Assembly: GCA_963663165.1 (NCBI GenBank)
Contig: OY760175.1
Location: 2,592,001-2,656,000, forward strand
Source: an uncultured Desulfospira sp.
GTDB taxonomy: Bacteria; Desulfobacterota; Desulfobacteria; Desulfobacterales; Desulfobacteraceae
DNA: 64,000 bases
Direction: 5' to 3'
The notes below the pieces were generated by a model that made no database searches, had not been told where the DNA came from, and saw nothing but the letters and a program-made list of their open reading frames with translations. This document shows, piece after piece, positions 1-64,000 of the stretch. Numbering within the stretch: the stretch's first letter is position 1; each line of letters starts with the position of its first letter. The position numbers were made by a program, and so were the translations under genes.

Positions 1-1
1 G

Positions 2-3000
2 GCCTTAAGCGGTGCCGGTGTATACAACAACGGGTCAAGCCCGGTTTTAACCGGCACGGTGTTTACGGACAACAGCGCCGGCTACGGCGGCGGGGCCGTA
101 TACAATTACAATGCATCCGCTCCCGTATTTTATAACTGCATATTTTCGGAAAATTTTGCCGCCTATGACGGCGGGGCCATTCATAATGCCTATAATTCTT
201 CGTCCCTGGCCGTGAACTGCACCTTTACCGGCAACCTTCTGGACAGCACCAACAGCGGCCACGGCGGTGGCATATATAACCGATCAAATTCCAGGACCGA
301 AATTGCCAATTCCATTCTCTGGGATGATGAGCCAGACGAACTCTATCCCACGGATTCCTTTACCGTCACCTATTCCGACATAGAAACCAGCACCGTTTTT
401 CCAGGAACGGGCAACATGAACGTCTCCCCTCTTCTGGATGCAACGTTCCACCTGGACGAAGACTCACCGTGTATTGACGCCGGGAGCAATGATGCGGTGC
501 CGGCCTTTCTTACCGTCGATTTCGAAGGTGACGGCCGGATTATCAACGGCGATGGGGATGATCCTGAGGCAGTCGTTGATATGGGCGCGGATGAATCGCC
601 TTTTGTAATGGTCACCCATGATCTTGCCGTTGGCAGTTCCGCCGGCGGGTCGGTAACCCAGCCGGGAGAAGGAATTTTTTCATTTGACCATGAGCGCATC
701 GTCGATCTGCTTGCCGTATCTGAAGGGGGGTACCGGTTTTTAAACTGGAGCGGCGATACCGGCCAGGTGGCCGGGATATTTTCTGCCCAGACCACCATTA
801 CCATGGACGACAGCTACAGCATTACGGCCAATTTTGAACAGGATATTGATCCTGACCTGGTGGTCACCGATGTCTGGGAGGAAAACGGCGGCATCTGTTA
901 CCAGCTTCATAATATTGGCGAGGCAACGGCCCTCAAAGGGCACTATACCAGGCTTGTGGTGAACAATAACACCGCAGCAGATGACCTGGTCGACAACGAG
1001 CTGCCGCCGGATGGAAGGATCAGCCGCTGCTTTCCCCAATACATCTGGGACTGCACCTCGTCTTCCGACGAGATAATGGTTTGTGCTGACGGGGCCGGGC
1101 AGATCACCGAAAGCGATGAAACAAACAACTGCCGCTCCGAGTCATGGCAATGTGACACCACGGCGCCCCTTATTACTGACCCGCCGGTCGTTTCCCAGGT
1201 GGACCCCTACACCGTGGACATCAAATGGGATACGGATTGCGACGCCGACAGCGTGGTCATGTTCGGCACATCAGCCGGCGTGTTCTCAGGACAGGCAGCG
1301 GACCAGCAGTCCAGCCAGAACCACCAGATTCGCCTGGAAAACCTTGCTGCGGGCACCACTTATCACTACCGGGTCCTGTCAACAGATGCCGGCGGCAACA
1401 CCATAGAAAGCAAAGACTTCTTTTTCCAGACCGCCCCCCTGGCAGACACAACCCCTCCGGTTGTCTCTAAATTAACGGCTGTAAAGGGAGACGGGGCACA
1501 GCTCTTTTACAAAGTCTTAGCACAGGTCACCGATGATACCGGCGTGGAACGGGTAGCGTTTTACCTGGATGGCACCCTTGTGGGGGTTGACTATTTAGAA
1601 CCCTTTGAATACAAACTGGCACCCGCGGATTTAGGGCTCAGCCGGGAGGACTTTTTTAAGGCGCACACCCTGACGGCGGTTGCCGTAAGTCATGCCGGCG
1701 TGGCCGGTATGGTTGATCTGCCCTTTGAGCCGGCCTATGAGTGTGCTGACATCAATATGGAAATGCAGGCCCCATATCCCGACGACACCTACTATATTGA
1801 TTACACCTCGGTTCCTTCTGGCACCACCATCCCTATCCGGGTCCGGGCCGCCATGACGGAACTGGACTGCCATTATTTCGGCATGTCCGGCCTTCCTCCC
1901 GGGGCCAGCAATTTCTTTTGTGATGAGATATACCTCCCGGTGACCGAAGTCCGTTTCTATGTCAATTCAGTGCTGATTGAAACGGTTACCCCTTCGGCAG
2001 CGGATGAATTCATTTTTGAGATTGACTGGGATATAAGCGGCAAAACCACCGGAACCTATTTCATCAGGGTGGACGCCATTGTGGATGATGAATGCCGCCA
2101 GACCATCACCAACACATTTGCCATTGAAAAAGGTGAGCCGGAGCTTGACGTCACCCGGGAAGTCACGCGCATAGGCAATTATTTTGAAATCCAGCTTCGC
2201 CTCCGGAACCGGGGGACAGCAACAGTCACCTTTGACCGGCTCGAAGATTCGGTTGACGGGTTTCAGCCCATCGAAAGAAGCGACAGCGACTATGATGTGG
2301 TCCCCAGCTGTAACAATGACGGCACCCATTGCGACGTTGAAATCGATTTTGCCGGCCGCTACTATGACCTTGCAGCCGGAGACAGCAAATGGGTTTCCTA
2401 TCTGGCCGTACCAATCCTGCACCCGCCCGATGAATCCGTGGATTACCGTATCGGCGCCACCCCGGTCCGGGTTGTTGATTATTATGAGATGCACCCCCAT
2501 GAATTCGACAGGCCGTGCGCTTTAACCCAAGATGATTATACCCTGTCAAGTGAAGTCAACCGGGCCATCAGGAATTCCGACTATCTGATCATCACCAATC
2601 CCGACAAGCTGTTTTCCACCAGCGCCGATGCGGCCGGTGTCAACAGCCTGCTGTCCGCCATGGCCGAACTGGCCAGCCTGCGCAACGCAATTTTGGGCTA
2701 TCTTTACGGGTCTGATTCCAATGATACCGGCTGGATCAAGGAGTGTATCCGGACATGGGGAACCCCCATGCAGGGTATGGACGGCGTTGATGAGCATTAC
2801 CTGTCAAACGGCTACCTGCTTCTGGTCGGAGAAGTTGAAATCATTCCCTCGTTCACCAAAACCGTTAAAGATAAATGGTGGTTCATCACCATTGCAACCT
2901 ATCATATTCACTTTACCGATATGCCTTACGGAGACACCAACGGCCGCATTGACCCCGAACTGAGTGTGGCCCGGATCATCGGTGATGACCCTTCCGAGCT

Positions 3001-4924
3001 GATCATCCCCATCCAGGCAAGCATCAATGTGATCAACGGCGAGCCCGGCTTTGAATTTGACCGGTCCCATGCACTCATCGTGAGCGGCAGCGGTGATGGT
3101 GTGTCTTCATTTGAAGGAAACCTGGATGATGTTGAAGATATCCTTGAGGATGAGTTTACCGTCACCAAAAGGAAAAAAAGGCGGGTTGAAGACTCCGGCG
3201 GCAACATCACCACAGAATTCAAGCTCTATGATGCCAACAAGGACCACTTGTTTTACCGGGATCACTGCAATCCCACGGCCTGGTCAGGCGTGATCGGCAC
3301 AAGCGATTTTACCGGTTCTGATCCGGTGGATTTCGAAGATGCCAAGCCCTTTGCCTTTGCCTGCTGCTGCCAGGCCGGCCAGTATGAGGATGACTCGGAA
3401 GATGCCGCTGACCGCACCAATATCGCCGAGTCTTTTTTACAGCATGGGGCGCCGTCCTATATCGGGGCAACGGAAAATTCATTCAGGGGACAGAACAACA
3501 GCGCGGCCAAATGGTTTTACAACCACTGGGTCAATACCGGCAAAACAGTGGGCCAGACCTTCAGGGAACTCAAAGTTCACCTTGGCGATTTCCAGGGCGA
3601 CTACTGGAGTTATGAGTATAACCTGTACGGCGATCCCAAATATGGCGGCAGCGGTGTGGCGGCAGCGTCTCTGGCTTCAAAGGCAATGACACTGCCGGAA
3701 TCCCCCTATGGGCTGGTGGTGCCTGATTATGAAGTCAAATCACTCAACGGCGAGGACCATGTGAGCATTCCCGGCGGCAATATGATTCTGGCCGAAGACA
3801 AGCCCGCAGTTCCCTATTACAAGGTCAGTATTGAATTTCCTGAAGGATATGCCGTCCATGACGTCACCTTGGAAGAGCGTTCGGAACCGATCACCACCAC
3901 CGGGCTTAACATCCCGCTTTCCGAGATGGGCCTGGATAATTCAACCGCAGGCAGCACCGCTTCCGCCGCAGGGGGAGAAGAGTGGTGGCCTCCCCAGGAG
4001 GCGGTTTTTGAGTATCAGTTTGAAACAAGGCCTGACAGGACATCGGTGCTGACCATCACCGTTTTCCCGTTTTACTACAATGGCCTGACCACCGATGCAA
4101 AATTCTACAAAACCTACACCTTTAACATTGACTATGATTCGGGCGGGGTGGGCATTGCCCTGCTTTCCACAGAAAAGGAAAATTATGCTCAAGGGGAAAT
4201 CGTTCAGGCAGACCTGTGGCTCACCAGCGCGGAAGACCCCCAGGATGTGATTGTCGAGGTTCTGGTCAAAGAGGAAAGTTCAGATGAGGTGGTTGACGGC
4301 CTGCTTTTGCGCACCTTAAGCCAGGTCACACAAACCGCATATTTTGCCCTTGAATGGGACAGCAGCAATTTTCCTGCCGGGGCCTATTATCTTGAAGCCA
4401 ATATCAGGGACAGCTCAGGCCATCTCATAGACCGGCGGAATAAATCCATCAGTACGGGGATGGCCTCCATAGCCATTACAGATTTTACGGCGACACCGGA
4501 TGCCCCGTATATCAATACCGGGCTTGAATTTAAAAATATTGGCAGCGTTGATGTTTCCGGCAAAGCGATCATTATTATACAGGACAGCCAGGGGGCCGTT
4601 GTTGCCGAATTTCCCCATGATTTTGAAGATCTGGCCCCATGGGGGAGCCTGAGCTTTGCTGACAGCTGGGATCCCTCCGGGGCCAGTGGCCAGACATATC
4701 ATTTCCAGGCATATGTTCTATATGACAGCGGGTGTTCTGAAGTCCGCAGCCTGTCGGTTCCCTTATGCCTGGACCTGAATGAATTTGCCCAAAGCTTTGG
4801 TTCCGCATCCGGCCAGGGCCATTATGATGCTGCCTTTGATTTTGACCGGGATGGCGATGTGGACGGTAAAGACCTGTCCGTCATAAACATCTACAGTCCC
4901 CTGCGGACATGGGGGTGTGAGTAG
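2..4924 (+). CDS. Large secreted multidomain protein (5'-truncated): beta-helix/choice-of-anchor Q, InlB-B-like repeat, CARDB, FN3, Ig-like domains, peptidase C25 (gingipain-like) domain, C25 propeptide-like domain, C-terminal dockerin/EF-hand-like motif
   Basis: Frame is open from base 2 (ALSGAGVYNNGSSP...). Motifs: GGGAVYN repeats, FHLDEDSPCIDAG..VDMGADE, GYRFLNWSGD, PDLVVTD..ESDETNNC, LENLAAGTTYHYRV, DYLIIT..YLLLVG..SVARI, FYRDHCNPTAW (His), FAFACCCQAG (Cys), YNLYGDP, DFDRDGDVDGKDL. Confidence 0.8.
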   Translation, partial: ALSGAGVYNNGSSPVLTGTVFTDNSAGYGGGAVYNYNASAPVFYNCIFSENFAAYDGGAIHNAYNSSSLAVNCTFTGNLLDSTNSGHGGGIYNRSNSRTEIANSILWDDEPDELYPTDSFTVTYSDIETSTVFPGTGNMNVSPLLDATFHLDEDSPCIDAGSNDAVPAFLTVDFEGDGRIINGDGDDPEAVVDMGADESPFVMVTHDLAVGSSAGGSVTQPGEGIFSFDHERIVDLLAVSEGGYRFLNWSGDTGQVAGIFSAQTTITMDDSYSITANFEQDIDPDLVVTDVWEENGGICYQLHNIGEATALKGHYTRLVVNNNTAADDLVDNELPPDGRISRCFPQYIWDCTSSSDEIMVCADGAGQITESDETNNCRSESWQCDTTAPLITDPPVVSQVDPYTVDIKWDTDCDADSVVMFGTSAGVFSGQAADQQSSQNHQIRLENLAAGTTYHYRVLSTDAGGNTIESKDFFFQTAPLADTTPPVVSKLTAVKGDGAQLFYKVLAQVTDDTGVERVAFYLDGTLVGVDYLEPFEYKLAPADLGLSREDFFKAHTLTAVAVSHAGVAGMVDLPFEPAYECADINMEMQAPYPDDTYYIDYTSVPSGTTIPIRVRAAMTELDCHYFGMSGLPPGASNFFCDEIYLPVTEVRFYVNSVLIETVTPSAADEFIFEIDWDISGKTTGTYFIRVDAIVDDECRQTITNTFAIEKGEPELDVTREVTRIGNYFEIQLRLRNRGTATVTFDRLEDSVDGFQPIERSDSDYDVVPSCNNDGTHCDVEIDFAGRYYDLAAGDSKWVSYLAVPILHPPDESVDYRIGATPVRVVDYYEMHPHEFDRPCALTQDDYTLSSEVNRAIRNSDYLIITNPDKLFSTSADAAGVNSLLSAMAELASLRNAILGYLYGSDSNDTGWIKECIRTWGTPMQGMDGVDEHYLSNGYLLLVGEVEIIPSFTKTVKDKWWFITIATYHIHFTDMPYGDTNGRIDPELSVARIIGDDPSELIIPIQASINVINGEPGFEFDRSHALIVSGSGDGVSSFEGNLDDVEDILEDEFTVTKRKKRRVEDSGGNITTEFKLYDANKDHLFYRDHCNPTAWSGVIGTSDFTGSDPVDFEDAKPFAFACCCQAGQYEDDSEDAADRTNIAESFLQHGAPSYIGATENSFRGQNNSAAKWFYNHWVNTGKTVGQTFRELKVHLGDFQGDYWSYEYNLYGDPKYGGSGVAAASLASKAMTLPESPYGLVVPDYEVKSLNGEDHVSIPGGNMILAEDKPAVPYYKVSIEFPEGYAVHDVTLEERSEPITTTGLNIPLSEMGLDNSTAGSTASAAGGEEWWPPQEAVFEYQFETRPDRTSVLTITVFPFYYNGLTTDAKFYKTYTFNIDYDSGGVGIALLSTEKENYAQGEIVQADLWLTSAEDPQDVIVEVLVKEESSDEVVDGLLLRTLSQVTQTAYFALEWDSSNFPAGAYYLEANIRDSSGHLIDRRNKSISTGMASIAITDFTATPDAPYINTGLEFKNIGSVDVSGKAIIIIQDSQGAVVAEFPHDFEDLAPWGSLSFADSWDPSGASGQTYHFQAYVLYDSGCSEVRSLSVPLCLDLNEFAQSFGSASGQGHYDAAFDFDRDGDVDGKDLSVINIYSPLRTWGCE

Positions 4925-4981
4925 GCGTTCTTTCGCCTCAATTTTGCTGCACCCTTTTTGGCGGACCTTCTGCGGGGAATG

Positions 4982-6235
4982 CTAACTTAAGATTTTATCG
5001 GCAAAGCTTTCAACAATATGGTCCAGGCGGGTCCATCCCTTTTTATTGAGCCTGAAATGGCGGCCTGCCTTGGGGTGGGGTGTGGTGGACGCCGTGCAGA
5101 CTTCTCCCAAATGCTGATCTTCAATGTGCCGGATGACGGGGGCGAACCGGGTTTGAAAGACCTGGCTGAACTTAAGGTTAAAGGCGTCCATGTCAATCCC
5201 CTCCCGGGTCCTTAAGCCCAGCATGATCCATTCAAGTTCCTGCTGGCGCAGGGTCAGGGTTTCGATTTGCCCCGGGGGCAGTTCACCGGCTTCAAGGCGG
5301 CTCAGGTAACCGGTAAGGCCCGGAAGGTTCCAGGACCTTTGAAGGGCATGGTCCGGCCCCTCTAAAAAGGAGTGGGCCGCCGGTCCCAGTCCCAGATAAG
5401 GGGTAAAGTTCCAATAGTTTGAATTGTGGCGGGACCGGTCCTCAGGCCGGCGAAAAAAATTAGAAATCTCATAATGGGCAAACCCGGCCTGCTCAATCCA
5501 GTCAGATCCTTTCAGGAAAAACTGGATTTTCTTTTCCGAGGGGCCGTCCCCGGAAAGGCAAATCCGGTTTTCCGCCGCCATTTTGCCCAGCGGCGTATCC
5601 GGCTCAACCGTGAGCATGTAACAGGACAGATGGGAAGGCCCAAAGGAAAATGCGGTGTCAAGGTCTGTTTTCCAGGTGTCTATGGTTTCATCGGGAAGGG
5701 CAAACATCAGATCAATGCCGATATTTTCAAACCCGGCTTTTCTTGCCTGTTCAATGGCCTGAACCGATTGGCGCTCCGAATGGATCCGGGTTAAAAATTT
5801 AAGTTTATCCCGGTTAAAGGACTGGACCCCTAAAGAAAGGCGGTTAATGCCGGCCGATTTCAGTCCCGTAAGGCTGGTCCGGTCCAGGGTGCCGGGGTTG
5901 GCCTCAAGGGTGATCTCTGCTTTTCGGGATATGCCGCAATACCGGTCAATGGATTCTAAAATCCGGGCAACGGCCTGAACCGGCAGCACCGAGGGCGTCC
6001 CCCCGCCCAAATATACGGTTTCAACCTTTGGGGACCGCATTTTGGACCGGGCAGCGCCGTAAAGCCCCGGATCCTGGCATTTCAACCGGATTTCCGTTTC
6101 AAGGGCCGACACAAATGCGGGGATTTTATTTAAATCCGGGGTGGAATAAAAATCACAGTAAATGCATTTCCGGATGCAGAACGGGACATGAATATAAATG
6201 GAAACCGGTTCAGACAAAGCGTTCCATGAGTTCAT
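4982..6235 (-). CDS. hemW: Radical SAM heme chaperone HemW (HemN-like)
   Basis: YIHVPFCIRKCIYCDF (CxxxCxxC), GGGTPS, EANP, RLSLGVQSF, YEISNF, HNSNYW (HNxxYW typical of HemW); ATG at 6235 overlaps the end of the upstream gene. Confidence 0.88.
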   Translation of the reverse strand: MNSWNALSEPVSIYIHVPFCIRKCIYCDFYSTPDLNKIPAFVSALETEIRLKCQDPGLYGAARSKMRSPKVETVYLGGGTPSVLPVQAVARILESIDRYCGISRKAEITLEANPGTLDRTSLTGLKSAGINRLSLGVQSFNRDKLKFLTRIHSERQSVQAIEQARKAGFENIGIDLMFALPDETIDTWKTDLDTAFSFGPSHLSCYMLTVEPDTPLGKMAAENRICLSGDGPSEKKIQFFLKGSDWIEQAGFAHYEISNFFRRPEDRSRHNSNYWNFTPYLGLGPAAHSFLEGPDHALQRSWNLPGLTGYLSRLEAGELPPGQIETLTLRQQELEWIMLGLRTREGIDMDAFNLKFSQVFQTRFAPVIRHIEDQHLGEVCTASTTPHPKAGRHFRLNKKGWTRLDHIVESFADKILS

Positions 6236-7370
6236 CAATCACCCGGTCCACATTGTCCGGTGTCACCCCGTAATACTCACAGGCCATGCGGACCTGGTCC
6301 ATATGGGTGTTGTTGGCCATGTCCCCTAAGCTTCTGAAAAGCCCCAGGCGCCGGCCGATCTGGTAAAAGACCTGGTCTTCGGGATTTAAATCAAAAAAGT
6401 CGTCAATCACCTTTATCATCCGGTCCTTGTCCCAGGGAAGCCGGCCTTCAATGGTCTCAAACAGGTTCAGGATATGGTCGCTTTTGATATAAGAGTCGAT
6501 CCCGTTCAGGCTTTCTAAAAAGACGCGGATCTCCTTGGCAATCATGGTGTCGGTGGGTTTTTCAAATATTTTCTGGGCCGCCTCGTCAGAAAGCTGGGTC
6601 CCGGGGATGAGGGCGACGGTCCGAAGCCTTATAAATTCCGGGTTGATGTGGTTCAGGGCCGAAGCGGTTTCAAGGGCATGCTCAATGGAAAAGTCAATGC
6701 CGCCCAGGCCCGGCATCACATATTCGGAAAGTTCCATGCCGGCCTGTTTAACCTTTATGCCGGCCCTGATGTGGGTGTCTTTGTCCACCCCTTTGTTGAT
6801 CCGGGCCAGGACCCGGTCTGATCCGGATTCCATGCCGATGTGAATCCGGTTGAGCCCGGCCCGGGCCATTTTTTCAAGGTCCCTGTCATTTATCCGGACT
6901 ATGGTATGGCTTCTGGCATAGGAGGTGATCCGCTTGGCAAAGGGAAAGCGTTCCCGGATATGTTCCAGAATCCGGATCAGGTTTTCAGGTTTGATAATCA
7001 GAGAATTGGCATCCTGGAGGAAAATGGACTCCATGCCGGCTGCATACCAGTTCATGGCCGCGTTAAAGGCTAAGCGGTCCTTTTGTTCAAAGCGGTTAAA
7101 CAGGTTGGAGATTTGTTCCTGGGAAATAGAATTGCCGGGAAGGCCGGTGGCTTTGATTCCCCGGATATAGGTATGAATCAGGTCAATATCCCGGATAATA
7201 TGGTCCACCGGCCTGAAGGAAAATTTTTTGGATTTATATACCGGGCAGAAGGTGCAGTGGTTCCACGGGCAGTTCCGGGTCAGGCGCAGCAACAGGCTGT
7301 ATGCCTCGCTGGGCGGCCTTATGGGACCCTGCTCAAATCCCCGGTCTTGGCTGGTCCTGTTCTCTTCCAT
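6210..7370 (-). CDS. Radical SAM protein of unknown function
   Basis: IRPPSEAYSLLLRLTRNCPWNHCTFC (CxxxCxxC), FLQDAN, IHIGMESGSD, MPGLGG, IKSDHILN. Confidence 0.85.
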   Translation of the reverse strand: MEENRTSQDRGFEQGPIRPPSEAYSLLLRLTRNCPWNHCTFCPVYKSKKFSFRPVDHIIRDIDLIHTYIRGIKATGLPGNSISQEQISNLFNRFEQKDRLAFNAAMNWYAAGMESIFLQDANSLIIKPENLIRILEHIRERFPFAKRITSYARSHTIVRINDRDLEKMARAGLNRIHIGMESGSDRVLARINKGVDKDTHIRAGIKVKQAGMELSEYVMPGLGGIDFSIEHALETASALNHINPEFIRLRTVALIPGTQLSDEAAQKIFEKPTDTMIAKEIRVFLESLNGIDSYIKSDHILNLFETIEGRLPWDKDRMIKVIDDFFDLNPEDQVFYQIGRRLGLFRSLGDMANNTHMDQVRMACEYYGVTPDNVDRVIDELMERFV

Positions 7371-7444
7371 TTCTTCAATTGTCCTGTTTGGGATGGTGTT
7401 GGTTTTTTATAGCATCCATTACCCGTATTGGGCAATAGTTTAGG

Positions 7445-7479
7445 CTTGGGATTTGGGATATGGGACTTGGGATTTGGGG
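7445..7479. repeat. Tandem heptamer array (Y(T/A)TGGGA x5)
   Basis: cttggga tttggga tatggga cttggga tttgggg. Confidence 0.9.
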
Positions 7480-7906
7480 TCCGTTAGGGCAGGTTTATAA
7501 GGAAAATTGTGCGGCAGATATAGAGCTGGCGGCTCATATTCAAATCCAAACATTTTGCTCGTCTTATTTTAATTTTAGCCTAATTTAATGAAAACAATTC
7601 CCCCCTATAGTCAATTTCCAGTAAGTCGGTCATTCACCAACCGTACAATTTAAAACTTGTAAATTTCCCAATCCATGGGCCCCGGATTGGTCAAGGATCT
7701 TTGTGCGAGTGTGAGTTAACCCCGAAACCGGTTTTCTTTGGGGCCATGGCGTCTAAACCGCGGCAGGCCTCAAGCCCCTTATGCCAAAGGAGGTGGTAAA
7801 CAAACAGGTGTTTTCGAAACACCGGCGGTCTTTTTCTTAAATTTCCAAACCTAACTTTTCAACCTAAGTTTTTATCAACGAACCATTACAAAAAGGAATA
7901 AAACAA

Positions 7907-9448
7907 ATGCTTAATTTTAAAAAGGTTTTAAACGGCGGCAAGATTGCTGCTGTATGTGTAATTTCTCTGTCCCTTTGCATGGGAACCGGATTTGCGGCTT
8001 CCAAAACCAGAGCCAAAAAGACAACGGCTTCAACCGGCCCTAAATATGTATTTTACTTCATTGGTGACGGTATGGCCAATGTTCAGATCCATGCGGCTGA
8101 AGCCTACCTGGCAGCCTTGAATGAAGATGATGCCACCCCCGGCAGCGTCAAAGCCAACCTCTTAACCATGAGCACCTTCCCGGTTCAGGGCATGTCCACC
8201 ACCTTTGCCGACAACCGTCTGATCACTGACTCTGCCGCTGCCGGCACCGCCCTTGCCTGTGGCCAGAAAACCCTGGTGGGGGTGATTTCTAAAGATTCTG
8301 AAGGGAACAACATTGCCACCCTGGCAGAAAAAGCCAAAGCCCAGGGCAAAAAAGTGGGGATCTTAAGTTCTGTTACCATCAACCATGCTACCCCGGCTGT
8401 TTTCTACTCTCATAACGCTTCCCGTAACAACTACGGGGATATTGCTGAAGATCTGGCCAACTCAAACTTTGATTTTTTTGGCGGCGGGTTCTGGAACAAA
8501 GCAGCCAACGTTAAAGAAGAAACAACTGCAGCTGCCAACGGTTTTACCATCACCACCAGCCTGGCAGAACTTCAAGGCGTTACCAACGGCACAAGGGTTA
8601 TTGCCTTTGACGAAGCCCAGGGCAACACCACTACCGGCGAGCATCACGGCGCCCTGCGATATGAAATGGACCGCGGATATGTAAACGGCATGTCCCTGGC
8701 TGATTTCACCGGAGAGGCCATCCGGATTCTGGACAATGACAACGGCTTTTTCATGATGGTTGAAGGCGGCAAAATCGACTGGGCCTGCCATGCCAATGAC
8801 GCCCGGGCTGCCATTGATGACACCATTGCCTTTGACGACGCCGTTGCAAAGGCGGTCGAGTTCTACAACGCTCATCCCGATGATACCCTTATTGTTATCA
8901 CCGGTGACCATGAATGCGGCGGTATGACCATTGGATTTGCCGGAACCGCTTATGATACGTTTTTTGAAGTTCTTGAAAAACAGACCATGTCTTTTGAGTG
9001 GTTCGACAACACCGTTTTGACTGCTTATCTGTCCACTCATGCGGTAGTTGCGGATATTGATGCAGACATGTGGCAGATCATCCATACCAACTTCGGTCTT
9101 GACGGGAATGGAATTTCACCAAGCACTGATGATGACCTGACCGATTATCAAAAAGATCAACTTGAAGCTGCCTTTGACGAAACCTATGAAAAGGCCGCTA
9201 ATTCAAACTGGAGCAAAACTTTATCTGAACAGGAGTATCTGCTTTTTGGCGGATATGAACCCCTGACCGTAACCTTGACCCACGTTCTCAACCAGAGAGC
9301 CGGTATCGCTTTTACCTCTTACTCCCATACCGGCGTGCCCGTAATGGTTCTGGCCATGGGAAAAAACGCTTCTGTGTTTGACGGATTTTACGACAACACG
9401 GATGTTGCAAAGAGAATTGCCCAGGTTATGAATGTCGACCTTGACTAA
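7907..9448 (+). CDS. phoA: Alkaline phosphatase (PhoA family), secreted
   Basis: Signal peptide; FIGDGM, ITDSAAAGTA (Ser nucleophile), NHATPA, VEGGKIDWACH, TGDHECGG, HTG; SD aagga upstream. Confidence 0.92.
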   Translation: MLNFKKVLNGGKIAAVCVISLSLCMGTGFAASKTRAKKTTASTGPKYVFYFIGDGMANVQIHAAEAYLAALNEDDATPGSVKANLLTMSTFPVQGMSTTFADNRLITDSAAAGTALACGQKTLVGVISKDSEGNNIATLAEKAKAQGKKVGILSSVTINHATPAVFYSHNASRNNYGDIAEDLANSNFDFFGGGFWNKAANVKEETTAAANGFTITTSLAELQGVTNGTRVIAFDEAQGNTTTGEHHGALRYEMDRGYVNGMSLADFTGEAIRILDNDNGFFMMVEGGKIDWACHANDARAAIDDTIAFDDAVAKAVEFYNAHPDDTLIVITGDHECGGMTIGFAGTAYDTFFEVLEKQTMSFEWFDNTVLTAYLSTHAVVADIDADMWQIIHTNFGLDGNGISPSTDDDLTDYQKDQLEAAFDETYEKAANSNWSKTLSEQEYLLFGGYEPLTVTLTHVLNQRAGIAFTSYSHTGVPVMVLAMGKNASVFDGFYDNTDVAKRIAQVMNVDLD

Positions 9449-9469
9449 GGTTTAACTCAAGCAACTGAT

Positions 9470-9516
9470 TCTGCAAAGTGCCGGTTCCAGGGCGTTTCCC
9501 TGAGGCGCTTTGCAGA
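9470..9516 (+). other. Intergenic stem-loop after the phosphatase gene (mRNA stabiliser or partial terminator)
   Basis: tctgcaaagtgcc...ggcgctttgcaga inverted repeat. Confidence 0.5.
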
Positions 9517-9543
9517 TGATTTTTACCGTATAGAGAAGGAATT

Positions 9544-10737
9544 ATGGCATATCTGAGAAAATATCCGGATTTGTTTTTAACTCTCCTGTTCGCCGGGTTG
9601 TGCGGGGTTTTGTTTGCTTTGCCCACAGGGTTTGATGACCGCGTGTCAAAAGACTCGCTTTATGACCGGGCCGAGGTTACGGCGGTGGACAATTCAGATA
9701 TCATGGTCCATGCCATTATAAAAGCCGGAACCCAGGATCTCACCGTCCGGATGCTCACCGGCCCTTTCAAGGGAGAGCAGGCCATTGTGGTCAACAACCT
9801 GAAAGGGAAAATGGAGCTGGATGAAATCTTTACAAAGGGGCAGGTCATCCTGGTGGAGTATTCGGTTGCCAACGGAAAAATCAAAGCGGCATACAGCCGG
9901 GGCCATTACCGCATCAGCCATGAGCTGTGGCTGTTGGGGCTGTTTGCCCTGCTGCTGATGGCCGTGGGCGGCTGGACCGGGATCAAGGCCCTGCTCTCTT
10001 TTGCATTGGCAGGGCTCATGCTCTGGAAGGTCATGGTTCCCTTGTTTCTTAAAGGGTATGACCCAATCCCCATTGCCCTGGCCGTGGTGGCCTTTTTAAC
10101 CCTTGCCATCAGTTTTCTGGTGGGCGGGGCCACCAAACGGGGGGTGGTCACCTTTCTCGGGGCTTTTCTGGGGCTGGTGTTTACCTGTGTCCTGGCCCTT
10201 TATTTTAATGAGAGCTTCAGGATCCACGGGGCGGTCCGCCCCTTTGCCGAAACCCTTATCTATTCGGGCTATTATGATCTGAGGATCACCCGGATCTTCC
10301 TTGCCGGCATTTTTATCGCTTCATCCGGGGCGGTCATGGACCTTGCCATGGACATTGCCGCGTCCATGGATGAAGTCAAAAAGAACAACCCGGACATCGC
10401 TTTAAAAGACCATATCCGGTCGGGAATGTCCGTGGGCAGGGCCGTGATCGGTACCATGACCACCACCCTGCTGCTGGCTTACTCAGGCGGATACATGACC
10501 ATGATGATGCTGTTCATGGCCCAGGGGGTTCCCCTGATCAACTTTTTTAACATTAACTATGTGGCGGCTGAAGTTCTCAACACCCTTGTGGGAAGCTTTG
10601 GCCTTGTAACCGTAGCACCGTTCACGGCGGCTGTGGGAGGTCTGATCTACCGGTTCCGGCCGGATCAGGCATTAAGCACAGACAGTGCCGCTGAATCCGG
10701 GACAGGCAAAAAACGGCTGACCCCGGAGACAAATTAA
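9544..10737 (+). CDS. YibE/F family membrane protein
   Basis: Multi-TM protein with GIFIASSGAVMDLAMDIAAS and GRAVIGTMTTTLLLAYSG motifs. Confidence 0.88.
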   Translation: MAYLRKYPDLFLTLLFAGLCGVLFALPTGFDDRVSKDSLYDRAEVTAVDNSDIMVHAIIKAGTQDLTVRMLTGPFKGEQAIVVNNLKGKMELDEIFTKGQVILVEYSVANGKIKAAYSRGHYRISHELWLLGLFALLLMAVGGWTGIKALLSFALAGLMLWKVMVPLFLKGYDPIPIALAVVAFLTLAISFLVGGATKRGVVTFLGAFLGLVFTCVLALYFNESFRIHGAVRPFAETLIYSGYYDLRITRIFLAGIFIASSGAVMDLAMDIAASMDEVKKNNPDIALKDHIRSGMSVGRAVIGTMTTTLLLAYSGGYMTMMMLFMAQGVPLINFFNINYVAAEVLNTLVGSFGLVTVAPFTAAVGGLIYRFRPDQALSTDSAAESGTGKKRLTPETN

Positions 10738-10774
10738 ATATTGAGAATCATTTATTAAGTAAAGGAATACAAAA

Positions 10775-11485
10775 ATGAAACAGATGAAGTTAACAATTAT
10801 TGCATTATTTTCCGCGCTGCTGGTTGTATGTGCGTCTTCCAGCGCTTTTGCAGCCACCTATGGTCAGGCTGCTGCTGTTATGTATTATGATACCCTTTCA
10901 ATTTCATTTGACGGACTTACCCCCGCACTGACTACTTATGCCGACTATAATGGAACCGAAGACACCCCTGCCGGCACGGAAGCGCTGGTTGAGACTGACA
11001 ACGGCTGGGGCTGGGCTGAGGTGGATGTCACAGACAGTGAAAAAGACCTTTATGCCGATGCCTATGTCGACAGCCCTGCTTCCTATGAATATGCCTATGC
11101 CAATGCTGAGTTAAGCGCATCTTTTACGGCTGAAGAAGCCGGCAGTGTAACCGTATCCATAGATTACTACCTGTATATTGACGGTACCAGTGACGCCGCC
11201 AGCAGCGCTTGGGCCTATGCGGAAGCCCTGGCTTACCTGTCCATTAACGATGAAGAGGTGACAGACATCTTTGGGGATGACGTCATTTTTTATAACGGGA
11301 TTAGCTATGAGGGCGACACACCCGTTTATACCTTAACCCTTACCTATAAATATGACGCCAATGACACCGTTAATATCCTTGCCGGTGTCAGTGCCTATGC
11401 TGAAGCCGCTGTACCCGTACCCGGTGCCGGACTTCTCCTGAGCGCCGGCCTGATCGCTCTGGCGGGGATCAGAAGAAAAAACTAA
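10775..11485 (+). CDS. Acidic surface protein with VPLPA/PEP-CTERM-type exosortase sorting signal
   Basis: N-terminal signal peptide; C-terminus AAVPVPGAGLLLSAGLIALAGIRRKN (VPxP motif, TM helix, basic tail). Confidence 0.85.
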   Translation: MKQMKLTIIALFSALLVVCASSSAFAATYGQAAAVMYYDTLSISFDGLTPALTTYADYNGTEDTPAGTEALVETDNGWGWAEVDVTDSEKDLYADAYVDSPASYEYAYANAELSASFTAEEAGSVTVSIDYYLYIDGTSDAASSAWAYAEALAYLSINDEEVTDIFGDDVIFYNGISYEGDTPVYTLTLTYKYDANDTVNILAGVSAYAEAAVPVPGAGLLLSAGLIALAGIRRKN

Positions 11486-11506
11486 TCTGAACGGCCATTA
11501 ATAAAC

Positions 11507-11540
11507 AAAAGGACGGCTCCTTGGGGGGCCGCCCTTTTTT
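11507..11540 (+). terminator. Intrinsic terminator
   Basis: aaaaggacggctcc-ttg-gggggccgccc-tttttt hairpin with U-tract. Confidence 0.75.
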
Positions 11541-11541
11541 A

Positions 11542-11651
11542 ATTGGGATATGGGATATGGGACTTGGGATATGGGATATGGGGTATGGGATATGGAATCT
11601 CGGCCCCAAGTCCCAGGTCCCAGGTCCCAAGCCCAAGTCCCAAGTCCCAAG
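11542..11651. repeat. Head-to-head heptamer arrays (8x TATGGGA-like followed by 7x TCCCAAG-like) forming a long imperfect palindrome
   Basis: attggga tatggga tatggga cttggga ... ccccaag tcccagg tcccagg tcccaag, between convergent genes. Confidence 0.9.
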
Positions 11652-11659
11652 TCTAACAT

Positions 11660-13267
11660 CTACATATCCACCTGCCCGGGCGTCAGATACTCCTTAGCAT
11701 AAGGGGCAAACAGCCGCTTTTCCCTGAACAATTGGACAATATCTTTATCAATGTGGCCCTCTTTTTCCATCTGATCCAGAATTTCAAGGGCCTTTGACAG
11801 GGGCATGGGGTGTTTGTAAGGCCGGTCTGCGGCGGTCAGGGCTTCAAATATGTCGGCAATGGCCATGATCCTTGTGGCCAGGTCCAGCTGGGCGGCGTCT
11901 TTTCCGTCGGGATAGCCTGATCCGTCCAGCTTTTCGTGATGGGATGCGGCAATTTGTGGGACCTTTTGAAGGTTTTTGGGAAAGGGCAGTTCCTGTAGAA
12001 TTTTCCGGGTGGCCACCACGTGGTTTTCTATGATTTTGCGTTCAGCCGGGGTGAGGTTGCCTTTTCTAACGCTCAGATGGTCCAGCTCACCGGCGGTGAG
12101 AAAGGGGACATGGTCCGGAAATAACCGGCGTTGGGCAATGTCGTTGAGGCGCTGGAGCTGATGGTCCTCCAGAAAGGATTTGCCCTCATTGCACTGAAGG
12201 ATAAAAGCAAGGTCTGATTCAAGTTGTCTTTTTTCATTTCCAAGCTCATCTTCAAGCTGTGTCATGGAGAAATTAACAGGGTCCTGATTTTGCTCTAACA
12301 GGGCTATTTTTTTCTTTAAAAATAAATTTTCCAGTTCCTGGGCGATCAGTTTAAACCGAAGCCGGATCTCTGCGGCCCCGTCCCGGATGGCCTCAAGCTT
12401 TGTCTGTTTGTTGATCACGTGTTCCGGGGTGGTGATTTTGCCCACATCATGCATCCAGGCCGCAATTTTCAGTTCTTCAAGTTCCTCGTCGGTGAACTGT
12501 TTGCCGGCAAGGGGACCGTCCTCCTGGTCATTGATGCCTTTGGCCACCAGAAGGGAGAGTTCCACCACCCGCTTGATGTGGCCGCCGGTGTAAGCGGATT
12601 TCTCATCCACGGCTGCGGCAATGCTCTTGATAAACGAATACAACAGGTCTTTTAACCCGGCAATCAGCTGCCGGTTGTTCAGGGCCGACCCGGCAAGGGA
12701 GGCTAAGGCACAGGCTATGCTGACCGCTTCATCGTCAAAGGGAACCACCTTAAAGGTATCCTGGCTGATGGCATTGAGCAGCTGAAGGACCCCTAAAATT
12801 TCCCCTTCATGGTTGTGCATGGGGATGACCAGCATGGAGACCGACCGGTAACCGGTTTTTTCATCATAGGCCCTGGGGCCGGAAAAATTAAACCGGGTGG
12901 AGTTATAAATATCATTAATCCTGAAGGTCTTGCCGGTCAGGGCGGCACAAGAGGAGATATTGGACATATTGGGCTCCCCTTTGGGCGTATACAGGGGAAC
13001 CGAAGGGAAATTGCCCTTGTCTTTGCCGGTACCGGTTTCTATTCCCATACTCCGGTTCCTGACAATGGCAAAATCCAGATGGCTCCCTTTTTCATTAATA
13101 ATATAAAGGGTGCCGGCATCGGCCGTACTGATCCTTAAGGCCTCGTCAAGAATCATCTCAAGAAGCCGGTTAATATCATCTTCCGCTGTCAGGGCCACGG
13201 CAATGTCGATGATATTCTTTGCCGGCATCAGCAGGTGGCTGTACGGATTTTTGTAGGCTTCGGACAT
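11660..13267 (-). CDS. GAF + HD-GYP domain cyclic-di-GMP phosphodiesterase
   Basis: GAF (ADAGTLY..SMLVIPM..GVLQLLN); YTGGHIKRV, HDVGKI, HHEKLDGSGYP, IADIFEALTA.DRPYK. Confidence 0.9.
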   Translation of the reverse strand: MSEAYKNPYSHLLMPAKNIIDIAVALTAEDDINRLLEMILDEALRISTADAGTLYIINEKGSHLDFAIVRNRSMGIETGTGKDKGNFPSVPLYTPKGEPNMSNISSCAALTGKTFRINDIYNSTRFNFSGPRAYDEKTGYRSVSMLVIPMHNHEGEILGVLQLLNAISQDTFKVVPFDDEAVSIACALASLAGSALNNRQLIAGLKDLLYSFIKSIAAAVDEKSAYTGGHIKRVVELSLLVAKGINDQEDGPLAGKQFTDEELEELKIAAWMHDVGKITTPEHVINKQTKLEAIRDGAAEIRLRFKLIAQELENLFLKKKIALLEQNQDPVNFSMTQLEDELGNEKRQLESDLAFILQCNEGKSFLEDHQLQRLNDIAQRRLFPDHVPFLTAGELDHLSVRKGNLTPAERKIIENHVVATRKILQELPFPKNLQKVPQIAASHHEKLDGSGYPDGKDAAQLDLATRIMAIADIFEALTAADRPYKHPMPLSKALEILDQMEKEGHIDKDIVQLFREKRLFAPYAKEYLTPGQVDM

Positions 13268-13437
13268 GGAAAACCGCCTTATCCGGGTTGTTGGTCTTCA
13301 GTGTCGGTCAAGGATTAATTATTACATCATATTTTTATAGATACCATTAAACAGATACCCGTAGCAAGCAGCTTAATTGCCACTTCAGGGCGATCACATG
13401 TAAAAATCAAGTTCCATCTTCAATATAATGGAGGGAT

Positions 13438-13501
13438 TTAGGCTGAAGGCTGAAGGGGTTTAGGGCAGTGCATCCCTTCAGCCTAACCACCTTCAGCCTA
13501 A
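13438..13501. repeat. Short inverted/tandem repeat cluster (TTAGGCTGAAGG / CCTTCAGCCTAA x2)
   Basis: ttaggctgaaggctgaagggg ... ccttcagcctaa ccaccttcagcctaa. Confidence 0.75.
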
Positions 13502-13532
13502 TGACCTTCTTTATCATCATCCATACTCATAT

Positions 13533-13656
13533 CAATGCCATTAACTTAAGAAATTTGGCATAGCGCGCAGGGGTTATAAAATGGGCGCCAACGGCGCTTC
13601 ACCCTCTTGTCTCTTGTTTCTAGTTTCTTGTATTAACGCTTAAATTAATGACATTG
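13533..13656. mobile_element. 124-bp MITE with IS4-family-like ends
   Basis: TIRs caatgccattaacttaag (13533-13550) and cttaaattaatgacattg (13639-13656), 16/18 match; perfect 10-bp flanking direct repeat atactcatat (13523-13532 and 13657-13666). Confidence 0.85.
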
Positions 13657-13720
13657 ATACTCATATATTAAACAGCCGGCAGACCACATGCGATTGCCCT
13701 GCAAGCAGCATAATTGCCCC

Positions 13721-13771
13721 TTGACCGAATTATATTTTTTTGTTAACTGTACCGCTTAATGAAAGTTAACC
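13721..13771 (+). promoter_or_regulatory. sigma70-type promoter and BirA operator overlapping the birA start codon
   Basis: TTGACC at 13721; TGTTAAC-N17-GTTAACC (13741-13771) resembles the BirA palindrome TGTnAAC-N17/18-GTTnACA; directly upstream of birA-bioY. Confidence 0.7.
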
Positions 13772-14709
13772 AGACAGCCGACAACCGGCAGACCATTCTC
13801 AAGCTGCTGTACCAGTCTCCCGAAGCCCCGGTTTCCGGTGTTGACATCAGCCGGGCCATGGGCATTTCACGGGTGGCGGTCTGGAAACACATCCAGGCGT
13901 TAAGAGAGGCTGGGATGGACATTGAATCCCACCCCACCGGGTATGAACTAAAAGACCCCGGAAATCTGCTCTATCCGTTCTGTTTTCCGGAACAATTGCA
14001 GGAAAAAATTTTTTATTTTCAGGAACTGTCCTCTACCATGGACCAGGCCAGGGCCGGGGCCAGGGAGGGGGCCGGTCACTTGAGCTGTGTCATTGCCGAA
14101 CACCAGACCCGGTCCCGGGGACGGCTGAACAGGGAATGGATCTCATTTGAGGGGGGCCTGTGGGTGACCCTGATCCTGAAACCGGACCTGCCCCCGCCCC
14201 TGGCCTGGACATTCAACTTTGCCGCATCCAGCTGCCTGTCTGAAGTATTGACCCGGTTATTTGATCTGGATGTTCGTGTCAAATGGCCCAATGACCTGCT
14301 CCTTGGGGGGAAGAAACTGGCCGGCCTGCTCTCGGAAATGGAAACCCGGGCCGACATGGTCAACTTTCTGCTTCTGGGCATCGGGCTCAATGTCAACAAT
14401 GCCCCTGAATCAGACCATTTTCAGGCCATTTCCCTGAAAAAAGCCCTGGGAAGACCTGTATCCAGGAAAACCATTCTGGCTGAATTTTTACAGCTGTTTG
14501 AATCCCGGACACAGGCCATTGATCCGTCTCAGATCATCTGCCAATGGAAAGAACAGACATCCACCATCGGCTCCCGGGTAAGGGTTCAAACCCATGACCA
14601 GACCTTTGAAGGCCTTGCCGTAGATGTGGACGACACCGGGGCATTGATCATCAAAGATAACGAAAACCAATTTCAAAAAATTATTTATGGAGACTGCTTC
14701 CATGCCTGA
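13759..14709 (+). CDS. birA: Bifunctional biotin ligase/repressor BirA
   Basis: N-terminal HTH (SGVDISRAMGISRVAVWKHI), SSTM, EHQTRSRGRLNREW, KWPND, KKLAGLL, GIGLNVN. Confidence 0.95.
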   Translation: MKVNQTADNRQTILKLLYQSPEAPVSGVDISRAMGISRVAVWKHIQALREAGMDIESHPTGYELKDPGNLLYPFCFPEQLQEKIFYFQELSSTMDQARAGAREGAGHLSCVIAEHQTRSRGRLNREWISFEGGLWVTLILKPDLPPPLAWTFNFAASSCLSEVLTRLFDLDVRVKWPNDLLLGGKKLAGLLSEMETRADMVNFLLLGIGLNVNNAPESDHFQAISLKKALGRPVSRKTILAEFLQLFESRTQAIDPSQIICQWKEQTSTIGSRVRVQTHDQTFEGLAVDVDDTGALIIKDNENQFQKIIYGDCFHA

Positions 14710-15244
14710 AAGAACGGCCACTTACGCCCCGGTCAAACCGGTTGTATACGCTGCCTTATTTATCGCCCTGATCAGTGTCGGGGCCTTTATGGCCATCCCT
14801 GTAGGGCCGGTTCCCATTGCCCTTCAAAGCCTGTTTGTACTGCTTGCCGGCCTGCTCCTGGCCCCGTCATGGGCGGTGGGGTGTGTGGCGGTCTATCTGC
14901 TCATGGGGCTGGCCGGACTGCCTGTATTTGCCGGCGGAACCTCGGGAATCGGCAGGTTGTTCGGCCCTACCGGCGGATATCTTTTGGGATACCTGCCGGC
15001 TGTTTTTATAACGTCACTGTTATCCAAAGGGGACCATAACCGCCCGGTCAACGATTTAGGGGCCATGATTGCCGGGACATTCATGATTTATGCCATCGGG
15101 GTTCCCTGGCTGAAACTGGTCCTGGCCGTCTCCTGGGGCAAGGCCTTAGGGCTTGGGATGATTCCTTTTCTGCCCGGGGACGGACTTAAAATTGCTGCAG
15201 GCATGTTTATTGTCCTGAAGCTTCGCCCCATGATCCGGCTGTAA
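14702..15244 (+). CDS. bioY: Biotin ECF transporter S component BioY
   Basis: PVPIALQ, GLAGLPVFAGG, GPTGGYLLGY, PFLPGD. Confidence 0.93.
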   Translation: MPERTATYAPVKPVVYAALFIALISVGAFMAIPVGPVPIALQSLFVLLAGLLLAPSWAVGCVAVYLLMGLAGLPVFAGGTSGIGRLFGPTGGYLLGYLPAVFITSLLSKGDHNRPVNDLGAMIAGTFMIYAIGVPWLKLVLAVSWGKALGLGMIPFLPGDGLKIAAGMFIVLKLRPMIRL

Positions 15245-15289
15245 CCGTTAAGGCTAACCGCTAACGGCTAAGAGCTAACCGCTAAAAAC
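15242..15289. repeat. Heptamer array (TAACCGC-like) in the bioY-ecfA spacer
   Basis: taaccgt taaggc taaccgc taacggc taagagc taaccgc taaaaac. Confidence 0.7.
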
Positions 15290-15291
15290 CC

Positions 15292-16032
15292 ATGCCCAAG
15301 CCATTACTGAGCATAGAAAATCTCACCCGGACCTTTGACCAGGGCAGCGGTATATTCAATGTCTCCTTAGATATTTTTCCCAATGATTTTATCATCCTGG
15401 CCGGCCGGAACGGGTCGGGCAAAACTACTTTGATCCGCCATTTCAACGGCCTGCTCAAGGCAGATACCGGGCAGGTCCGGTTCAACGGGCAGGATATCTT
15501 TGATGACCTGATCCTGGCCCGCAAAAAAATCGGCATGGTGTTTCAGGATCCGGATACCCAGATCATCGGGGATACCGTGTTTGACGAAACTGCCTTTGGG
15601 CTGGAAAATTTAAAAACCGCCCCGGACCGCATCCAGGCCAAGGTCACCCAGGCCCTGGACCGGCTCGGCCTGCTCCATTTAAAGGACCGGAACCCGTCCA
15701 CCCTTTCGGGGGGGGAAAAACGGCGGCTGGCCATTGCCGGCATCCTGGTCATGGAGCCGGATCTTATTGTGTTTGACGAACCCTTTGCCAACCTTGATTA
15801 CCCGGCCACCCTGGCCCTATCCGAGCTCTGCAGGGATCTGAACCGGGCCGGCCACGCCATTGTCATGGCCACCCATGATGTAGACCCGGTCATGACCATG
15901 GCCACAAGAACCATTATCATGGGAAAGGGCCAAATTGTGGCAGACGGCCAGACCGGATCACTGGTGGACCAGCTGGAATCCTGGGGAATAAAAAATCCTT
16001 TCAAGCCCATGGCCCTGGAATGCCGGCCATGA
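15292..16032 (+). CDS. ECF transporter ATPase (BioM/EcfA type)
   Basis: GRNGSGKT Walker A, VFQDPDTQ, LSGGEKRR, DEPFANLD. Confidence 0.92.
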   Translation: MPKPLLSIENLTRTFDQGSGIFNVSLDIFPNDFIILAGRNGSGKTTLIRHFNGLLKADTGQVRFNGQDIFDDLILARKKIGMVFQDPDTQIIGDTVFDETAFGLENLKTAPDRIQAKVTQALDRLGLLHLKDRNPSTLSGGEKRRLAIAGILVMEPDLIVFDEPFANLDYPATLALSELCRDLNRAGHAIVMATHDVDPVMTMATRTIIMGKGQIVADGQTGSLVDQLESWGIKNPFKPMALECRP

Positions 16033-16793
16033 CCCTTTTTGCCTATACCCCGGGACAGACCCTGTGCCACACCCTGGACGTCCGGTGCAAATGTGCCCTG
16101 GTCTGTCTGGTAAGCCTGACCCTGCTTAAGGCGCACCTTTGGGGCAACCTGGTCTGCCTGCTGGTTCTGATCGGTTTGCTTGACCGGCTCGGCCTGGGTC
16201 CTGCCAGGCTTGCCGGTCAACTGAAGTGGTTTCTTTTATTTCTGGCATTGATCGTTTTGTCCCGGTGGCTGGCCCTTCCCAAAGACCCCATGGTTTCGGT
16301 GTTCAACATCACCGGAACGGTTCAGGGCCTGATATCGGGCATGCTCATGGCCTTGCGCTTCTTGTCCATCATGCTCATGGGACTGGTTCTGACCGCCACC
16401 ACCCGGGCCATGGAAATCAAGGCCGCAGCCCAGTGGTTTTTAAAGCCGGTTCCCCTTGTCCCGGAAAAACGGGTCGCCGTCATGATCGGCCTTTCCTTAA
16501 GGTTTATCCCGCTGATCCTGAATCAGGCGGCGGAGGTTTCCCATGCTGTCAATTCCCGGTGCGGACACTTAAGAAAAAATCCGGCCCGCCGGATTTTTCT
16601 ATTTTCCTGGCCTTTGCTGAAAAAAACATTCCAGTCCGCCGAAAACATCAGCCTTGCCATGGATGCCCGGTGTTTCTGCGATGACCGGACAGATCCACAG
16701 TTCTGTCAGAACGGGAAAGAGGGCCTTGTGCTGGGGGCCGCCCTTGTGTTCTGTGCGGGGATTCTGCTGCTCAAAGACTTTACCGGGTGCTGA
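16029..16793 (+). CDS. ECF transporter T component (BioN/EcfT type)
   Basis: LDVRCK, LSLRFIP, xRx motifs (NSRC, MDARC); ATGA overlap with the ATPase gene. Confidence 0.88.
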   Translation: MTLFAYTPGQTLCHTLDVRCKCALVCLVSLTLLKAHLWGNLVCLLVLIGLLDRLGLGPARLAGQLKWFLLFLALIVLSRWLALPKDPMVSVFNITGTVQGLISGMLMALRFLSIMLMGLVLTATTRAMEIKAAAQWFLKPVPLVPEKRVAVMIGLSLRFIPLILNQAAEVSHAVNSRCGHLRKNPARRIFLFSWPLLKKTFQSAENISLAMDARCFCDDRTDPQFCQNGKEGLVLGAALVFCAGILLLKDFTGC

Positions 16794-16815
16794 CCCTCTT
16801 GCCCGCCACTGAGGT

Positions 16816-17355
16816 TCAGGCCGTCTCCCGGCCCCCGCACCGGTCATAAAACACCTTGTCATAGGGAAGGGATGCCTTTGAATGGCCTGCCTTTCTTTCA
16901 TCGGGATATCCAATGGCGATGATGGATGCCACGCTCCAGGTATCCGGTATTTCCAAAAGATCCTTAATGTAATCATCGGCTGATTTGAGTTCATCGTGCA
17001 TGCGCTTGCGGACCTGGCTCCAGCAGGACCCTAAGCCCAGATCTTCTGCGGCCAGCTGAATAAAAATAGCGGCAATGCTGGTATCTTCCACCCAGACATC
17101 ACTTTGGTCGGTATCGGCGCAGACCACCATGGCCAGGGGCGCTTTCCCAACAAAGGAGGCGCCGTGGGGCTTGGCCTTTGAGAGTTTTTCCAACAGGTCA
17201 GGATCTTCCACGATAATAAACCGCCAGGGGTTGATGCTGCGCGATGACGGGGACCGCAATGCCGCTTCAACAAGCTTTTCCCGAACTTCATGGGGTATTT
17301 TTTGGGATGTAAATTTCCGGATGCTTCGCCTTTTTTCAATCAGGTCAAAAAACAT
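16816..17355 (-). CDS. Nitroreductase family protein
   Basis: RRSIRKF, SPSSRSINPWRF, AEDLGLGSCW, IAIGYP. Confidence 0.9.
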   Translation of the reverse strand: MFFDLIEKRRSIRKFTSQKIPHEVREKLVEAALRSPSSRSINPWRFIIVEDPDLLEKLSKAKPHGASFVGKAPLAMVVCADTDQSDVWVEDTSIAAIFIQLAAEDLGLGSCWSQVRKRMHDELKSADDYIKDLLEIPDTWSVASIIAIGYPDERKAGHSKASLPYDKVFYDRCGGRETA

Positions 17356-17554
17356 GATGTTTGACTCCTTTTAAGTTGATATTTTAAATCAATGGTTGTT
17401 TTTTATAAAATAGACAGATAATGTCTACTTTAAATATGGTACGAACATATTTCTCCCATATAAACTAAAAATTCAACTTTATAGATGAAAAGGCTGTCAG
17501 GGCGATAAAGGCATTCCATGGTCTGATCTGAATGCCGCCGCTTGGAGAAAAAAA

Positions 17555-18418
17555 ATGAAAAAAGAATGGGGCTTGCCTTTCGGGTACCGGGCGTTTGCTT
17601 ATTTGCTGCCGGTTATCTGGCTGCTTTTCATTATTGAGCAGGGCATGGCCCAAGAAAAACGGGAATTATGGGTACACCCATACCTTCCGGCCACAGAAAT
17701 TATCAAAAAATTTTCTCCCCTGGCCGGTTATCTGAGCCAAAAAACCGGCCGGGCCATTCAGGTCAAGGTTTCCAAAACCTATCAGTCCCACATTGAAGCC
17801 GTTGGACAGGGCTGCATTGACATGGCTTATCTGGGCCCGGCCTCCTATGTCAAGCTTGTTCAAAATTACGGGAAACAACGGCTGCTGGCCTGCCTGGAAA
17901 TCAATGGGAAACCGTATTTTCACGGGATTATCGTGGCGAGAACAGATTCGCCCATCACCAGGCTTGAGCAGCTTGCCGGCAAACGGTTTGCTTTCAGTGA
18001 CCCCAATTCCACCATGGGCCACCTGGTTCCGCGATACATGTTATGGGAAAAAGGGGTTCCCATTGAGCAGCTAAACAAAGCCGACTTTTTAAATTCCCAC
18101 CACGATGTCGTTTTAGGGGTTTTGGGGGGATACTATGACGCCGGCGGTATAAAAGAAGAGGTATTTTACGAATACAAAGACCGGGGATTAAAACTGCTGG
18201 CCCAAAGCCCGCCCATTGCCGAACACCTCTTTGTGGCCGGTAAAAACCTTGAAATCTGTGCTGCTGAAGAAATTCGCGGGCTTCTGATCAACCTGAAGGA
18301 CAAACCGGTGCTGACCGCCATCAAACCAACGGTAACAGGGCTGGTCACCGTAACGGATGCCGACTATGCCACCCTGCGCCGGATCCTTGGGCAGTTCAAC
18401 AATCCCCCCCTGGAGTAA
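17555..18418 (+). CDS. PhnD/SsuA-type phosphate/phosphonate-binding periplasmic protein
   Basis: N-terminal TM/signal; DMAYLGPASYV, FAFSDPNSTMGHLVP, SHHDVV, DADY. Confidence 0.8.
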   Translation: MKKEWGLPFGYRAFAYLLPVIWLLFIIEQGMAQEKRELWVHPYLPATEIIKKFSPLAGYLSQKTGRAIQVKVSKTYQSHIEAVGQGCIDMAYLGPASYVKLVQNYGKQRLLACLEINGKPYFHGIIVARTDSPITRLEQLAGKRFAFSDPNSTMGHLVPRYMLWEKGVPIEQLNKADFLNSHHDVVLGVLGGYYDAGGIKEEVFYEYKDRGLKLLAQSPPIAEHLFVAGKNLEICAAEEIRGLLINLKDKPVLTAIKPTVTGLVTVTDADYATLRRILGQFNNPPLE

Positions 18419-18424
18419 ACCGCC

Positions 18425-20554
18425 ATGACCAAAAAATTTACATATCCCAAAGCCATTATCGCATTTATCACCACATTTGCGCTTTTTCTGGTTGCCATGG
18501 ACGTGCTGCTGGTTTTACAGGAAAAGAAAGAACTTTATATGGCATTTGACCATCAGGCACAAAATGAACTGGCCCTTATCGGCACCTTTGTCACAGAGCC
18601 TTTGTTGAAGCGTCAATATGCCGTTGTGGAACAGGTTCTCCTTCAATGGGGTGAAAAAAAGCCGGAAATTATATCCCTGGAAGCCTTTTCCCCTGAAAAA
18701 TATTCCCTTGCCAGGTTTGACCGCCCTGCCCTTCAAACCGCGGGCAGGTCTTATAAACAGGGGATCACCTTTATGGACCGCGACCTGCTTGAGCTGGTGC
18801 TTGAAAAAGATTCATCGGCCATTGAATTCCATCTAAAAGAATTCCAGCGCCATCTTATTTTCAGGTCTTTTTTTGCCCTGGGCGTTTTTGGAATTATTTT
18901 ATGGGTTATCCTCAGACAGTTTGCCTTAAAACCATTGGAAAAGGAAGTCAAACGGCGTCAACAGGTTGAAAGCGAGCTTAAAAAAAACCATGAGCATTTG
19001 GAATCAACAGTGAATCAAAGGACATTGGAGCTTTCAACCCAGAGAGAACGCCTTTCCGTTACCTTGCGAAGTATCGGCGACGGCGTCATCACCACCGATG
19101 TTAATGGCCGGATCGCCTTGATCAATAAAATGGCAGAGGACCTGACCGGCTGGCAGAATGAAGAGGCCGCAGGTCAGCCCTTAGGCAAGGTATTCAACAT
19201 AATCAATACAAAAACCGGGGAGCCCTGCGAAAGCCCTGTTCACGAAGTGACGGCCACCGGCCGGATTGCCGGACATGCCAACCACCGGGCACTTCTGGCC
19301 AAAGACGGTTCCAAACGAAGCATTGCGGACAGCGGGGCACCGATTAAGGACAAAGAAGGCCGGATCATCGGGATCGTAGTGGTTTTCAGGGATATAACAG
19401 ACCAGCTGCGCATGGAACAGGAGCTGGCCAAAGTTGAAAAGCTCAAATCCATTGGTGTTCTTGCCGGCGGCATTGCCCATGATTTTAATAATATCCTGGC
19501 TGCGGTCCTGGGAAACCTGGACCTGGCTGCCCTTGACGACAGCTTAAATGAAACCACCAAAGAACTGCTGATAAAGGCGGAAAAAGCGTCATTGCGGGCA
19601 AAGAACCTGACCCAGCAGCTGCTGACCTTTTCCAGGGGGGGGGAACCGGTAACGGAAGTATCGAGTCTGGAAAATATCATTAAGGATTCCGCCGGATTTG
19701 TCCTGCACGGCCATAAAGTCAATTGCCGGTTTGACATTCCTGAAGACCTGTGGCTGGTTGATGTTGACAAAGGACAAATCAGCCAGGTCATCCAGAATAT
19801 AGTTTTAAATGCCGGCCATGCCATGCCTGACGGCGGAACCATTGCGATCAGCTGCGCCAATACGGTGCTGGAAACAGGACTTGGGCTGCCGCTGCCCCAG
19901 GGCAAATATGTAACACTTTGTATTAAAGACACCGGGACCGGTATTCCGGGTGACGTGATAGGGAATATATTTGATCCATATTTTTCAACAAAAGCGGAGG
20001 GCAGCGGACTTGGGCTTGCCATCACCCATTCCATCATTGCAAAGCATGGCGGACATATTTTTGCAGACTCCGAACCGGGAGCAGGGACCACCTTTACCAT
20101 CTATCTTCCCAGGTCGGTACAGAAAAAAAAGCCTGACCCGGAACGGCCTGCCAAAAGGGCGGTACCGTCCAAGGCGACCATCCTGCTGATGGATGATGAA
20201 GAAATGGTTAGGTCAGCGGTCAAGGGAATGCTGACCCGGTTAGGCCATGACGTCGTGACTTGTAAAACCGGAGAAGAAGCCATAGCACTTTATTGCAAAG
20301 GCGTGGAGACCCACCATTATTTTGATCTGGTGATCATGGATCTCACCATTCCGGGCGGCATGGGAGGAGAGCAGGCCGCCCGGGAAATTCTTAAAATTGA
20401 CCCGGCCGCCCGGCTGATTGTGTCCAGCGGTTATTCCAACAATCCGGTGATGGCATCCCATCAGGCCTATGGATTTTCAGCGGCCATTGTCAAACCCTAC
20501 CTGCTCCGGGAATTATCCGACACCCTGGACCAGGTGCTGGGCCAAGACCCTTAA
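18425..20554 (+). CDS. Membrane hybrid sensor histidine kinase (2TM-PAS-HisKA-HATPase-REC)
   Basis: SIGDGVITTD PAS, GGIAHDFNN, DTGTGI, FDPYFSTK, GSGLGL, LLMDDE..MDLTIP. Confidence 0.93.
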   Translation: MTKKFTYPKAIIAFITTFALFLVAMDVLLVLQEKKELYMAFDHQAQNELALIGTFVTEPLLKRQYAVVEQVLLQWGEKKPEIISLEAFSPEKYSLARFDRPALQTAGRSYKQGITFMDRDLLELVLEKDSSAIEFHLKEFQRHLIFRSFFALGVFGIILWVILRQFALKPLEKEVKRRQQVESELKKNHEHLESTVNQRTLELSTQRERLSVTLRSIGDGVITTDVNGRIALINKMAEDLTGWQNEEAAGQPLGKVFNIINTKTGEPCESPVHEVTATGRIAGHANHRALLAKDGSKRSIADSGAPIKDKEGRIIGIVVVFRDITDQLRMEQELAKVEKLKSIGVLAGGIAHDFNNILAAVLGNLDLAALDDSLNETTKELLIKAEKASLRAKNLTQQLLTFSRGGEPVTEVSSLENIIKDSAGFVLHGHKVNCRFDIPEDLWLVDVDKGQISQVIQNIVLNAGHAMPDGGTIAISCANTVLETGLGLPLPQGKYVTLCIKDTGTGIPGDVIGNIFDPYFSTKAEGSGLGLAITHSIIAKHGGHIFADSEPGAGTTFTIYLPRSVQKKKPDPERPAKRAVPSKATILLMDDEEMVRSAVKGMLTRLGHDVVTCKTGEEAIALYCKGVETHHYFDLVIMDLTIPGGMGGEQAAREILKIDPAARLIVSSGYSNNPVMASHQAYGFSAAIVKPYLLRELSDTLDQVLGQDP

Positions 20555-20565
20555 CCCGTTAACAG

Positions 20566-21360
20566 TCACCGGTTCTTAAGAATATGTTCGGCGATCTGGG
20601 CAAATCCGATCCCCCCCTCCCCTTTTGTGACAAACCCGGGTTTCACCCTGAGCCGATCTTCAAAATTCAAAATATTGCTCACACCAATGGAAATTGGGAA
20701 ATACCCAAACATGGGTTCGTCATTGGGAGAATCGCCACAGAAAACACATCTGTTTTTTTCTTTGTCCAGGTCCATGCCCCAAAGCCGGGCGGCCATTTTC
20801 CGGGTCATGTCCAGTTTATTGTATCTTCCGAACCAGCCGTTCACATGAATGGAAGAGACCTTGTATGTGGCCCCGTGATTTTCAAAAATCCGGCATATCC
20901 TGTCAATCTGTTCTTTTCCAAGGGGTGGGACATCTTCACAAAAATCAATGGCCAGGTCAGACTCCCTGTAGTGCTGATCCGATGCAATACCAGACCCGGG
21001 GATTGAGGCCAGGATTTCTGTTTTGATGCGGTCCAGACGCTGACGTTTTTCCATGCGGACTGCGGGTTCATCATGAAAACTGGTTTTAAAAACGCCTGTT
21101 TCGGGATCACACCAAAAGAAAAAGGCCCCGTTTTCCCCGACCACCGCATCAACCGGCCACATCCGGGCAATATGATCGCACCACCCGGCAGGCCTGCCGG
21201 TGATGGGCACCAGAAGAATGCCGGCATCTTTTAAATGCCAGAGTGCGGTATAGGCCTCGGGCAGAATTTTGCTGTGAAATGAAAAGGTGTCGTCTATGTC
21301 AAAAAACAGGGCATTGACCTGTTTAATCTGATCTGGCCCAAGTTGCTGGAGGGGTTTCAT
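20566..21360 (-). CDS. HAD-IIB family hydrolase
   Basis: FFDIDDT (DxD), ITGR, GENG, K, CGDSPNDEPMF. Confidence 0.9.
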   Translation of the reverse strand: MKPLQQLGPDQIKQVNALFFDIDDTFSFHSKILPEAYTALWHLKDAGILLVPITGRPAGWCDHIARMWPVDAVVGENGAFFFWCDPETGVFKTSFHDEPAVRMEKRQRLDRIKTEILASIPGSGIASDQHYRESDLAIDFCEDVPPLGKEQIDRICRIFENHGATYKVSSIHVNGWFGRYNKLDMTRKMAARLWGMDLDKEKNRCVFCGDSPNDEPMFGYFPISIGVSNILNFEDRLRVKPGFVTKGEGGIGFAQIAEHILKNR

Positions 21361-21478
21361 GGTTTAATTTCTCTTTTTTTGGATGTTTGTTTATGAACTA
21401 TTTTATTAATTTTTTATTGCATTTATATCTTTATCTTCGATTTTATTCAATTTCTTTTTTAATTTTTCATTATTCACC

Positions 21479-21502
21479 ATACAACTTAATATACAACTTA
21501 AT
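21479..21502. repeat. Perfect 12-bp tandem repeat in a divergent promoter region (possible regulator site)
   Basis: atacaacttaat atacaacttaat. Confidence 0.6.
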
Positions 21503-21764
21503 TTAAAAGCGAAAATTTAAATATGAAGTAACAAAACCATTCGTTCTTCCAATTTTTCCGAAAAAATTATTTTTTACGTTAGCACAGCAATTTACCATTG
21601 ACTTATTAAGTATTTATATAAATAATCGAAAGCGTTGGCGGTGAGTCAATTTGACAAATCAGTTTTTGGGGGATGAATGCCAAACCATAAACCATATTTT
21701 CGAAATTGTTCGTTTTGGCGCCATGGCCACACCATGGCGGCCCAATAGATTAAGGTCAATTTAC

Positions 21765-22418
21765 ATGTTTAAATTTTTATTTAGAAAAGAGCACCGGGTT
21801 GAGAAACTGATATTCAACTATCTTGATGCGTATCGCCTTGTTTTGGAAAGTTTCAGTAAAGCCCTGGTGTCATGCATTACCAGCAGCCAGTGCGAAGAAG
21901 AGTTTGATTTTCTCATGGAACAGACCCATAAATACGAGTCCAGGGCGGATGATATCAAGGACAAAATCAACAACCTCATGTTCAGTAAAGCCTTAATCCC
22001 GGATTCCAGAGGGGATATCATGACCCTGCTCATCGCTTTGGACAAAATCCCCCATATCGTGGAGCGAACCCTTTTTATCATCCGGTACCAGGGGATAGTT
22101 ATTCCCCCCATATTTTTTGAAGACCTGGAGACCATGATCCAGATCAGTGTTGAATCATGCCATCTGCTTTCCAGGCAGGTTGAGCTGTTTATCAAAAATG
22201 AGGAGGGCACCCGGTCCATTTTGGGGACCATTGACACCAATGAAAGCCGGTGCGACCATATTGAGCGCAGAATGATATCCCAGCTGTTCAGCTCAGACAT
22301 CGATCCGTTTTGCAAGCTTCAGTTAAAAGAACTGATACTGATTGTCGGAGATCTGTCGGATCAGGCCGATAAGGTTTCCAAACTGGTGAACATTCTGACC
22401 CTGAAAAGGAGGGTTTGA
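21765..22418 (+). CDS. DUF47/PhoU-like phosphate transport regulator
   Basis: ESRADDIK..LIPDSRGDI..LDKI, ESRCDHIER..GDLSDQADK; coupled to PiT via TGATG. Confidence 0.85.
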   Translation: MFKFLFRKEHRVEKLIFNYLDAYRLVLESFSKALVSCITSSQCEEEFDFLMEQTHKYESRADDIKDKINNLMFSKALIPDSRGDIMTLLIALDKIPHIVERTLFIIRYQGIVIPPIFFEDLETMIQISVESCHLLSRQVELFIKNEEGTRSILGTIDTNESRCDHIERRMISQLFSSDIDPFCKLQLKELILIVGDLSDQADKVSKLVNILTLKRRV

Positions 22419-23356
22419 TGGTTTCGCTCCTGGGCGGCATATTCTTAGGCTGGTCCCTGGGAGCCAATGATGCCTCCAACATCATCGGCACTGCCGTATC
22501 CTCAAAGATGCTGCGCTTCTGGTATGCCGCCGGCCTGGCCGCCCTGTTCTGCATTCTGGGGGCACTGATTTCCGGGAAAGCCGGCATTGAGACTTTAAAA
22601 GGCCTGACATCCCTTAATATGCACCAGGCCGTCATCTCATCGGTTTCTGCGGCCATAACCGTTACGGCCATGACCATTTTCGGACTGCCCGTGTCCACGT
22701 CCCAATCCGTGGTGGGCGCCATCATCGGCATGGGCATTCTGAACCACGAGCTGAACGGGGCGGGCCTTGGAAAGGTCGTCATCTGCTGGTTTGGAACACC
22801 CGTGGGCGGACTTCTGATCACCCTGATGCTGTATAAATGCCTGGCCTTTTTTTACAACCAGCTTCCCATATCCCTGTTTAATTCAGACCGTCTGCTCAGG
22901 GGAGGGTTGGTTTTGTCGGCGGCCTACGGGGCATATGTCCTCGGGGCCAACAATGTCGCCAATGTAACCGCTGTTTTTGTCAGTGCCGGAATGTTGTCGG
23001 TATCCATGGCCGCGCTCATCGGGGGCACCAGCATTGCCCTGGGAATTCTGACCTACAGCAAGCCGGTGGTGGCGACCGTGGGAAGCAAACTGGTCAACCT
23101 GGATCCTTTTTCAGCCCTGGTCGTGTCCCTTTCCCTTGCCATCACCATCCACATATACACCGTGGTGGGGGTACCGGTATCCAGTTCACAGGCCGTCATC
23201 GGCAGCGTCCTTGGCATCGGGGTGGTCAAAGGGGCCCGGACCGTCCGCCTCAAGACATTGAGCCGGATCGTCGTGGCCTGGTTTTTCACCCCCATGGTGG
23301 CCTGTTTGATTGCCTTGTTCATTACATTTGTTTCAAGACTTCGCTACATAGGGTAA
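22418..23356 (+). CDS. Inorganic phosphate transporter (PiT family)
   Basis: GANDASN and GANNVAN signatures, GLPVSTSQ, GVPVSSSQ. Confidence 0.92.
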   Translation: MVSLLGGIFLGWSLGANDASNIIGTAVSSKMLRFWYAAGLAALFCILGALISGKAGIETLKGLTSLNMHQAVISSVSAAITVTAMTIFGLPVSTSQSVVGAIIGMGILNHELNGAGLGKVVICWFGTPVGGLLITLMLYKCLAFFYNQLPISLFNSDRLLRGGLVLSAAYGAYVLGANNVANVTAVFVSAGMLSVSMAALIGGTSIALGILTYSKPVVATVGSKLVNLDPFSALVVSLSLAITIHIYTVVGVPVSSSQAVIGSVLGIGVVKGARTVRLKTLSRIVVAWFFTPMVACLIALFITFVSRLRYIG

Positions 23357-23390
23357 CATATATGAAACCAAAAACTTTGGGAAAGCCGCA

Positions 23391-24935
23391 GTGGAAACTC
23401 AGGTTTTAATCATAGGCGCCGGCTGTACCGGCACCGGCATTGCCAGGGACCTGGCCTTACGGGGAATCAACTGTATTCTCATTGACCAAAAAGATATCAA
23501 TGCCGGGGCGTCCGGGGCCAACCACGGCCTGCTCCATTCCGGGGCCAGATACCTGTCCAAGGACGGGGAGACCGCGGCAGAGTGCCGGGACGAAAACCGG
23601 CTGTTAAAGCGCCTGGCCCCCCAGTGCATTGAAGACACCGGCGGCCTGTTTGTGGCCACGGCCCAGGATGATGATCAGTATATTGCCGATTTTGAGCAGC
23701 TGGCCGGACAATACCATCTGCCCTGCACCCGTGTCAGCCCTGAGGAGGCCCTGGAAAAAGAACCCTGTCTTGCACCGGACATCAAGGCCGCCTTTGAAGT
23801 CGAAGATGCGGTGGTGGATCCTTTTAAACTCAGCCTGGACAATGCCGCCCATGCCCAGTCCCTGGGTACCCGGATACTGACAAACACCCAAATTGAGGGG
23901 TTTGACCTTCACAAGGGCCGGATCCAGGCGGCCCGGGTGGTCAATACCCGGACCGGGGAACCCCTTGCCATTCAGGCCCTGGAATTTGTCAATGCCGCCG
24001 GCGCCTGGGCCGACTGCGTTTCTGCCATGGCCGGTGCCCACATTCCCATGAGCTATTCAAAAGGCGCTTTGCTCATTACCCAGAGCCGCATCAGCCAGCG
24101 GGTGATCAACCGGCTGCGCCCCCCGTCAGACGGCGATATCCTGGTGCCCGGCGGCACCGTCTCCATTATCGGCACCACCTCAGTCACCATCCCATCATTA
24201 GACGACATCCGGCCCACCCGAGAGGAGGTGGACACCATTATCAGGGAAGGTTCCATCATGGTGCCCAAACTTGCCACCACCGGCTACATCCGGGCTTATG
24301 CCGGGGTACGTCCCCTGGTGGGCGCATCCGGGAAAGGCCTTGGCCGGAACATTTCCAGAAATTACACTTTAAAAACCCATGAAGCTGACGGGCTTGAGAA
24401 CCTGACCACCATCACCGGCGGCAAACTGACCACCTTTCGGCTGATGGCGGAAAAAGCCTCGGACATTGTGGCCCGCCGCCTGAAAAACCCCAATCCATGC
24501 CTGACCGCCATACAGCCCCTGCCCTGCAGCGCCAAGGGGGAGTGGACCGAACCCGGGTATTCCGGCCGGGTCTGGATGAAAAAGCCGGAACCCCGGGACA
24601 CGCTGATCTGCGAATGCGAGATGGTGTCTGAAGAAGCCGTGGACCAGATGGTGGAAAACCTAAAAAATGAAGGGACCGAGCCCACCTTAGAGGAAATCGG
24701 ACGGCGCAGCCGGATCGGCAAAGGCCCCTGCCAGGGCAGTTTCTGCTCCTTTCGACTGGCCGCCTACCTTTACCGGAAAGGGCATTTGTCCGGAACCCAG
24801 GGAATCGGCCAGGTCAGGGCCTTTGTAAACGAACGCTGGAAAGGCGTCATGCCCCTGGTCAGGGACAAGGAGCTTGCAAGAATCGAACTTCAGGAAGCCT
24901 TTTTATGCGGCCTGTTCGGAATGGAGGAACCATGA
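23391..24935 (+). CDS. glpA: Anaerobic glycerol-3-phosphate dehydrogenase subunit A
   Basis: IIGAGCTG, NHGLLHSGARY, AYAGVRPL, GGKLTTFRLMAE, C-terminal ICECE..GKGPCQGSFC. Confidence 0.92.
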   Translation: METQVLIIGAGCTGTGIARDLALRGINCILIDQKDINAGASGANHGLLHSGARYLSKDGETAAECRDENRLLKRLAPQCIEDTGGLFVATAQDDDQYIADFEQLAGQYHLPCTRVSPEEALEKEPCLAPDIKAAFEVEDAVVDPFKLSLDNAAHAQSLGTRILTNTQIEGFDLHKGRIQAARVVNTRTGEPLAIQALEFVNAAGAWADCVSAMAGAHIPMSYSKGALLITQSRISQRVINRLRPPSDGDILVPGGTVSIIGTTSVTIPSLDDIRPTREEVDTIIREGSIMVPKLATTGYIRAYAGVRPLVGASGKGLGRNISRNYTLKTHEADGLENLTTITGGKLTTFRLMAEKASDIVARRLKNPNPCLTAIQPLPCSAKGEWTEPGYSGRVWMKKPEPRDTLICECEMVSEEAVDQMVENLKNEGTEPTLEEIGRRSRIGKGPCQGSFCSFRLAAYLYRKGHLSGTQGIGQVRAFVNERWKGVMPLVRDKELARIELQEAFLCGLFGMEEP

Positions 24936-26218
24936 CATCCCCGACACCGGAACCAGACCTTACCCACTGCACCCTGGCCGTCATCGGATCGGGAACCGCC
25001 GGTATGGCCGCCGCCATCTTTGCCGCCCAAAAAGGCCTTTCAACGGTCCTGGTGGGGCAACCGGCACAACTTTCTTTCTCCTCGGGCTGCCTGGATCTGT
25101 TTGCCTGCATCCCGGGAAAGCCCGCCCAGTGGTTTGACGATCCTTTTAAAGGGATTGCCGCGCTGATTAAACAGAACCCGGGCCATCCCTATGCCAAAGT
25201 TTCCAGAAAAGAGATTGAAACCGGTTTTAAACAATTTATCCAATTTATGGAAATGGCCGGGATCAGCTTTTCATGCACCCCGGATCAAAATCAGAAGATT
25301 ATTACCCCGGCCGGAACCTTAAAATCCACCCTTTGCGTCCCTGCATCCATGGCCGCCGGAGCCCGGGCACTGGCCCAAAAAGAGCGGATACTCATCGCTG
25401 ATATTCCAGGGCTTAAAGGATTTGGCGCCCTGCAGATGGCCGATACTTTAAAACTGACTCATCCGGCGGTCACCAGTGTTTCCATTGAATTTCCAGGCAG
25501 ACAGAACCAGGGCGACCTCATGTGCGAACGTTTAGGGTGGGACCTGGACACCCCGCAGGTGGTGGACCAGTTTATCGAAAGCCTTGTCCCCCATGTCTCA
25601 TCCTGCGACACTGTGGGCCTGCCCGCTATCCTGGGGGTTCACCGGTTTGAGGCGTTAAGGGAAAAAATTGAACAGGGTCTTGGCCGGGCCGTATTTGAAA
25701 TCCCCACCCTGTCCCCTTCCGTTACCGGAATGCGCACCTGGGCCGCCTTTCAGGATCAAATACGCAACACCCAATTCCGCCAATTCCAGGACCTGGTGAA
25801 AACCGTCACCATAGACAACAGCCAAGGATTTTCCTTTAAGGTTAAAAACGGGGACAAACTGACGGTCATCCGTTCCAAATACCTGATTCTGGCCACAGGC
25901 CGGTTTTTAGGCCGGGGGCTGACAGCGGACGCCTCAGGCCGGATCAAAGAGAGCCTTTTCAACCTGCCGGTATCACAGCCCCGGGACCGCTCCGGCTGGT
26001 TTGAAGCTGATTTTTTCAACCCGGGCGGTCATCCGGTAAACCGGGCCGGCATTGAAACCGACGAAAACTTCAGGCCCCTGGATCAGGACGGAAACTGTTT
26101 CCACCCCAACCTTTATGCTGCAGGTGCCATCCTGGCCCACCAGGACTGGAAACGGGAAAAATCCGGCTCCGGCATCTCCATTGCTTCAGCCTTTAAGGCG
26201 GTCTCCCGGATGGATTGA
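24932..26218 (+). CDS. glpB: Anaerobic glycerol-3-phosphate dehydrogenase subunit B
   Basis: VIGSGTAG, FSSGCLD, HPY, LPAILG, EIPTLSPSVTG, LATGRFLGRGL, SGSGISI; ATGA overlap with glpA. Confidence 0.9.
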   Translation: MTSPTPEPDLTHCTLAVIGSGTAGMAAAIFAAQKGLSTVLVGQPAQLSFSSGCLDLFACIPGKPAQWFDDPFKGIAALIKQNPGHPYAKVSRKEIETGFKQFIQFMEMAGISFSCTPDQNQKIITPAGTLKSTLCVPASMAAGARALAQKERILIADIPGLKGFGALQMADTLKLTHPAVTSVSIEFPGRQNQGDLMCERLGWDLDTPQVVDQFIESLVPHVSSCDTVGLPAILGVHRFEALREKIEQGLGRAVFEIPTLSPSVTGMRTWAAFQDQIRNTQFRQFQDLVKTVTIDNSQGFSFKVKNGDKLTVIRSKYLILATGRFLGRGLTADASGRIKESLFNLPVSQPRDRSGWFEADFFNPGGHPVNRAGIETDENFRPLDQDGNCFHPNLYAAGAILAHQDWKREKSGSGISIASAFKAVSRMD

Positions 26219-26603
26219 TTTTTAGATCTGCCTTCCCGGCGCATCCGGCCGCAATACACCTGCTATTGAATGCTGATTTGAAATTGACCTGAGCGAAAAA
26301 TGATCCCATGAGGCCCCAGTCAATTTTATTGGTCTATAAAATTGATTTTGGTTTTTTCGGGTCAGGCACAACATATTGGGGTTGAATGGTTTTCGAAAAA
26401 CCCCGGACTTATAGACTTATGTTGCGAGTGGTCATAACTCATTGATTTTTATGATAAATTCAAACACCCGCTGTGCAAATCAATATCGACTTTTAAATTC
26501 AATGAGTTACAGTGGATTATAAAATTTTTCATAATCACTGGCAACATAATTTTTTGTTTTACTACATACCGCTTTAAAGATAGCAAAAGGCTACCTCAAT
26601 GGA

Positions 26604-27623
26604 TCATAAACTGTCAAGCCAGGCAAGGATTTCAGCATTATTTTTCCAGTCGATCAGCTCATCAATCTTCTTGTCTTGATTCATTTTCGATTGCATATAT
26701 TCAATGAGCTTATCCTGGATTTCCCGTTTTTTTGACAAGTCCAGCTGCAAATAAGCCATTGTTGATTCAACGCTTTGATGGCCCAGGCGATTTTTGATAT
26801 CCGATACGGGGGCCCCTGAAGTCACCATATTAACCGCACAAGAATGTCTGAAGCAATGGGCCGGACTCAGACCTTTCAACCGTTTTTCCGGCAATGCTTT
26901 TGTCAGATATCTTCGGCAAATTTTGTTGATACCATGCCGGGTCATTCCCCGCCTCCGCTGATTAATGAACAGCCGGTGTGCAAATAATGGGATGGGGGCT
27001 ACTCTATGATTGGTGATATAGTCTGAGATCAGTGATGCGGTTTTGGACCACAGGTTGATCAACCTGTATCGGTTCCCCTTGCCCAGGACCGCAATGGTTT
27101 CGTTTTCAGGATCAAAATAATCAAATTCCAGTGTGGCAATCTCGCTGGCTCTGGCACCGGAGTCGTAAAGCAGATGGAGAATGGTAAAATCTCTCATCCC
27201 TTCCTTCTTTTTTAAATCGACGACACTGAAAATTTTCATTATTTCTTCTGGGTGTAAAAATCCCATCACCTTCTTTTGAGCCCTTTTCTGAGGGATGGTC
27301 AAAAGAGCTTCTGCGACTCGTTTTTTGTCCGGATGCATGAATCGGATCATCTTGGCCAGCGACTTGATCACGGCCAAGCGGTTGTTCCGGGTCTGGACGG
27401 TATTTTTTCGGTCTGTTTCCAAATGATTCAGGAAGCCCAGAACAGCGTCAGGTGTTAAATGGTCAATTTTCAAGGATTTGATTTTGATCGAATGATAATC
27501 CGCCAAAAAATGCAGAAACAAAGAAAAAGCCTGCTGGTAAGTTTTAATGCTTTGTTCGCTGGTCCCTTTTATATGGGGCAGGTATTCATAAAAATACTGA
27601 TGCAGGCAGGTGGATAATCTCAT
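26604..27623 (-). CDS. ritC: Tyrosine recombinase, RitC type
   Basis: GARASEI, GKGNRYR, HCFRHSCA, LGHQSVESTMAYL; 4-bp overlap with the upstream recombinase. Confidence 0.88.
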   Translation of the reverse strand: MRLSTCLHQYFYEYLPHIKGTSEQSIKTYQQAFSLFLHFLADYHSIKIKSLKIDHLTPDAVLGFLNHLETDRKNTVQTRNNRLAVIKSLAKMIRFMHPDKKRVAEALLTIPQKRAQKKVMGFLHPEEIMKIFSVVDLKKKEGMRDFTILHLLYDSGARASEIATLEFDYFDPENETIAVLGKGNRYRLINLWSKTASLISDYITNHRVAPIPLFAHRLFINQRRRGMTRHGINKICRRYLTKALPEKRLKGLSPAHCFRHSCAVNMVTSGAPVSDIKNRLGHQSVESTMAYLQLDLSKKREIQDKLIEYMQSKMNQDKKIDELIDWKNNAEILAWLDSL

Positions 27624-28594
27624 ACATCCTCACTTCTCAACATCGAAAAATCAAGCATTTGGCGGCGATGCTCTGCATCCAGAACTCTCAGATATTTGGT
27701 CGTATACTTGTATTCGCTGTGTCCCATGTAAGCGGCCAGCACCGGCAACGCATTTTGGGCAGACTTGCCCTGTTGTTTAATTCGTTTCAGTGTATTTACA
27801 GCAAAGGAATGACGAAGTGAGTGCCGTGTCGGGTTGCTGAAATTTGTAGCACCAATAATTTTTTTGTGCTGATCAAGGTTAATGGCCGAAATCGCTTTTT
27901 TAAATTTTCGATCCATGAAATGGCGGGGTAACTTTCCGCCATCTCCTTTGATCAATAATAAAGGATGCACATCGGCAATAAGTAAAAGCCGTCGCACGTT
28001 CAAAAAATTGTCGATTTCACAAGAAACGGCCTTGGGTATTGGGATCAGTCGGTCTTTTTTAAATTTTGTTTTCTCAATATAGATTGTCCTTTCTTCAGAC
28101 CTGTAGTTCTTTTGCAGCAAATTGAACGTCTCCGATATTCTCAAGCCGCACCGGGCCATCAGCAGAAAAGAGATATAACCGCTAAAATCGGTGAGGTAAT
28201 ATTTTTTTGTTTTTCGCATCTGTTTTATGACAGTTTTCAATAAAAGATCCGTTTCTTTCGGAGAAAAAATAAAAGGGATAATCTGATTTTCCGGCAGCTC
28301 AGCAATCTCCTGTATGGGATTTGTCAAAATCAGGTCTCTGCGGATCAGATATTTGAAAAACATTTGAAACGTTCGAAAAAATGTATTGATGGAACGGTTT
28401 TCACAATTGAGGTCTGAACGGAGTCGGATGAAAAACAACGGATCAAATGATGTCCAGGTCACATCCCTTTGGGCAACATACCGATCCAGCAACCGAAGGC
28501 TGCACAGCAGCATTTTATCTGAATATCCCAATTGAAGACGGTATTCGATAAAATCCTCTATATATTCGCTAAGAAAGCTTTTAAAGCGTTTCAC
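27620..28594 (-). CDS. ritB: Tyrosine recombinase, RitB type
   Basis: CGLRISE, KTKFKKDRLIP, HSLRHSFAV, LPVLAAYMGH..TTKYL. Confidence 0.88.
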   Translation of the reverse strand: MKRFKSFLSEYIEDFIEYRLQLGYSDKMLLCSLRLLDRYVAQRDVTWTSFDPLFFIRLRSDLNCENRSINTFFRTFQMFFKYLIRRDLILTNPIQEIAELPENQIIPFIFSPKETDLLLKTVIKQMRKTKKYYLTDFSGYISFLLMARCGLRISETFNLLQKNYRSEERTIYIEKTKFKKDRLIPIPKAVSCEIDNFLNVRRLLLIADVHPLLLIKGDGGKLPRHFMDRKFKKAISAINLDQHKKIIGATNFSNPTRHSLRHSFAVNTLKRIKQQGKSAQNALPVLAAYMGHSEYKYTTKYLRVLDAEHRRQMLDFSMLRSEDV

Positions 28595-29540
28595 CGAGGA
28601 TAACCTCCCGCATCAGGTTGATATGGATGCTCAGATATTTTTGCGTTGCTCCGATGCTTTTATGGCCCATCATTTCTTTTATCTCATAAATGGAAGCACC
28701 GGACTCCAGCAAATTCTGGGCGTAAGAATGCCTCAGCCAATATGTGTTTGACTCAAGATTGCTATCAGCCATAAATTCTCTTATATGACGGGGGATGTCG
28801 CTCCTGCCAACCGGTTTATAAGGCGGCACTAACTGTAAAAATAAGGTTCGAGATTGGGTTTCTGGTCTCCCGCCGATAATATAAGCGGTGATGGCCTTGA
28901 TCACATTGTCCGGCACAGGAAGATGAGCAGGGCTGTAATTTTTTCTCGAACGAATAAAAATCTCTTTTTGCCTGAAAGAGATGTCATCCAGGGTAAGTGA
29001 GCTGATTTCTCCGGGCCTCAATCCCAAAAAATATGCCAGGTGCATAGCCGCATAAATACGGAGATCTTTTGCTGTTGACAAATTCATGAGCTTAAACATT
29101 TTTTGCACTTCATGGGGGCGCAAGAATTTCGGTGGTTTTGACCGAGCAAACTCAGGAGGGCTCACCACCAGCACAGAGATGTCTTTTTTGATATACCCGC
29201 CTCGGTAGAGGTGCTTGAGAAACTGCCGAAGATGTGACCGGTTAGATCTGGCTGCCCCGGCAGAATAATTGGTGTTGTAACGGGCTAAAAATTGATCAAC
29301 CTGATGAATGGATATTTCATTTAAAAGAATGCCTGACGTTTGAAGAAAAAAATGAAAACTCATCAGTATTTGCCTCATTGCGCCGATATTGTTTTCGTTA
29401 CGAAGCTGGTGTTTGTAATAATTCAGATACCCATGAAAAATTTCCGGCAACGGAAGGCCGAGTGGCGGCATTATTTCTGCCGGCACTCGACATCGACGAT
29501 AAGACTGTATATTGAGTTCTGTTCCCAAATCAGACGTCAT
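28581..29540 (-). CDS. ritA: Tyrosine recombinase, RitA type
   Basis: PPKFLRP, LGLRPGEI, YWLRHSYA, MGHKSIGATQKYL. Confidence 0.85.
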   Translation of the reverse strand: MTSDLGTELNIQSYRRCRVPAEIMPPLGLPLPEIFHGYLNYYKHQLRNENNIGAMRQILMSFHFFLQTSGILLNEISIHQVDQFLARYNTNYSAGAARSNRSHLRQFLKHLYRGGYIKKDISVLVVSPPEFARSKPPKFLRPHEVQKMFKLMNLSTAKDLRIYAAMHLAYFLGLRPGEISSLTLDDISFRQKEIFIRSRKNYSPAHLPVPDNVIKAITAYIIGGRPETQSRTLFLQLVPPYKPVGRSDIPRHIREFMADSNLESNTYWLRHSYAQNLLESGASIYEIKEMMGHKSIGATQKYLSIHINLMREVILGETL

Positions 29541-29838
29541 GATCAGGTGCTCTTGTATTCAAAATAATCTGAAGATATTTGACACTGTCAACAAAACCAA
29601 TGTGCCGACAGGCCATTACCAGATCTATGGTATTAAAATTCTTTTCGCATCGAAAACACCTGCTCAGGTTCGTCTTAGGATTAACTGCAGTCTGAAATTC
29701 ATTGCACAAGGGACACAGAAAACGGAAAACCCCTTCACTTATTTTGGCTGGAATACCCAGTTCCGTTTCGATCAACACATGAATGGGTATTGAATTTCGT
29801 AATCTATAAAGTTCCTTTGAAGAAAATCGTTTGCCCAT
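29530..29838 (-). CDS. CHC2-type (primase-like) zinc-finger protein
   Basis: FRFLCPLCNE..TNLSRCFRCEKNFNTIDLVM..FVDSVKYL resembles the DnaG zinc-binding domain; overlaps both neighbours. Confidence 0.8.
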   Translation of the reverse strand: MGKRFSSKELYRLRNSIPIHVLIETELGIPAKISEGVFRFLCPLCNEFQTAVNPKTNLSRCFRCEKNFNTIDLVMACRHIGFVDSVKYLQIILNTRAPDHDV

Positions 29839-30343
29839 GCTGACACCTCTTCTTTTTGGTTAGTTCCTTCATAATATCTGGTGTCAATTTTACCGTCTCC
29901 TGGTCCGTGGCATCAATAATCTCTTGTAACGCATTTTTGTTAAGGAGGGTGTCAAACCCAATAAAGACAAGGGTCTTGGCCGATATTAAATCTTGTAACG
30001 GTATTTGAATTAAATCCATCGAAGATCCTTTACCAGCAATGGTTTTGGCAGTTTTTATCTCTTGTAACGTATTTTCAGTTAAGGATGGCTTTCCCGGAGG
30101 CTTTGTTCGCTTCCAGTAACCAGGATTGCTTTGGCGCCATTCCTGAACACGGACCACATTCTCAGGCCCTGAAAAATAATCCTGATTCTTTGGCTTATTC
30201 AGCCATTTTTGCTGGCTGTGTTTTTTACTGGCAATTTTGCATTCGGGTTCGTTACAAAATTTTTGCCGTTTCAAATGACGGGGATCTGGCTTGAATAAAT
30301 TTTGGCAGTTTTTACACCTGCGCTGTCGGATTTGTTTTTTCAT
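29804..30343 (-). CDS. Hypothetical basic Cys4 zinc-finger protein of the RIT-like element
   Basis: RRCKNC..QKFCNEPEC..NQDYF..RVQEWR..NPGYW; three 23-aa LQ(E/D) repeats; SD aaggagg. Confidence 0.75.
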   Translation of the reverse strand: MKKQIRQRRCKNCQNLFKPDPRHLKRQKFCNEPECKIASKKHSQQKWLNKPKNQDYFSGPENVVRVQEWRQSNPGYWKRTKPPGKPSLTENTLQEIKTAKTIAGKGSSMDLIQIPLQDLISAKTLVFIGFDTLLNKNALQEIIDATDQETVKLTPDIMKELTKKKRCQHGQTIFFKGTL

Positions 30344-30507
30344 AGACCTGATACCTCCTTAGATCTATGATCGGATGGATGGTGGCGGGGTAGTATTTTT
30401 TCAAAATATGGCGGGGTATAGCGGGGTCCAGCTGGGTCGGGCGGGGTAGAACACGCAACAAAAAAAACTCGCTACATAAATAGACAGATTGCACACTTAA
30501 AAAATCA

Positions 30508-31149
30508 CTAAAGCCTGTGTTCATTCCAAGTAGTACTGTCAATAGTGAAGCTTAGCAAACGATCAGATGTGCGCACTGTTACTTTATTTGAACTTATTTT
30601 TACATCCTCTAAGGATTCTCTAATTCGGAGACGAACTTCAGTAAAAGATGATGAATTTTCTGCAAAACCAAGTGCCCGGCTGGATGTGATAATCACAGCA
30701 ACATGTTTCCCTGTGCCCACAAAAAGTCTCTCATCATGAAGTGGAATTTGGGTTTCAATGAATCGGTTGGACGAGGCAACATAGCCGATAGCACGACCCT
30801 CAAATACCAGTAAAGCAATAATTGGAGACAAGGAGGTCATTGCTTCTTTAGATTCGTCTGGTCTCAAATGTAAATATTGCCAACCGCCTGAAATTGTAGA
30901 TATTACAAAAAAACGATTGTTGGTTAGAAAAGTACCTAAATGGCCTTTTGAATCACTCCATAGCACTTTTTCTTTTGCAGAAAGATCAAAAGATATTGTT
31001 TTTTTACCCTCTATAACCGCAACAATTTTAGTATTGGATTCGAAGATATCAATTAAATCTTCTATTTCTTCTTCAGCATTTGAATGCACTGTTAATACAA
31101 TAATAGAAAGGAGAATGAGAATTGCATGCTTTTTTTGAGATTTTAACAT
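30508..31149 (-). CDS. Secreted hypothetical protein with ~39-aa beta-strand repeats (propeller-like); cargo gene
   Basis: Signal peptide MLKSQKKHAILILLSIIVLTVHSNA; repeats LTNNRFFVIS / FEGRAIGY / ITSSRALGF / RTSDRLLSF; AT-rich. Confidence 0.7.
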   Translation of the reverse strand: MLKSQKKHAILILLSIIVLTVHSNAEEEIEDLIDIFESNTKIVAVIEGKKTISFDLSAKEKVLWSDSKGHLGTFLTNNRFFVISTISGGWQYLHLRPDESKEAMTSLSPIIALLVFEGRAIGYVASSNRFIETQIPLHDERLFVGTGKHVAVIITSSRALGFAENSSSFTEVRLRIRESLEDVKISSNKVTVRTSDRLLSFTIDSTTWNEHRL

Positions 31150-32265
31150 GGCGTTGCTCCAGGAATTAAAAAGAACGTAATGGTCACAGAAACGATTGCC
31201 CATATATCATTCTGAGTCGGACGATTTAATTTATAGGTATCATGACAAAAATTTGATCTCAAGAACTTATAACTAAACTTGGCATTCAACAAATTAGACA
31301 CCGGCAAATGAATATAGAGAAGATTCATGAGCTTTCATGGTATGGAACCGGACTATTTGAGGCCCAACGCCCCTCTCCAATAACAGATCAAGTACACATG
31401 GCCACGCTGCAGGCCTTTTCCCGAGCCTTTCCGAAAAAAGTCCCGCTGTTCTTCCAGGAATTTTGTATACTGTCGGTGTCCTGATCCTTCATCAGGATAG
31501 ACCATAACATTTTTAAAGGAGGGCAGCATCATGAAAATTTCACAGGCAATTAAAAATTTTCTGGCTTACCAAAAGCTCAACTCAAAAAAAACACCATCCA
31601 AAACTATCGATACTTTCTGGCAGTTTTCCAAAAGGAGTTCGGCAAGCGTGATGTCTCTGCGGTAACATCGGATGAAATCATGGCATTTCTGGTCAAAATC
31701 ACTGAAGGCCTGAAACCCTCAACCAAGAAACTCAAATATTCCCTTCTCAAAAGCCTCTTCAATTTTGTCAAAAATACTGCCGTGCCAAATCTTCTCAATC
31801 CATGTGACTCTGCTCTCCTATCAAAAACATTTCGAGTTTCCAAGTTGCCGCCATGGACAATCTTGGAACGAGATGCCGTTGATGAATTCATATTCAAAAC
31901 GGAGAGCCCCAGAAACCGGCTGATGCTTGAATTGATGGCAAGGGGTGGAATGAGGATCGGTGAAGTTCTGAAATTGAAGCCTCAGGATGTCCAGGATCGA
32001 AAACTTCATTTGCCCAATCCCAAGAGTGGCCGTACCTCCGAAGTCGTTTTTATTCCCCAAAAGGTGGCAGACCGGCTGCGTGATTATATTGCCGCTGAAA
32101 ATTTTCTGGATGATGAGCGTATTTTCCCTCTGGGGTAGGGTGCAATCCCATTTAGTGGCATGAACTGACATGTATCCAATTTTTCCGTTTTTCATGCTGC
32201 ATTGAATACTCTGCCCTCCCAAAAAAAGCTGGACTCCTGGCTCATGAAAGGTTATATAGATTTGC

Positions 32266-33138
32266 ATGAGCAGGACTTTAACCATTCAAGGACGTGAATT
32301 TTCAGAAGTTGATATACAAACGATACGCCATTTGATTAACGACAATCCCGCCTGGCACCGCACTCGTTTATCCAAAGAATTGTGTGCTCGCTGGGATTGG
32401 CGCACGGAAAAAGGTCTGCTCAAGGACATGGCCTGTCGAAGCATGCTGAGAAAACTTGAGCAAAAAGGGATGGTCACACTTCCCGTTGCCCGTCATAGCG
32501 GTAACCGTCAGCGGCGTATTCCCGATGTCCCCCATGATTGTAAGCCGATAGAAACCACTTTGCGTAAGATCCGCCCGATACAATTGATACCGGTATCGGG
32601 CCGTGGAGATATTGATGATTTATTCCATTGCCTTATGGATCGATATCATTACCTTGGGTGTAAAGGGTATGTCGGAGAACATATGAAGTATATGGCTTTT
32701 GATCGCAATTCTCGTCCGGTTGCCTGCCTGCTTTTTGGCTCAGCAGCATGGAAAACGGCCCCTCGTGACCGATTCATCGGTTGGGATAGGTCGGCTCGTC
32801 GCAGGAACCTGCATATGACGACCAACAATACCCGATTTTTGATTTTGCCATGGATTCGAATTCCCCATCTTGCCAGTCATATTCTGGGTTCATGTCTTAG
32901 GCGGCTGAGCCGGGACTGGACAGCTAAATATGGTCACGATATCTGTCTGGTAGAAACTTTCGTGGATCGATCACGCTTTGCCGGAACTTGCTACCAGGCG
33001 GCAAATTGGCAAAAAATTGGTCAAAGCAAAGGGCGAAGCCGTCAAGACAGGCACCACAGACTTCAGGTGCCGATAAAAGACATCTATGTATACCCGTTGA
33101 CTTCCAATTATAAAAAGCAGCTATGCACACAAACTTGA
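32266..33138 (+). CDS. DUF4338 (DruA-like) protein
   Basis: RTRLSKELCARWDWR..LKDMACR, YHYLG, PRDRFIGW, NNTRFLILPW..HLASHILG, ETFVDRSRFAGTCYQAANW..G.SKGRSRQD. Confidence 0.85.
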   Translation: MSRTLTIQGREFSEVDIQTIRHLINDNPAWHRTRLSKELCARWDWRTEKGLLKDMACRSMLRKLEQKGMVTLPVARHSGNRQRRIPDVPHDCKPIETTLRKIRPIQLIPVSGRGDIDDLFHCLMDRYHYLGCKGYVGEHMKYMAFDRNSRPVACLLFGSAAWKTAPRDRFIGWDRSARRRNLHMTTNNTRFLILPWIRIPHLASHILGSCLRRLSRDWTAKYGHDICLVETFVDRSRFAGTCYQAANWQKIGQSKGRSRQDRHHRLQVPIKDIYVYPLTSNYKKQLCTQT

Positions 33139-33195
33139 GGGTTTCAGTCATCGAAATGACAGGTAATTTTTCAACCTGCAATTCGAGGACTGATC

Positions 33196-34596
33196 ATGAA
33201 ACTTGCTTCCACTATAAGGGATATTCGAACCCTTCTAACAAAAGCCGTAGCTGATTTCCAAAACCATCAAAATGCTAATATCCTGTGTGAGCAGGTACGG
33301 AACGGCCTCTTCATTATTGTGGAAGCATTTCTGGTTCCCGTCATTGAAAAGGCACTGTCTGACCCGGATCTTTTATCTGAACTGAAAATTGGTGCCGGTA
33401 AAAAGGGACTGCGTTTCAACGGATACCGCCCCAGCAGCATTCGATTATTGACAGGAACTACCCTGAGCATCCGATCCCCTTACTTTTCAAAAGTTGTTTC
33501 CAAACAACGGCCAGGCCCTAAAACAAAAAAACGACAAAAGGGGACAGGCCGCCATTTTGGGCTTGATTACCTTGGTTTTATCGGCAGGTGTTCAACGCTG
33601 TTCGCTTCGTCGGTGGTCCATGCAGCATTGCTCTGCCCCTCTTTTGAAATTGCCCGAAGATCCCTGGAAAACCATGCAATCAACTTAAATGTCAAAACCA
33701 TACGCCGCATAACAATGAATCTTGCACAGGAAGCTATGCCCCTGCGTGGCCGGGTATCTTTTGGAGATACTGATCGCGTTGGTGGCAAAACGGTTCTGGT
33801 TTGTATCGACGGCGGTCGCCTTCGAGAACGGAGGCCAAAACGGGGACGTAAATCAAAAGGCCAAAAGCGGCAGGGATATCATACTGAATGGAAAGAACCC
33901 ATTCAGTTTGTCATACATATTGTCGATCCGGACGGCACAATATCCAAAAAACACTTGCCGGTTTATGATGCCACAATGGGCGGTATTGATGCCGCTTTTG
34001 ATATTCTTGAGATCTACTTGCGTGAATTAGATATTCCCAAAGCCAAGCGTGTTGTTTTCTGCTGTGACGGTGCACGTAGCTATTGGAAGCGAACAGGCCC
34101 GCTGGCCAAACGGCTTGAAATCGAATCCTATTATGAGGTAATCGACTACACCCATGCAAAACAGAATTTACATGAAATCGTGGACAAATTGCCAAAGAGA
34201 ATCCCTATAAAAGAAAGAAACCGGATAGCAGAATCTTGGAAGAACCTCCTTTGGGATGGCAGATTCAAAGACCTTAGAAAAGAAATTGTAAAACACATTA
34301 CGTACCCTAAAAGGCGCATAGAAGCACTATCCAAATTTAAAAGTTACTTCGTGAAAAATCGAAACAGAATGCAGTATCGCCAGTTCCGCAGCCTGAAAAT
34401 ACCTACTGGCAGCGGCTGTGTTGAAAGTGCAATACGTCGGGTTATAAATCTCAGAATGAAATCACCGGGTATATTCTGGAAACCGGAAACATCCGAATCA
34501 ATGTTGTTCTTAAGGAGTCAGCTCCTTTCCGGGAGGTGGAACATCTTGACTGACAATATCTTCATACAAATTCGGTCACTTTGCTTAGGCCACTAA
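33196..34596 (+). CDS. DDE transposase, ISKra4/ISLre2-like
   Basis: CIDGG..WKEP, CCDGARSYW, IDYTHA, MQY..IPTGSGCVESAIRRVINLRMK..GIFW; stop codon lies within the right TIR. Confidence 0.85.
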   Translation: MKLASTIRDIRTLLTKAVADFQNHQNANILCEQVRNGLFIIVEAFLVPVIEKALSDPDLLSELKIGAGKKGLRFNGYRPSSIRLLTGTTLSIRSPYFSKVVSKQRPGPKTKKRQKGTGRHFGLDYLGFIGRCSTLFASSVVHAALLCPSFEIARRSLENHAINLNVKTIRRITMNLAQEAMPLRGRVSFGDTDRVGGKTVLVCIDGGRLRERRPKRGRKSKGQKRQGYHTEWKEPIQFVIHIVDPDGTISKKHLPVYDATMGGIDAAFDILEIYLRELDIPKAKRVVFCCDGARSYWKRTGPLAKRLEIESYYEVIDYTHAKQNLHEIVDKLPKRIPIKERNRIAESWKNLLWDGRFKDLRKEIVKHITYPKRRIEALSKFKSYFVKNRNRMQYRQFRSLKIPTGSGCVESAIRRVINLRMKSPGIFWKPETSESMLFLRSQLLSGRWNILTDNIFIQIRSLCLGH

Positions 34597-34856
34597 ATGG
34601 GAATGCACCCTCTGGGGTATACCCGGGCCAGGGAGATCGTTAAAAGCGCCGGCAAAAAAATCGGAATTGATGTAAAGCCACATGATCTCAGACGGCATGC
34701 AGCCACTTATGCCAGCCGATCAGGCGTTCCTATTGAAATCGTTTCAAAAATCATCCTTCGTCACTCAAACCTGTCCACCACCCAGAGGTATCTTGGAAAA
34801 ATCAGCGACACCGAGGCCATGTATTGGATTGAGAATATTTACCGGTAAAAATCGAA

Positions 34857-34881
34857 GGGGATTGGGATGATCCTAATCCCC
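34857..34881 (+). other. Stem-loop immediately downstream of the integrase
   Basis: ggggattggga-tga-tcctaatcccc. Confidence 0.55.
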
Positions 34882-35097
34882 AACAATAGAAACGCCAGTG
34901 CTCATGGGGTTTTTCGGAGCAATAGAGTTTTTTTATAGACATATTGTGAGGGAATCAATCCCTGAAATACCCCCTAAATTGTTAGCAATTCAAATGATTT
35001 CTTTGATAACTCTCAACCCTAAAGACTCATTGGATTGATACTTATTTCTGAGATTACAATATCGCAACAATTCCTTTTAGTCACAAATTAGACTAAA

Positions 35098-37458
35098 CTA
35101 CGACTTTATTTTCTTTGCCATCCTTTTAAGATATTTCTGCTTTCTTTTACCGAACAGCTCTATCTGTTTTTCCATCTCCTTTAATCGATCTTCTTTTTCT
35201 TGGTTTTCGGCATACATATCTTGATAATTATCAATTAAGGCCTTAACTGATGGAATGAACTTATATCCTTTATTTTCAAGTTCTTTACTCGTTTCGATAA
35301 AAGATTCCATCAGCTCATTCTTGCTCCTTAAATCATCCTCGGCATTTTCTTCGTATTTACCGTTTGACTCAAATAATTTGCTTGTGAAGACATCGGCTAA
35401 TTCATATTTTAACCTTGTGAGATTATAGCCTCTTAGATCTACCCCAATTCCAACTAATTTTTCAATAGATTCCCAATTCTGAGTAACTACAAAACTTAAG
35501 AAAGGATTCTCAAATAGATTTTTAATTTCATCGTAAGATAAATCAAAAGGAGCAACTCTCTCAATTAGCGAGATAATATTTAAAGGCCTGATATAAAATG
35601 GTTCAAAAATCCCCAGCTCTTTAGCACATTTTAGTACTCTTGATGAAGTAGTTAAAACGTAATATTTATACTTAAGTGTGTCAATTGCCTTTCTATTTTC
35701 TTTACGATTTTCGTGCAAATAATTCATATACATTCTGGAATCAATTTTTGCTATCTCACGATTCTCTTCTTCATCTCTGTATGATCCCTTGAATGTGTTT
35801 TTTGTTAATTCAAAAACTCTTTCTTGTAGCTGTTCAAAGTAATAATATTCGTTTTCTTCAAGTTCAAGATCAGCTAATTCTATAAAGATAATTTTTGAAC
35901 ATATTTCATTTTTTATTAAATCAATAAAATATTCAATTGGTTGTTTCGGGTGATAATAATTTTGAATATAATTATCGAAATTCGGACTAATTTTATTATT
36001 TAAAATACCGTTAAAATAGCCTTTTGCAAATATGTTCCCAACTTGCTCTTCAAGAATAATAGGGTCTATCACATCGGATTTCGTTCTGAAATAATTATAA
36101 TTTCGGTAAGAATATTTGGCGTGTTGTGAGACTTCATGTAAAACTTGGATTGGAATAATGATTTTCGCATTGTATTTGATTAACTCTGATATGATCCGTC
36201 TATAAACGCTACATTCAGTGTTCTCCGAAACTATGAGATTTAAAACGAAATCAGTATCAATTATGAATTCTTTTTCCGCAAACTGTTTACCTTGGAAATT
36301 ATTCTGCTTAGGGTCTAATTTCAGAACTTGAGCTCCAACATACGTCTTGCACCATGAAATCAAAGTAGCCTCTTGGTCTATCGTCGGACTCTTTAAAATT
36401 TCACCTACACAATATATCAGCACTTCAGATTCCTCTTCAGGAAGCCCTTGTTTTAACTTGGATATCAAACTCATAGAAGTGTCATAGTCATTGTGTATAT
36501 TTTCAATATCAAAACTTTTTTCTAAAGCATACAGTTTAAAATAATCCGTTATTCCTTCTTCTGAGTTCTTAACAATTTGTCTTTTAGACGAGTTAGAAAG
36601 ATCTCTTTCGAGAATTAATTGAATTTTAAAAATAATATCATCAAACAATGCTGATTTTTCAGACAATGTTTTTGCACTCGCTTCTTCAATGGCCATGCTC
36701 TTTTTGTCTGAAATATAAAAACCTCCATTTTTTTCTATAAGATTTCCTAACTTGGCCTGTCTTGTTAAAGAGCATTCAATTTTTCTTCGGTTAATCGCTG
36801 CTTGAATTTGATTTTTAATTTCATCTTGTAGAATCGGAGCATCACAACCAGGATTCGAATAAACAAAATATAAAATTAGCGTATCAAAGATCTTTTTATT
36901 CGAATCAAAAAAGGCGTCACTCTGAGTTAGTGCAATAGAAATTTTCGCCAATGATTTTTCATAGTTTTGATTTTTGTCATCAGTTGATTCTTGCTTGCTG
37001 AACAAATCTGAGTTTAATTGTTTCCGTATATCTGGAAAGTATCTATTAAGAAAAGATGGATTAGCCCCTAATCGAGATTTAAAAACCTGTCTTTCATAAA
37101 TTTCCAATTTGGGTCTTATGCCATGTTTTTTTCTGAAATTTGTTTTTACCTCTTCCTTGTTATTCACTCTTTCAAGGGTAACAATTATCAATTCATCGCA
37201 TTTTTTTCCCGTTTCCTTAATCCTGTTATATGTTGACGAGATTTTAGATTTTACATTTTGTTGCAATGAATACTGGAAAATTATATTATATTCAGATTGC
37301 TCGTAGTATTTTACTAATCCAGCATCTACACCACCATCTTTGATTCCTCCTGCTGGTATTAAATTATTATACCCTTCTTGGATCATTATTTCGTTTGCCA
37401 AGTCCTCAAATTTATTAAAATCGGTGTAATTGGTTAGAATAATTTCGATAATATCCAT
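35098..37458 (-). CDS. AT-rich 786-aa hypothetical protein: N-terminal restriction-endonuclease-like domain, central helical/wHTH-like region, PIN-like domain, C-terminal coiled coil; candidate defence protein
   Basis: FEDLANEI..GGIKDGGVDAG..IIFQYSLQ; FIIDTDFVL..IPIQVLHEV..KIDSRMY..YVLTTS; much more AT-rich than flanking genes. Confidence 0.65.
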   Translation of the reverse strand: MDIIEIILTNYTDFNKFEDLANEIMIQEGYNNLIPAGGIKDGGVDAGLVKYYEQSEYNIIFQYSLQQNVKSKISSTYNRIKETGKKCDELIIVTLERVNNKEEVKTNFRKKHGIRPKLEIYERQVFKSRLGANPSFLNRYFPDIRKQLNSDLFSKQESTDDKNQNYEKSLAKISIALTQSDAFFDSNKKIFDTLILYFVYSNPGCDAPILQDEIKNQIQAAINRRKIECSLTRQAKLGNLIEKNGGFYISDKKSMAIEEASAKTLSEKSALFDDIIFKIQLILERDLSNSSKRQIVKNSEEGITDYFKLYALEKSFDIENIHNDYDTSMSLISKLKQGLPEEESEVLIYCVGEILKSPTIDQEATLISWCKTYVGAQVLKLDPKQNNFQGKQFAEKEFIIDTDFVLNLIVSENTECSVYRRIISELIKYNAKIIIPIQVLHEVSQHAKYSYRNYNYFRTKSDVIDPIILEEQVGNIFAKGYFNGILNNKISPNFDNYIQNYYHPKQPIEYFIDLIKNEICSKIIFIELADLELEENEYYYFEQLQERVFELTKNTFKGSYRDEEENREIAKIDSRMYMNYLHENRKENRKAIDTLKYKYYVLTTSSRVLKCAKELGIFEPFYIRPLNIISLIERVAPFDLSYDEIKNLFENPFLSFVVTQNWESIEKLVGIGVDLRGYNLTRLKYELADVFTSKLFESNGKYEENAEDDLRSKNELMESFIETSKELENKGYKFIPSVKALIDNYQDMYAENQEKEDRLKEMEKQIELFGKRKQKYLKRMAKKIKS

Positions 37459-38176
37459 TTGAGATGGTTCCCTTATGAATTAGGTTATAGAAAAATCCCT
37501 TTGAATTTATGATCCACAGTACTTTAGCTTCGTCCATTTTTCAAATACTAATTCTGATGACTTTCCAAATGATCGTATTTTGAGATGATAGATACGATGG
37601 GGATGGGTAATGCCAATACCAGCAATCATGGTATAAGTCCCCTGATCCCCAATTTGAATTCAGATACCATATCTGGTAGTCCGATTCAAATCTCCAGATT
37701 ACATTTTATATATTAAACGCCTGCCTCTGCAGGAAGCACTCAAAAATCAGACAAAATACCGGTAAAGCCTATCCCTGAATCGCATGTGAGTATGTCGGGG
37801 TCACATGTTTACATACTCAAGCCCCCCTGTCATGATAAAGCAGTGTTCCATGACGGAAGGACTCAAAGCGGATGGCTGACAAAAGAGCATGGGAGATACT
37901 TGACAGTGCGCCTGCCCTGACGTTATACAATTCCATCAGATGAATAAATTATCAATATATGATAAGTATGGCAGCCAAAGACAGGCTAATTGTTGAAATT
38001 GACATTTCAAAGCCCTTTTCAAATGTAATTTCTCAGTTATCAGACATAATCAAAGACAACGGATAACATGCGCTTTCACAGTCCGGCCCATGTACCCGGC
38101 GGCAGTTTAAAAAACCAAAGGCTTTCCGGCATTGTGAGTGATAAACCCTCAATGAAAAGCGGTAAGCCCTTAAGAG

Positions 38177-39340
38177 ATGCTTATGAAAGACAAATATGCC
38201 ATTGTGGGAATTGGAATGACGGAACAGGGGGTTGTTCCGGACAGGACAACCCTGAGTTTTCATCTTGAGGCCTGTGCCAATGCCATAAAGGATGCCGGCG
38301 TCACCAAAGAGGATATCGACGGTCTTATCTGTTATCGCCAGTTTCAGCCGGCATCGAATGAAGGACCGCTGATGCCTTATTTGCTGGCCCAGCATCTGGG
38401 AATAACCCCGAACTATATGGCCATGGATGCCAACTGCTCCAGGAGTCATCTTTGGAATGCCATCGGCGCGCTTGAAGCCGGCCTTTGCAAATACGTGCTG
38501 ATCTCCTACGGCCACAACGCCTACTCCAGCGACAGCATGCGCCGGTCACTCATAGACCGGGGCGCTGATGATGCGGTCTTTGGCCATTTTGGGGCCGCAG
38601 CAGGTTATGCCATGGCGGCACAAAGGGGGATGCACACCTTTCACACCGGGCCTGAAACCTGGAAACAGATTGCCGTGGGACAGAGGAAATGGGCCAATCT
38701 TAATCCATCGGCCATGATGCATAAAAAAACCATGAGCTTTGATGATTATTACAATGCCAGGTTTGTGGTTGAACCCTTCCGTCTTTTTGACAATTGCCTC
38801 ATGTCAGATGGCGGGCGGGCCATCCTTGTCACTTCGGCGAGGCGGGCCAGGGATTTGAAACACCCCCCGGTACTCATCATGGGAATGGGCCAGCACAACC
38901 TTTCCTGGGACGTTCATCAGGCCACCCACCTGGCCGGCCCCACCGGGGCCAAAAAGGCCGGGGAACAGGCGTTTAAGACAGCCGGTATCACATTAGACGA
39001 CATTGATGCCTGTGAGATTTACGACTGTTTTACCTACACGGTTGAGATCACGTTGCAGGATTATGGTTTTTTCAGGCCGGGCGAGGGGCAAGACTGGTTT
39101 AAAGACGGGACCATTGAGCCTGGCGGCCGCATGCCGGTGAACACCTCGGGTGGACAGCTTTCCGAAGCCTATTACATGGGACTTACGCCAATCTGCGAGG
39201 CCGTAATGCAACTGATGGGGCGCTGCGGGGAACGACAACTGGGCCCAGGGACCCGCACAAAGTCACCGGAAATTATCCTGTGCAGTGACAATGGCGGGAT
39301 TCTCCAGACCCATGCATGCATTATTCTGAGGAAAGAATAG
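38177..39340 (+). CDS. Thiolase-superfamily protein (SCP-x/Ltp2-like)
   Basis: AIVGIG, DNCLMSDGG, CEIYDCFTY, NTSGGQLSEAY; start could be 38183. Confidence 0.88.
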   Translation: MLMKDKYAIVGIGMTEQGVVPDRTTLSFHLEACANAIKDAGVTKEDIDGLICYRQFQPASNEGPLMPYLLAQHLGITPNYMAMDANCSRSHLWNAIGALEAGLCKYVLISYGHNAYSSDSMRRSLIDRGADDAVFGHFGAAAGYAMAAQRGMHTFHTGPETWKQIAVGQRKWANLNPSAMMHKKTMSFDDYYNARFVVEPFRLFDNCLMSDGGRAILVTSARRARDLKHPPVLIMGMGQHNLSWDVHQATHLAGPTGAKKAGEQAFKTAGITLDDIDACEIYDCFTYTVEITLQDYGFFRPGEGQDWFKDGTIEPGGRMPVNTSGGQLSEAYYMGLTPICEAVMQLMGRCGERQLGPGTRTKSPEIILCSDNGGILQTHACIILRKE

Positions 39341-39754
39341 ATGAACGATTATAAAAAGCCCCTTCCAAAGGTAAACGGCGACACCAGAGAATTCTGGAAT
39401 GCCTGCTGGCAGCACCAGCTGAAATTTCAGAAGTGTTCAAATTGCGGCCATATCCGTTGGCCCGCATCTATCTTATGTCCCCAATGCCACAGTGCTGAAA
39501 CCCAGTGGATCGTGTCCAAAGGATGCGGGCAGGTTTATACATTTGTGGTCTACCATGTGGCCTATCTGCCGGAATTCAAGGCTGACCTTCCATATGTGGT
39601 GGCCAGTGTCGAACTCGATGAAGGGCCCCGCATGCTCACCAATATTGTGGACTGCTCTCCGGATCAGGTTTTCTGCGGAATGCCGGTAAAGGTGAAATGG
39701 GACGACATTACCGAAGAATTCAGCCTGCCCAAATTCAAACCGCAGAAAATTTAA
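39341..39754 (+). CDS. Zn-ribbon/OB-fold (DUF35) protein
   Basis: FW..QKCSNCG..P..LCPQC, GQVYTF, PYVVASVELDEGPRM. Confidence 0.9.
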   Translation: MNDYKKPLPKVNGDTREFWNACWQHQLKFQKCSNCGHIRWPASILCPQCHSAETQWIVSKGCGQVYTFVVYHVAYLPEFKADLPYVVASVELDEGPRMLTNIVDCSPDQVFCGMPVKVKWDDITEEFSLPKFKPQKI

Positions 39755-39856
39755 GAAAAGACATATCTGAAGATATCTGAATTCAAATTTCGACCCCGGT
39801 CAGGAAAATCAAGGATCAGTTTATACCATTTTTAACGCAACGGCAGGGCGTGTACA

Positions 39857-40777
39857 CTATTTTTCTTTTTCCACAAGCCCTTTGACAAACCAGCGCTGCA
39901 TAAAGAGGACCACAAGGACCGGGGGCAGCATGACCAGCAGGGCCGCGCCAAGGGCGATGTTCCACTCGGGCAGGTCATCGGCCTGGGGGATGAGGTTCTG
40001 CAGCCCGATGACCGCCGTGGTCATCTTGGGATTGGTGGTGATCAGCAACGGCCACAGGTACTGGTTATAGCCGTAGACAAACTCAATGACCACCAGGGCC
40101 GCGATGTTGGTCTTTGACAGAGGAAAGAGAATTTTCCTGAAAAAGGTCATGGGAGAGGCACCGTCGATTTTGGCGGCCTCGCACAACTCCTCGGGAATGG
40201 TTAAAAAAAACTGACGGAAGAGAAAGGTGCAGGTGGCTGAGGCGATCAGGGGCAGGATCAGGCCGGTATAGCTGTCCAGAAGGCTCCAGTTCAAGGTCAC
40301 TGACACATCGTTTTGCGCAAAAAAGGTGACCAGCCCGTCCAGGTGCAGCAGGTCCCACAGGGACTGCAGCGGGCTTAAGACATTGGCCGCCATCTCATAG
40401 GTCGGCAGAATCCGGACCTCCACGGGCAGCATCAGGGTGCAGAACACCGATGCAAAGGCCACCACCCTGAGCCGGTAGTCAAAATAGACAATGGAAAAGG
40501 CCCCGATCATGGAGACACAGATTTTGCCAACGGTAATGCCCGTGGCCATGACAAAGGAGTTTAAAATCTGGGTCCCTAAATCCCCCCGGCCCCAGGCCTC
40601 GGCCATGTTGACCCAGAACTGATCCCCGGGAATAAGGGGCATGGGCACCTTGGAGACCTCCTCTAAGGGGAGGGTCGCCGCAATCAGGCTGTAGATAATG
40701 GGAAAGCCCACAATAAAAATTCCCACGATCAAGAAGGCGTAGGTAAAAAAGTCAAGAAACGGTGTTTTTTCAACCAT
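39857..40777 (-). CDS. ugpE: sn-glycerol-3-phosphate ABC transporter permease UgpE
   Basis: TLMLPVEVRILPT, LPLIASAT.TFLFRQFF, EAAKIDGA, NQYLWPLL, KGLVEKEK. Confidence 0.9.
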   Translation of the reverse strand: MVEKTPFLDFFTYAFLIVGIFIVGFPIIYSLIAATLPLEEVSKVPMPLIPGDQFWVNMAEAWGRGDLGTQILNSFVMATGITVGKICVSMIGAFSIVYFDYRLRVVAFASVFCTLMLPVEVRILPTYEMAANVLSPLQSLWDLLHLDGLVTFFAQNDVSVTLNWSLLDSYTGLILPLIASATCTFLFRQFFLTIPEELCEAAKIDGASPMTFFRKILFPLSKTNIAALVVIEFVYGYNQYLWPLLITTNPKMTTAVIGLQNLIPQADDLPEWNIALGAALLVMLPPVLVVLFMQRWFVKGLVEKEK

Positions 40778-40782
40778 GATAT

Positions 40783-41673
40783 TTATCCACTGTATTGTAC
40801 TTTCTTTTCAACGAACCGGAACTGCAGGAAGGTGATAATGATGATCAAAGACATCAGCACCACGGACTGGGCAGATGAAGAGCCTAAGTTCAATCCCACG
40901 AACCCGTCCTGGTAGACCTTATAGACCAGAATATTGGTGGAACCGCCCGGCCCGCCCTGGGTGACGGTATGGATAATGCCGAAGGTCTCGAAAAAGGAAT
41001 ATATGATATTCATGACCATGAGAAAGAAAAAAGTCGGTGACAGCAGCGGCAGGGTAATGGTCCAGAACCTTCTGAACGGGTTTGCCCCGTCAATGGCGGC
41101 CGCCTCGATCAGGGATTTGGGGATGGCCTGCATGCCGGCCACAAAGAATACAAAATTATAGCTGATCTCTTTCCAGGCGCTGGCCATGACGATCATGACC
41201 ATGGCATCTGTCCCGTAAAGGACCGGGTTCCAGTCAAATCCGAATACCTCTTTGATGGCAATGGCCACAACCCCGTAGGACGGATGGAGTAAAAAAAGCC
41301 ACATAATGCCGGAAATGGCCGGAGCAACGGCATAGGGCCAGATGAGCATGGTCCTCACCAGAGCCTTGGCCTTGAGGGCCCGGTTGGCCATGGCCGCGAT
41401 AAACAGCCCCAAAGAGATGGAGACCGTTGCCGTGGCCAGGCTGAAGACAAAGGTAATCAGGATGGACTTCAGATACAGCGGGTCTGATAACAGCTCAACA
41501 TAATTGTGGAACCAGACAAACTTGGACCGCCGGCCAAAGGGATCACTCAATAAAAAAGACTGGCAGATACCCTGAATCGCCGGCCAGTAAAAAAAAGTCA
41601 GGGTGACGATGATCTGGGGCAGAATCAGCAGGTAAGGCAGATATCTGGATTTGAAATGGGCTCGTTTGATCAT
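40783..41673 (-). CDS. ugpA: sn-glycerol-3-phosphate ABC transporter permease UgpA
   Basis: FFYWPA..DPFG, WPYAVAPA, WKEISYNF, EAAAIDGA, SSAQSV. Confidence 0.9.
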   Translation of the reverse strand: MIKRAHFKSRYLPYLLILPQIIVTLTFFYWPAIQGICQSFLLSDPFGRRSKFVWFHNYVELLSDPLYLKSILITFVFSLATATVSISLGLFIAAMANRALKAKALVRTMLIWPYAVAPAISGIMWLFLLHPSYGVVAIAIKEVFGFDWNPVLYGTDAMVMIVMASAWKEISYNFVFFVAGMQAIPKSLIEAAAIDGANPFRRFWTITLPLLSPTFFFLMVMNIIYSFFETFGIIHTVTQGGPGGSTNILVYKVYQDGFVGLNLGSSSAQSVVLMSLIIIITFLQFRFVEKKVQYSG

Positions 41674-41687
41674 GATTGATAAACAAA

Positions 41688-41710
41688 GAGCCGGGCGGGC
41701 CGCCCGGCTC
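41688..41710. other. GC-rich hairpin between ugpB and ugpA
   Basis: gagccgggcg-ggc-cgcccggctc. Confidence 0.55.
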
Positions 41711-41733
41711 CATGCCGTTTCATATTTAAAGGG

Positions 41734-43062
41734 TTATTTATAGGTTTTCTCGAAGGTCCTCAACTGGACATTGCTGCGTTTAACAGCGCTGTCAAGGGCC
41801 TCCTGGGGAGACTTCTTACCGTTCCAGACCATTTCAAGTTCTTCGTTAATGATGTTGCGGATCTGGACAAAGTAGCCCAGGCGCAGGCCCCTGGAAATCT
41901 TGGTGGGCTCAGCCCGGTTGAGCTGGAGGATCCCGACTTCCTGAAGCGGATCGGATTCATAGTACCCCTTGGCCTTAAGGGCCTCATAGGCATCCACGGT
42001 AATGGGGAAATAGCCGGTCTCTTTGTGCCAGTATTCCTGCATGTCGTTGCCGGCCAGGAACTTGAGGAATTCGGCAACCCCTTTGTACTCTTTCTTTGAA
42101 TGGCCGTTAAGCACCCATAAAGAGGCCCCGCCGATAATGCTGTTCTGGGGAGATGTCACGCCGGCTTCCACCGGAAGGGGCGCCGCATCCCACTTAAAGT
42201 CCTTGATGGCTGTTTTCAGCTTGGCAATGCCGCTGATGGAGTCAATGTAAATGGCCGCGTTCTGGGCAATAAACTCGGATTTGGGGCCCTGGTATTTCTG
42301 GCCGCCGTACATGAACTGGCCGGTGTCGGCCCAGGATTTGAGGCGGGTGATGTGCTTGACAACTTGGGGATTGTTGATCAGAAGCTCACAGTCCAGTCCT
42401 TCATACCCGTTGGCTTTTGACGCAAAGGCCAGGTTGTGAATGGCACTGTAGTTCTCGATCTGGGTCCAGGACTGCCAGGCCGTAACCATGCCTGCCGGGG
42501 CAATTTTGGCATCCACAATCTTTTTGGTGATGTCACCCAGTTCATCCCAGGTCACCGGTTTGGTCTTTGATAACGGCGCAATGCCTGCTTTTTCAAGCAT
42601 GTCCACGTTATAGTACATAATGGGGGTGGAAGAGTTAAAGGGCATGGACATGAGCTTGCCGTCAGCGTTCATGTAATAGGCCAGCACGGCCTGGAGATAC
42701 CGGCTCCAGTCCACGTCAATGCCGGCGTCGGCCATGAGCTGGTATACCGGATAAACCGCTCCGGACAGCATCATGGTCTGGGTGCCCACCTCAAATACCT
42801 GGAGGATATGGGGCTGTTTTTTGGCCCGGAAAGCGGCCACACCGGCGTTCATGGTTTCATCGTAGTTGCCCTTGAAGGTGCCGACCACCTTGTACTCGGA
42901 CTGGGATGCGTTGAATTCCTGGATCATTTTTTCAACGACTTCCCCCCTGGCGCTTCTCATGGCATGCCACCAGTTAATGGTGACGGGTTCGGCAAAGGCA
43001 GACGCCGGAAGGATCAGACAGGCCGCCAAAACCGAAAAAACGAACAATTTCGAAAATTTCAT
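41734..43062 (-). CDS. ugpB: sn-glycerol-3-phosphate-binding protein UgpB
   Basis: Signal peptide; WWHAM, QVFEVGT, MPFNSSTP, IIGGASLW, TGYFP, GLRLG. Confidence 0.9.
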   Translation of the reverse strand: MKFSKLFVFSVLAACLILPASAFAEPVTINWWHAMRSARGEVVEKMIQEFNASQSEYKVVGTFKGNYDETMNAGVAAFRAKKQPHILQVFEVGTQTMMLSGAVYPVYQLMADAGIDVDWSRYLQAVLAYYMNADGKLMSMPFNSSTPIMYYNVDMLEKAGIAPLSKTKPVTWDELGDITKKIVDAKIAPAGMVTAWQSWTQIENYSAIHNLAFASKANGYEGLDCELLINNPQVVKHITRLKSWADTGQFMYGGQKYQGPKSEFIAQNAAIYIDSISGIAKLKTAIKDFKWDAAPLPVEAGVTSPQNSIIGGASLWVLNGHSKKEYKGVAEFLKFLAGNDMQEYWHKETGYFPITVDAYEALKAKGYYESDPLQEVGILQLNRAEPTKISRGLRLGYFVQIRNIINEELEMVWNGKKSPQEALDSAVKRSNVQLRTFEKTYK

Positions 43063-43275
43063 CTCTTTCTCCTCCGCAACAAAAATGTTATCAATGTTTA
43101 TTTCATTGGGTTAGACATCATATTTCGCCTTGTATAACCTATCAAGGTTTAATAGGATCTACAAATTGTGTCAAGAATTTAAATTGAAAACTTATTGCAT
43201 TCTGATTGCTTTTATAGTTTTATGATCGAAATGACGATTCTTCCAGGAATCACAACATCAACACATAGGGAACAC

Positions 43276-44376
43276 ATGGCTGAATTAAACTTAGAGAATG
43301 TGGTCAAAAAATATGGCAAAACTCAGGTGATTCACAACCTGAACCTCCATATCAGAGATAAGGAATTCCTGGTGCTGGTCGGCCCGTCAGGCTGCGGTAA
43401 GTCCACCCTTCTTCGGATGGTGGCCGGACTTGAAGAAATTACAGACGGAACCATTTCCATCAACGGAGAAATCGTCAATGACGTCGCGCCAAAAGACCGG
43501 GGCCTGTCCATGGTTTTCCAGAACTATGCCCTGTACCCCCACATGAATGTGTTTAACAACATGGCCTTTGGACTGAAGCTGAAAAAAGTACCCAAACATG
43601 AGATCAAACAGCGGGTGGAGGAGGTGGCCACCATCCTCGGGCTTGAAAACCTGCTGCTGCGCAAACCCCATGAACTTTCCGGCGGCCAGCGCCAGCGGGT
43701 GGCCATGGGCCGGGCCATGGTGAGAAAGCCCTCTATTTTCCTCTTTGACGAGCCCTTGTCCAACCTGGACGCCAAGCTGCGGATTCAGATGCGGGCCGAA
43801 ATCAAGCTGCTTCACCAGCGGGTTGATTCCACCATCATCTATGTCACCCATGACCAGGTCGAGGCCATGACCCTGGCGGACCGCATCGTTGTTCTCAGGG
43901 ACGGGTACATTGAACAGGTGGGCACCCCCCTGGAATTGTTTTCAAAGCCGGCCAATACCTTTGTGGCCGGGTTTATCGGTACGCCACCCATGAACCTGGC
44001 CGACTGCCGCATCAAAAAAACAGACAACGACACGATTCTTGAATTTGACGGCGGGCTTGAGATCCCGGTGCCGGAAAAAGAGAACGCCCGACTTGAACAT
44101 GGCCAATCCGTTGTCATGGGGCTGCGCTGCGAGGAGATTGTGCCGGCGGACCAGGGCCCGGGAAGGCCAGATTCCGGCCAGCGGTTTTCAGGTGTGGTGC
44201 GCGTGGCAGAACCCCTGGGCAACGAAACCCACCTGCATATTGATATCCAGGGGGTGACCTTCATGTCCAGGGCTGAGGGAAAACAGGTTTTCAATTCCGG
44301 CCAGAAAGTGGATCTGGTGATGAACCTGAATCAAATGCATATCTTTGATGCCAAGACCACCCGCGTCATTTACTAA
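43276..44376 (+). CDS. ugpC: ABC transporter ATPase UgpC/MalK
   Basis: GPSGCGKST, FQNYALYPH, LSGGQRQR, DEPLSNLDAKLR, YVTHDQVEA. Confidence 0.88.
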   Translation: MAELNLENVVKKYGKTQVIHNLNLHIRDKEFLVLVGPSGCGKSTLLRMVAGLEEITDGTISINGEIVNDVAPKDRGLSMVFQNYALYPHMNVFNNMAFGLKLKKVPKHEIKQRVEEVATILGLENLLLRKPHELSGGQRQRVAMGRAMVRKPSIFLFDEPLSNLDAKLRIQMRAEIKLLHQRVDSTIIYVTHDQVEAMTLADRIVVLRDGYIEQVGTPLELFSKPANTFVAGFIGTPPMNLADCRIKKTDNDTILEFDGGLEIPVPEKENARLEHGQSVVMGLRCEEIVPADQGPGRPDSGQRFSGVVRVAEPLGNETHLHIDIQGVTFMSRAEGKQVFNSGQKVDLVMNLNQMHIFDAKTTRVIY

Positions 44377-44682
44377 CCCCGCCCCCCCAGGCGGCCTGAT
44401 CCGGTGTTTCCAGCCAGTCAATGGAATGAATAAACCCATCTGTAATCGAGAACGGGCTACCCAAGATATTGTGGTGAGATTAGAGCCCTCCATCTAAGCA
44501 CCAATAGTCTTATCTGTCGCTCTGCTATTCCTTAAAAGTTCTGATTTTTTTGCGATCTAAACGACAAAATCTTGCGGATTATCCGCAGCATTTTTTTGTT
44601 GGACCAATAATATCCAGACTTTTATAACAAATCAAACCCAGATCCGTTAGAAGGCACATTTGGGTGTCAAAATGAGGGTGCT

Positions 44683-45110
44683 AAGAGCTGTTTTTGAGGA
44701 TCTTGATAAAAAATTTATTTTAATAACAATGGGTTGATCGTTTCCGATTGGTCCGACTCCATGCCAGACATGTTAATGATCCAACAGACAAATAAGTTTT
44801 TGGTCTGGGCATTGGGGGGCAGGGTCGATTCTGTCCTGTCCAGAGGCCCACAATTGAGGAATCTTCCGCACTGACAGGGAATACAGATACTTGATGCCGC
44901 TACGTTTTTAAAGAAAATTGGTGATTAATTTGATGTTTTCGGCGCCAAAAAGGGTCGATTAAGGCTGTTTTAATGATATGTTTTTAGGCCTTTTTTCTGA
45001 TATTACAATGGGTTGCTGCGGCCCGATCCCAAACCCACCACAAGCCCGACCACAAAACCACAAACCAAACCAACCAAAAAATCCAAACCAAATTTTCAAA
45101 AACAGTTCTT
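44683..45110. mobile_element. Probable MITE / internally deleted IS remnant (428 bp)
   Basis: Inverted ends aagagctgtttttga (44683-44697) / tcaaaaacagttctt (45096-45110), 14/15; internal direct repeats acaatgggttg (44726, 45005) and agggtcgatt (44821, 44951); no long ORF; no clear TSD. Confidence 0.55.
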
Positions 45111-45136
45111 GTTGTCTTTATTTGCCAGAACAGATT

Positions 45137-45742
45137 TCATGCCTGTGACTCCTTGGTTTTAAGCAAGCTTTGGCCCAGCAAGGATAAAATGTCTTTTTTG
45201 AGGTGATCCATATCCGGGGCCGGTCCGGTGCGGTATGGCAGCGATTCCATGGTGCCCACAACGGTGCCGCAAACCATGGCCGCCAGGACATAGGGGTCAA
45301 GGTCAATAAAAAGCCCTTTGGCGATACCGTCCCTGCACACCCTGACCAGGGGGGTGACGGCCAGGGAGATCTTTTCTTCAAGGGCCACGGTGGCTGACCG
45401 CTGTCCCTGGATAATTTTAAAATAGAGGGGATACTCCCTGTGAAAATCAAATAAGCTGTCCACAAAACTTGAGATCATCTCCATGGGGGAGATGTCCGGG
45501 TTGTAAATTTTACGGGACCCTTCTTCCAAGGGGGAAATCAGCGTTTTGTGTACAAAGACAAGCAACTCCTGTTTGTTTTTAAAATAGTTGTACAGGGTGC
45601 CCTTGGCCATCTTGCTTCTTACTGCAATTTCATCCATGGTCAGCGTGATGTTGTCATGGATCATCCATAGTACAGTCTGGACCACCTGGTCTTTGATCAT
45701 GCTATCCATAATTTTGCGCCGGTTGATGATGGTCGGGCACAT
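45137..45742 (-). CDS. TetR/AcrR family transcriptional regulator
   Basis: LTMDEIAVRSKMAKGTLYNYFKNKQEL; SD aaggagg before ATG 45742. Confidence 0.9.
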   Translation of the reverse strand: MCPTIINRRKIMDSMIKDQVVQTVLWMIHDNITLTMDEIAVRSKMAKGTLYNYFKNKQELLVFVHKTLISPLEEGSRKIYNPDISPMEMISSFVDSLFDFHREYPLYFKIIQGQRSATVALEEKISLAVTPLVRVCRDGIAKGLFIDLDPYVLAAMVCGTVVGTMESLPYRTGPAPDMDHLKKDILSLLGQSLLKTKESQA

Positions 45743-45775
45743 GGTACCTCCTTCAGGTTGTATTTGAACTATTCT

Positions 45776-45907
45776 TTCAAAATACATGCCATTTATTCAA
45801 CAAGCTGAATTTAATCGCCAATGCGCCTATTGCACACCCAAAGTACAATATATCGTGTTTATATCTGCGAAATATCGTGTTTTGGACTGTAAAATACGGC
45901 ATATAGA
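45776..45907 (-). promoter_or_regulatory. sigma54 promoter (imperfect -12) and three enhancer-like boxes upstream of tetR
   Basis: Minus strand TGGCATG-TATT-TTGAA (45776-45791); boxes acaatatatcgt (45845), gcgaaatatcgt (45867), acggcatataga (45896). Confidence 0.6.
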
Positions 45908-45924
45908 ATTTTTGGAGATTCACC

Positions 45925-46139
45925 ATGGACGAAATGACCTTTTTCCTCCGGGCCGCCATGAAAATTTGCGGTAGCCTGGATGAGAACCGGATGATCCGTG
46001 AATGCCATTTGTTCCTGAAACAGTGCCCTTAAGCAGTATGATGCTGTTCACCTATGAAGGGGATAAAGGCGCAATCCGCATGTTATGTCTGTGGCCGGGC
46101 GGGGGCCCATCGCTGGAAAACGGGATAAAGAAGGATTAA
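45925..46139 (+). pseudogene. Frameshifted, truncated N-terminal remnant of a GAF-type sigma54 activator
   Basis: MDEMTFFLRAAMKICGSLDENRMIRECHLFLKQ / VPLSSMMLFTYEGDKGAIRML aligns with MIDDKSFFHQGTMMICGSLDENRMIRDCEKYLQLFMPVEGIMLSTYEQGSRSIRIF at 63421. Confidence 0.85.
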
Positions 46140-46211
46140 GGTAAAAGGACAGTCTGTATCCGAACTCACCAAAAACCCCACAAATTTGACGAGGCCACCT
46201 GGCATCTTTTT

Positions 46212-47435
46212 TTAAGCAGTGGGCAAAATAACGGCAAAACATGAGCCTTTGCCGGGCTGGGAAACGGCCTCAATCTGTCCGCCAAATCTCCGGGTGATAA
46301 TAGACGATGAGATGGACAGGCCAAGCCCTGAGCCGGCATTGCCCTTTGTGGAATAAAAAGGGGTAAAAATCCGGGACAGGGTGTCGGGGTCCATGCCGTC
46401 GGCATTGTCCTCCACCTCCATGCACAGATGCGTTTCTGAGGCTTTCAGGCGGACTGTAAGCCGGGGGGCGTCATTGCAGAACTGCCTTGCGTTCAACGCG
46501 TCCACGCCATTTTTCAACAGGTTGAACAGCACCTGCCGGATCAGGGACGGGGTGCCTGTGATTTCCGGCAGATCCGAATCATATTCCCGCAGAATTTTCA
46601 AGTTTTTCAAGGGATTTTCCTTGAGGCAGTCAATGTAATCCACCAGATTGATGGTGCTTTCAACCACGGCCTTCATGTCAATGGGATGGGATTTTTGTTC
46701 ACCCTCCCTGGAAAAATCCATGATATTGCAGATCACATGGTTGATGTGCCTGCCTGAGGTAAAAATGATATCCAGATGTTTTTGTATATCCCGGTTTCCG
46801 GCATGGCGACCGGGGGCTTTCAGGACTGCTCCGTTCTTTTTTGCCGTGATGCTGTTGCATGGGTTTTCCGGATTCAGTTTCATGTCCATGAGCTGGGCGG
46901 CCTGCAAAAGGCCGGACAAGGCACTCTGGATGTCATGGGCGATGCCGCCGGCAAGTCCGCCCACACACATCATCTTTTCCGACTGGATCAGCAGTGTTCT
47001 GATCTTTTCGCCTTCGGTGATGTCCTTGACCAGAAAGGCGAACCCTTCCATATTTCCCTTTGTATCTGCCATGGCATATCCGTGCCAGCGGCAGACGATC
47101 TCCCTGCCGCTGCCCGTGATGCAGTCGCATGAGAAATCAACGGTGTGTCTGCCTTTTTCAAGGGCCTCCACCTGGTCCATGAAAATGTTGCGGCATTCCG
47201 GGGCAAAGAGATGGTCGGCCGGGGCAAGGGTGACGGCGGTCTGTTTTGTATATTCAAAAATGCGTTCCGCCGCAGGGTTCCACTGGGTGACAGCAAGATT
47301 TTTATCCAGGAAAATGGTTCCTGAACTGTTCTGGTCAATAAGATCGGACAGGATTTTGCAACATTCACCCGGTGCGCCCTGCCTTTTGGGGCAGGGGGGG
47401 AGATGTTGCCCTGTGGGAAATTGCAGGATCGTCAT
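46212..47435 (-). CDS. Cytoplasmic PAS sensor histidine kinase
   Basis: WNPAAERIFEY PAS; QSEKM..GGIAHD, FNLLKNG, EDNADGM, FTPFYSTK, GSGLGLS. Confidence 0.88.
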   Translation of the reverse strand: MTILQFPTGQHLPPCPKRQGAPGECCKILSDLIDQNSSGTIFLDKNLAVTQWNPAAERIFEYTKQTAVTLAPADHLFAPECRNIFMDQVEALEKGRHTVDFSCDCITGSGREIVCRWHGYAMADTKGNMEGFAFLVKDITEGEKIRTLLIQSEKMMCVGGLAGGIAHDIQSALSGLLQAAQLMDMKLNPENPCNSITAKKNGAVLKAPGRHAGNRDIQKHLDIIFTSGRHINHVICNIMDFSREGEQKSHPIDMKAVVESTINLVDYIDCLKENPLKNLKILREYDSDLPEITGTPSLIRQVLFNLLKNGVDALNARQFCNDAPRLTVRLKASETHLCMEVEDNADGMDPDTLSRIFTPFYSTKGNAGSGLGLSISSSIITRRFGGQIEAVSQPGKGSCFAVILPTA

Positions 47436-47470
47436 CGGTTTTTTTTCTCCTTATTGCGCGTCATTGCGCG

Positions 47471-48907
47471 TCATTGCGCGTCGTCCCAGGCCCAGCCGCC
47501 GCCAAAGGCCTTGTAAAGGGCGATGAAATTGCGGGTCACTGTGCCTTTGGCATCGGCCAGGCTGTTTTCAAATAAACAAAGGGATCTTTGGGCATCCAGG
47601 ACATTGTCGAAATCCACAAGGCCGTTGCGGTATTTGTCCTGGGAGATGGCTACGGCATCCTTTGCCGCGGCCACCGCTGATCCAAGGGCCTTTTGCCGCT
47701 GCTGCTCCCGGGCATATGCCGTGAGCGCGTTGCGGATCTCTTCTATGGCCGACAGCACCGTGCCTTCATACCGGGCAAGCAGCTGTTCCTGTCTGACCTC
47801 CTGTATCCGGATGCTGGCACGGATGGAACCGGCATTGAATATGGGAAGGGTCAGGCCCGGCACAAGGCTCCAGGTCCGGTTGTCGGAGTCAAAAAAGGTG
47901 GCCGATGACAGCGAGGAGAGGCCAAAGGCCCCGGTGAGGGAGAAGCTTGGATAAAGATCAGCCGTGGCCTGTCCGATCCGGGCGGTCTGGGCGGCCAGAT
48001 CGTATTCGGCCTTTTGCACGTCCGGGCGCTGGCGCAGGGTGTTGCCGGGGATCTGTGTCACGATGTCAAAGGGCGGCATCGGCACCGGTTGCTTTGGGGA
48101 AAGACGCTGGTGCAGGCTTCCGGGGATCTGTCCTGTAAGAACCGCAATGCTGTTTATGCTGCTTTCAAGATCGGTGTAGATCTGGGGCAGCGCTGATTTT
48201 GTATCCTCAAGGTTATATCTGGCCTGGGACACGGACAGTTCATCACTTAAACCGGCGGCAAGCTTGGATTCCAGCATCTCCAGAGTGTCGGCCTGGGCAC
48301 GGATGTTCTTTTTTGTCACCCGGATCTGCTCCTGGCAGGTCCGCACTTTGACATAGGCCTTTGCAAGTTCGGCGGCAAGGGAAACCTTCACCGATGCAAG
48401 AGAGGCCTCCTGGCTTTTGACATCGGCTTCTGCCGCCTCCACGGCGCGTCTTGTCCCGCCCCAGATGTCAATTTCCCAGCTTGCGTCAAATCCTGCGCTG
48501 TAGGTGCCGGTCACAAGATCGCCCCCGGTTTGCCCGGCTGCTGTATTGGCAGAGGTGCGCTGCCTTGTGTAGTCGCCCCGGGCAGACAGTTCGGGCCACC
48601 CGTCGGCCCGGTCAATGACCAGCTGGCTGCGCGCCTCAAGCACCTTGGCCCGGGCTTCGCGCAGATCCAGATTCTGGGCAAAGGCCTCATCCATGAGTTG
48701 GGAGAGAACCGGATCATTCAGGCAGGTCCACCAGCCGGAAAGAGCGGCCCCGTCAATGGCGCCGGAACGGCCGCTGCCGTCTGTGCCGCTGTTCAGAAGA
48801 TCGGAACAGTCCGGATCAGGCAGGGCTTGTGCTTTAAAATCCGGGCCCACACTCATGCAGCCGCCCAGCACCAGCACACAACCCAGTAAAAAATAGATGG
48901 TCTTCAT
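47471..48907 (-). CDS. Outer membrane efflux lipoprotein (NodT/OprM/TolC family)
   Basis: Lipobox LGGC, GPDF, WW..LND, SWEIDIWG, RQRPDV, LYKAFGGGW. Confidence 0.92.
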   Translation of the reverse strand: MKTIYFLLGCVLVLGGCMSVGPDFKAQALPDPDCSDLLNSGTDGSGRSGAIDGAALSGWWTCLNDPVLSQLMDEAFAQNLDLREARAKVLEARSQLVIDRADGWPELSARGDYTRQRTSANTAAGQTGGDLVTGTYSAGFDASWEIDIWGGTRRAVEAAEADVKSQEASLASVKVSLAAELAKAYVKVRTCQEQIRVTKKNIRAQADTLEMLESKLAAGLSDELSVSQARYNLEDTKSALPQIYTDLESSINSIAVLTGQIPGSLHQRLSPKQPVPMPPFDIVTQIPGNTLRQRPDVQKAEYDLAAQTARIGQATADLYPSFSLTGAFGLSSLSSATFFDSDNRTWSLVPGLTLPIFNAGSIRASIRIQEVRQEQLLARYEGTVLSAIEEIRNALTAYAREQQRQKALGSAVAAAKDAVAISQDKYRNGLVDFDNVLDAQRSLCLFENSLADAKGTVTRNFIALYKAFGGGWAWDDAQ

Positions 48908-48947
48908 TTTGTATCTTCCTTCAATCATGGTTTTTCATGGATTGACG

Positions 48948-51900
48948 CTAATCGTCCTGTTTCTGATGGATCTGTTTTTGAGGGCTTTGTTTTGATCCGG
49001 CGGCCCATCCCTTGACACTCTCCCGCATGGCCTGGAACAGCACATACAGGGAAGGGATCAGGGCAATGCCCACCCCTGTGGCCGCCACCATGCCGGCGCA
49101 CACGGTAACGCCCAGCACCTGCCGGCTGGCAGCACCCGATCCCGAGGCAAACACCATGGGAAGGGTTCCCAGGATAAAGGTGAATGCCGTCATGAGAACG
49201 GCTCTGAACCGCTCCTTGAGCCCCTGCAAGGCCGCATCAATGATGCTGTGACCGTCTTCCCGCAGGACCTTGGAGAACTCAACAATGAGGATGGCGTTCT
49301 TGGCGGCAAGCCCCACTAAAAGGATCAGCCCGAGCTGGGCATAGATACTTAAGCTTACGCCCGTAAGTTTAAGCCCGATCAACGCCCCTGTCACCGCCAC
49401 CACAATGGAGAGCATCACCGGTACCGGAATGGTCCAGCTTTCATATTGTGCCACCAGAAACAGAAAGGCAAACACCAGGGCAAGGCCGATGAGTACCGCC
49501 CCCTGGTTCTGGGTCTGTTTTTCCTGGTAGCTCATGCCGGACCAGTCCACGGCCCATCCCTGGGGCAGTTTTTCCTTCACCAGTTTTTCCACGGCGGCAA
49601 TGGCGGTGCCCGAACTTGTCCCCGGCGCCATAATGCCTGTGATGGACGCACTTGAGAACATATTGAACCGTCTGAGCATCCTTGGATTACTCTCCGGCCG
49701 CAGGGTGGCAAGGGCAGAAATCGGTATAAGGTCGCCGGAGGCGCTTTTCACCCGAAGCTGCCCCACATCCGACGCCACCTTGCGAAAGGTCCAGTCCGCC
49801 TGGATGATGGCTTTGTTGGTCTGGGTGCCGATGTTGATGTCATTGATATATCTGGGGCTCAGGTAATTTTGAAGGGCACTGAACACTTCGCCTGCCTCCA
49901 CCCCCATGGACTGGGCCTTGGCACGATCCAGGTCCAGGTAGAGATGGGGGGAATTGGCGGAGAAAGTGCTGAAGGCCACCAGAAACTGGGGCAGCTGGTT
50001 CAGTTCTTTAAGAAAGATCTGTAACGCTGCCTGCAGCTCTTTTGGCGTATGGCCTTTTGTGTCCTGCAGATAAAAGGAGAGACCTGAAGTGATGCCAAGG
50101 CCCATAATGGCCGGGGGTGCAAACACGCTGATGTCAGCCTGGCTGTACCCTGCGGCAATTGCCTGGAATTGTTTCATGATGGCGTCAAGGGAAAGATCCG
50201 GTGTCTTCCGGCTGGACCAGTCATCCAGCATGATAATGACCATGCCTGAGTTTTCGCTGTTGCCACCGATCATGCTGAAGCCTGCGGCCGCCACCGCATT
50301 GTTGACACCGGGCACCTTGCGGAACTGTTGGGCAAGATCTTGGGAAAGTGCCCGGGTACGGCTGATGGCGGCCCCTTCGGGCATCTGAATATTGACAAAT
50401 ACAGCACCCTTGTCCTCATCCGGAATCAGGGATGACTGGCTGGTCAGGTAGACGATATAGGAAAGACCTGCCATCATTGCCACCAGAAGCACGGGTACGG
50501 CAAGCCTTTTTGCCAGCCACAGTGCCATACTCCCGTAAGCGTTGCGACTTTTGTCCAGGGCCGTGTTAAACCATGCAAGCGGCCCGCGATGGTGGGGGTG
50601 GTGTTCCCGCAAAAGGATGGCGCAAAGGGCCGGGCTCAAGGTCAGGGCCACCACCGTGGAAAAAAGCACAGAGGTGCTGATGGTCACGGCAAACTGCCGG
50701 TAAATCTGCCCGGAGAGTCCGGAAACAAACCCGATGGGCACAAAGATGGCCAGAAGTACAAGGGTTGTGGCCACCACCGCCATGCTGACGTCCTGCATGG
50801 CCTGGATGGCGGCTGCTTTCGGCCCCATTTTTCTTGATTCCATGAGGTAATAGACACGTTCCACCACCACAATGGCATCATCCACCACAACGCCGATGGC
50901 AAGGATCAGGGCGAAAAGGCTCAGGGTATTCAGGCTGTATCCCAGTATCAGAAGAACCGAGAACGTGGACATCAGGGACACCGGAATGGCAAGGCTGGGA
51001 ACCAGCGTGGCCCGCCAGTCCTGCAGAAAGATGTAACAGACCAGAACCACCAGGGCAAAGGTGAGAAGCAACGTGGAGACGATTTCATTCACTGATGCGT
51101 TGACGGATGCAGTGGCATCGTAGGAGTTAAGATAGTCCAGGTCTTGGGGAAAGCTTTCTTTCAGGTGTTCGAGCTGGGCTTCAACCCCTTTCATGGTTTC
51201 AAGGGAGTTGGACCCCGGCGTCTGGGTCACGATGATCACTGCAGCCGGATGGCCGTTCAAAACAGCGGCCTGGCTGTAACTCTCTCTTCCAAGTTCAATT
51301 CTGGCCACATCTTCCAGGCGGACGATCTGACCGTTTTCCCCCTTGGCCACCACGATTTTTGAAAAATCATCCGCACTGTTCAACCGGCCCATGGTCTGCA
51401 GCGTGTATACCATCTGGATGGTGTCATTGGTGGGAGAGCTGCCCACAGAACCTATGGAGGCTTGAATGTTCTGGCTTTCAATGGCACCGACAATATCCTG
51501 GGAGTCCAGGCCCAGGGAGAGCATTTTCGGGGCGTCCAGCCAGACCCGCATGCTGTATTCGCTTCCGATCACTGAGACGCCGCCAACGCCCGGGACCCGT
51601 TTGAGCGCATCCTTGATGTGGCTGTGTACATAGTTGCTGATATAGGGAAGATCATAGGTCTGGTTCGGGGAGATGAACCCGAACATGCCAAGGGTTCCGG
51701 ACATCCGGGACTCAATGGTTACGCCCTGATTCACCACGTCCGAGGGCAACTGGGACTCCGCCTGCTGAACCCGGTTCTGCACCTTGACAAGGGCTATGTC
51801 CTCATCTGTTCCCACGGCAAAGGTAACCGTAAGTTCGTAACTGCCCTGGTTGCTGGAGGTGGACTCCATGTAAATCATGTCCTCCACCCCGTTGATCTTT

Positions 51901-52103
51901 TGTTCCAGGGGGATGCCCACGGTGTTGGCAAGCACTTCGGCACTGGCCCCGGGATAGGTGGCACTCACCGTAACCGACGGCGGCGACACTGAAGGGTACT
52001 CCTCAATGGGAAGGGAAAATAAAGAGATCGTGCCTGCCATGGTCAGTACAATGGAGATCACCATGGCAAATCTGGGCCGTTCAATAAAAATACGGGAAAT
52101 CAT
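48948..52103 (-). CDS. RND (HAE1, AcrB/MexB-like) efflux permease
   Basis: [50 protein letters not shown]. Confidence 0.95.
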
Positions 52104-52116
52104 AATTTCATGATCC

Positions 52117-53388
52117 TTAAGACTTGGGCGTAAAAGATCCGGATGGGGACGCATCCGAGGTTACCGGTACGGGCGCCGCTGTGTCAGACCGGGCTGCAAC
52201 AGCGGCCTTCTGTCCGGGTTTAACCTTTAGAAGCCCCTGGACAATCACCTGTTCGGATGCGGCAAGCCCCGAAAGAACAATGCGCCTGTCTTGGGCAAGA
52301 TCGCCTAAGGTCACGGGTCGTTTTTCCACTATGCTCTCTTTGTTGAGTACATAGACGTACTCGCCTTTTTCATCGGTCATCACCGCTTTCTGGGACACTG
52401 TCAGTGCTGAATCAGCGCCCTGGCAGCCCATCTGTACGGTGACATAGGTTTCCGGAATCAGCATCCCGCCTGTGTTGTCAAAGCGGAAGAATGCGTCAAT
52501 GGTGCCGGTGGCGGCATCCATTTTATTGCCGAAGAAATCAAGGGTGCCGGTTTCGCTGTACGCTTTGCCGTTGGGCAGTTTGAGCTGAATTTTGCTGTCT
52601 GCAAGGGGGCTGTTTGCCTTTATTTCCATGAAATCCCGATCGCTCAGGGCAAACCTGACCCGCACAGGGGCCGTCTGGACAATGCTTGCCAGAACGCCTG
52701 CCCCGGGGCTGACATAGTCGCCGCAGGTCAGTTCGGCCTGGCCGATTTTGCCGTCAATGGGGGAAAGGATTTTTGTGTAGCCAAGATCAATGCGCGCCAC
52801 CTCCAGATCTGCTTTGGCCTGGCCCAGCTGGGCATTGGCCTTTTCCAGGGCCGCTTGGGCCACAAGAAGGTCGCTTTGGGCCTTATCCAGATCGGTTTTG
52901 GCCACACTGCGGACTTCAGCGGTTTTAAGTCGCTCCATATAGGTCCGGGCATAAGCCAGATCCGCCTCTGCACTTTCAAGCTGGGCCTTGGCCTGCATCA
53001 CCGAGGCCTCTTCCACCCGGACCTGGGCCTCATACTTTTGGGGGTCAATGGTGAAAAGAAGATCCCCTTTTTTAACAAGGCTGCCCTCCCTGAAGTGAAC
53101 GGTCCGGATGGTACCCGAAATCTGGGCATAAATATCAACATCCTGGATCGCTTTCACATGGCCCACATACTCCGTGACCGGGGTCTGTGACACCTCACCG
53201 ACACGGTCCACGGTCACCTGGGGGGCACCGGCTCCGGGCGCACCGGCTCCGCCCATGCCAGGAGGGCCGCCCATGCCGGGGGGGCCTCCCATGGAAGGAT
53301 TGGAGGGTATCATCCCCCGCATGTACCATCCGGCGGCCACAAAGGCCGAAAGAAACACAAAATATCCGATGTTTTTTAAAATTCGCAT
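52117..53388 (-). CDS. RND periplasmic adaptor (MFP)
   Basis: [36 protein letters not shown]-terminal MGGPPG repeats. Confidence 0.92.
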
Positions 53389-53487
53389 GGTTGTCCTGTT
53401 TTTTTTATGGTTTTAAGAGACTGGATCAGGGTGATCCGTATTTAAACGTTCTGGTTTCCTGTCTGGGCATGATTGTGGGGCCGGGAC

Positions 53488-54174
53488 TCATATCCTGATA
53501 TTCAACAAGCTTTCCTGGCCGTCGCCGGAAGCGGCTTTAAGAACGGCCAATTTTGCCTGCTCAAGGCCGCCCAGGGAAAAACGGATCACATGTTCTGCAA
53601 TCCTGTCCAGCCCGGCAGTAAGAGGCTCAGGCAGCGGAAAAAGCTGGTCATCTCTAAGGCCGAAGATTGCAGGATTCATGCACTGGGCGTGAATACTCAT
53701 GGTACACAGCTGGACATCATTTTCATCGGCATCCGGCCCAAGATATTCCCGGACAATATTTTCCAGAGGCTTGAATATTTTGTCGAGATTTTCCCTGATG
53801 ACATCCGCAAGCAATCCTGTGGGGTGTGTCATTTCTGCATGGGTCATTTCAAAATCAAAACAGTCAGGATCTGTGATCCGCCGGAGCATTGAAACGGCCC
53901 AGCCCCGCAGACGGGTAGGAATATCTGCCTCCCCGGCCACTCCGCCGTCAGGCGGATAGGCTTCAATGGCGTGCTGGAATGCACTCTTCCAGGTCTCAAT
54001 ATACAGATGTTCTTTATCGCCGAAATGGTAGTTGACCGCAGCGATATTTGCGCCGGCCGTTTCGCAGATCTCGGCCACGGTTGTGGCGTGATACCCCTTT
54101 TTACTGATAATTCTGGCTGCGGCATCCAGGATTTTTTTCTGGGTTTCAATGCTCTTATTTCTCTGGGCCATCAT
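53488..54174 (-). CDS. TetR family regulator with DUF1956/CerR-like C-terminus
   Basis: ATTVAEICETAGANIAAVNYHFGDKEHLY..HVIRFSLGGL. Confidence 0.88.
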   Translation of the reverse strand: MMAQRNKSIETQKKILDAAARIISKKGYHATTVAEICETAGANIAAVNYHFGDKEHLYIETWKSAFQHAIEAYPPDGGVAGEADIPTRLRGWAVSMLRRITDPDCFDFEMTHAEMTHPTGLLADVIRENLDKIFKPLENIVREYLGPDADENDVQLCTMSIHAQCMNPAIFGLRDDQLFPLPEPLTAGLDRIAEHVIRFSLGGLEQAKLAVLKAASGDGQESLLNIRI

Positions 54175-54195
54175 TCTCCCCTTACTTTTAGTTTT

Positions 54196-54253
54196 AATTG
54201 ACTTTTTAAAATAGTTATTTGAAAAAGTCAATTGAAAAAGTCAATTGAAAAGA
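54196..54253. promoter_or_regulatory. 38-bp palindrome plus 13-bp tandem duplication upstream of the CerR-like gene (probable operator)
   Basis: aattgactttttaaaatagttatttgaaaaagtcaatt; ttgaaaaagtcaa x2 (54219-54244). Confidence 0.55.
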
Positions 54254-54263
54254 AGTTGGCTTT

Positions 54264-54902
54264 TCAAGGCACCGTCGGAACATTTTTCAAATAATCCAGA
54301 ATAAAACCAATCGTTTTGTCTACACCAACTTTCCCTGTGTTTATTGAAAGGTCGTAATTTCTTGCATCTGCCCACTCTTTTCCGGTAAATGTTTTGTTGT
54401 ATGATGCTCTTTCCCTGTCGCTTTTTTCAATCATTTTCAGGGCAGTTTCTTCCGGCATGTTATACAGTTCGCTCACTCTTTGAATGCGGAATTCACGGTC
54501 GCTAATCAGAAATATTTTCATACAATTAGGGTGGTTGCGAAGGATATGGAATCCACACCGCCCAATAATAACGGCAGGGCCTTTATCGGCAATCTGCTTA
54601 ATAATTGATTTTTCGGCTTCAAATATATTGCCGGTGGTTGGAGATACTGTCATACTGGGCGGAATATAAACCCCGGGGGCCAAAAAGCTGCTTTTTGACA
54701 CGCAGTCCCAGAATGAAGGTAATTTTTCGTCTTGTAAAGCCATCTCCTCTGCTGAAATAGAAAATTGCAAAGCCGTTTTTTTTAAAATTTCACGGTCGGC
54801 ATAATAAAAGTTCAACCTTTGGGCAAGTTGCTGTCCGGTATATGCCCCTCCACTGCCCAACTGACGGCTGATCGTGATAACTAAAGGTGCCATTTGTTTC
54901 AT
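54264..54902 (-). CDS. Cytidylate-kinase-like family protein
   Basis: ITISRQLGSGG, DREIL, VIIGRCG, SDRERASY, YDLSINT. Confidence 0.88.
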   Translation of the reverse strand: MKQMAPLVITISRQLGSGGAYTGQQLAQRLNFYYADREILKKTALQFSISAEEMALQDEKLPSFWDCVSKSSFLAPGVYIPPSMTVSPTTGNIFEAEKSIIKQIADKGPAVIIGRCGFHILRNHPNCMKIFLISDREFRIQRVSELYNMPEETALKMIEKSDRERASYNKTFTGKEWADARNYDLSINTGKVGVDKTIGFILDYLKNVPTVP

Positions 54903-54933
54903 TTTTGCCCCTTTCTTGTTCTTAGTTGTTTTT

Positions 54934-56400
54934 TTAAACAAATCTGTTTCGCCGTTTAATAAAAAATGACAAAATCAAGCCTATGGCAGCCATAACAAGG
55001 GCTGCTGTAAATGCCGCATTTGCACCCTGGATAGTCAGCAGGCGTTGCTGCAAAATATTGGGGACGGCGCTTTTCTCAAAATGACCGGTATGCGCCCCCA
55101 TTAATCCGATAAAAAGAGAAGACCCAAACGCTGCGGCCACCTGTTGTACCGTATTTAATATGGCCACCCCGTGAACCATTTCGTTTCCGGGAAGCTGGTT
55201 GAGAGAATTGGTTTGTGCCGGGGTAATAATCAACGATACGCCCAGTGTCATTAAAACCTGCAAAGAGATAAGTGTTGCCAATACGGTTTCTTTGGAAATG
55301 CACGATAAAAAGAACATTGCAGCGGTTAAAATTGCAAAGCCGACCAGTACAAGCGATTTTGCCCCTATCCTGTCATAAGCCCGTCCGGATGCCGGTATGG
55401 CGATGAGGTTTAACGCCCCCCCCGGCAAAAGTGCCAGCCCGGCAGTAAACGGAGTTACTCCCAGCACATTTTGCATATAAGTTGGCAAAATAATGTTTAC
55501 GGCAAAAGGCATCATAAACGATATAAACAAAGCGGCTGTACCTAATGCAAACATAGGGTGTCGAAATACCCGCAGTTCCAGCATAGGATTTTCCAATGCC
55601 AACTGCCGCTTTGAAAAAACAAACAGTCCGGCAACCCCGCACAGTAATGAAACAATCACCGAAGTATTTCTCAGTCCCAATGTCTCAACAGATGCAAGCC
55701 CGAATATCAGTCCGCCAAAACCGATGGTGGAGAACAGGATGGAGAGCTCGTCAATTCTGGGTTTTGTCAATGTCGAAAAATTTTTCAGAAAAACAGATCC
55801 TGTTACAATTGCAAGAACGGCAAAAGGCAGCATTGAGAAAAACAACCATCGCCATTCCATGTGTTGCAGGATAAGTCCCGACAAGGTAGGCCCTATGCCC
55901 GGCGCGGCAATTACCACCATCATGCAAATCCCCATAGCTGCGCCTCGTTTGGCCGGAGGAAAAATGACCATCATGGTATCCATCATAATGGGTAGCAGCA
56001 TTCCGGTTCCTGCACCCTGCAAAACTCTTGAAACCAGTACAAACGCAAAATTGGGGGCAATGCCGCATAATATTGTTCCAGTAAAAAACAAGAGCATTGC
56101 AAACAAGTAAAGCTTTTTGGTAGGAAAGGTTTTTATCAAAAATGCAGTAACGGGCACCAAAATGCCGATGATCAGCAGGTAGGCAGTACCAAGCCATTGA
56201 ACAGTGCCAAGCGATACGTTTAAGCTTTCCATCAGTTGGGGAAAAGCCACGTTTAGAATTGTTTCGTTCAGCAATGCAATAAAGCCGCCAATAAGCAATG
56301 GAGTCATTATTAGAACCTGCTGTTTCAGACTTAACTCCTCTTGTTTTTTATGTGGATGAGGTGTGCGTTCCGGTACCATTTCATCAAAAGTGTCATTCAT
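54934..56400 (-). CDS. MFS DHA2 (EmrB/LmrB-like) efflux transporter
   Basis: LNETILNVA, QWL.TAYLL, RGAAMG, APGIGP, WRWLF; about 14 TM. Confidence 0.92.
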   Translation of the reverse strand: MNDTFDEMVPERTPHPHKKQEELSLKQQVLIMTPLLIGGFIALLNETILNVAFPQLMESLNVSLGTVQWLGTAYLLIIGILVPVTAFLIKTFPTKKLYLFAMLLFFTGTILCGIAPNFAFVLVSRVLQGAGTGMLLPIMMDTMMVIFPPAKRGAAMGICMMVVIAAPGIGPTLSGLILQHMEWRWLFFSMLPFAVLAIVTGSVFLKNFSTLTKPRIDELSILFSTIGFGGLIFGLASVETLGLRNTSVIVSLLCGVAGLFVFSKRQLALENPMLELRVFRHPMFALGTAALFISFMMPFAVNIILPTYMQNVLGVTPFTAGLALLPGGALNLIAIPASGRAYDRIGAKSLVLVGFAILTAAMFFLSCISKETVLATLISLQVLMTLGVSLIITPAQTNSLNQLPGNEMVHGVAILNTVQQVAAAFGSSLFIGLMGAHTGHFEKSAVPNILQQRLLTIQGANAAFTAALVMAAIGLILSFFIKRRNRFV

Positions 56401-56402
56401 TT

Positions 56403-57197
56403 TTATTCTTCACCGAAGCCTTTCTTTTGGCCAAGTTTCACAATCAGTTCTGTTTCGTATTGCAGATAATCTTTCAAATCGCGTTGGTTGTAATTGGCTA
56501 GTTTTTTGATTCCCATCAAGGTGTCAGGGGCAAGGCTGTTGTAATAGCTGGCCACTTCCATTGCCCGGTTCTCTAAATCTTGCGAATCCACAGCTTCATT
56601 GGCAATATTGGCAGCCAGGGCTTCCGACGAAGAGATATACCGTTGAAGCAGATATTGTTTTGCTTTTGCCTCTCCAATGGTTTTGCTCAGAAAATAAGCT
56701 GGCCCGCCTTTGGGAAGCATGCCTATTTCCTGATAAATATTATGAAAAACTGTGTCATTGGTGATTATGCGATAATCACAACTTAACGAGATATTCATAA
56801 ACAGGGAGATAACGTCGCCGGTACAGATGTGAATAAACATTTTATCCATGGACCGGATGGCCAGAACGGTCTGATCCACGATGTTGCAGAAACGGTGCAG
56901 CTCATAGCGGTTCATGGTGTTGGAAAAGCCGAAATGCCCCAGTTCCTGTTCCGGGCAGTCAAATAGAAAAAAGCGCAGGTATTCATCATGGCCCGATTCG
57001 CTGAATGCGGAATGCATAACCACCGTGCGGATTTCCCGGTCTGCCGCAAGTTCGGTAAAATACTCCTGCAGGAAGTCGTTTCGGTCGAAACATTGCAGGT
57101 TGTGAAAAAAATTTCCGGAGAATTTCAGCCACAGGGTTTCATCATGGAACTCGGAAACAAAGAAACCTGGATAAGAAATTATAAAATCACTCTTCAT
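56403..57197 (-). CDS. Degenerate enoyl-CoA hydratase/isomerase (crotonase) family protein
   Basis: KMFIHICTGDVISLFMNISLSCDYRI, EIGMLPKGG, ISSSEAL, IKKL; canonical GGGxE and PE motifs absent. Confidence 0.75.
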   Translation of the reverse strand: MKSDFIISYPGFFVSEFHDETLWLKFSGNFFHNLQCFDRNDFLQEYFTELAADREIRTVVMHSAFSESGHDEYLRFFLFDCPEQELGHFGFSNTMNRYELHRFCNIVDQTVLAIRSMDKMFIHICTGDVISLFMNISLSCDYRIITNDTVFHNIYQEIGMLPKGGPAYFLSKTIGEAKAKQYLLQRYISSSEALAANIANEAVDSQDLENRAMEVASYYNSLAPDTLMGIKKLANYNQRDLKDYLQYETELIVKLGQKKGFGEE

Positions 57198-57208
57198 GGT
57201 GTCACTCC

Positions 57209-58573
57209 TTATTGCATTGTAAGCGCTTCAGTTGACATTTCAGTTTCAAGGGTATGTCCAACGGCGTGTTCCAGTGCCGCAAGTGCATCCAGATATCCGT
57301 ACAGCGCCTGATAATAGTTGGTCCGGGCACCTGTCAGGTCGGTCTGGGCATCCAGCACTTCAGTGGAAATTGCCGCTTCCTGACGATACGCCAATTGGGT
57401 AATCCGCATATTTTCCTGAGCCTGAGCCAGGGTTACCTTTGAGGTCTTCACATTGTGCTGCGCCACGCCCAGGTCAAGCCAGGCTCTTTTTATCTCAACA
57501 CAAATCTGATCCTGCACCTGTCTTATCGTCTGATCATAGGAACGTTTTGCTGATACGGCCTTGCCCACATTGGATCGGGTTTTAAAGCCATCGAAAAGTT
57601 GCCAGGAGGCTTGCAAACTAAGGGACGCATTATGATCATTCTCATAATCATTATTATCTGCTATGGGGCTGTCACCATTTTGCCAATAGCTGCCAACCAG
57701 AGAAACCGTTGGGTAATAACTGCTCTTCTCAAGCTTTACCGCCTTTTCCAGGCTCTCGCTCACCAGGGTCATGGCCTGCAGTTGTGGCCTTTGGGCAAGC
57801 CCCGATGCCATCAGGTCCGAAAGAGTCGAATGGATTAATCCGATACTGTCCACCTGTTCCACCTGGGTATCTGCGTTGATATCCCGTGCCAGCCAGCGGT
57901 TGAGTTCTGCCCTGGCGGTGTCCACATCCGCACGGTTGCGCTCTCTTTGCTGAAGTGCATCGGAAAGCGCAACCTTTGCCCGGAGCAAATCGTTTTGTCT
58001 GATAATCCCATACTTGTAAAACCGCTGGGCATCATCTTCATGGGATTGTAAGGTGGTTACTGCCTCATCAGCGGTTAAAAGAATCTTGTCGGCAAGCAGC
58101 AGATGGTAATAGGCGGCTTTTACGCCGCGGGTAAGGTCAAGAAAGACCTGTTCCTTCTCCTTTTTGCTGACCTCCACACCTATTTGGGCAATTTCATGCT
58201 GGCAGGAGACAGCAAAACCCGTGAACAGCGGTTGCACCACTGCCACACCCCAGCCATATTGGGTGTCATGAGCGACCTGCACATTCTTGCCATTTTGCAC
58301 TTGATAAATATGGTCCGCCATTTGCGTTATGGCATAATTTACCGACAGATTGGGCATATATCCTGACTTCGCACTTTTTTCAGTGAATTGTGCGCCTGTA
58401 ATATCTTCCAGAGCTTTTCTGCCCATGGGATTGTGCTCCCGGGCAATCTGGATGGCCTCATCCAAAGAGAGCTGCCCGTTTTGAGCGGCATCAGCAGGGG
58501 GCAGCGTTAGCACCCCCCACCCAGCCAGGACCAGAACACCATACAAATATATATAAAAATTGAATCGTTTCAT
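57209..58573 (-). CDS. TolC family outer membrane protein
   Basis: Signal peptide; LSLDEAI, QPLFTG, YYPTVSL, WQLFDG, EVLDAQ. Confidence 0.9.
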   Translation of the reverse strand: MKRFNFYIYLYGVLVLAGWGVLTLPPADAAQNGQLSLDEAIQIAREHNPMGRKALEDITGAQFTEKSAKSGYMPNLSVNYAITQMADHIYQVQNGKNVQVAHDTQYGWGVAVVQPLFTGFAVSCQHEIAQIGVEVSKKEKEQVFLDLTRGVKAAYYHLLLADKILLTADEAVTTLQSHEDDAQRFYKYGIIRQNDLLRAKVALSDALQQRERNRADVDTARAELNRWLARDINADTQVEQVDSIGLIHSTLSDLMASGLAQRPQLQAMTLVSESLEKAVKLEKSSYYPTVSLVGSYWQNGDSPIADNNDYENDHNASLSLQASWQLFDGFKTRSNVGKAVSAKRSYDQTIRQVQDQICVEIKRAWLDLGVAQHNVKTSKVTLAQAQENMRITQLAYRQEAAISTEVLDAQTDLTGARTNYYQALYGYLDALAALEHAVGHTLETEMSTEALTMQ

Positions 58574-58592
58574 TGCTGATTTCCTTTGTTAA

Positions 58593-61500
58593 TCATTCTG
58601 TGCATTCCAGTTGTTCCTGCCTGATTTTCAGGTTTTTCCGCCGTTTTTTCCCACGGGGCTGCAAAACAACCCAGTAAAGTACCGGCATAACCAGCAGGGT
58701 CAGTGCCATGCCGAAAACAAGACCGGCTGACAGGACTGAACCCAGCGGTGCCCACAGCAAAGAGCCGCTGATGATCATGGGAACAACCCCCATTGCCGCA
58801 GCCATTGCCGTTAAAAATACCGGGCGCATACGCCGTTTTCCCGCCTGTATTGCAATGTTTTTCAACGGCTCGTCAGGGTCGGCTGCGGCAAGTTTGTCTG
58901 CATATTCCACCAGGATAATGCCGTTTCTCACCACCAGGCCGGAGAGGCTTATCAGCCCGATAAAACCGGTGAAGCTCACTGGATTGCCGGTGATAAAAAG
59001 CCCCAGAAAGGCTCCGAACCAGCTCATGGGAATTGCAGCCATGATGATCAATGTCTTGCGGATGCCCTTGAACTGGAAGAGCAGCACCATGAAGATGAGA
59101 ACCAGGCTGGTGAGCAACGACGCCCCCTGCTGCCCCATAACCGTTTTCTGATCCTCGATCTCACCGCCGTAGCTGATGGTCATGCCCTTGGGCAGATTGA
59201 TGGCGGCGACCTGGGGCATGATCTCGCCCAGGATGTCATTGGGCATGCGTCCCAACTGGGCCTCACTGCGCACGGTCATGCAGCGCATGCCGTTACGGCG
59301 GCGGATACGACCATTCTGCCATTCCGGCTCCAGGGTGGCCAGCTGCCTGAGCGGGACCCTGACTCCGGTCGCAGGAGACACCAGATAGGTGTTGTCCAGA
59401 TCCTCAAAGGTGCTGCGCTTTTCTTTGTCCAGGCGCAGCAGGAGGGTAACCGGATTATCGCCTTCCCAGAGAACCGATACAGGCAAGCCCTTGAAACCGC
59501 CGCCCAGTGCCCGGGCAACATCCTGGGTGGTAAAACCCAATCGGTTGGCGACCTCTTCGTCGACCTGGATGCGGATGCCGTAATAGTCCTGTTCAAAGGT
59601 GGTGCGGATGAAGTTGGTGCCTTTGGTCTTTTTCAGGATGTCGCTGACCTTGGCACCGATATGACGGATCTGTTCAAGATCACGCCCATATACCCGCACC
59701 TCGATGGGTGCGTCCACCGGCGGCCCCTGGCCAAGTTGTTTAATGAGGATTTCGCCGTTGGGCAGATAGTTGTGCAGCTGATGCAGATATAGCCTGACCA
59801 GTTCGTTGGTGTCCTCTACCGTGCGGGTCTGAATAAGGATCTGGGCATAGTTTTTCTCATCCTGCTGCGGTGCATAGGTCATATAGAAGCGTGGCGATGC
59901 GGTGCCGATGAAGCTGGTCACCTCGACAATACGTTCGTCTTTTTTAAGTATTGCCTCAAGTTTTCGTACTGCCGCATCGGTTGCTTCCAGCCGGGTGCCC
60001 CTGTCCATATAGATTTCAAAGCAGAACTGGTTGCGCTCGGCATAGGGGAACAGGCGCACCGGTACATGCTTGGCGACAAAGACCGTGCCCACTACCGCCA
60101 GGATGCCAAAGAGCACGGTGAGTACCGGCATCTTGAAGGCCAGCCCGAGGAGCCCGTCGTAGCCTTTTTGCACCAGATCAAGAAAACTCAAGCGCTTTTT
60201 CTTGCTGCCTGCCGAATGCAGCCCGGTTTTGATGAGCACATGGCAGAGCAGCGGGATAAGCAGAACCGCCACAACCATTGAAATGATCAGGGCCACGGTG
60301 ACCGCGATGGGCAAAGCGCGCAGAAATTCTCCGGCGTTGCCCGAAACGATCAGGTTCAGCGGGATAAAGGCGCAGATAATGGCAAGGGTGGCGGCAAAGA
60401 CCGGCACAAACAGATCAGTGGCACTTTTCAAGGCCGCCTGCCAGGTACTCTCGCCCTGATCGAGCCGCTCCACATAGTCATCGACAATAACAATGGCGTT
60501 GTCCACCACCATGCCCAGCACCACAATCAGGCCGGCCAGGGTCATCTGCTGCAGGTTGATATGGAAAAATTCGAGAAAGCCAAAGGTGATCATGATGGTA
60601 ATGGGGATCGCCATGGCTGCGACCAGTGCCACCCGGATGGGCAGCAGCAGCACGGTGACCAGGATAACCGCCACAATGGCGATGGCGAACTCCTTCATGA
60701 AATGGTTGATGTTCTCTTCAACCACCAGGGGCTGGTCAATGGTCTTGCGCACCGTCACATCCGGCGGGATTTGATCCCTTGCCAGAGCCAGCTGCCTGTC
60801 CACCTTTTCCCCGAATTCAACAATGTTAAAGCCGTTCTGCATCTCCACAGACAGGATCAGGGTTTTAGTGCCGTTGAGGCGGATCATTGAATCCGGCTCC
60901 TCATAGCGGCGCTGCACCTTGGCAACATCTTTCAGCCGCACGATACCGTCTTTTTTCGAGGTGTAGATGATCTGGTTTTCAACCTGCTGGATGGAGGTAT
61001 ACAGGCTGCTGGTATGCAGCGGAATCTCTGAATTGCCGTTTTTGATCTCACCGGCATAGGTGATCGTATTCATGGATTGCAGCGCACCTGCCACCTGTTC
61101 CTGGGTCACGCCGAAGCGCGCCATCTTGGCGGAATCGGTGGTGACATAGATCTGTTCATCCTGCTCACCGTATCGTTTGAGCTTGGATACCTCGGGCAGC
61201 GGACGCAGCTCGTCCTCAACGATTTCCAGATAATCGCGCAGCTCCTTGTAGCCGTGGCGGTCAGAGGAAATGGCGATCAGAAGAGCTACGGTATCACCAA
61301 AATCGCTGTTGATGATCGGGCCTATAACCCCGGCCGGCAGGGAGGATTTCAGCTCAATGAGGTCATGGCGCGCCTTGGACCAGAACTTTTCCTTGTTCGT
61401 GACCCATTCCTGCAATTCGACCTGAATAACCATCTCGCCATCCCTGGTGGTGGATTCGGTCTCGTCTTTTTTGACCTCTTCATAACGAAAGAGCTGATTT

Positions 61501-61703
61501 TCCACCTTCTTGGTGACCTGTTCCTCCATTTCAAGGGCGGTTGCACCGGGATATTGCATGATAACCAGCCCCTGGCGGATGGTCATCTTGGGATCTTCTC
61601 TTCTGGGCATGTGCTGCAGGGAATGAATACCCGCCACAACCAGGATCATGGTCAAAAGCAGGGTGATCTGCTTATGTTTGAGGGCACCTTCAAATAATCT
61701 CAT
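58593..61703 (-). CDS. RND efflux permease (AcrB/AcrD/AcrF family)
   Basis: PRREDP, YPGATA, LGMVVDNAIV, GLVVRNGIILVE, RMRPVFLT. Confidence 0.93.
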   Translation of the reverse strand: MRLFEGALKHKQITLLLTMILVVAGIHSLQHMPRREDPKMTIRQGLVIMQYPGATALEMEEQVTKKVENQLFRYEEVKKDETESTTRDGEMVIQVELQEWVTNKEKFWSKARHDLIELKSSLPAGVIGPIINSDFGDTVALLIAISSDRHGYKELRDYLEIVEDELRPLPEVSKLKRYGEQDEQIYVTTDSAKMARFGVTQEQVAGALQSMNTITYAGEIKNGNSEIPLHTSSLYTSIQQVENQIIYTSKKDGIVRLKDVAKVQRRYEEPDSMIRLNGTKTLILSVEMQNGFNIVEFGEKVDRQLALARDQIPPDVTVRKTIDQPLVVEENINHFMKEFAIAIVAVILVTVLLLPIRVALVAAMAIPITIMITFGFLEFFHINLQQMTLAGLIVVLGMVVDNAIVIVDDYVERLDQGESTWQAALKSATDLFVPVFAATLAIICAFIPLNLIVSGNAGEFLRALPIAVTVALIISMVVAVLLIPLLCHVLIKTGLHSAGSKKKRLSFLDLVQKGYDGLLGLAFKMPVLTVLFGILAVVGTVFVAKHVPVRLFPYAERNQFCFEIYMDRGTRLEATDAAVRKLEAILKKDERIVEVTSFIGTASPRFYMTYAPQQDEKNYAQILIQTRTVEDTNELVRLYLHQLHNYLPNGEILIKQLGQGPPVDAPIEVRVYGRDLEQIRHIGAKVSDILKKTKGTNFIRTTFEQDYYGIRIQVDEEVANRLGFTTQDVARALGGGFKGLPVSVLWEGDNPVTLLLRLDKEKRSTFEDLDNTYLVSPATGVRVPLRQLATLEPEWQNGRIRRRNGMRCMTVRSEAQLGRMPNDILGEIMPQVAAINLPKGMTISYGGEIEDQKTVMGQQGASLLTSLVLIFMVLLFQFKGIRKTLIIMAAIPMSWFGAFLGLFITGNPVSFTGFIGLISLSGLVVRNGIILVEYADKLAAADPDEPLKNIAIQAGKRRMRPVFLTAMAAAMGVVPMIISGSLLWAPLGSVLSAGLVFGMALTLLVMPVLYWVVLQPRGKKRRKNLKIRQEQLECTE

Positions 61704-62833
61704 TGCCGGACCTCCCTTGTGGTCAGATCAGAAGGCGAGGTTTCCTGTTCAGCCGAAAGCAGGGTTACCGCAGTGCCGTCAGCAAGTTTATTCTGACCTG
61801 CGACAACAATTAATTCACCGGCTTTTAAGCCATCACGGATCACAATGCCGTCTTTGTATGCGTTGCCCGGGGTAACGCGCCGCAGATGGGCTGTTTTGCT
61901 GTGTTGATCCACAACAAAAACATAGGTGATGGTATCGGCGTCACGGACAATGGCAACGCCTGGGACAGTGAGCACGGTAAGGGGGCGGTCGCACTGGATA
62001 TTGGTCTGTGCGATCATGCCGGGACGCAGCAGCAGATCCTGATTCTGAAGCTCTACCTTGACCGGATAGGTGCGGGCCTGCACATCGGCAACCGCCCCGA
62101 TCATAGTGACTTTTCCGGTAAAGGTCCTGCCTTGAAGAGCAGAGATGGAAACCTGGGCCGCTTTGCCCATGGTGACCTGATCAATCTCGGTTTCCGGAAC
62201 CGGCACCCTGGCATAGATCAGATCGGTTTTGACGATGGTAAAGGCAGGCGACTGGGCGGAAACCATCTGCCCAAGCTCAATGCTCTTACTGCCGACAATG
62301 CCGGTAATGGGGGAATAAAGGCGGGTATCCTTGAGTGCCTTGGCAGCAATGTTTCGGGCTGCCCTGGCCTCGGCCAGGTTGGCTTTAAGCTCGATGATGT
62401 TTTTTTCAGCGAACGCGCCTTCCTTGTAGAGCGGTTCATAGCGTTTATAGGCGTCACTGGCTCGAAGCACCGCAGCCTCTGCCATATCCAGGCTGTTTTT
62501 ATAATCCTGGGACTCAATGGTCGCCAGCAGATCACCCTTGTTTACCTTATCTCCCTCATCCACCTTGACCATATCCACCCGGCCTGGAACCAGGAAACCC
62601 AGCGGTGCGGTTTTGTCTGCCACCAGTGTGCCACTCACGGAAATGACATTGTTCGTCATCACTTCTTTGACTGGCTGAACAGTGACCGGGATTTCCTTAG
62701 GCAGGCTTTCCACCACTGATTCGGTTTTTTCCGATTTACAGCCACTAAGGCTTAAGCAGAGCAGCGCACTGCTCAATACCCAGAGAACTACAAAAAATTG
62801 TCTGAAACGCAAAACTCTCTCCTTTTTATTCAC
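61700..62833 (-). CDS. RND periplasmic adaptor lipoprotein (MFP)
   Basis: LSGC lipobox, VPGRV..VDEGDKV.KGDLLA, LYSPITG, LRPGM; 4-bp overlap with the permease. Confidence 0.92.
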   Translation of the reverse strand: MNKKERVLRFRQFFVVLWVLSSALLCLSLSGCKSEKTESVVESLPKEIPVTVQPVKEVMTNNVISVSGTLVADKTAPLGFLVPGRVDMVKVDEGDKVNKGDLLATIESQDYKNSLDMAEAAVLRASDAYKRYEPLYKEGAFAEKNIIELKANLAEARAARNIAAKALKDTRLYSPITGIVGSKSIELGQMVSAQSPAFTIVKTDLIYARVPVPETEIDQVTMGKAAQVSISALQGRTFTGKVTMIGAVADVQARTYPVKVELQNQDLLLRPGMIAQTNIQCDRPLTVLTVPGVAIVRDADTITYVFVVDQHSKTAHLRRVTPGNAYKDGIVIRDGLKAGELIVVAGQNKLADGTAVTLLSAEQETSPSDLTTREVRQ

Positions 62834-62901
62834 TGTTTTTTTTCTCCTGCTTCTTGAATAGTATGAGACGCCGTGCTCAAATTTCCTGCAAAAGCCTGCG
62901 C

Positions 62902-63189
62902 CTATCTTCCTGCCTCAACCCATACGTTGTGATCAACAAGGGCAAAGGGGCGCAACAGCTCTGCCAGTTTCACGCCAAGTTCGCTTTTCCCTTTGGGTTT
63001 TTGAGTGCCAGTCCAGTTCAGATGAATGGACCAGTCATTTTCAATCAGGTTATTGCGATAGATCATCAACTTCACTTGTGGTTTCATTTTCGAATTCACC
63101 TGGGAGTGAATGTCGCCAAACAGTTCATTTATCGCCCTGTGTGCAGATGGATCCGCCATACGGGCGTTGATTATTTCCATCCATTGCAT
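62902..63189 (-). CDS. Small hypothetical protein (95 aa), first gene of the sigma54 operon
   Basis: SD aggag + MQWMEIINAR..IYRN..DWSIHLNW..KSELGVKLAELLRPFALVDHNVWVE. Confidence 0.7.
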   Translation of the reverse strand: MQWMEIINARMADPSAHRAINELFGDIHSQVNSKMKPQVKLMIYRNNLIENDWSIHLNWTGTQKPKGKSELGVKLAELLRPFALVDHNVWVEAGR

Positions 63190-63280
63190 ATTGCATCTCC
63201 TGTTGTGTTGGACTCTTAAGTAGCCCACTTTGTACCTTTGCCTGCAAGGTGATCGCCTAACAACTTGATAATATCTACTG

Positions 63281-63411
63281 AGCAAGTAACGTGCCATTTC
63301 ATAACAGGCTGTATTTAATAAAAGATTGTAATGTTCAATAAATTTACAGACGAAATATCATGACTACGGCAACGGAATATGGTAGAAGTTGGATAAGATA
63401 CGAAATATAGT
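63281..63411 (-). promoter_or_regulatory. Consensus sigma54 (-24/-12) promoter and three upstream enhancer-like boxes
   Basis: Minus strand TGGCACG-TTAC-TTGCT (63281-63296); boxes acgaaatatcat (63350), acggaatatggt (63372), acgaaatatagt (63400). Confidence 0.85.
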
Positions 63412-63420
63412 GGAGAAAAT

Positions 63421-64000
63421 ATGATTGATGACAAAAGCTTTTTCCATCAAGGCACCATGATGATATGCGGCAGCCTGGATGAAAACCGGATGATCCGTGA
63501 TTGTGAAAAGTATTTACAGCTGTTCATGCCGGTCGAGGGGATCATGCTTTCCACTTATGAACAGGGAAGTCGATCCATTCGTATTTTTGCCCATTCCCCA
63601 GCACTTCCGGTTCCAGACGGACTCCGTTCCATTTTTCTGTCACCTGAATCACAGGCCTTTATTCATCAGGAAACAGAAAATGGGGTTATTATTCATTCCA
63701 GAAAACATTCCAATCCTGTCTCGGAAGACATTGATCGAGCGCTTGGGGTCAGAGCTTTTTCCGAAATGGTGCTGCACCTGAAGCTTGATCAGGAAAAACT
63801 TGGCGTAGTCCAACTCTTTTCCAATTCCCACAGCGAATTCACCGAAGAGCACGCCCGCCTGCTCCATCTGTTGCATGATCCATTTGCGGTAGCCCTGGCA
63901 AATGTATTACGGCATCGGGAGGTGCTTCGGCTCAAAGATCTCCTGGCTGATGATAACCGTTACCTTCTTCAGGAACTTCGCCAGATCTCAGGCAATGAAA
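63421..64000 (+). CDS. GAF-type sigma54-dependent transcriptional activator (3'-truncated by the window; absent from the ORF track)
   Basis: Open frame MIDDKSFF..ICGSLD..FTEEHARLL..PFAVALAN..LKDLLADDNRYLLQELRQISGNE, like the linker preceding the AAA+ domain of FhlA-type activators; divergent from a sigma54 promoter. The AAA+ domain itself is outside the window. Confidence 0.78.
   Translation, partial: MIDDKSFFHQGTMMICGSLDENRMIRDCEKYLQLFMPVEGIMLSTYEQGSRSIRIFAHSPALPVPDGLRSIFLSPESQAFIHQETENGVIIHSRKHSNPVSEDIDRALGVRAFSEMVLHLKLDQEKLGVVQLFSNSHSEFTEEHARLLHLLHDPFAVALANVLRHREVLRLKDLLADDNRYLLQELRQISGNE

Follow-up and report, generated by a model that had tools for sequence, protein, structure and literature searches.

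A candidate chain of gene modules fenced by two alternating 7-base sites, with an out-of-frame integrase and a three-recombinase insertion, in an uncultured Desulfospira

The 64,000-bp window, the whole stretch of uncultured Desulfospira DNA analysed here, contains an island with two cargo genes, a tyrosine recombinase (integrase) gene, an ISKra4-like insertion sequence (IS) and a RIT element (Table 1). Two kinds of short site, A and B, punctuate it in the order A>cargo<B-integrase-A>cargo<B, and on sequence comparison the island belongs to a family of gene blocks in sulfate-reducing bacteria that are bounded by two 7-base sites in alternation. Homologues of cargo 1 occur in 8 of 300 other genomes, all of other families, and none has an A or B site within 1.5 kb under a strict pattern. 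Cargo 2 is present in 3 of 301 genomes; its N-terminus weakly matches a restriction-endonuclease-type defence model, and it has no Pfam or NCBIfam match. A search of Rfam over 26000–38300 gave no match. The second site type (ATACCAT, at 31337 and 37628), the second cargo gene and a conserved frameshift in the integrase gene had been overlooked in the initial annotation.

Table 1. Features of the island, in window coordinates
Feature	Position	Strand	Details
Outer site of A-end	26320..26344	+	TCAATTTTAT-TGGTCTA-TAAAATTG; contains the inverted GTCTATAA of the initial annotation
A-end, ~95 bp	26320..26416	+	Dispersed repeat family, terminates in core A; nhmmer census of own genome
Site A1, left half	26411..26416	+	ATAGAC; split by RIT
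RIT element, 4,063 bp	26417..30479	-	Ends TTATGTTGCGAG / CTCGCTACATAA
RIT third tyrosine recombinase, 339 aa	26604..27623	-	RitC position; Pfam PF00589, PF02899
RIT second tyrosine recombinase, 324 aa	27620..28594	-	RitB position; Pfam PF00589
RIT first tyrosine recombinase, 319 aa	28581..29540	-	RitA position; Pfam PF00589
RIT passenger, CHC2 zinc-finger protein, 102 aa	29530..29838	-	Pfam PF01807
RIT passenger, 179 aa	29804..30343	-	No family; three 69-bp repeats inside
Site A1, right half	30480..30491	+	Core ATAGACA + cargo-side arm GATTG
Cargo 1, 213 aa	30508..31149	-	Hydrophobic N-terminus; no known family
Site B1	31337..31343	-	Core ATACCAT; left boundary of integrase unit; homology breakpoints, PWM scan
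Integrase frame-0 ORF, 44 codons	31531..31665	+	First 20 codons = start of core-binding domain
A8 slippery run	31584..31591	+	TC-A8-CAC; body accessible only via a -1 shift or insertion of one A
Integrase body, 5' part	31593..32137	+	Catalytic R and K motifs ARGGMRIGE, PKSG
ISKra4-like IS, 2,473 bp	32138..34610	+	22-bp terminal inverted repeats; 9-bp target repeat TCTGGGGTA at 32129-32137 / 34611-34619
DruA-like ORF in IS	32266-33138
IS transposase	33196-34596
Integrase body, 3' part	34620..34848	+	HDLRRH, ILRH, TQRY motifs
Site A2	34935..34941	+	Core ATAGACA; right boundary of integrase unit; 99-100% homologues lose identity at last base
Cargo 2, 786 aa	35098..37458	-	Low GC; PADLOC PDLC02416, E 0.0018
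Site B2	37628..37634	-	Core ATACCAT; PWM scan
B-end, ~100 bp	37628..37726	-	A-end partner; outer site core TAATATA at 37709-37715

The nesting first described for this locus holds, with the IS inside the integrase and the RIT inside a recombination-like site. The IS and the RIT have the junctions originally assigned to them, and the IS its flanking 9-bp repeats; 22-bp inverted repeats form the IS termini. Of eight IS copies examined across the genome, six have a 9-bp repeat and the remaining two carry each other's flanks. The best match of the IS is the ISKra4 transposase model NF033572 (E 2e-30, under the curated cut-off), and its insertion leaves the window integrase dead. The RIT is present as four copies in the genome, at least 99.98% identical, its recombinase genes overlap by 14 and 4 bp, and its terminal bases match at 11 of 12 positions before the ends diverge (the archetype has 34-bp terminal inverted repeats). 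Removing it yields, as reported initially, an empty site TTATAGACAGATTG that matches 34933–34946 at 13 of 14 positions, and an inverted GTCTATAA does lie at 26332, preceded by TTATTG.

The DNA common to close homologues of the integrase extends only from ATACCAT (B, 31337) to ATAGACA (A, 34941). In all eight close homologues with a listed site the match stops at ATAGACA, and pairs of homologues diverge directly past ATACCAT. The motif TTATAGAC at 34933 is, as initially suspected, a real end of the integrase unit; by itself this 8-mer is no rarity, occurring 130 times in the genome (1.2 per 64 kb), and the evidence for the sites is therefore the homology breakpoints, not the 8-mer. With the IS discounted, the unit from B1 to A2 comprises 1,123 bp and one gene, without accessory recombination genes (Xis, TnpB/C, Tfp, Srap). 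No integrase match was found among 72,556 plasmids at E 1e-30 or among viral contigs.

These boundaries differ from those of the ~2,058-bp element proposed earlier. The length is correct, since 26332–34940 minus the inserts is 2,058 bp (26326–34946 gives 2,070 bp), but the stretch is not the element: homologues diverge at 31337 and 34941, the right end is not 34946, and 26326 is not an integrase-linked start. Its supposedly palindromic 85-bp left end does have an 8-bp terminal and one short inner repeat, but is only weakly palindromic, with 32 of 85 ungapped matches; as DNA it folds at -9.3 kcal/mol against a shuffled mean of -5.3, and 12 of 300 mononucleotide shuffles fold as low. BLAST found no such end near the integrase in 82 oriented homologue loci. 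The 85-bp sequence is the dispersed A-end, whose partner, the B-end, had been missed. Nor does the same-genus genome G001 provide the clean empty site anticipated after glpB; all of 26222–39856 is absent there, with another repeat array in its place, and two more distant genomes align over the glp genes only.

Each site consists of a 7-bp core between short arms, ATAGACA in A and ATACCAT in B; because the arms are weakly conserved, this 7-bp register represents a best fit. Within the window's clade both 7-mers are invariant across all flanks, T occupies position -2 and A position +2, and the bases after the core form an arm common to A and B. Of 23 A sites, 21 have A as the seventh base, and the second base past the core is nearly invariant; the 6-bp coupling sequences suggested initially do not fit, as the bases after ATAGAC are not free in this clade. 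The core next to the integrase varies with integrase clade (ATAGACA, ATAGCAG or ATAGCCG). The ends have a conserved inner motif, CACAA.AT.T.G.GG. The A-end is found in 11 of 112 family genomes, and its outer site, with the core TGTTCTA in most copies (TGGTCTA in the window), persists at an orthologous locus where the intervening content differs.

Sites on a fixed strand, with breakpoints at their cores and variable cargo between them, recur elsewhere, including as integrase-free A>cargo<B blocks. First, paired ends in the same genome flank SIR2-kinase, AbiE and other cargo, and an inward B site lies 1–7 kb from 10 of 12 new A-ends, which were chosen by BLAST only; the two A-ends that have no B partner meet contig ends within 3.5 kb. 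Second, in 11 close-homologue regions the distal A sites lie on the plus strand in seven cases versus one, and the distal B sites on the minus strand in nine versus two. The strand order of distal sites holds in 16 of 19 (p 0.002; two regions repeat earlier loci and were excluded from training), with seven downstream minus-strand B sites against 0.5 expected. The A/B matrix, built on window-clade cores, gave no strand bias at 12 loci of the paralogue clade or at 77 loci of other clades. Third, G721 has the complete A-B-int-A-B order, and G731 has A-B-A-B with a 76-bp spacer where the integrase would sit. Fourth, cargo is replaced between conserved sites at two of four informative orthologous loci; the G001 loci have the same outer sites, 4.76 kb of other genes versus 1.1 kb, and breakpoints at one A core and one B core. 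At the other two orthologous loci, 107k and 5649k, the breaks fall away from sites, which speaks against a modular arrangement; loci 3838k and 3867k are not syntenic, and 3967k has the same cargo. Co-occurrence of the ends with integrase or RIT showed no enrichment: the integrase is in 7 of 10 other A-end genomes (5 of 7 versus 15 of 22 overall in the best-sampled genus). All genome counts given here come from related and not independent genomes.

The integrase gene is out of frame for a reason other than the IS. Contrary to the initial annotation, removal of the IS gives no single open frame; the ATG at 31531 leads to a stop after 44 codons, and the body lies in the -1 frame downstream of the A8 run. 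The 5' part of the body shares 52% identity with an in-frame homologue of 278 aa. Matches of in-frame homologues to Pfam N-terminal SAM-like models begin at residue 6–17. A frameshift at a homopolymer in codons 9–27 occurs in 67 of 75 scorable homologue loci, in both directions: 49 need +1, 13 need -1 and five have shifted to T runs in two lineages. In a phylum sample obtained with an in-frame query, 15 of 22 loci are frameshifted. Values of dN/dS are 0.04–0.21 in 17 of 18 pairs (one pair was misaligned by an insertion and one omitted for length) and 0.18 pooled for the N-terminal part, indicating purifying selection on both sides of the frame break; the value pooled for the body takes in the misaligned pair. 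Conservation of the frameshift in both directions, together with these dN/dS values, points to programmed slippage. With the reading frame broken at a homopolymer run, full protein would arise solely from slipped transcripts or shifted ribosomes, which may keep the integrase scarce. No strong hairpin was found 3' of the run (-8.1 kcal/mol over 70 nt, a raw value without shuffle control).

Slippage at the DNA level occurs too, since G660 has an in-frame A8 allele with an intact body adjoining an A9 allele, an A7 allele, one A shorter at 31584, occurs in two sequence runs at the same depth as the window's strain, and a stop falls within the homopolymer run at two loci. The frameshift by itself could therefore reflect phase variation, in which rare in-frame alleles, among the A7, A8, A9 and A10 forms that exist, switch the system on, with no recoding per transcript. 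We consider this unlikely, however. The direction of the shift is fixed by clade and not random, the 25 alleles of the window's clade (20 A8, four A7 and one A10) include no in-frame A9, some runs are merely A6–A7, and near-identical integrase copies have moved while out of frame. Programmed slippage has a parallel in IS630 and other transposase genes, where a poly-A site with +1 and -1 members in one family is described as a sign of transcriptional realignment (PMC3711429). The integrase has a similarly conserved homopolymer at the frame break and both directions among orthologues; it differs in being a tyrosine recombinase, in a shift within the first 9–27 codons and in having no useful short product. 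The main text and two of the three supplements of PMC3711429 contain no match for integrase or recombinase; the frameshift may have been listed before.

Cargo modules read A>genes<B and the integrase module B-int-A, so two module types alternate, comparable to the C and D modules of the dif-module system. On balance, we favour reading the island as a chain of modules joined at two asymmetric kinds of tyrosine-recombinase site, with the integrase, made scarce by slippage, swapping cargo and RIT elements landing on the cores. The enzyme acting on A and B sites is probably the single 278-aa recombinase, which would recombine like cores only, A with A and B with B. The integrase module and one neighbouring cargo would exit as a circle, of ~2.0 kb via A1xA2 or 3.8 kb via B1xB2 with the inserts discounted, enter another block at one core and leave by the other core, swapping the cargo. 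Excision through the direct pair 26411/34935, part of the initial proposal, is plausible, but its alternative route through inverted outer ends is unsupported. Site A1 is split by the RIT in the window, and contigs from four sequence runs, a form of data that drops rare forms, contained no A1xA2, B1xB2 or RIT-free joint; IS-free joints in the same runs stem from diverged paralogues. More tentatively, and with clearly less than even confidence, the system may be a natural self-contained cassette exchange. A recoding-throttled single recombinase would travel with one cargo gene as a circle and swap it with integrase-free docking blocks dispersed around the chromosome, using two incompatible cores and an outer pair, with clade-specific cores and each RIT family matched to one core.

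The flanks of the RIT copies indicate that three-recombinase elements insert exactly into A/B module sites, which they would use as landing places. ATAGAC lies on both sides of all four near-identical copies here, ATACCA is the core in three of four copies of a second RIT family, 11 of 22 RIT ends in other genomes lie on A/B cores, and within their own TTATGT arms the elements carry a 6-bp core that matches. RIT elements are described as three adjacent overlapping tyrosine recombinase genes, with overlaps typically of 4–8 bp, short terminal inverted repeats and identical copies per genome (PMC3414803), and Table 1 of PMC10214605 gives both their target specificity and their movement as untested. 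The window copy likewise has three overlapping recombinase genes, PF00589 in all three and several identical copies; it differs in its two passenger genes and in a fixed 6-bp core per family, on both sides, that is the module-site core. A two-recombinase pair at 1807186–1809034 of G000 lacks clear RIT-like ends, with a single ATACCA lying 300 bp upstream.

The integrase unit (~1.12 kb, B1 to A2) might instead be an IS-like transposon able to move by itself, as Tn916, Tn554 or SE elements do, its motifs serving as binding arms beside heterologous coupling bases. The A>cargo<B blocks would then be its non-autonomous composites, and the alternation would be a by-product of its preference for their ends. 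In G678, of another clade, two 99.6% identical 1,045-bp integrase-only copies lie in unrelated flanks with no target repeat and diverge after ATAG, within the supposed core, which fits transposition with coupling sequences; G718 has a B-A unit with an internal deletion, and G660 and G620 have tandem copies. The invariant seven bases in all flanks of the window's clade, the arm common to A and B, the constant pairing of A with B and the fixed strand make this improbable. Tn554, SE and Tn916 types share with this unit a tyrosine recombinase, short terminal motifs and the lack of target duplication; according to PMC10214605 they require two to four genes and leave a footprint or coupling sequence of 6 variable bp, as against one 278-aa gene here and invariant cores in the window's clade.

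It is still less probable that the sites are served by a different enzyme, whether host XerC/XerD aided by accessory proteins or the RIT recombinases, and that the frameshifted integrase is a passenger module. Ends do occur in genomes with no match to this integrase query (G005, G714 and G731), RIT arms start with TTATGT like a XerD arm, and the inner motif could be an accessory-protein site. Against this, none of 44 sites matches either arm of the predicted dif (G000, 744264) at 8 of 11 positions, no site has ATAA-core-TTAT, a close RIT is present in just 2 of 10 other A-end genomes, and the core beside the integrase changes with integrase clade. The minimal element first proposed, 26332–34940 with one cargo gene and excision by inverted outer ends, is very improbable: both TTATAGAC motifs exist, the A1xA2 direct pair is real and in G727 a 72–75% cargo-1 homologue adjoins a homologous integrase in the same position, but that homologue has no A site at its far end, the 85-bp end is absent beside homologous integrases and pairs with B-ends in integrase-free blocks (its partner here being at 37628–37726), and the breakpoints at 31337 and 37628 contradict it.

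The modular reading recalls the dif modules of Acinetobacter, in which, according to PMC13141974, asymmetric sites alternate in orientation, two module types must alternate, like spacers recombine and single modules are replaced by integrating at one site and resolving at the other. The blocks described here show the same alternation of sites and module types. Unlike pdif modules, which have XerC and XerD arms around varied 6-bp spacers, reside on Rep_3 plasmids and use host Xer, the present blocks are chromosomal and lack Xer arms; they have two fixed 7-bp cores, ends of ~95 bp that include a second outer site, and a dedicated recombinase that rides as a module. As in integrons, one tyrosine recombinase adjoins exchangeable accessory genes; however, where integrons have one attC hairpin after each cassette, all in one orientation, the present sites alternate in direction, their ends fold weakly and face each other in pairs, and an intact paralogue scores 48.9 bits against a cut-off of 265 with the integron-integrase model TIGR02249.

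If the favoured reading is correct, these blocks would be the chromosomal equivalent of dif modules, working without Xer and moving defence and surface genes in sulfate reducers. With their 278-aa enzyme they would also provide a natural tool for two-site cassette exchange. RIT elements would gain exact predicted donor and target sites. A site-specific recombinase family would also join the short list of programmed-frameshift genes, and programmed frameshifting would explain why its members look like pseudogenes.

The island carries two kinds of site, A sites with the core ATAGACA and B sites with the core ATACCAT, arranged around two cargo genes and an integrase in the order A1>cargo 1<B1-int-A2>cargo 2<B2. 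Scanning the whole 64-kb window with the site matrix returns these A/B sites plus one other match. Dispersed repeats of ~95–100 bp form an end family of two types, A-ends finishing in ATAGACA and B-ends in ATACCAT; each type has CACAA.AT.T.G.GG as its inner motif and TATAAAAT as its outer site. An inverted B-end at 37628–37726 sets the right limit of the island. A 70-base stretch flanking the A-end on its left (26249–26319) recurs at other A-ends (own genome G000 5648965, same-genus genome G001, and G727), so the left limit may be 26249. Thiolase-like and OB-fold genes adjoining the island (37730–39850) are also absent at the G001 locus, which points to a larger or separate indel around it.

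Mapped features of the locus, in window positions
Feature	Position	GC	Other properties
Island	26320–37726	0.40	
RIT	26417–30479		three PF00589 genes
IS	32138–34610		22-bp terminal repeats; TCTGGGGTA on either side

The junctions proposed in the initial annotation stand: the IS limits, the RIT (three-tyrosine-recombinase element) limits with ATAGAC on either side, the 13/14 match between the site restored by RIT removal and the downstream site, the copy in inverted orientation at 26332, and the total of 2,058 bp counted over 26332–34940. The element as it was delimited does not. A search of 82 oriented loci did not turn up its supposed 85-bp left end close to the integrase; this end is a member of a repeat family with about 20 matches in the genome. 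Close homologues align to the window over ~31330–34941 only. In a core-anchored alignment, eight homologues continue through ATAGACA and then diverge, two of them with 99–100% identity up to that core; on the left side, homologue pairs part directly after ATACCAT. Without the IS, the integrase unit is 1,123 bp.

Nine-bp repeats flank six of the eight genomic IS copies checked, and flanks are swapped in the other two (G000 5391126 and 5409894); each bears the other's repeats, a sign of rearrangement between them. The nearest model for the transposase is ISKra4, with a score below cut-off, and the first IS gene (32266–33138) matches Druantia DruA (PF14236, E 3.5e-36). The RIT is present in four genomic copies of at least 99.98% identity, with ATAGAC on both sides of each. 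Its first 133 bp end in a second, inverted copy of the terminal arm, GCAACATAA, making a small unit within the RIT end (26417–26549), and its 179-aa passenger gene contains three 69-bp repeats (29908–30075).

The A/B order recurs elsewhere. Across 11 close-homologue regions (≤19.5 kb), distal sites lie in the predicted direction in 16/19 cases. G721 has the order A-B-int-A-B, with cargo that we take to be a dicarboxylate-transporter-like gene and an RHS-like gene; in G727 a cargo-1 homologue adjoins the integrase and a B site lies 8 kb downstream; and G731 reads A-B-A-B, the integrase replaced by 76 bp. Twelve A-ends from other genomes were found by BLAST and fetched with their surroundings; ten have an inward B site, and nine a full B-end. 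In the own genome, the cargo found between facing ends includes a SIR2-kinase gene and an AbiE pair, among other genes. One pair of ends, with both outer sites present, encloses almost nothing (G000 5773128–5773346; L156:2110–2360). The near-empty type there and at L138:9630–9870 has inner palindromic GGGACTT repeats and CTCCAA/TGTATA-type cores. At G000 6006360–6012466, two defence-like genes lie as A>cargo<B between two truncated integrase copies, with toxin-antitoxin-like genes inserted behind B. Loci L230 and L231 (G780) belong to a duplication that spans at least 11.8 kb at 99.98% identity and includes an integrase between two B sites.

Seven of these own-genome cargo loci were set against five relatives. 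In G001, locus 1090k retains both outer sites around 4.76 kb of other genes versus 1.1 kb; at 2889k the homology breakpoints fall on one A core and one B core. Two of the remaining loci have breaks away from the sites, two are non-syntenic, and one holds the same cargo. The A site at L153:2240–2265 lacks the hexamer ATAGAC that its G001 orthologue has, as though the core had been taken out.

RITs land on the same cores. Three RIT families in the genome use ATAGAC (4/4), ATACCA (3/4, one variant) and TTGGAG; the third (eight copies) targets the near-empty block type. One ATAGAC copy lies inside a coding region, so the core and partial arms can suffice. Among 22 RIT ends from 28 loci of other genomes, ATACCA occurs at eight, ATAGAC at three and TTGGAG at two, and five have CTTGCA, CTGGCA, CTGGCT or TTGCAA, resembling the +1-clade left-end motif (T/A)(G/T)GCAAG. 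ATACCA cores also occur at G000 1252986, where another tyrosine recombinase gene begins, and at 1806888, upstream of a pair of recombinase genes. The donor junction is predicted to be a 12-bp arm, 6-bp core and 12-bp arm. In Table 1 of PMC10214605, the movement of RITs and their target specificity are both entered as not tested.

The integrase starts with an ATG at 31531, preceded by GGAGG, and meets a stop after 44 codons. IS removal was thought to restore the gene, but the body (52% identity to an in-frame 278-aa homologue) remains in the −1 frame downstream of an A8 run (31584–31591). A first homologue sample, drawn with a shifted query, comprised 85 loci (79 + 8 minus 2 duplicates); dropping five without a 5' end and five with a broken or lost start left 75. 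A +1 shift at the A run is required in 49 and −1 in 13; in five, assigned by hand correction, the break is relocated to a T run (codon 9, n=3; codon 27, n=2); and eight are in frame, none with an A run >6. A phylum sample with an in-frame query (26/401 genomes, 29 loci, three shared with the first sample) gave 15 shifted among 22 scorable loci, the deepest clade being in frame, and in-frame proteins are numerous in the protein database (3,888 matches). In a tree of 62 bodies, the −1 genes fall inside the +1 group; those in frame occur at scattered positions.

The frameshifted genes are under selection. In 17/18 close pairs among them, dN/dS is 0.04–0.21; pooling the 17 codons ahead of the run, part of the core-binding domain, gives 0.18. 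The window's clade and its sister have A8 (n=20), A7 (n=4) or A10 (n=1), and never the in-frame A9. Mixed shift direction is the criterion for transcriptional realignment in PMC3711429. Against pure recoding, an in-frame A8 allele adjoins an A9 allele in G660, a stop falls within the run at two loci, and two sequencing runs have one A fewer at 31584. Shifted integrases at L190 and L198 have a TAA stop in the former A run and an intact body, possibly a stop-stimulated +1 shift or fresh pseudogenes. A G+C hairpin right behind the integrase stop (34857–34881), present in nearly all homologues, is probably a terminator.

The sites, their order, the breakpoints, the variable cargo, the RIT cores and a frameshift under selection are shown by the data. 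Across 44 collected sites the 7-mers are invariant, with T at −2, A at +2 and weak arms, a conservation partly circular in the core because sites were picked by it; neither the breakpoints nor the RIT cores depend on that collection. General tyrosine-recombinase rules suggest that like cores would recombine with each other. The dif-module model, as outlined in PMC13141974, leads to the same expectation. The integrase and one cargo would leave together (1,973 or 3,809 bp without inserts), enter a distant block at one core and exit via the other. Xer arms match none of the 44 sites. A candidate chromosomal dif (G000 744264, minus strand) lies close to the point of maximal GC skew, 755,625; xerD is found at 683937 and an xerC-like gene at 698589. 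Close RITs occur in 2/10 genomes with A-ends and the integrase in 7/10, within the genus no excess over expectation. Movement of the integrase by transposition is still a live alternative in view of two integrase-only copies in G678 whose break falls inside the core. The window's integrase copy is inactive; an intact paralogue elsewhere in the genome, at 62%, shares the A8, but its clade has no clear association with A and B. Among titles and abstract openings searched, no description of a two-core module family was found, nor of a frameshifted tyrosine recombinase. The reading that fits the locus best is a cassette system with two cores, similar to dif modules, that has a recoded recombinase of its own and is parasitised by site-specific RITs.

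Follow-up and report, generated by a model that had tools for sequence, protein, structure and literature searches.

The 4,063-bp element at 26417-30479 of the window (the whole stretch of DNA analysed, 64,000 nt) is, as judged from its sequence, a recently active member of the RIT family that moves as one unit between Xer-like inverted sites. Its three recombinase genes, ritABC, are preceded by a portable two-slot accessory cassette, and its clade is seen mainly in Desulfobacterales-type hosts. Two features are new, a triple repeat of 69-bp period inside the zinc-finger gene of the cassette and, in a related RIT, an imported 6-bp footprint. We propose, with a probability of about 0.45, that the zinc-finger protein of slot 1 (Z1) is a putative regulator and the slot-2 protein a putative replication-type helper, both serving replicative copy-out.

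The element and its recombinases

Four near-identical copies are present in the genome, with exactly equal boundaries, one differing base and the gene order Zn-finger > CHC2 > ritABC in each. A search for identical copies had been suggested in the preliminary description, and the four recovered have the same ends with both zinc genes inside. Mobility as a unit is deduced from these copies together with 10 empty sites that have a single core. Joints of a circle junction or an empty site were looked for in the contigs of four sequencing runs, possibly including the source of the window, and not found; contigs lose rare forms, and this absence carries no weight. The five overlapping, co-oriented genes described earlier were all found as open reading frames on the minus strand, for Z1 (29804-30343), the CHC2 protein (29530-29838), RitA (28581-29540), RitB (27620-28594) and RitC (26604-27623), with overlaps of 35, 11, 14 and 4 bp between consecutive frames.

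RitA (319 aa, its start possibly at codon 24), RitB (324 aa) and RitC (339 aa) are tyrosine recombinases, each scoring above the PF00589 cut-off and containing the R..HxxR..Y catalytic motifs. RitC aligns at 31-34% identity with plasmid trio members up to residue 339, and its C-terminal extension runs, in the sequence alone, 44 residues beyond the Pfam domain. RitA is a short form whose alignment is confined to residues 154-415 of a 420-aa RitA, the N-terminal part of the canonical form being missing, and it is below 350 aa in all 53 Z1>CHC2 elements. The cassette was considered as a substitute for this lost domain and rejected, because the profile of its winged-helix (wHTH) alternative had no match there (probability 5.7) and RitA is at least 375 aa in many module-bearing RITs.

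Ends, crossover core and footprint

The terminal recombinase-type sites, 13 bp each, lie at 26417-26429 (ritC-side) and 30467-30479 (Z1-side), mark the boundary common to the four copies and are complementary at 12 of 13 positions. Outside them, on the minus strand, are the 6-bp cores at 26411-26416 and 30480-30485, both GTCTAT on the element strand (ATAGAC forward) in 4/4 copies. The 6-bp direct repeat was ruled out as a target duplication, since the 10 empty sites carry the hexamer once. Counting both strands, the 6.74 Mb contain it only 1,920 times, and shared boundaries with the same flanking hexamer in four copies are more than chance; GTCTAT is, on this evidence, a selected and fixed crossover core. 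An inverted internal copy of the terminal site lies 133 bp from the end (26537-26549), in which ATTATGTT is invariant in 10/10 aligned ends, as is CTC.CAACATAA in the ritC-side terminal site. On the Z1 side, a second terminal-type site is arranged in tandem (30451-30463), and this tandem pair is found also in relatives and in one canonical RIT (L147). The arms of an 11-bp palindrome (26435, 26499) fit WATCAANNNNTTR, which we take to be the IHF consensus: the predicted site of arm 1 (26435-26447, minus strand) has 0 mismatches and that of arm 2 (26497-26509, plus strand) has 1. The TAA and TG positions of the second arm are invariant in the end alignment; the perfect palindrome is not kept in the relatives aligned there. 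The ends, ATAGAC repeats, extra end-like sites and palindrome arms of the preliminary description were thus all found in place.

It had also suggested target selection as a role of the zinc proteins, which is not supported, because the core hexamer tracks the RitB/RitC tree and not the module. On the RitB tree the core changes 3 times against a shuffled mean of 19.3, and the module 11 times against 12.9 (as low in 30 of 200 shuffles); on the RitC tree the changes are 4 and 10. Moreover, GTCTAT, TGGTAT and CTCCAA were each found with both module types.

A related RIT in G276 has unequal cores in 3 of 5 complete copies. In each of the three, the hexamer on the ritC side is identical to the core that another copy has on its Zn side; the Zn-side hexamer alone is present in an empty paralogue, and the imported hexamer was found at 0 of 8 empty target-like sites. 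These three informative copies of a single genome show what appears to be an SE/Tn554-like footprint, with the target hexamer on the Zn side and a donor hexamer imported on the ritC side. The unequal cores may instead come from a Tn916-like heteroduplex cut-out. One RIT_B copy has cores TGGCAT/TACTAT and no matching donor in the genome, and an apparent mismatch, GTAGGG/CTCCAA, was dropped as the end of a neighbouring IS. The footprint is invisible in the element at 26417-30479, the cores of which are all equal.

An integral and portable cassette

The two-gene module (a Zn gene and a second gene) is present at all 75 assessable metagenome loci chosen by RitA alone (80 loci, 5 of them cut by contig ends), and the Zn gene at 16/16 assessable order-level loci from 20 fetched, although these counts, like those of modules, include related sequences and are not independent observations. 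The slot-2 gene is absent from three RITs. Median dN/dS (10-11 sequences) is 0.23 for Z1 and 0.07 for the CHC2 protein, compared with 0.07-0.15 for the recombinases. This purifying selection and the constancy of the module at the RitA-selected loci argue that the Zn genes are integral, as had been proposed: they lie inside the ends in all four copies and accompany RIT trios in many genomes, and neither copies ending between ritA and the CHC2 gene nor an unlinking of the Zn genes from RITs elsewhere was found.

Two loci (L016 and L019) are 87-88% identical to the element over the module and 91-95% identical to a Z3>wHTH RIT over ritBC, which indicates that Zn>CHC2 is interchangeable with Zn>winged-helix on near-identical recombinases. 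The module is also not RIT-specific, 80 CHC2 loci comprising 23 RIT, 49 DDE+AAA, 6 IS21-like and 2 ExeA-type elements. In RITs the cassette is always at the operon head; in IS21-like and ExeA-type elements CHC2 comes last, behind the ATPase. CHC2 sequences group by element class in their tree (RIT monophyly is not rejected, p-AU 0.83), so CHC2 itself has been exchanged rarely; repeated CHC2 exchange between classes is unsupported by this tree. Canonical RITs lack the cassette in 5/5 examined, and it is thus not universally needed. No description of cassette genes in RITs or IS21 was found in the literature searched; the notion of an undescribed RIT subclass agrees with this, no account of such a subclass having been found there.

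Z1 and its repeat array

Z1 (179 aa) consists of a Cys4 zinc finger and basic helices in residues 1-80, with C10, C13, C30 and C35 invariant in 53 sequences. In the predicted structure, pLDDT is high as far as residue 70 or so and falls under 50 over residues 84-135, and a DNA repeat array underlies the 3' half of the gene. Searches of Pfam, NCBIfam and PHROG assigned Z1 to no family; in fold searches Z did not exceed 3.2, an atlas search likewise returned no named family, and a weak NinG-type PHROG match is limited to the Z1b relative. The known zinc-finger families CGNR, Ogr/Delta and NinG are candidates for Z1.

The array, a presumed binding array for Z1, consists of three direct repeats (G/C/A)CGTTACAAGA on the minus strand at 29922-29932, 29991-30001 and 30060-30070. 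Synonymous sites are frozen over it (pS 0.38 vs 0.69), TTA CAA being invariant in 11 sequences. Of 45 Z1-family modules, 42 have their best lag at 69-70, and a significant 69-70 lag was seen in 0 of 17 Z2/Z3 modules, so the array is not general. Its motif tracks the Zn-finger subtype, not wHTH or CHC2, and both motif and period are identical in a GC-rich Caballeronia Z1>wHTH>istA>istB (IS21) element. When slot 2 is empty (L131, L136), the array directly precedes ritA. A weak promoter-like sequence, TTGATG-18-TAAAAT (29887-29916, minus strand; 9/12 matches), starts 5 bp past the third repeat. The score of this region is not above shuffles, and its hexamers are mostly kept in 40 relatives but inside coding sequence, and are missing from the Caballeronia copy. 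The IHF consensus occurs at 34 sites in 44 Z1-family regions (18 expected) and at 2 in 16 other regions (3.4 expected); it lies between the repeats in Z1b and Z1k arrays, not in the array of the element at 26417-30479. A guide or CRISPR-like array was set aside on inspection, as the intervals are degenerate copies of one another and are common to elements with different cores.

The slot-2 proteins

The 102-aa protein is a stand-alone primase-type zinc-binding domain. It scores 31.8 bits against Pfam CHC2 (PF01807; cut-off 24.9), with Cys4 metal ligands (CPLC...CFRC), not Cys-His-Cys-Cys. TIGR01391 matched at positions 7-96 only, with neither the catalytic domain nor the TOPRIM polymerase domain, and the family profile, searched against the PDB, matched the DnaG zinc domain 1D0Q alone (E 0.022). 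Sizes range from 78 to 245 aa among the best 150 of 684 representatives, and no relatives were found in viral contigs with the query used. According to part of one study, the DnaG zinc domain sets template recognition and works in trans, and in chimeras a heterologous zinc domain functioned poorly with the polymerase domain (PMC2978363). For the wHTH alternative, both fold searches rank RepA_N initiators first (4PTA, Z 8.3, rmsd 3.5, 87 aligned; 5KBJ, E 0.004), and DnaB 5WTN reaches Z 7.8; matches to CRP- and MarR-type regulators are within 1 Z of the initiator matches. A Zn>DDE>ExeA element of the same genome has a RepB' primase after the ATPase. It is the DnaG match, the RepA_N top matches and this RepB' neighbour that give slot 2 its replication flavour.

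Proposed mechanism and alternatives

In the mechanism that we favour, RitABC would join one strand of both ends and host replication would copy out a circle. Z1 would bind the triple array that lies at the end of its gene and thereby control expression of the genes that follow, either by activating an internal promoter or by forming a roadblock. The slot-2 protein, be it a primase zinc domain or an initiator-like winged helix, might aid priming or restart on the bridged or circular intermediate. Such a replication role would explain why the same cassette occurs in DDE transposons thought to use copy-out. In its widest form the proposal says that mechanistically unrelated transposons (RITs, IS21 and other DDE+ATPase elements) exchange a portable unit of zinc finger, 69-bp array and replication-type protein, that this unit acts as a copy-out factor encoded by the element itself and licenses the step performed by host replication, and that the movement of RITs is a strand-biased copy-out leaving a 6-bp footprint; this is offered tentatively, as a possible but doubtful extension.

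A purely regulatory cassette, whose two DNA-binding proteins (Z1 and, in slot 2, a repurposed zinc domain or winged helix) control the transposition operon and have no part in replication, is rather unlikely. Generic wHTH regulators do score close to initiators, the RIT cassette always heads the operon, the array adjoins promoter-like sequence, slot 2 is empty in some RITs, and a Z2-CHC2 fusion is known as one sequence (P0271). On the other hand, both slot-2 alternatives have replication-protein relatives, and CHC2 stands behind the ATPase in IS21-like and ExeA-type elements, a place where another element has the RepB' primase.

Alternatively, the cassette might be a mini-replicon in which the array serves as a set of iterons plus IHF sites and the circle, once excised, replicates itself briefly. 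The three direct repeats of Z1b and Z1k arrays with their intervening IHF consensus, the excess of IHF sites in Z1-family regions and the RepA_N-like winged helix fit such a replicon, which is nevertheless improbable, as the motif tracks Z1 and not wHTH or CHC2 and the array is absent from Z2 and Z3 modules. The contig depth of 869 over the element in run X3 against 227-276 in the flanks also corresponds to about four chromosomal copies, contig depth being a poor measure.

Equally small is the chance that the Zn proteins partner the recombinases in a RIT-specific way, either as target selectors or as directionality factors. Their conserved genes overlap translationally with ritA, and SEs, GInts and Tn554 each require a small extra protein, as part of a 2023 paper describes (PMC10214605). 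The tree comparison above speaks against this, and the same proteins serve DDE transposases; a role that needs specific contact with Rit proteins, such as directionality, is therefore less likely. Of the other roles proposed in the preliminary description, ssDNA/fork recognition and maintenance of an excised circle may apply. That the Zn genes are passengers, acquired in a single capture from the left end of an IS21-like element and of no benefit to RIT movement, is very improbable even though the same genes are present in DDE elements and canonical RITs manage without them, since they are under purifying selection within RITs, the module occurs at every assessable RitA-selected locus, and it has repeatedly been replaced by non-homologous cassettes, not lost.

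Implications

According to a section of the 2023 paper (PMC10214605), RIT transposition had not yet been reproduced in the laboratory, and the target specificity, empty sites and movement of RITs are counted there among the untested points. The Zn-module clade offers exact ends and fixed cores tied to RitB/RitC, and its natural copies with unequal cores predict the hexamer required at the circle junction. It also provides a candidate regulator with its candidate operator; failed mobilisation assays could be accounted for if these were absent or repressed. For many IS families, a small cassette common to different recombinase chemistries is a direct lead on how copy-out intermediates are handed over to the replication machinery. 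Should the cassette turn out to have a regulatory role alone, several transposon classes would still carry a zinc-finger/operator system that has apparently not been described.

Comparison with known systems

The element resembles RITs such as ritA1B1C1 of Cupriavidus metallidurans CH34 in its three overlapping tyrosine recombinases in the order A, B, C, which align with plasmid trios, in its multiple identical copies, and in its terminal motif and tandem pair, both of which the canonical L147 (3,484 bp, same phylum) shares. Canonical RITs are put at about 3.5 kb in part of one report (PMC3414803), whereas this element has 4.06 kb, two extra genes inside its ends and an internal 69-bp repeat array, and its RitA is without the N-terminal part of the form with two core-binding domains, as outlined in a portion of another (PMC8138268). 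With its 4,063 bp and two extra genes it is a RIT variant, not a canonical member.

Like SEs and Tn554, it is a multi-recombinase, non-conjugative and target-specific element, and the G276 relative shares the footprint polarity of SEs, with the target hexamer near the first integrase and the donor hexamer at the far end. Unlike SE, GInt and Tn554, it has three recombinases of similar size, and zinc or winged-helix proteins are encoded upstream instead of a small downstream Srap/GinD/TnpC gene; its gene set also differs from that of SE and GInt (intA, tfp/ginC, large intB, srap/ginD). IS21 and DDE+ATPase elements (Caballeronia pSBC1_4, Desulforapulum pHRM2a, Tn6049-like ExeA) share Z1/Z2, wHTH, CHC2 and the 69-bp array, but their DDE chemistry and AAA+ helper are absent here; IS21 is named among the presumed copy-out families in part of a preprint (bioRxiv 2023.06.07.543989). 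The CHC2 protein aligns almost full-length with the DnaG zinc domain (PF01807; 1D0Q), N-terminal helices included, although it is stand-alone, has Cys for the His ligand and has no polymerase domain. In role, not homology, it may be likened to the IS excision enhancer IEE, which is described as a PrimPol-helicase, a protein of the priming type that acts on the intermediates of copy-out transposition; IEE differs in that it is a large AEP protein with catalytic activity, has its gene outside the IS and promotes IS loss.

Copies of the element and its surroundings

The five open reading frames of the element (window 26417-30479, all on the minus strand), its 13-bp ends, flanking hexamer, extra end-like sites and 11-bp arms were all located where the preliminary description had placed them. 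Pfam assigns CHC2 over the cut-off and three tyrosine recombinases, and the 179-aa product of the first gene (Z1) has no family match in Pfam, NCBIfam or PHROG searches; the labels Z1, Z1k, Z1b, Z2 and Z3 for such zinc-finger genes were coined in the present analysis. Four copies exist in the genome, each exactly 4,063 bp, with one differing base among them and with GTCTAT on both sides of every one. One copy is inserted in a DDE/ExeA transposon present 11 times, of which the remaining 10 copies show GTCTAT once. The same-length copies and these empty sites therefore define a mobile unit that includes both zinc genes, and the hexamer, noted earlier as a 6-bp direct repeat at the element ends, is a chosen core.

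The flank of the ritC end (window 26310-26410) is one of a small family of dispersed repeats, for which at least three paralogues (72-80% identity) were found; one of these begins with GTCTAT. A glpA-like gene and glpB (23391-26218) stop 200 bp short of the element, and no glpC is evident adjoining them. To the right of the element, a gene in a low-GC island (35098-37458 for the gene) encodes a protein of 786 aa whose matches to Mrr_cat and PIN are weak. An ISKra4-like transposase with a DruA-like gene (PF14236) ahead of it makes up an element of 2.47 kb (32138-34610) that has about ten near-identical copies and here interrupts a tyrosine recombinase gene (31680-32138 and 34597-34848).

Zinc genes as integral parts

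Median dN/dS among 10-11 diverged elements is 0.23 for Z1, 0.07 for CHC2 and 0.07-0.15 for ritABC. In a GTDB scan with the CHC2 query (80 of 108 loci kept), Z1>CHC2>RIT was found at 17 of the 80 loci, from 12 records, and other CHC2>RIT arrangements at 6. Because this query would select on the module, a second search was run with recombinase queries. Within the order, 27 of the 301 genomes had a RitC match, and all 16 assessable regions (20 fetched) have a 5' zinc-finger gene, followed by a winged-helix (wHTH) gene in 12, CHC2 in 1 and no second gene in 3. A metagenome search with RitA gave 239 matches and 80 kept loci, 5 of them cut by contig ends; the 75 assessable loci, which like the other locus counts are drawn from related sequences and are not independent observations, comprise 37 Z1>CHC2, 35 Z3>wHTH and 3 Z1k>wHTH. 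The module is absent from five of five distant canonical RITs (four plasmid-borne, one of 3,484 bp from the same phylum), in all of which RitA is long. The earlier proposal that the zinc genes are integral has held up: judged by purifying selection, location inside every copy and a two-gene module at all 75 assessable RitA-selected loci, both are integral parts of the element.

An exchangeable cassette

The two other RIT families of the genome carry Z3>wHTH plus a SEC-C/TPR gene (RIT_B, 4 copies) and Z2>wHTH (RIT_C, 8 copies). Two loci (L016, L019) combine a module with 87-88% DNA identity to that of the window's element with ritBC of 95-99% protein identity to the Z3>wHTH family. The 57 non-RIT CHC2 loci are DDE+AAA (49), IS21-like (6) and ExeA-type (2); Z1>wHTH stands ahead of istA-istB on a Caballeronia plasmid, as does a Z2-like frame in Methylotuvimicrobium. 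On these gene arrangements, the module is an exchangeable cassette common to RITs and DDE transposons. The CHC2 tree groups by element class, with RIT monophyly not rejected, which counts against frequent exchange of CHC2 itself.

At least 11 places in the genome bear CHC2. Among them, multi-copy transposons of 4.2-4.3 kb (L003, L004) read Zn > CHC2 > 184-aa protein > 582-aa protein > AAA_22 ATPase, where the 582-aa product is a putative DDE protein lacking a transposase Pfam match. An IS21-like element (L005:1092-5034; Z2 > wHTH > ParB-like > IstA > IstB) lies within the CHC2 gene of another transposon. Elements of the type L006:2130-6120 (Zn/HTH gene > rve transposase > ExeA-type ATPase > RepB' primase) number about 11, one being the target of a copy of the window's element. 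In the RIT_B family (L001, G000:C1:2716663-2721376, and relatives), most Z3>wHTH elements have the SEC-C/TPR gene conserved inside the end, in divergent orientation. One RIT has an inverted second Z1b > wHTH cassette adjoining its Zn-side end (L120:617-1600), and a lone database protein (P0271) fuses a Z2 zinc finger to CHC2, possibly by read-through or sequencing artefact. Upstream of the Caballeronia IS21, the order integrase > 546-aa hypothetical > large integrase > small gene (L266:1-4797) resembles SE/GInt.

The Z1 array and the second gene

The 3' half of Z1 has poor predicted folding, and its synonymous sites are frozen at three repeats with a period of 69 bp. In 42 of 45 Z1-family modules autocorrelation peaks at a lag of 69-70 bp (z > 3 in 39 of 45); by the same measure, none of 17 Z2/Z3 modules has a significant lag of 69-70. 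Each Z1 subtype has a motif of its own (GCGTTACAAGA; GATTGCAAAGATGGACGC; GACTAAT..TTAAGAG), which stays with the subtype whether the second gene is CHC2, wHTH or none, and in RIT, DDE and IS21 alike; the Caballeronia IS21 has the same 11-mer three times at 69-bp spacing. The array, we infer, is bound by Z1. After the third repeat of the element's array stands a promoter-like sequence (29887-29916), which might weakly suggest a promoter. IHF-consensus sites lie between repeats in arrays of other Z1 subtypes, with none between repeats in the window's element, where the palindrome noted earlier at the ritC end consists of such sites; the host has three HU/IHF-family genes.

The element's CHC2 corresponds to the DnaG zinc domain in a Cys4 form that stands alone. 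The CHC2 family has 445 representatives at E <= 1e-10, the best 150 all short; in DnaG this domain governs template recognition and functions in trans (PMC2978363, in part). The wHTH fold comes nearest to those of RepA_N plasmid initiators and DnaB/DnaD, with transcription factors a little way behind, and the place after the ATPase in another zinc-gene transposon of the genome is taken by a RepB' primase. IS21 is among the presumed copy-out families (bioRxiv 2023.06.07.543989, in part). We therefore favour a slot-2 protein that would help in a replication step of transposition; we give the whole model, with every functional step inferred, a probability of about 0.45. A purely regulatory cassette, for which the nearness of wHTH to transcription factors and the promoter-like sequence speak, is less likely. 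A mini-replicon, recalling the RepA_N likeness, is improbable, and so to the same degree is a partner specific to RITs, set beside the DDE and IS21 loci; a mere passenger, given dN/dS of 0.07-0.23, is very improbable.

Movement and target choice

A related Z2>CHC2 RIT with variable cores is present in another genome (G276). Its cores (Zn side/ritC side) are CAGACC/CAGACC, CAGACC/GGGAAC, CAGAAA/GGGAAC, TTGAAC/GGGAAC and GGGAAC/GGGAAC, and a sixth copy has CAGAGC at its ritC end. Where the CAGAAA site has an empty paralogue, CAGAAA is the only hexamer there, and GGGAAC occurs at none of eight empty target-like sites; therefore the target's hexamer remains on the Zn side and an imported hexamer, equal to the Zn-side core of another copy, stands on the ritC side. 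For the G276 RIT this rules out target duplication and a homology-requiring crossover. A Tn916-like cut-out may still apply, since informative copies number just three, no partner end was located for the sixth, and no donor in the window's genome matches one of its RIT_B copies. For the window's element an imported footprint would be an extrapolation, because all its cores are equal; the G276 RIT (L138, L151, L152, L235-L237, L254-L265), whose target is a GC-rich repeat family, is the natural system best suited to testing the mechanism. Of the eight RIT_C copies (family of L002, G000:C1:2833228-2837345), six lie just before members of an abundant family of GGGACTT/GGGATAT heptamer repeats, which has about 100 matches in the window's genome.

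Both ends were found at 48 loci, with equal cores in 42, and GTCTAT, TGGTAT and CTCCAA were each seen with both main modules. When FastTree trees were scored on the rows that have one of these cores and one of the two modules (41 of 87 RitB rows), RitB required 3 core changes vs a shuffled mean of 19.3 (0 of 200 shuffles as low) and 11 module changes vs 12.9 (30 of 200). RitC gives 4 and 10 and RitA, which adjoins the module, 5 and 3. The suggestion that the zinc proteins select the target was not borne out: the core follows the RitB and RitC trees and the module does not, so target choice, on these trees, is not set by the module.

Comparison with known systems

Our literature search, which covered neither the two original RIT papers nor IS databases nor supplementary files, found no description of such zinc, CHC2 or wHTH cassettes, of the array or of a RIT footprint. 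A four-gene element of trio plus TetR was noted in C. metallidurans (excerpts of PMC2864759), and exonuclease-resistant RIT intermediates were reported in Sphingobium (excerpts of PMC5737581). Its ends, its three recombinases and their catalytic motifs make the element a RIT. It does not fit the canonical form of recombinases alone in 3.5 kb (PMC3414803, in part), and its RitA lacks the two-domain feature of canonical RitA (PMC8138268, in part). The footprint polarity of SE elements is that of the G276 RIT, and the model favoured for them has single-strand bridging first and replicative copy-out next (both PMC10214605, in part); the window's element would work alike to SE and Tn554 without their gene set.
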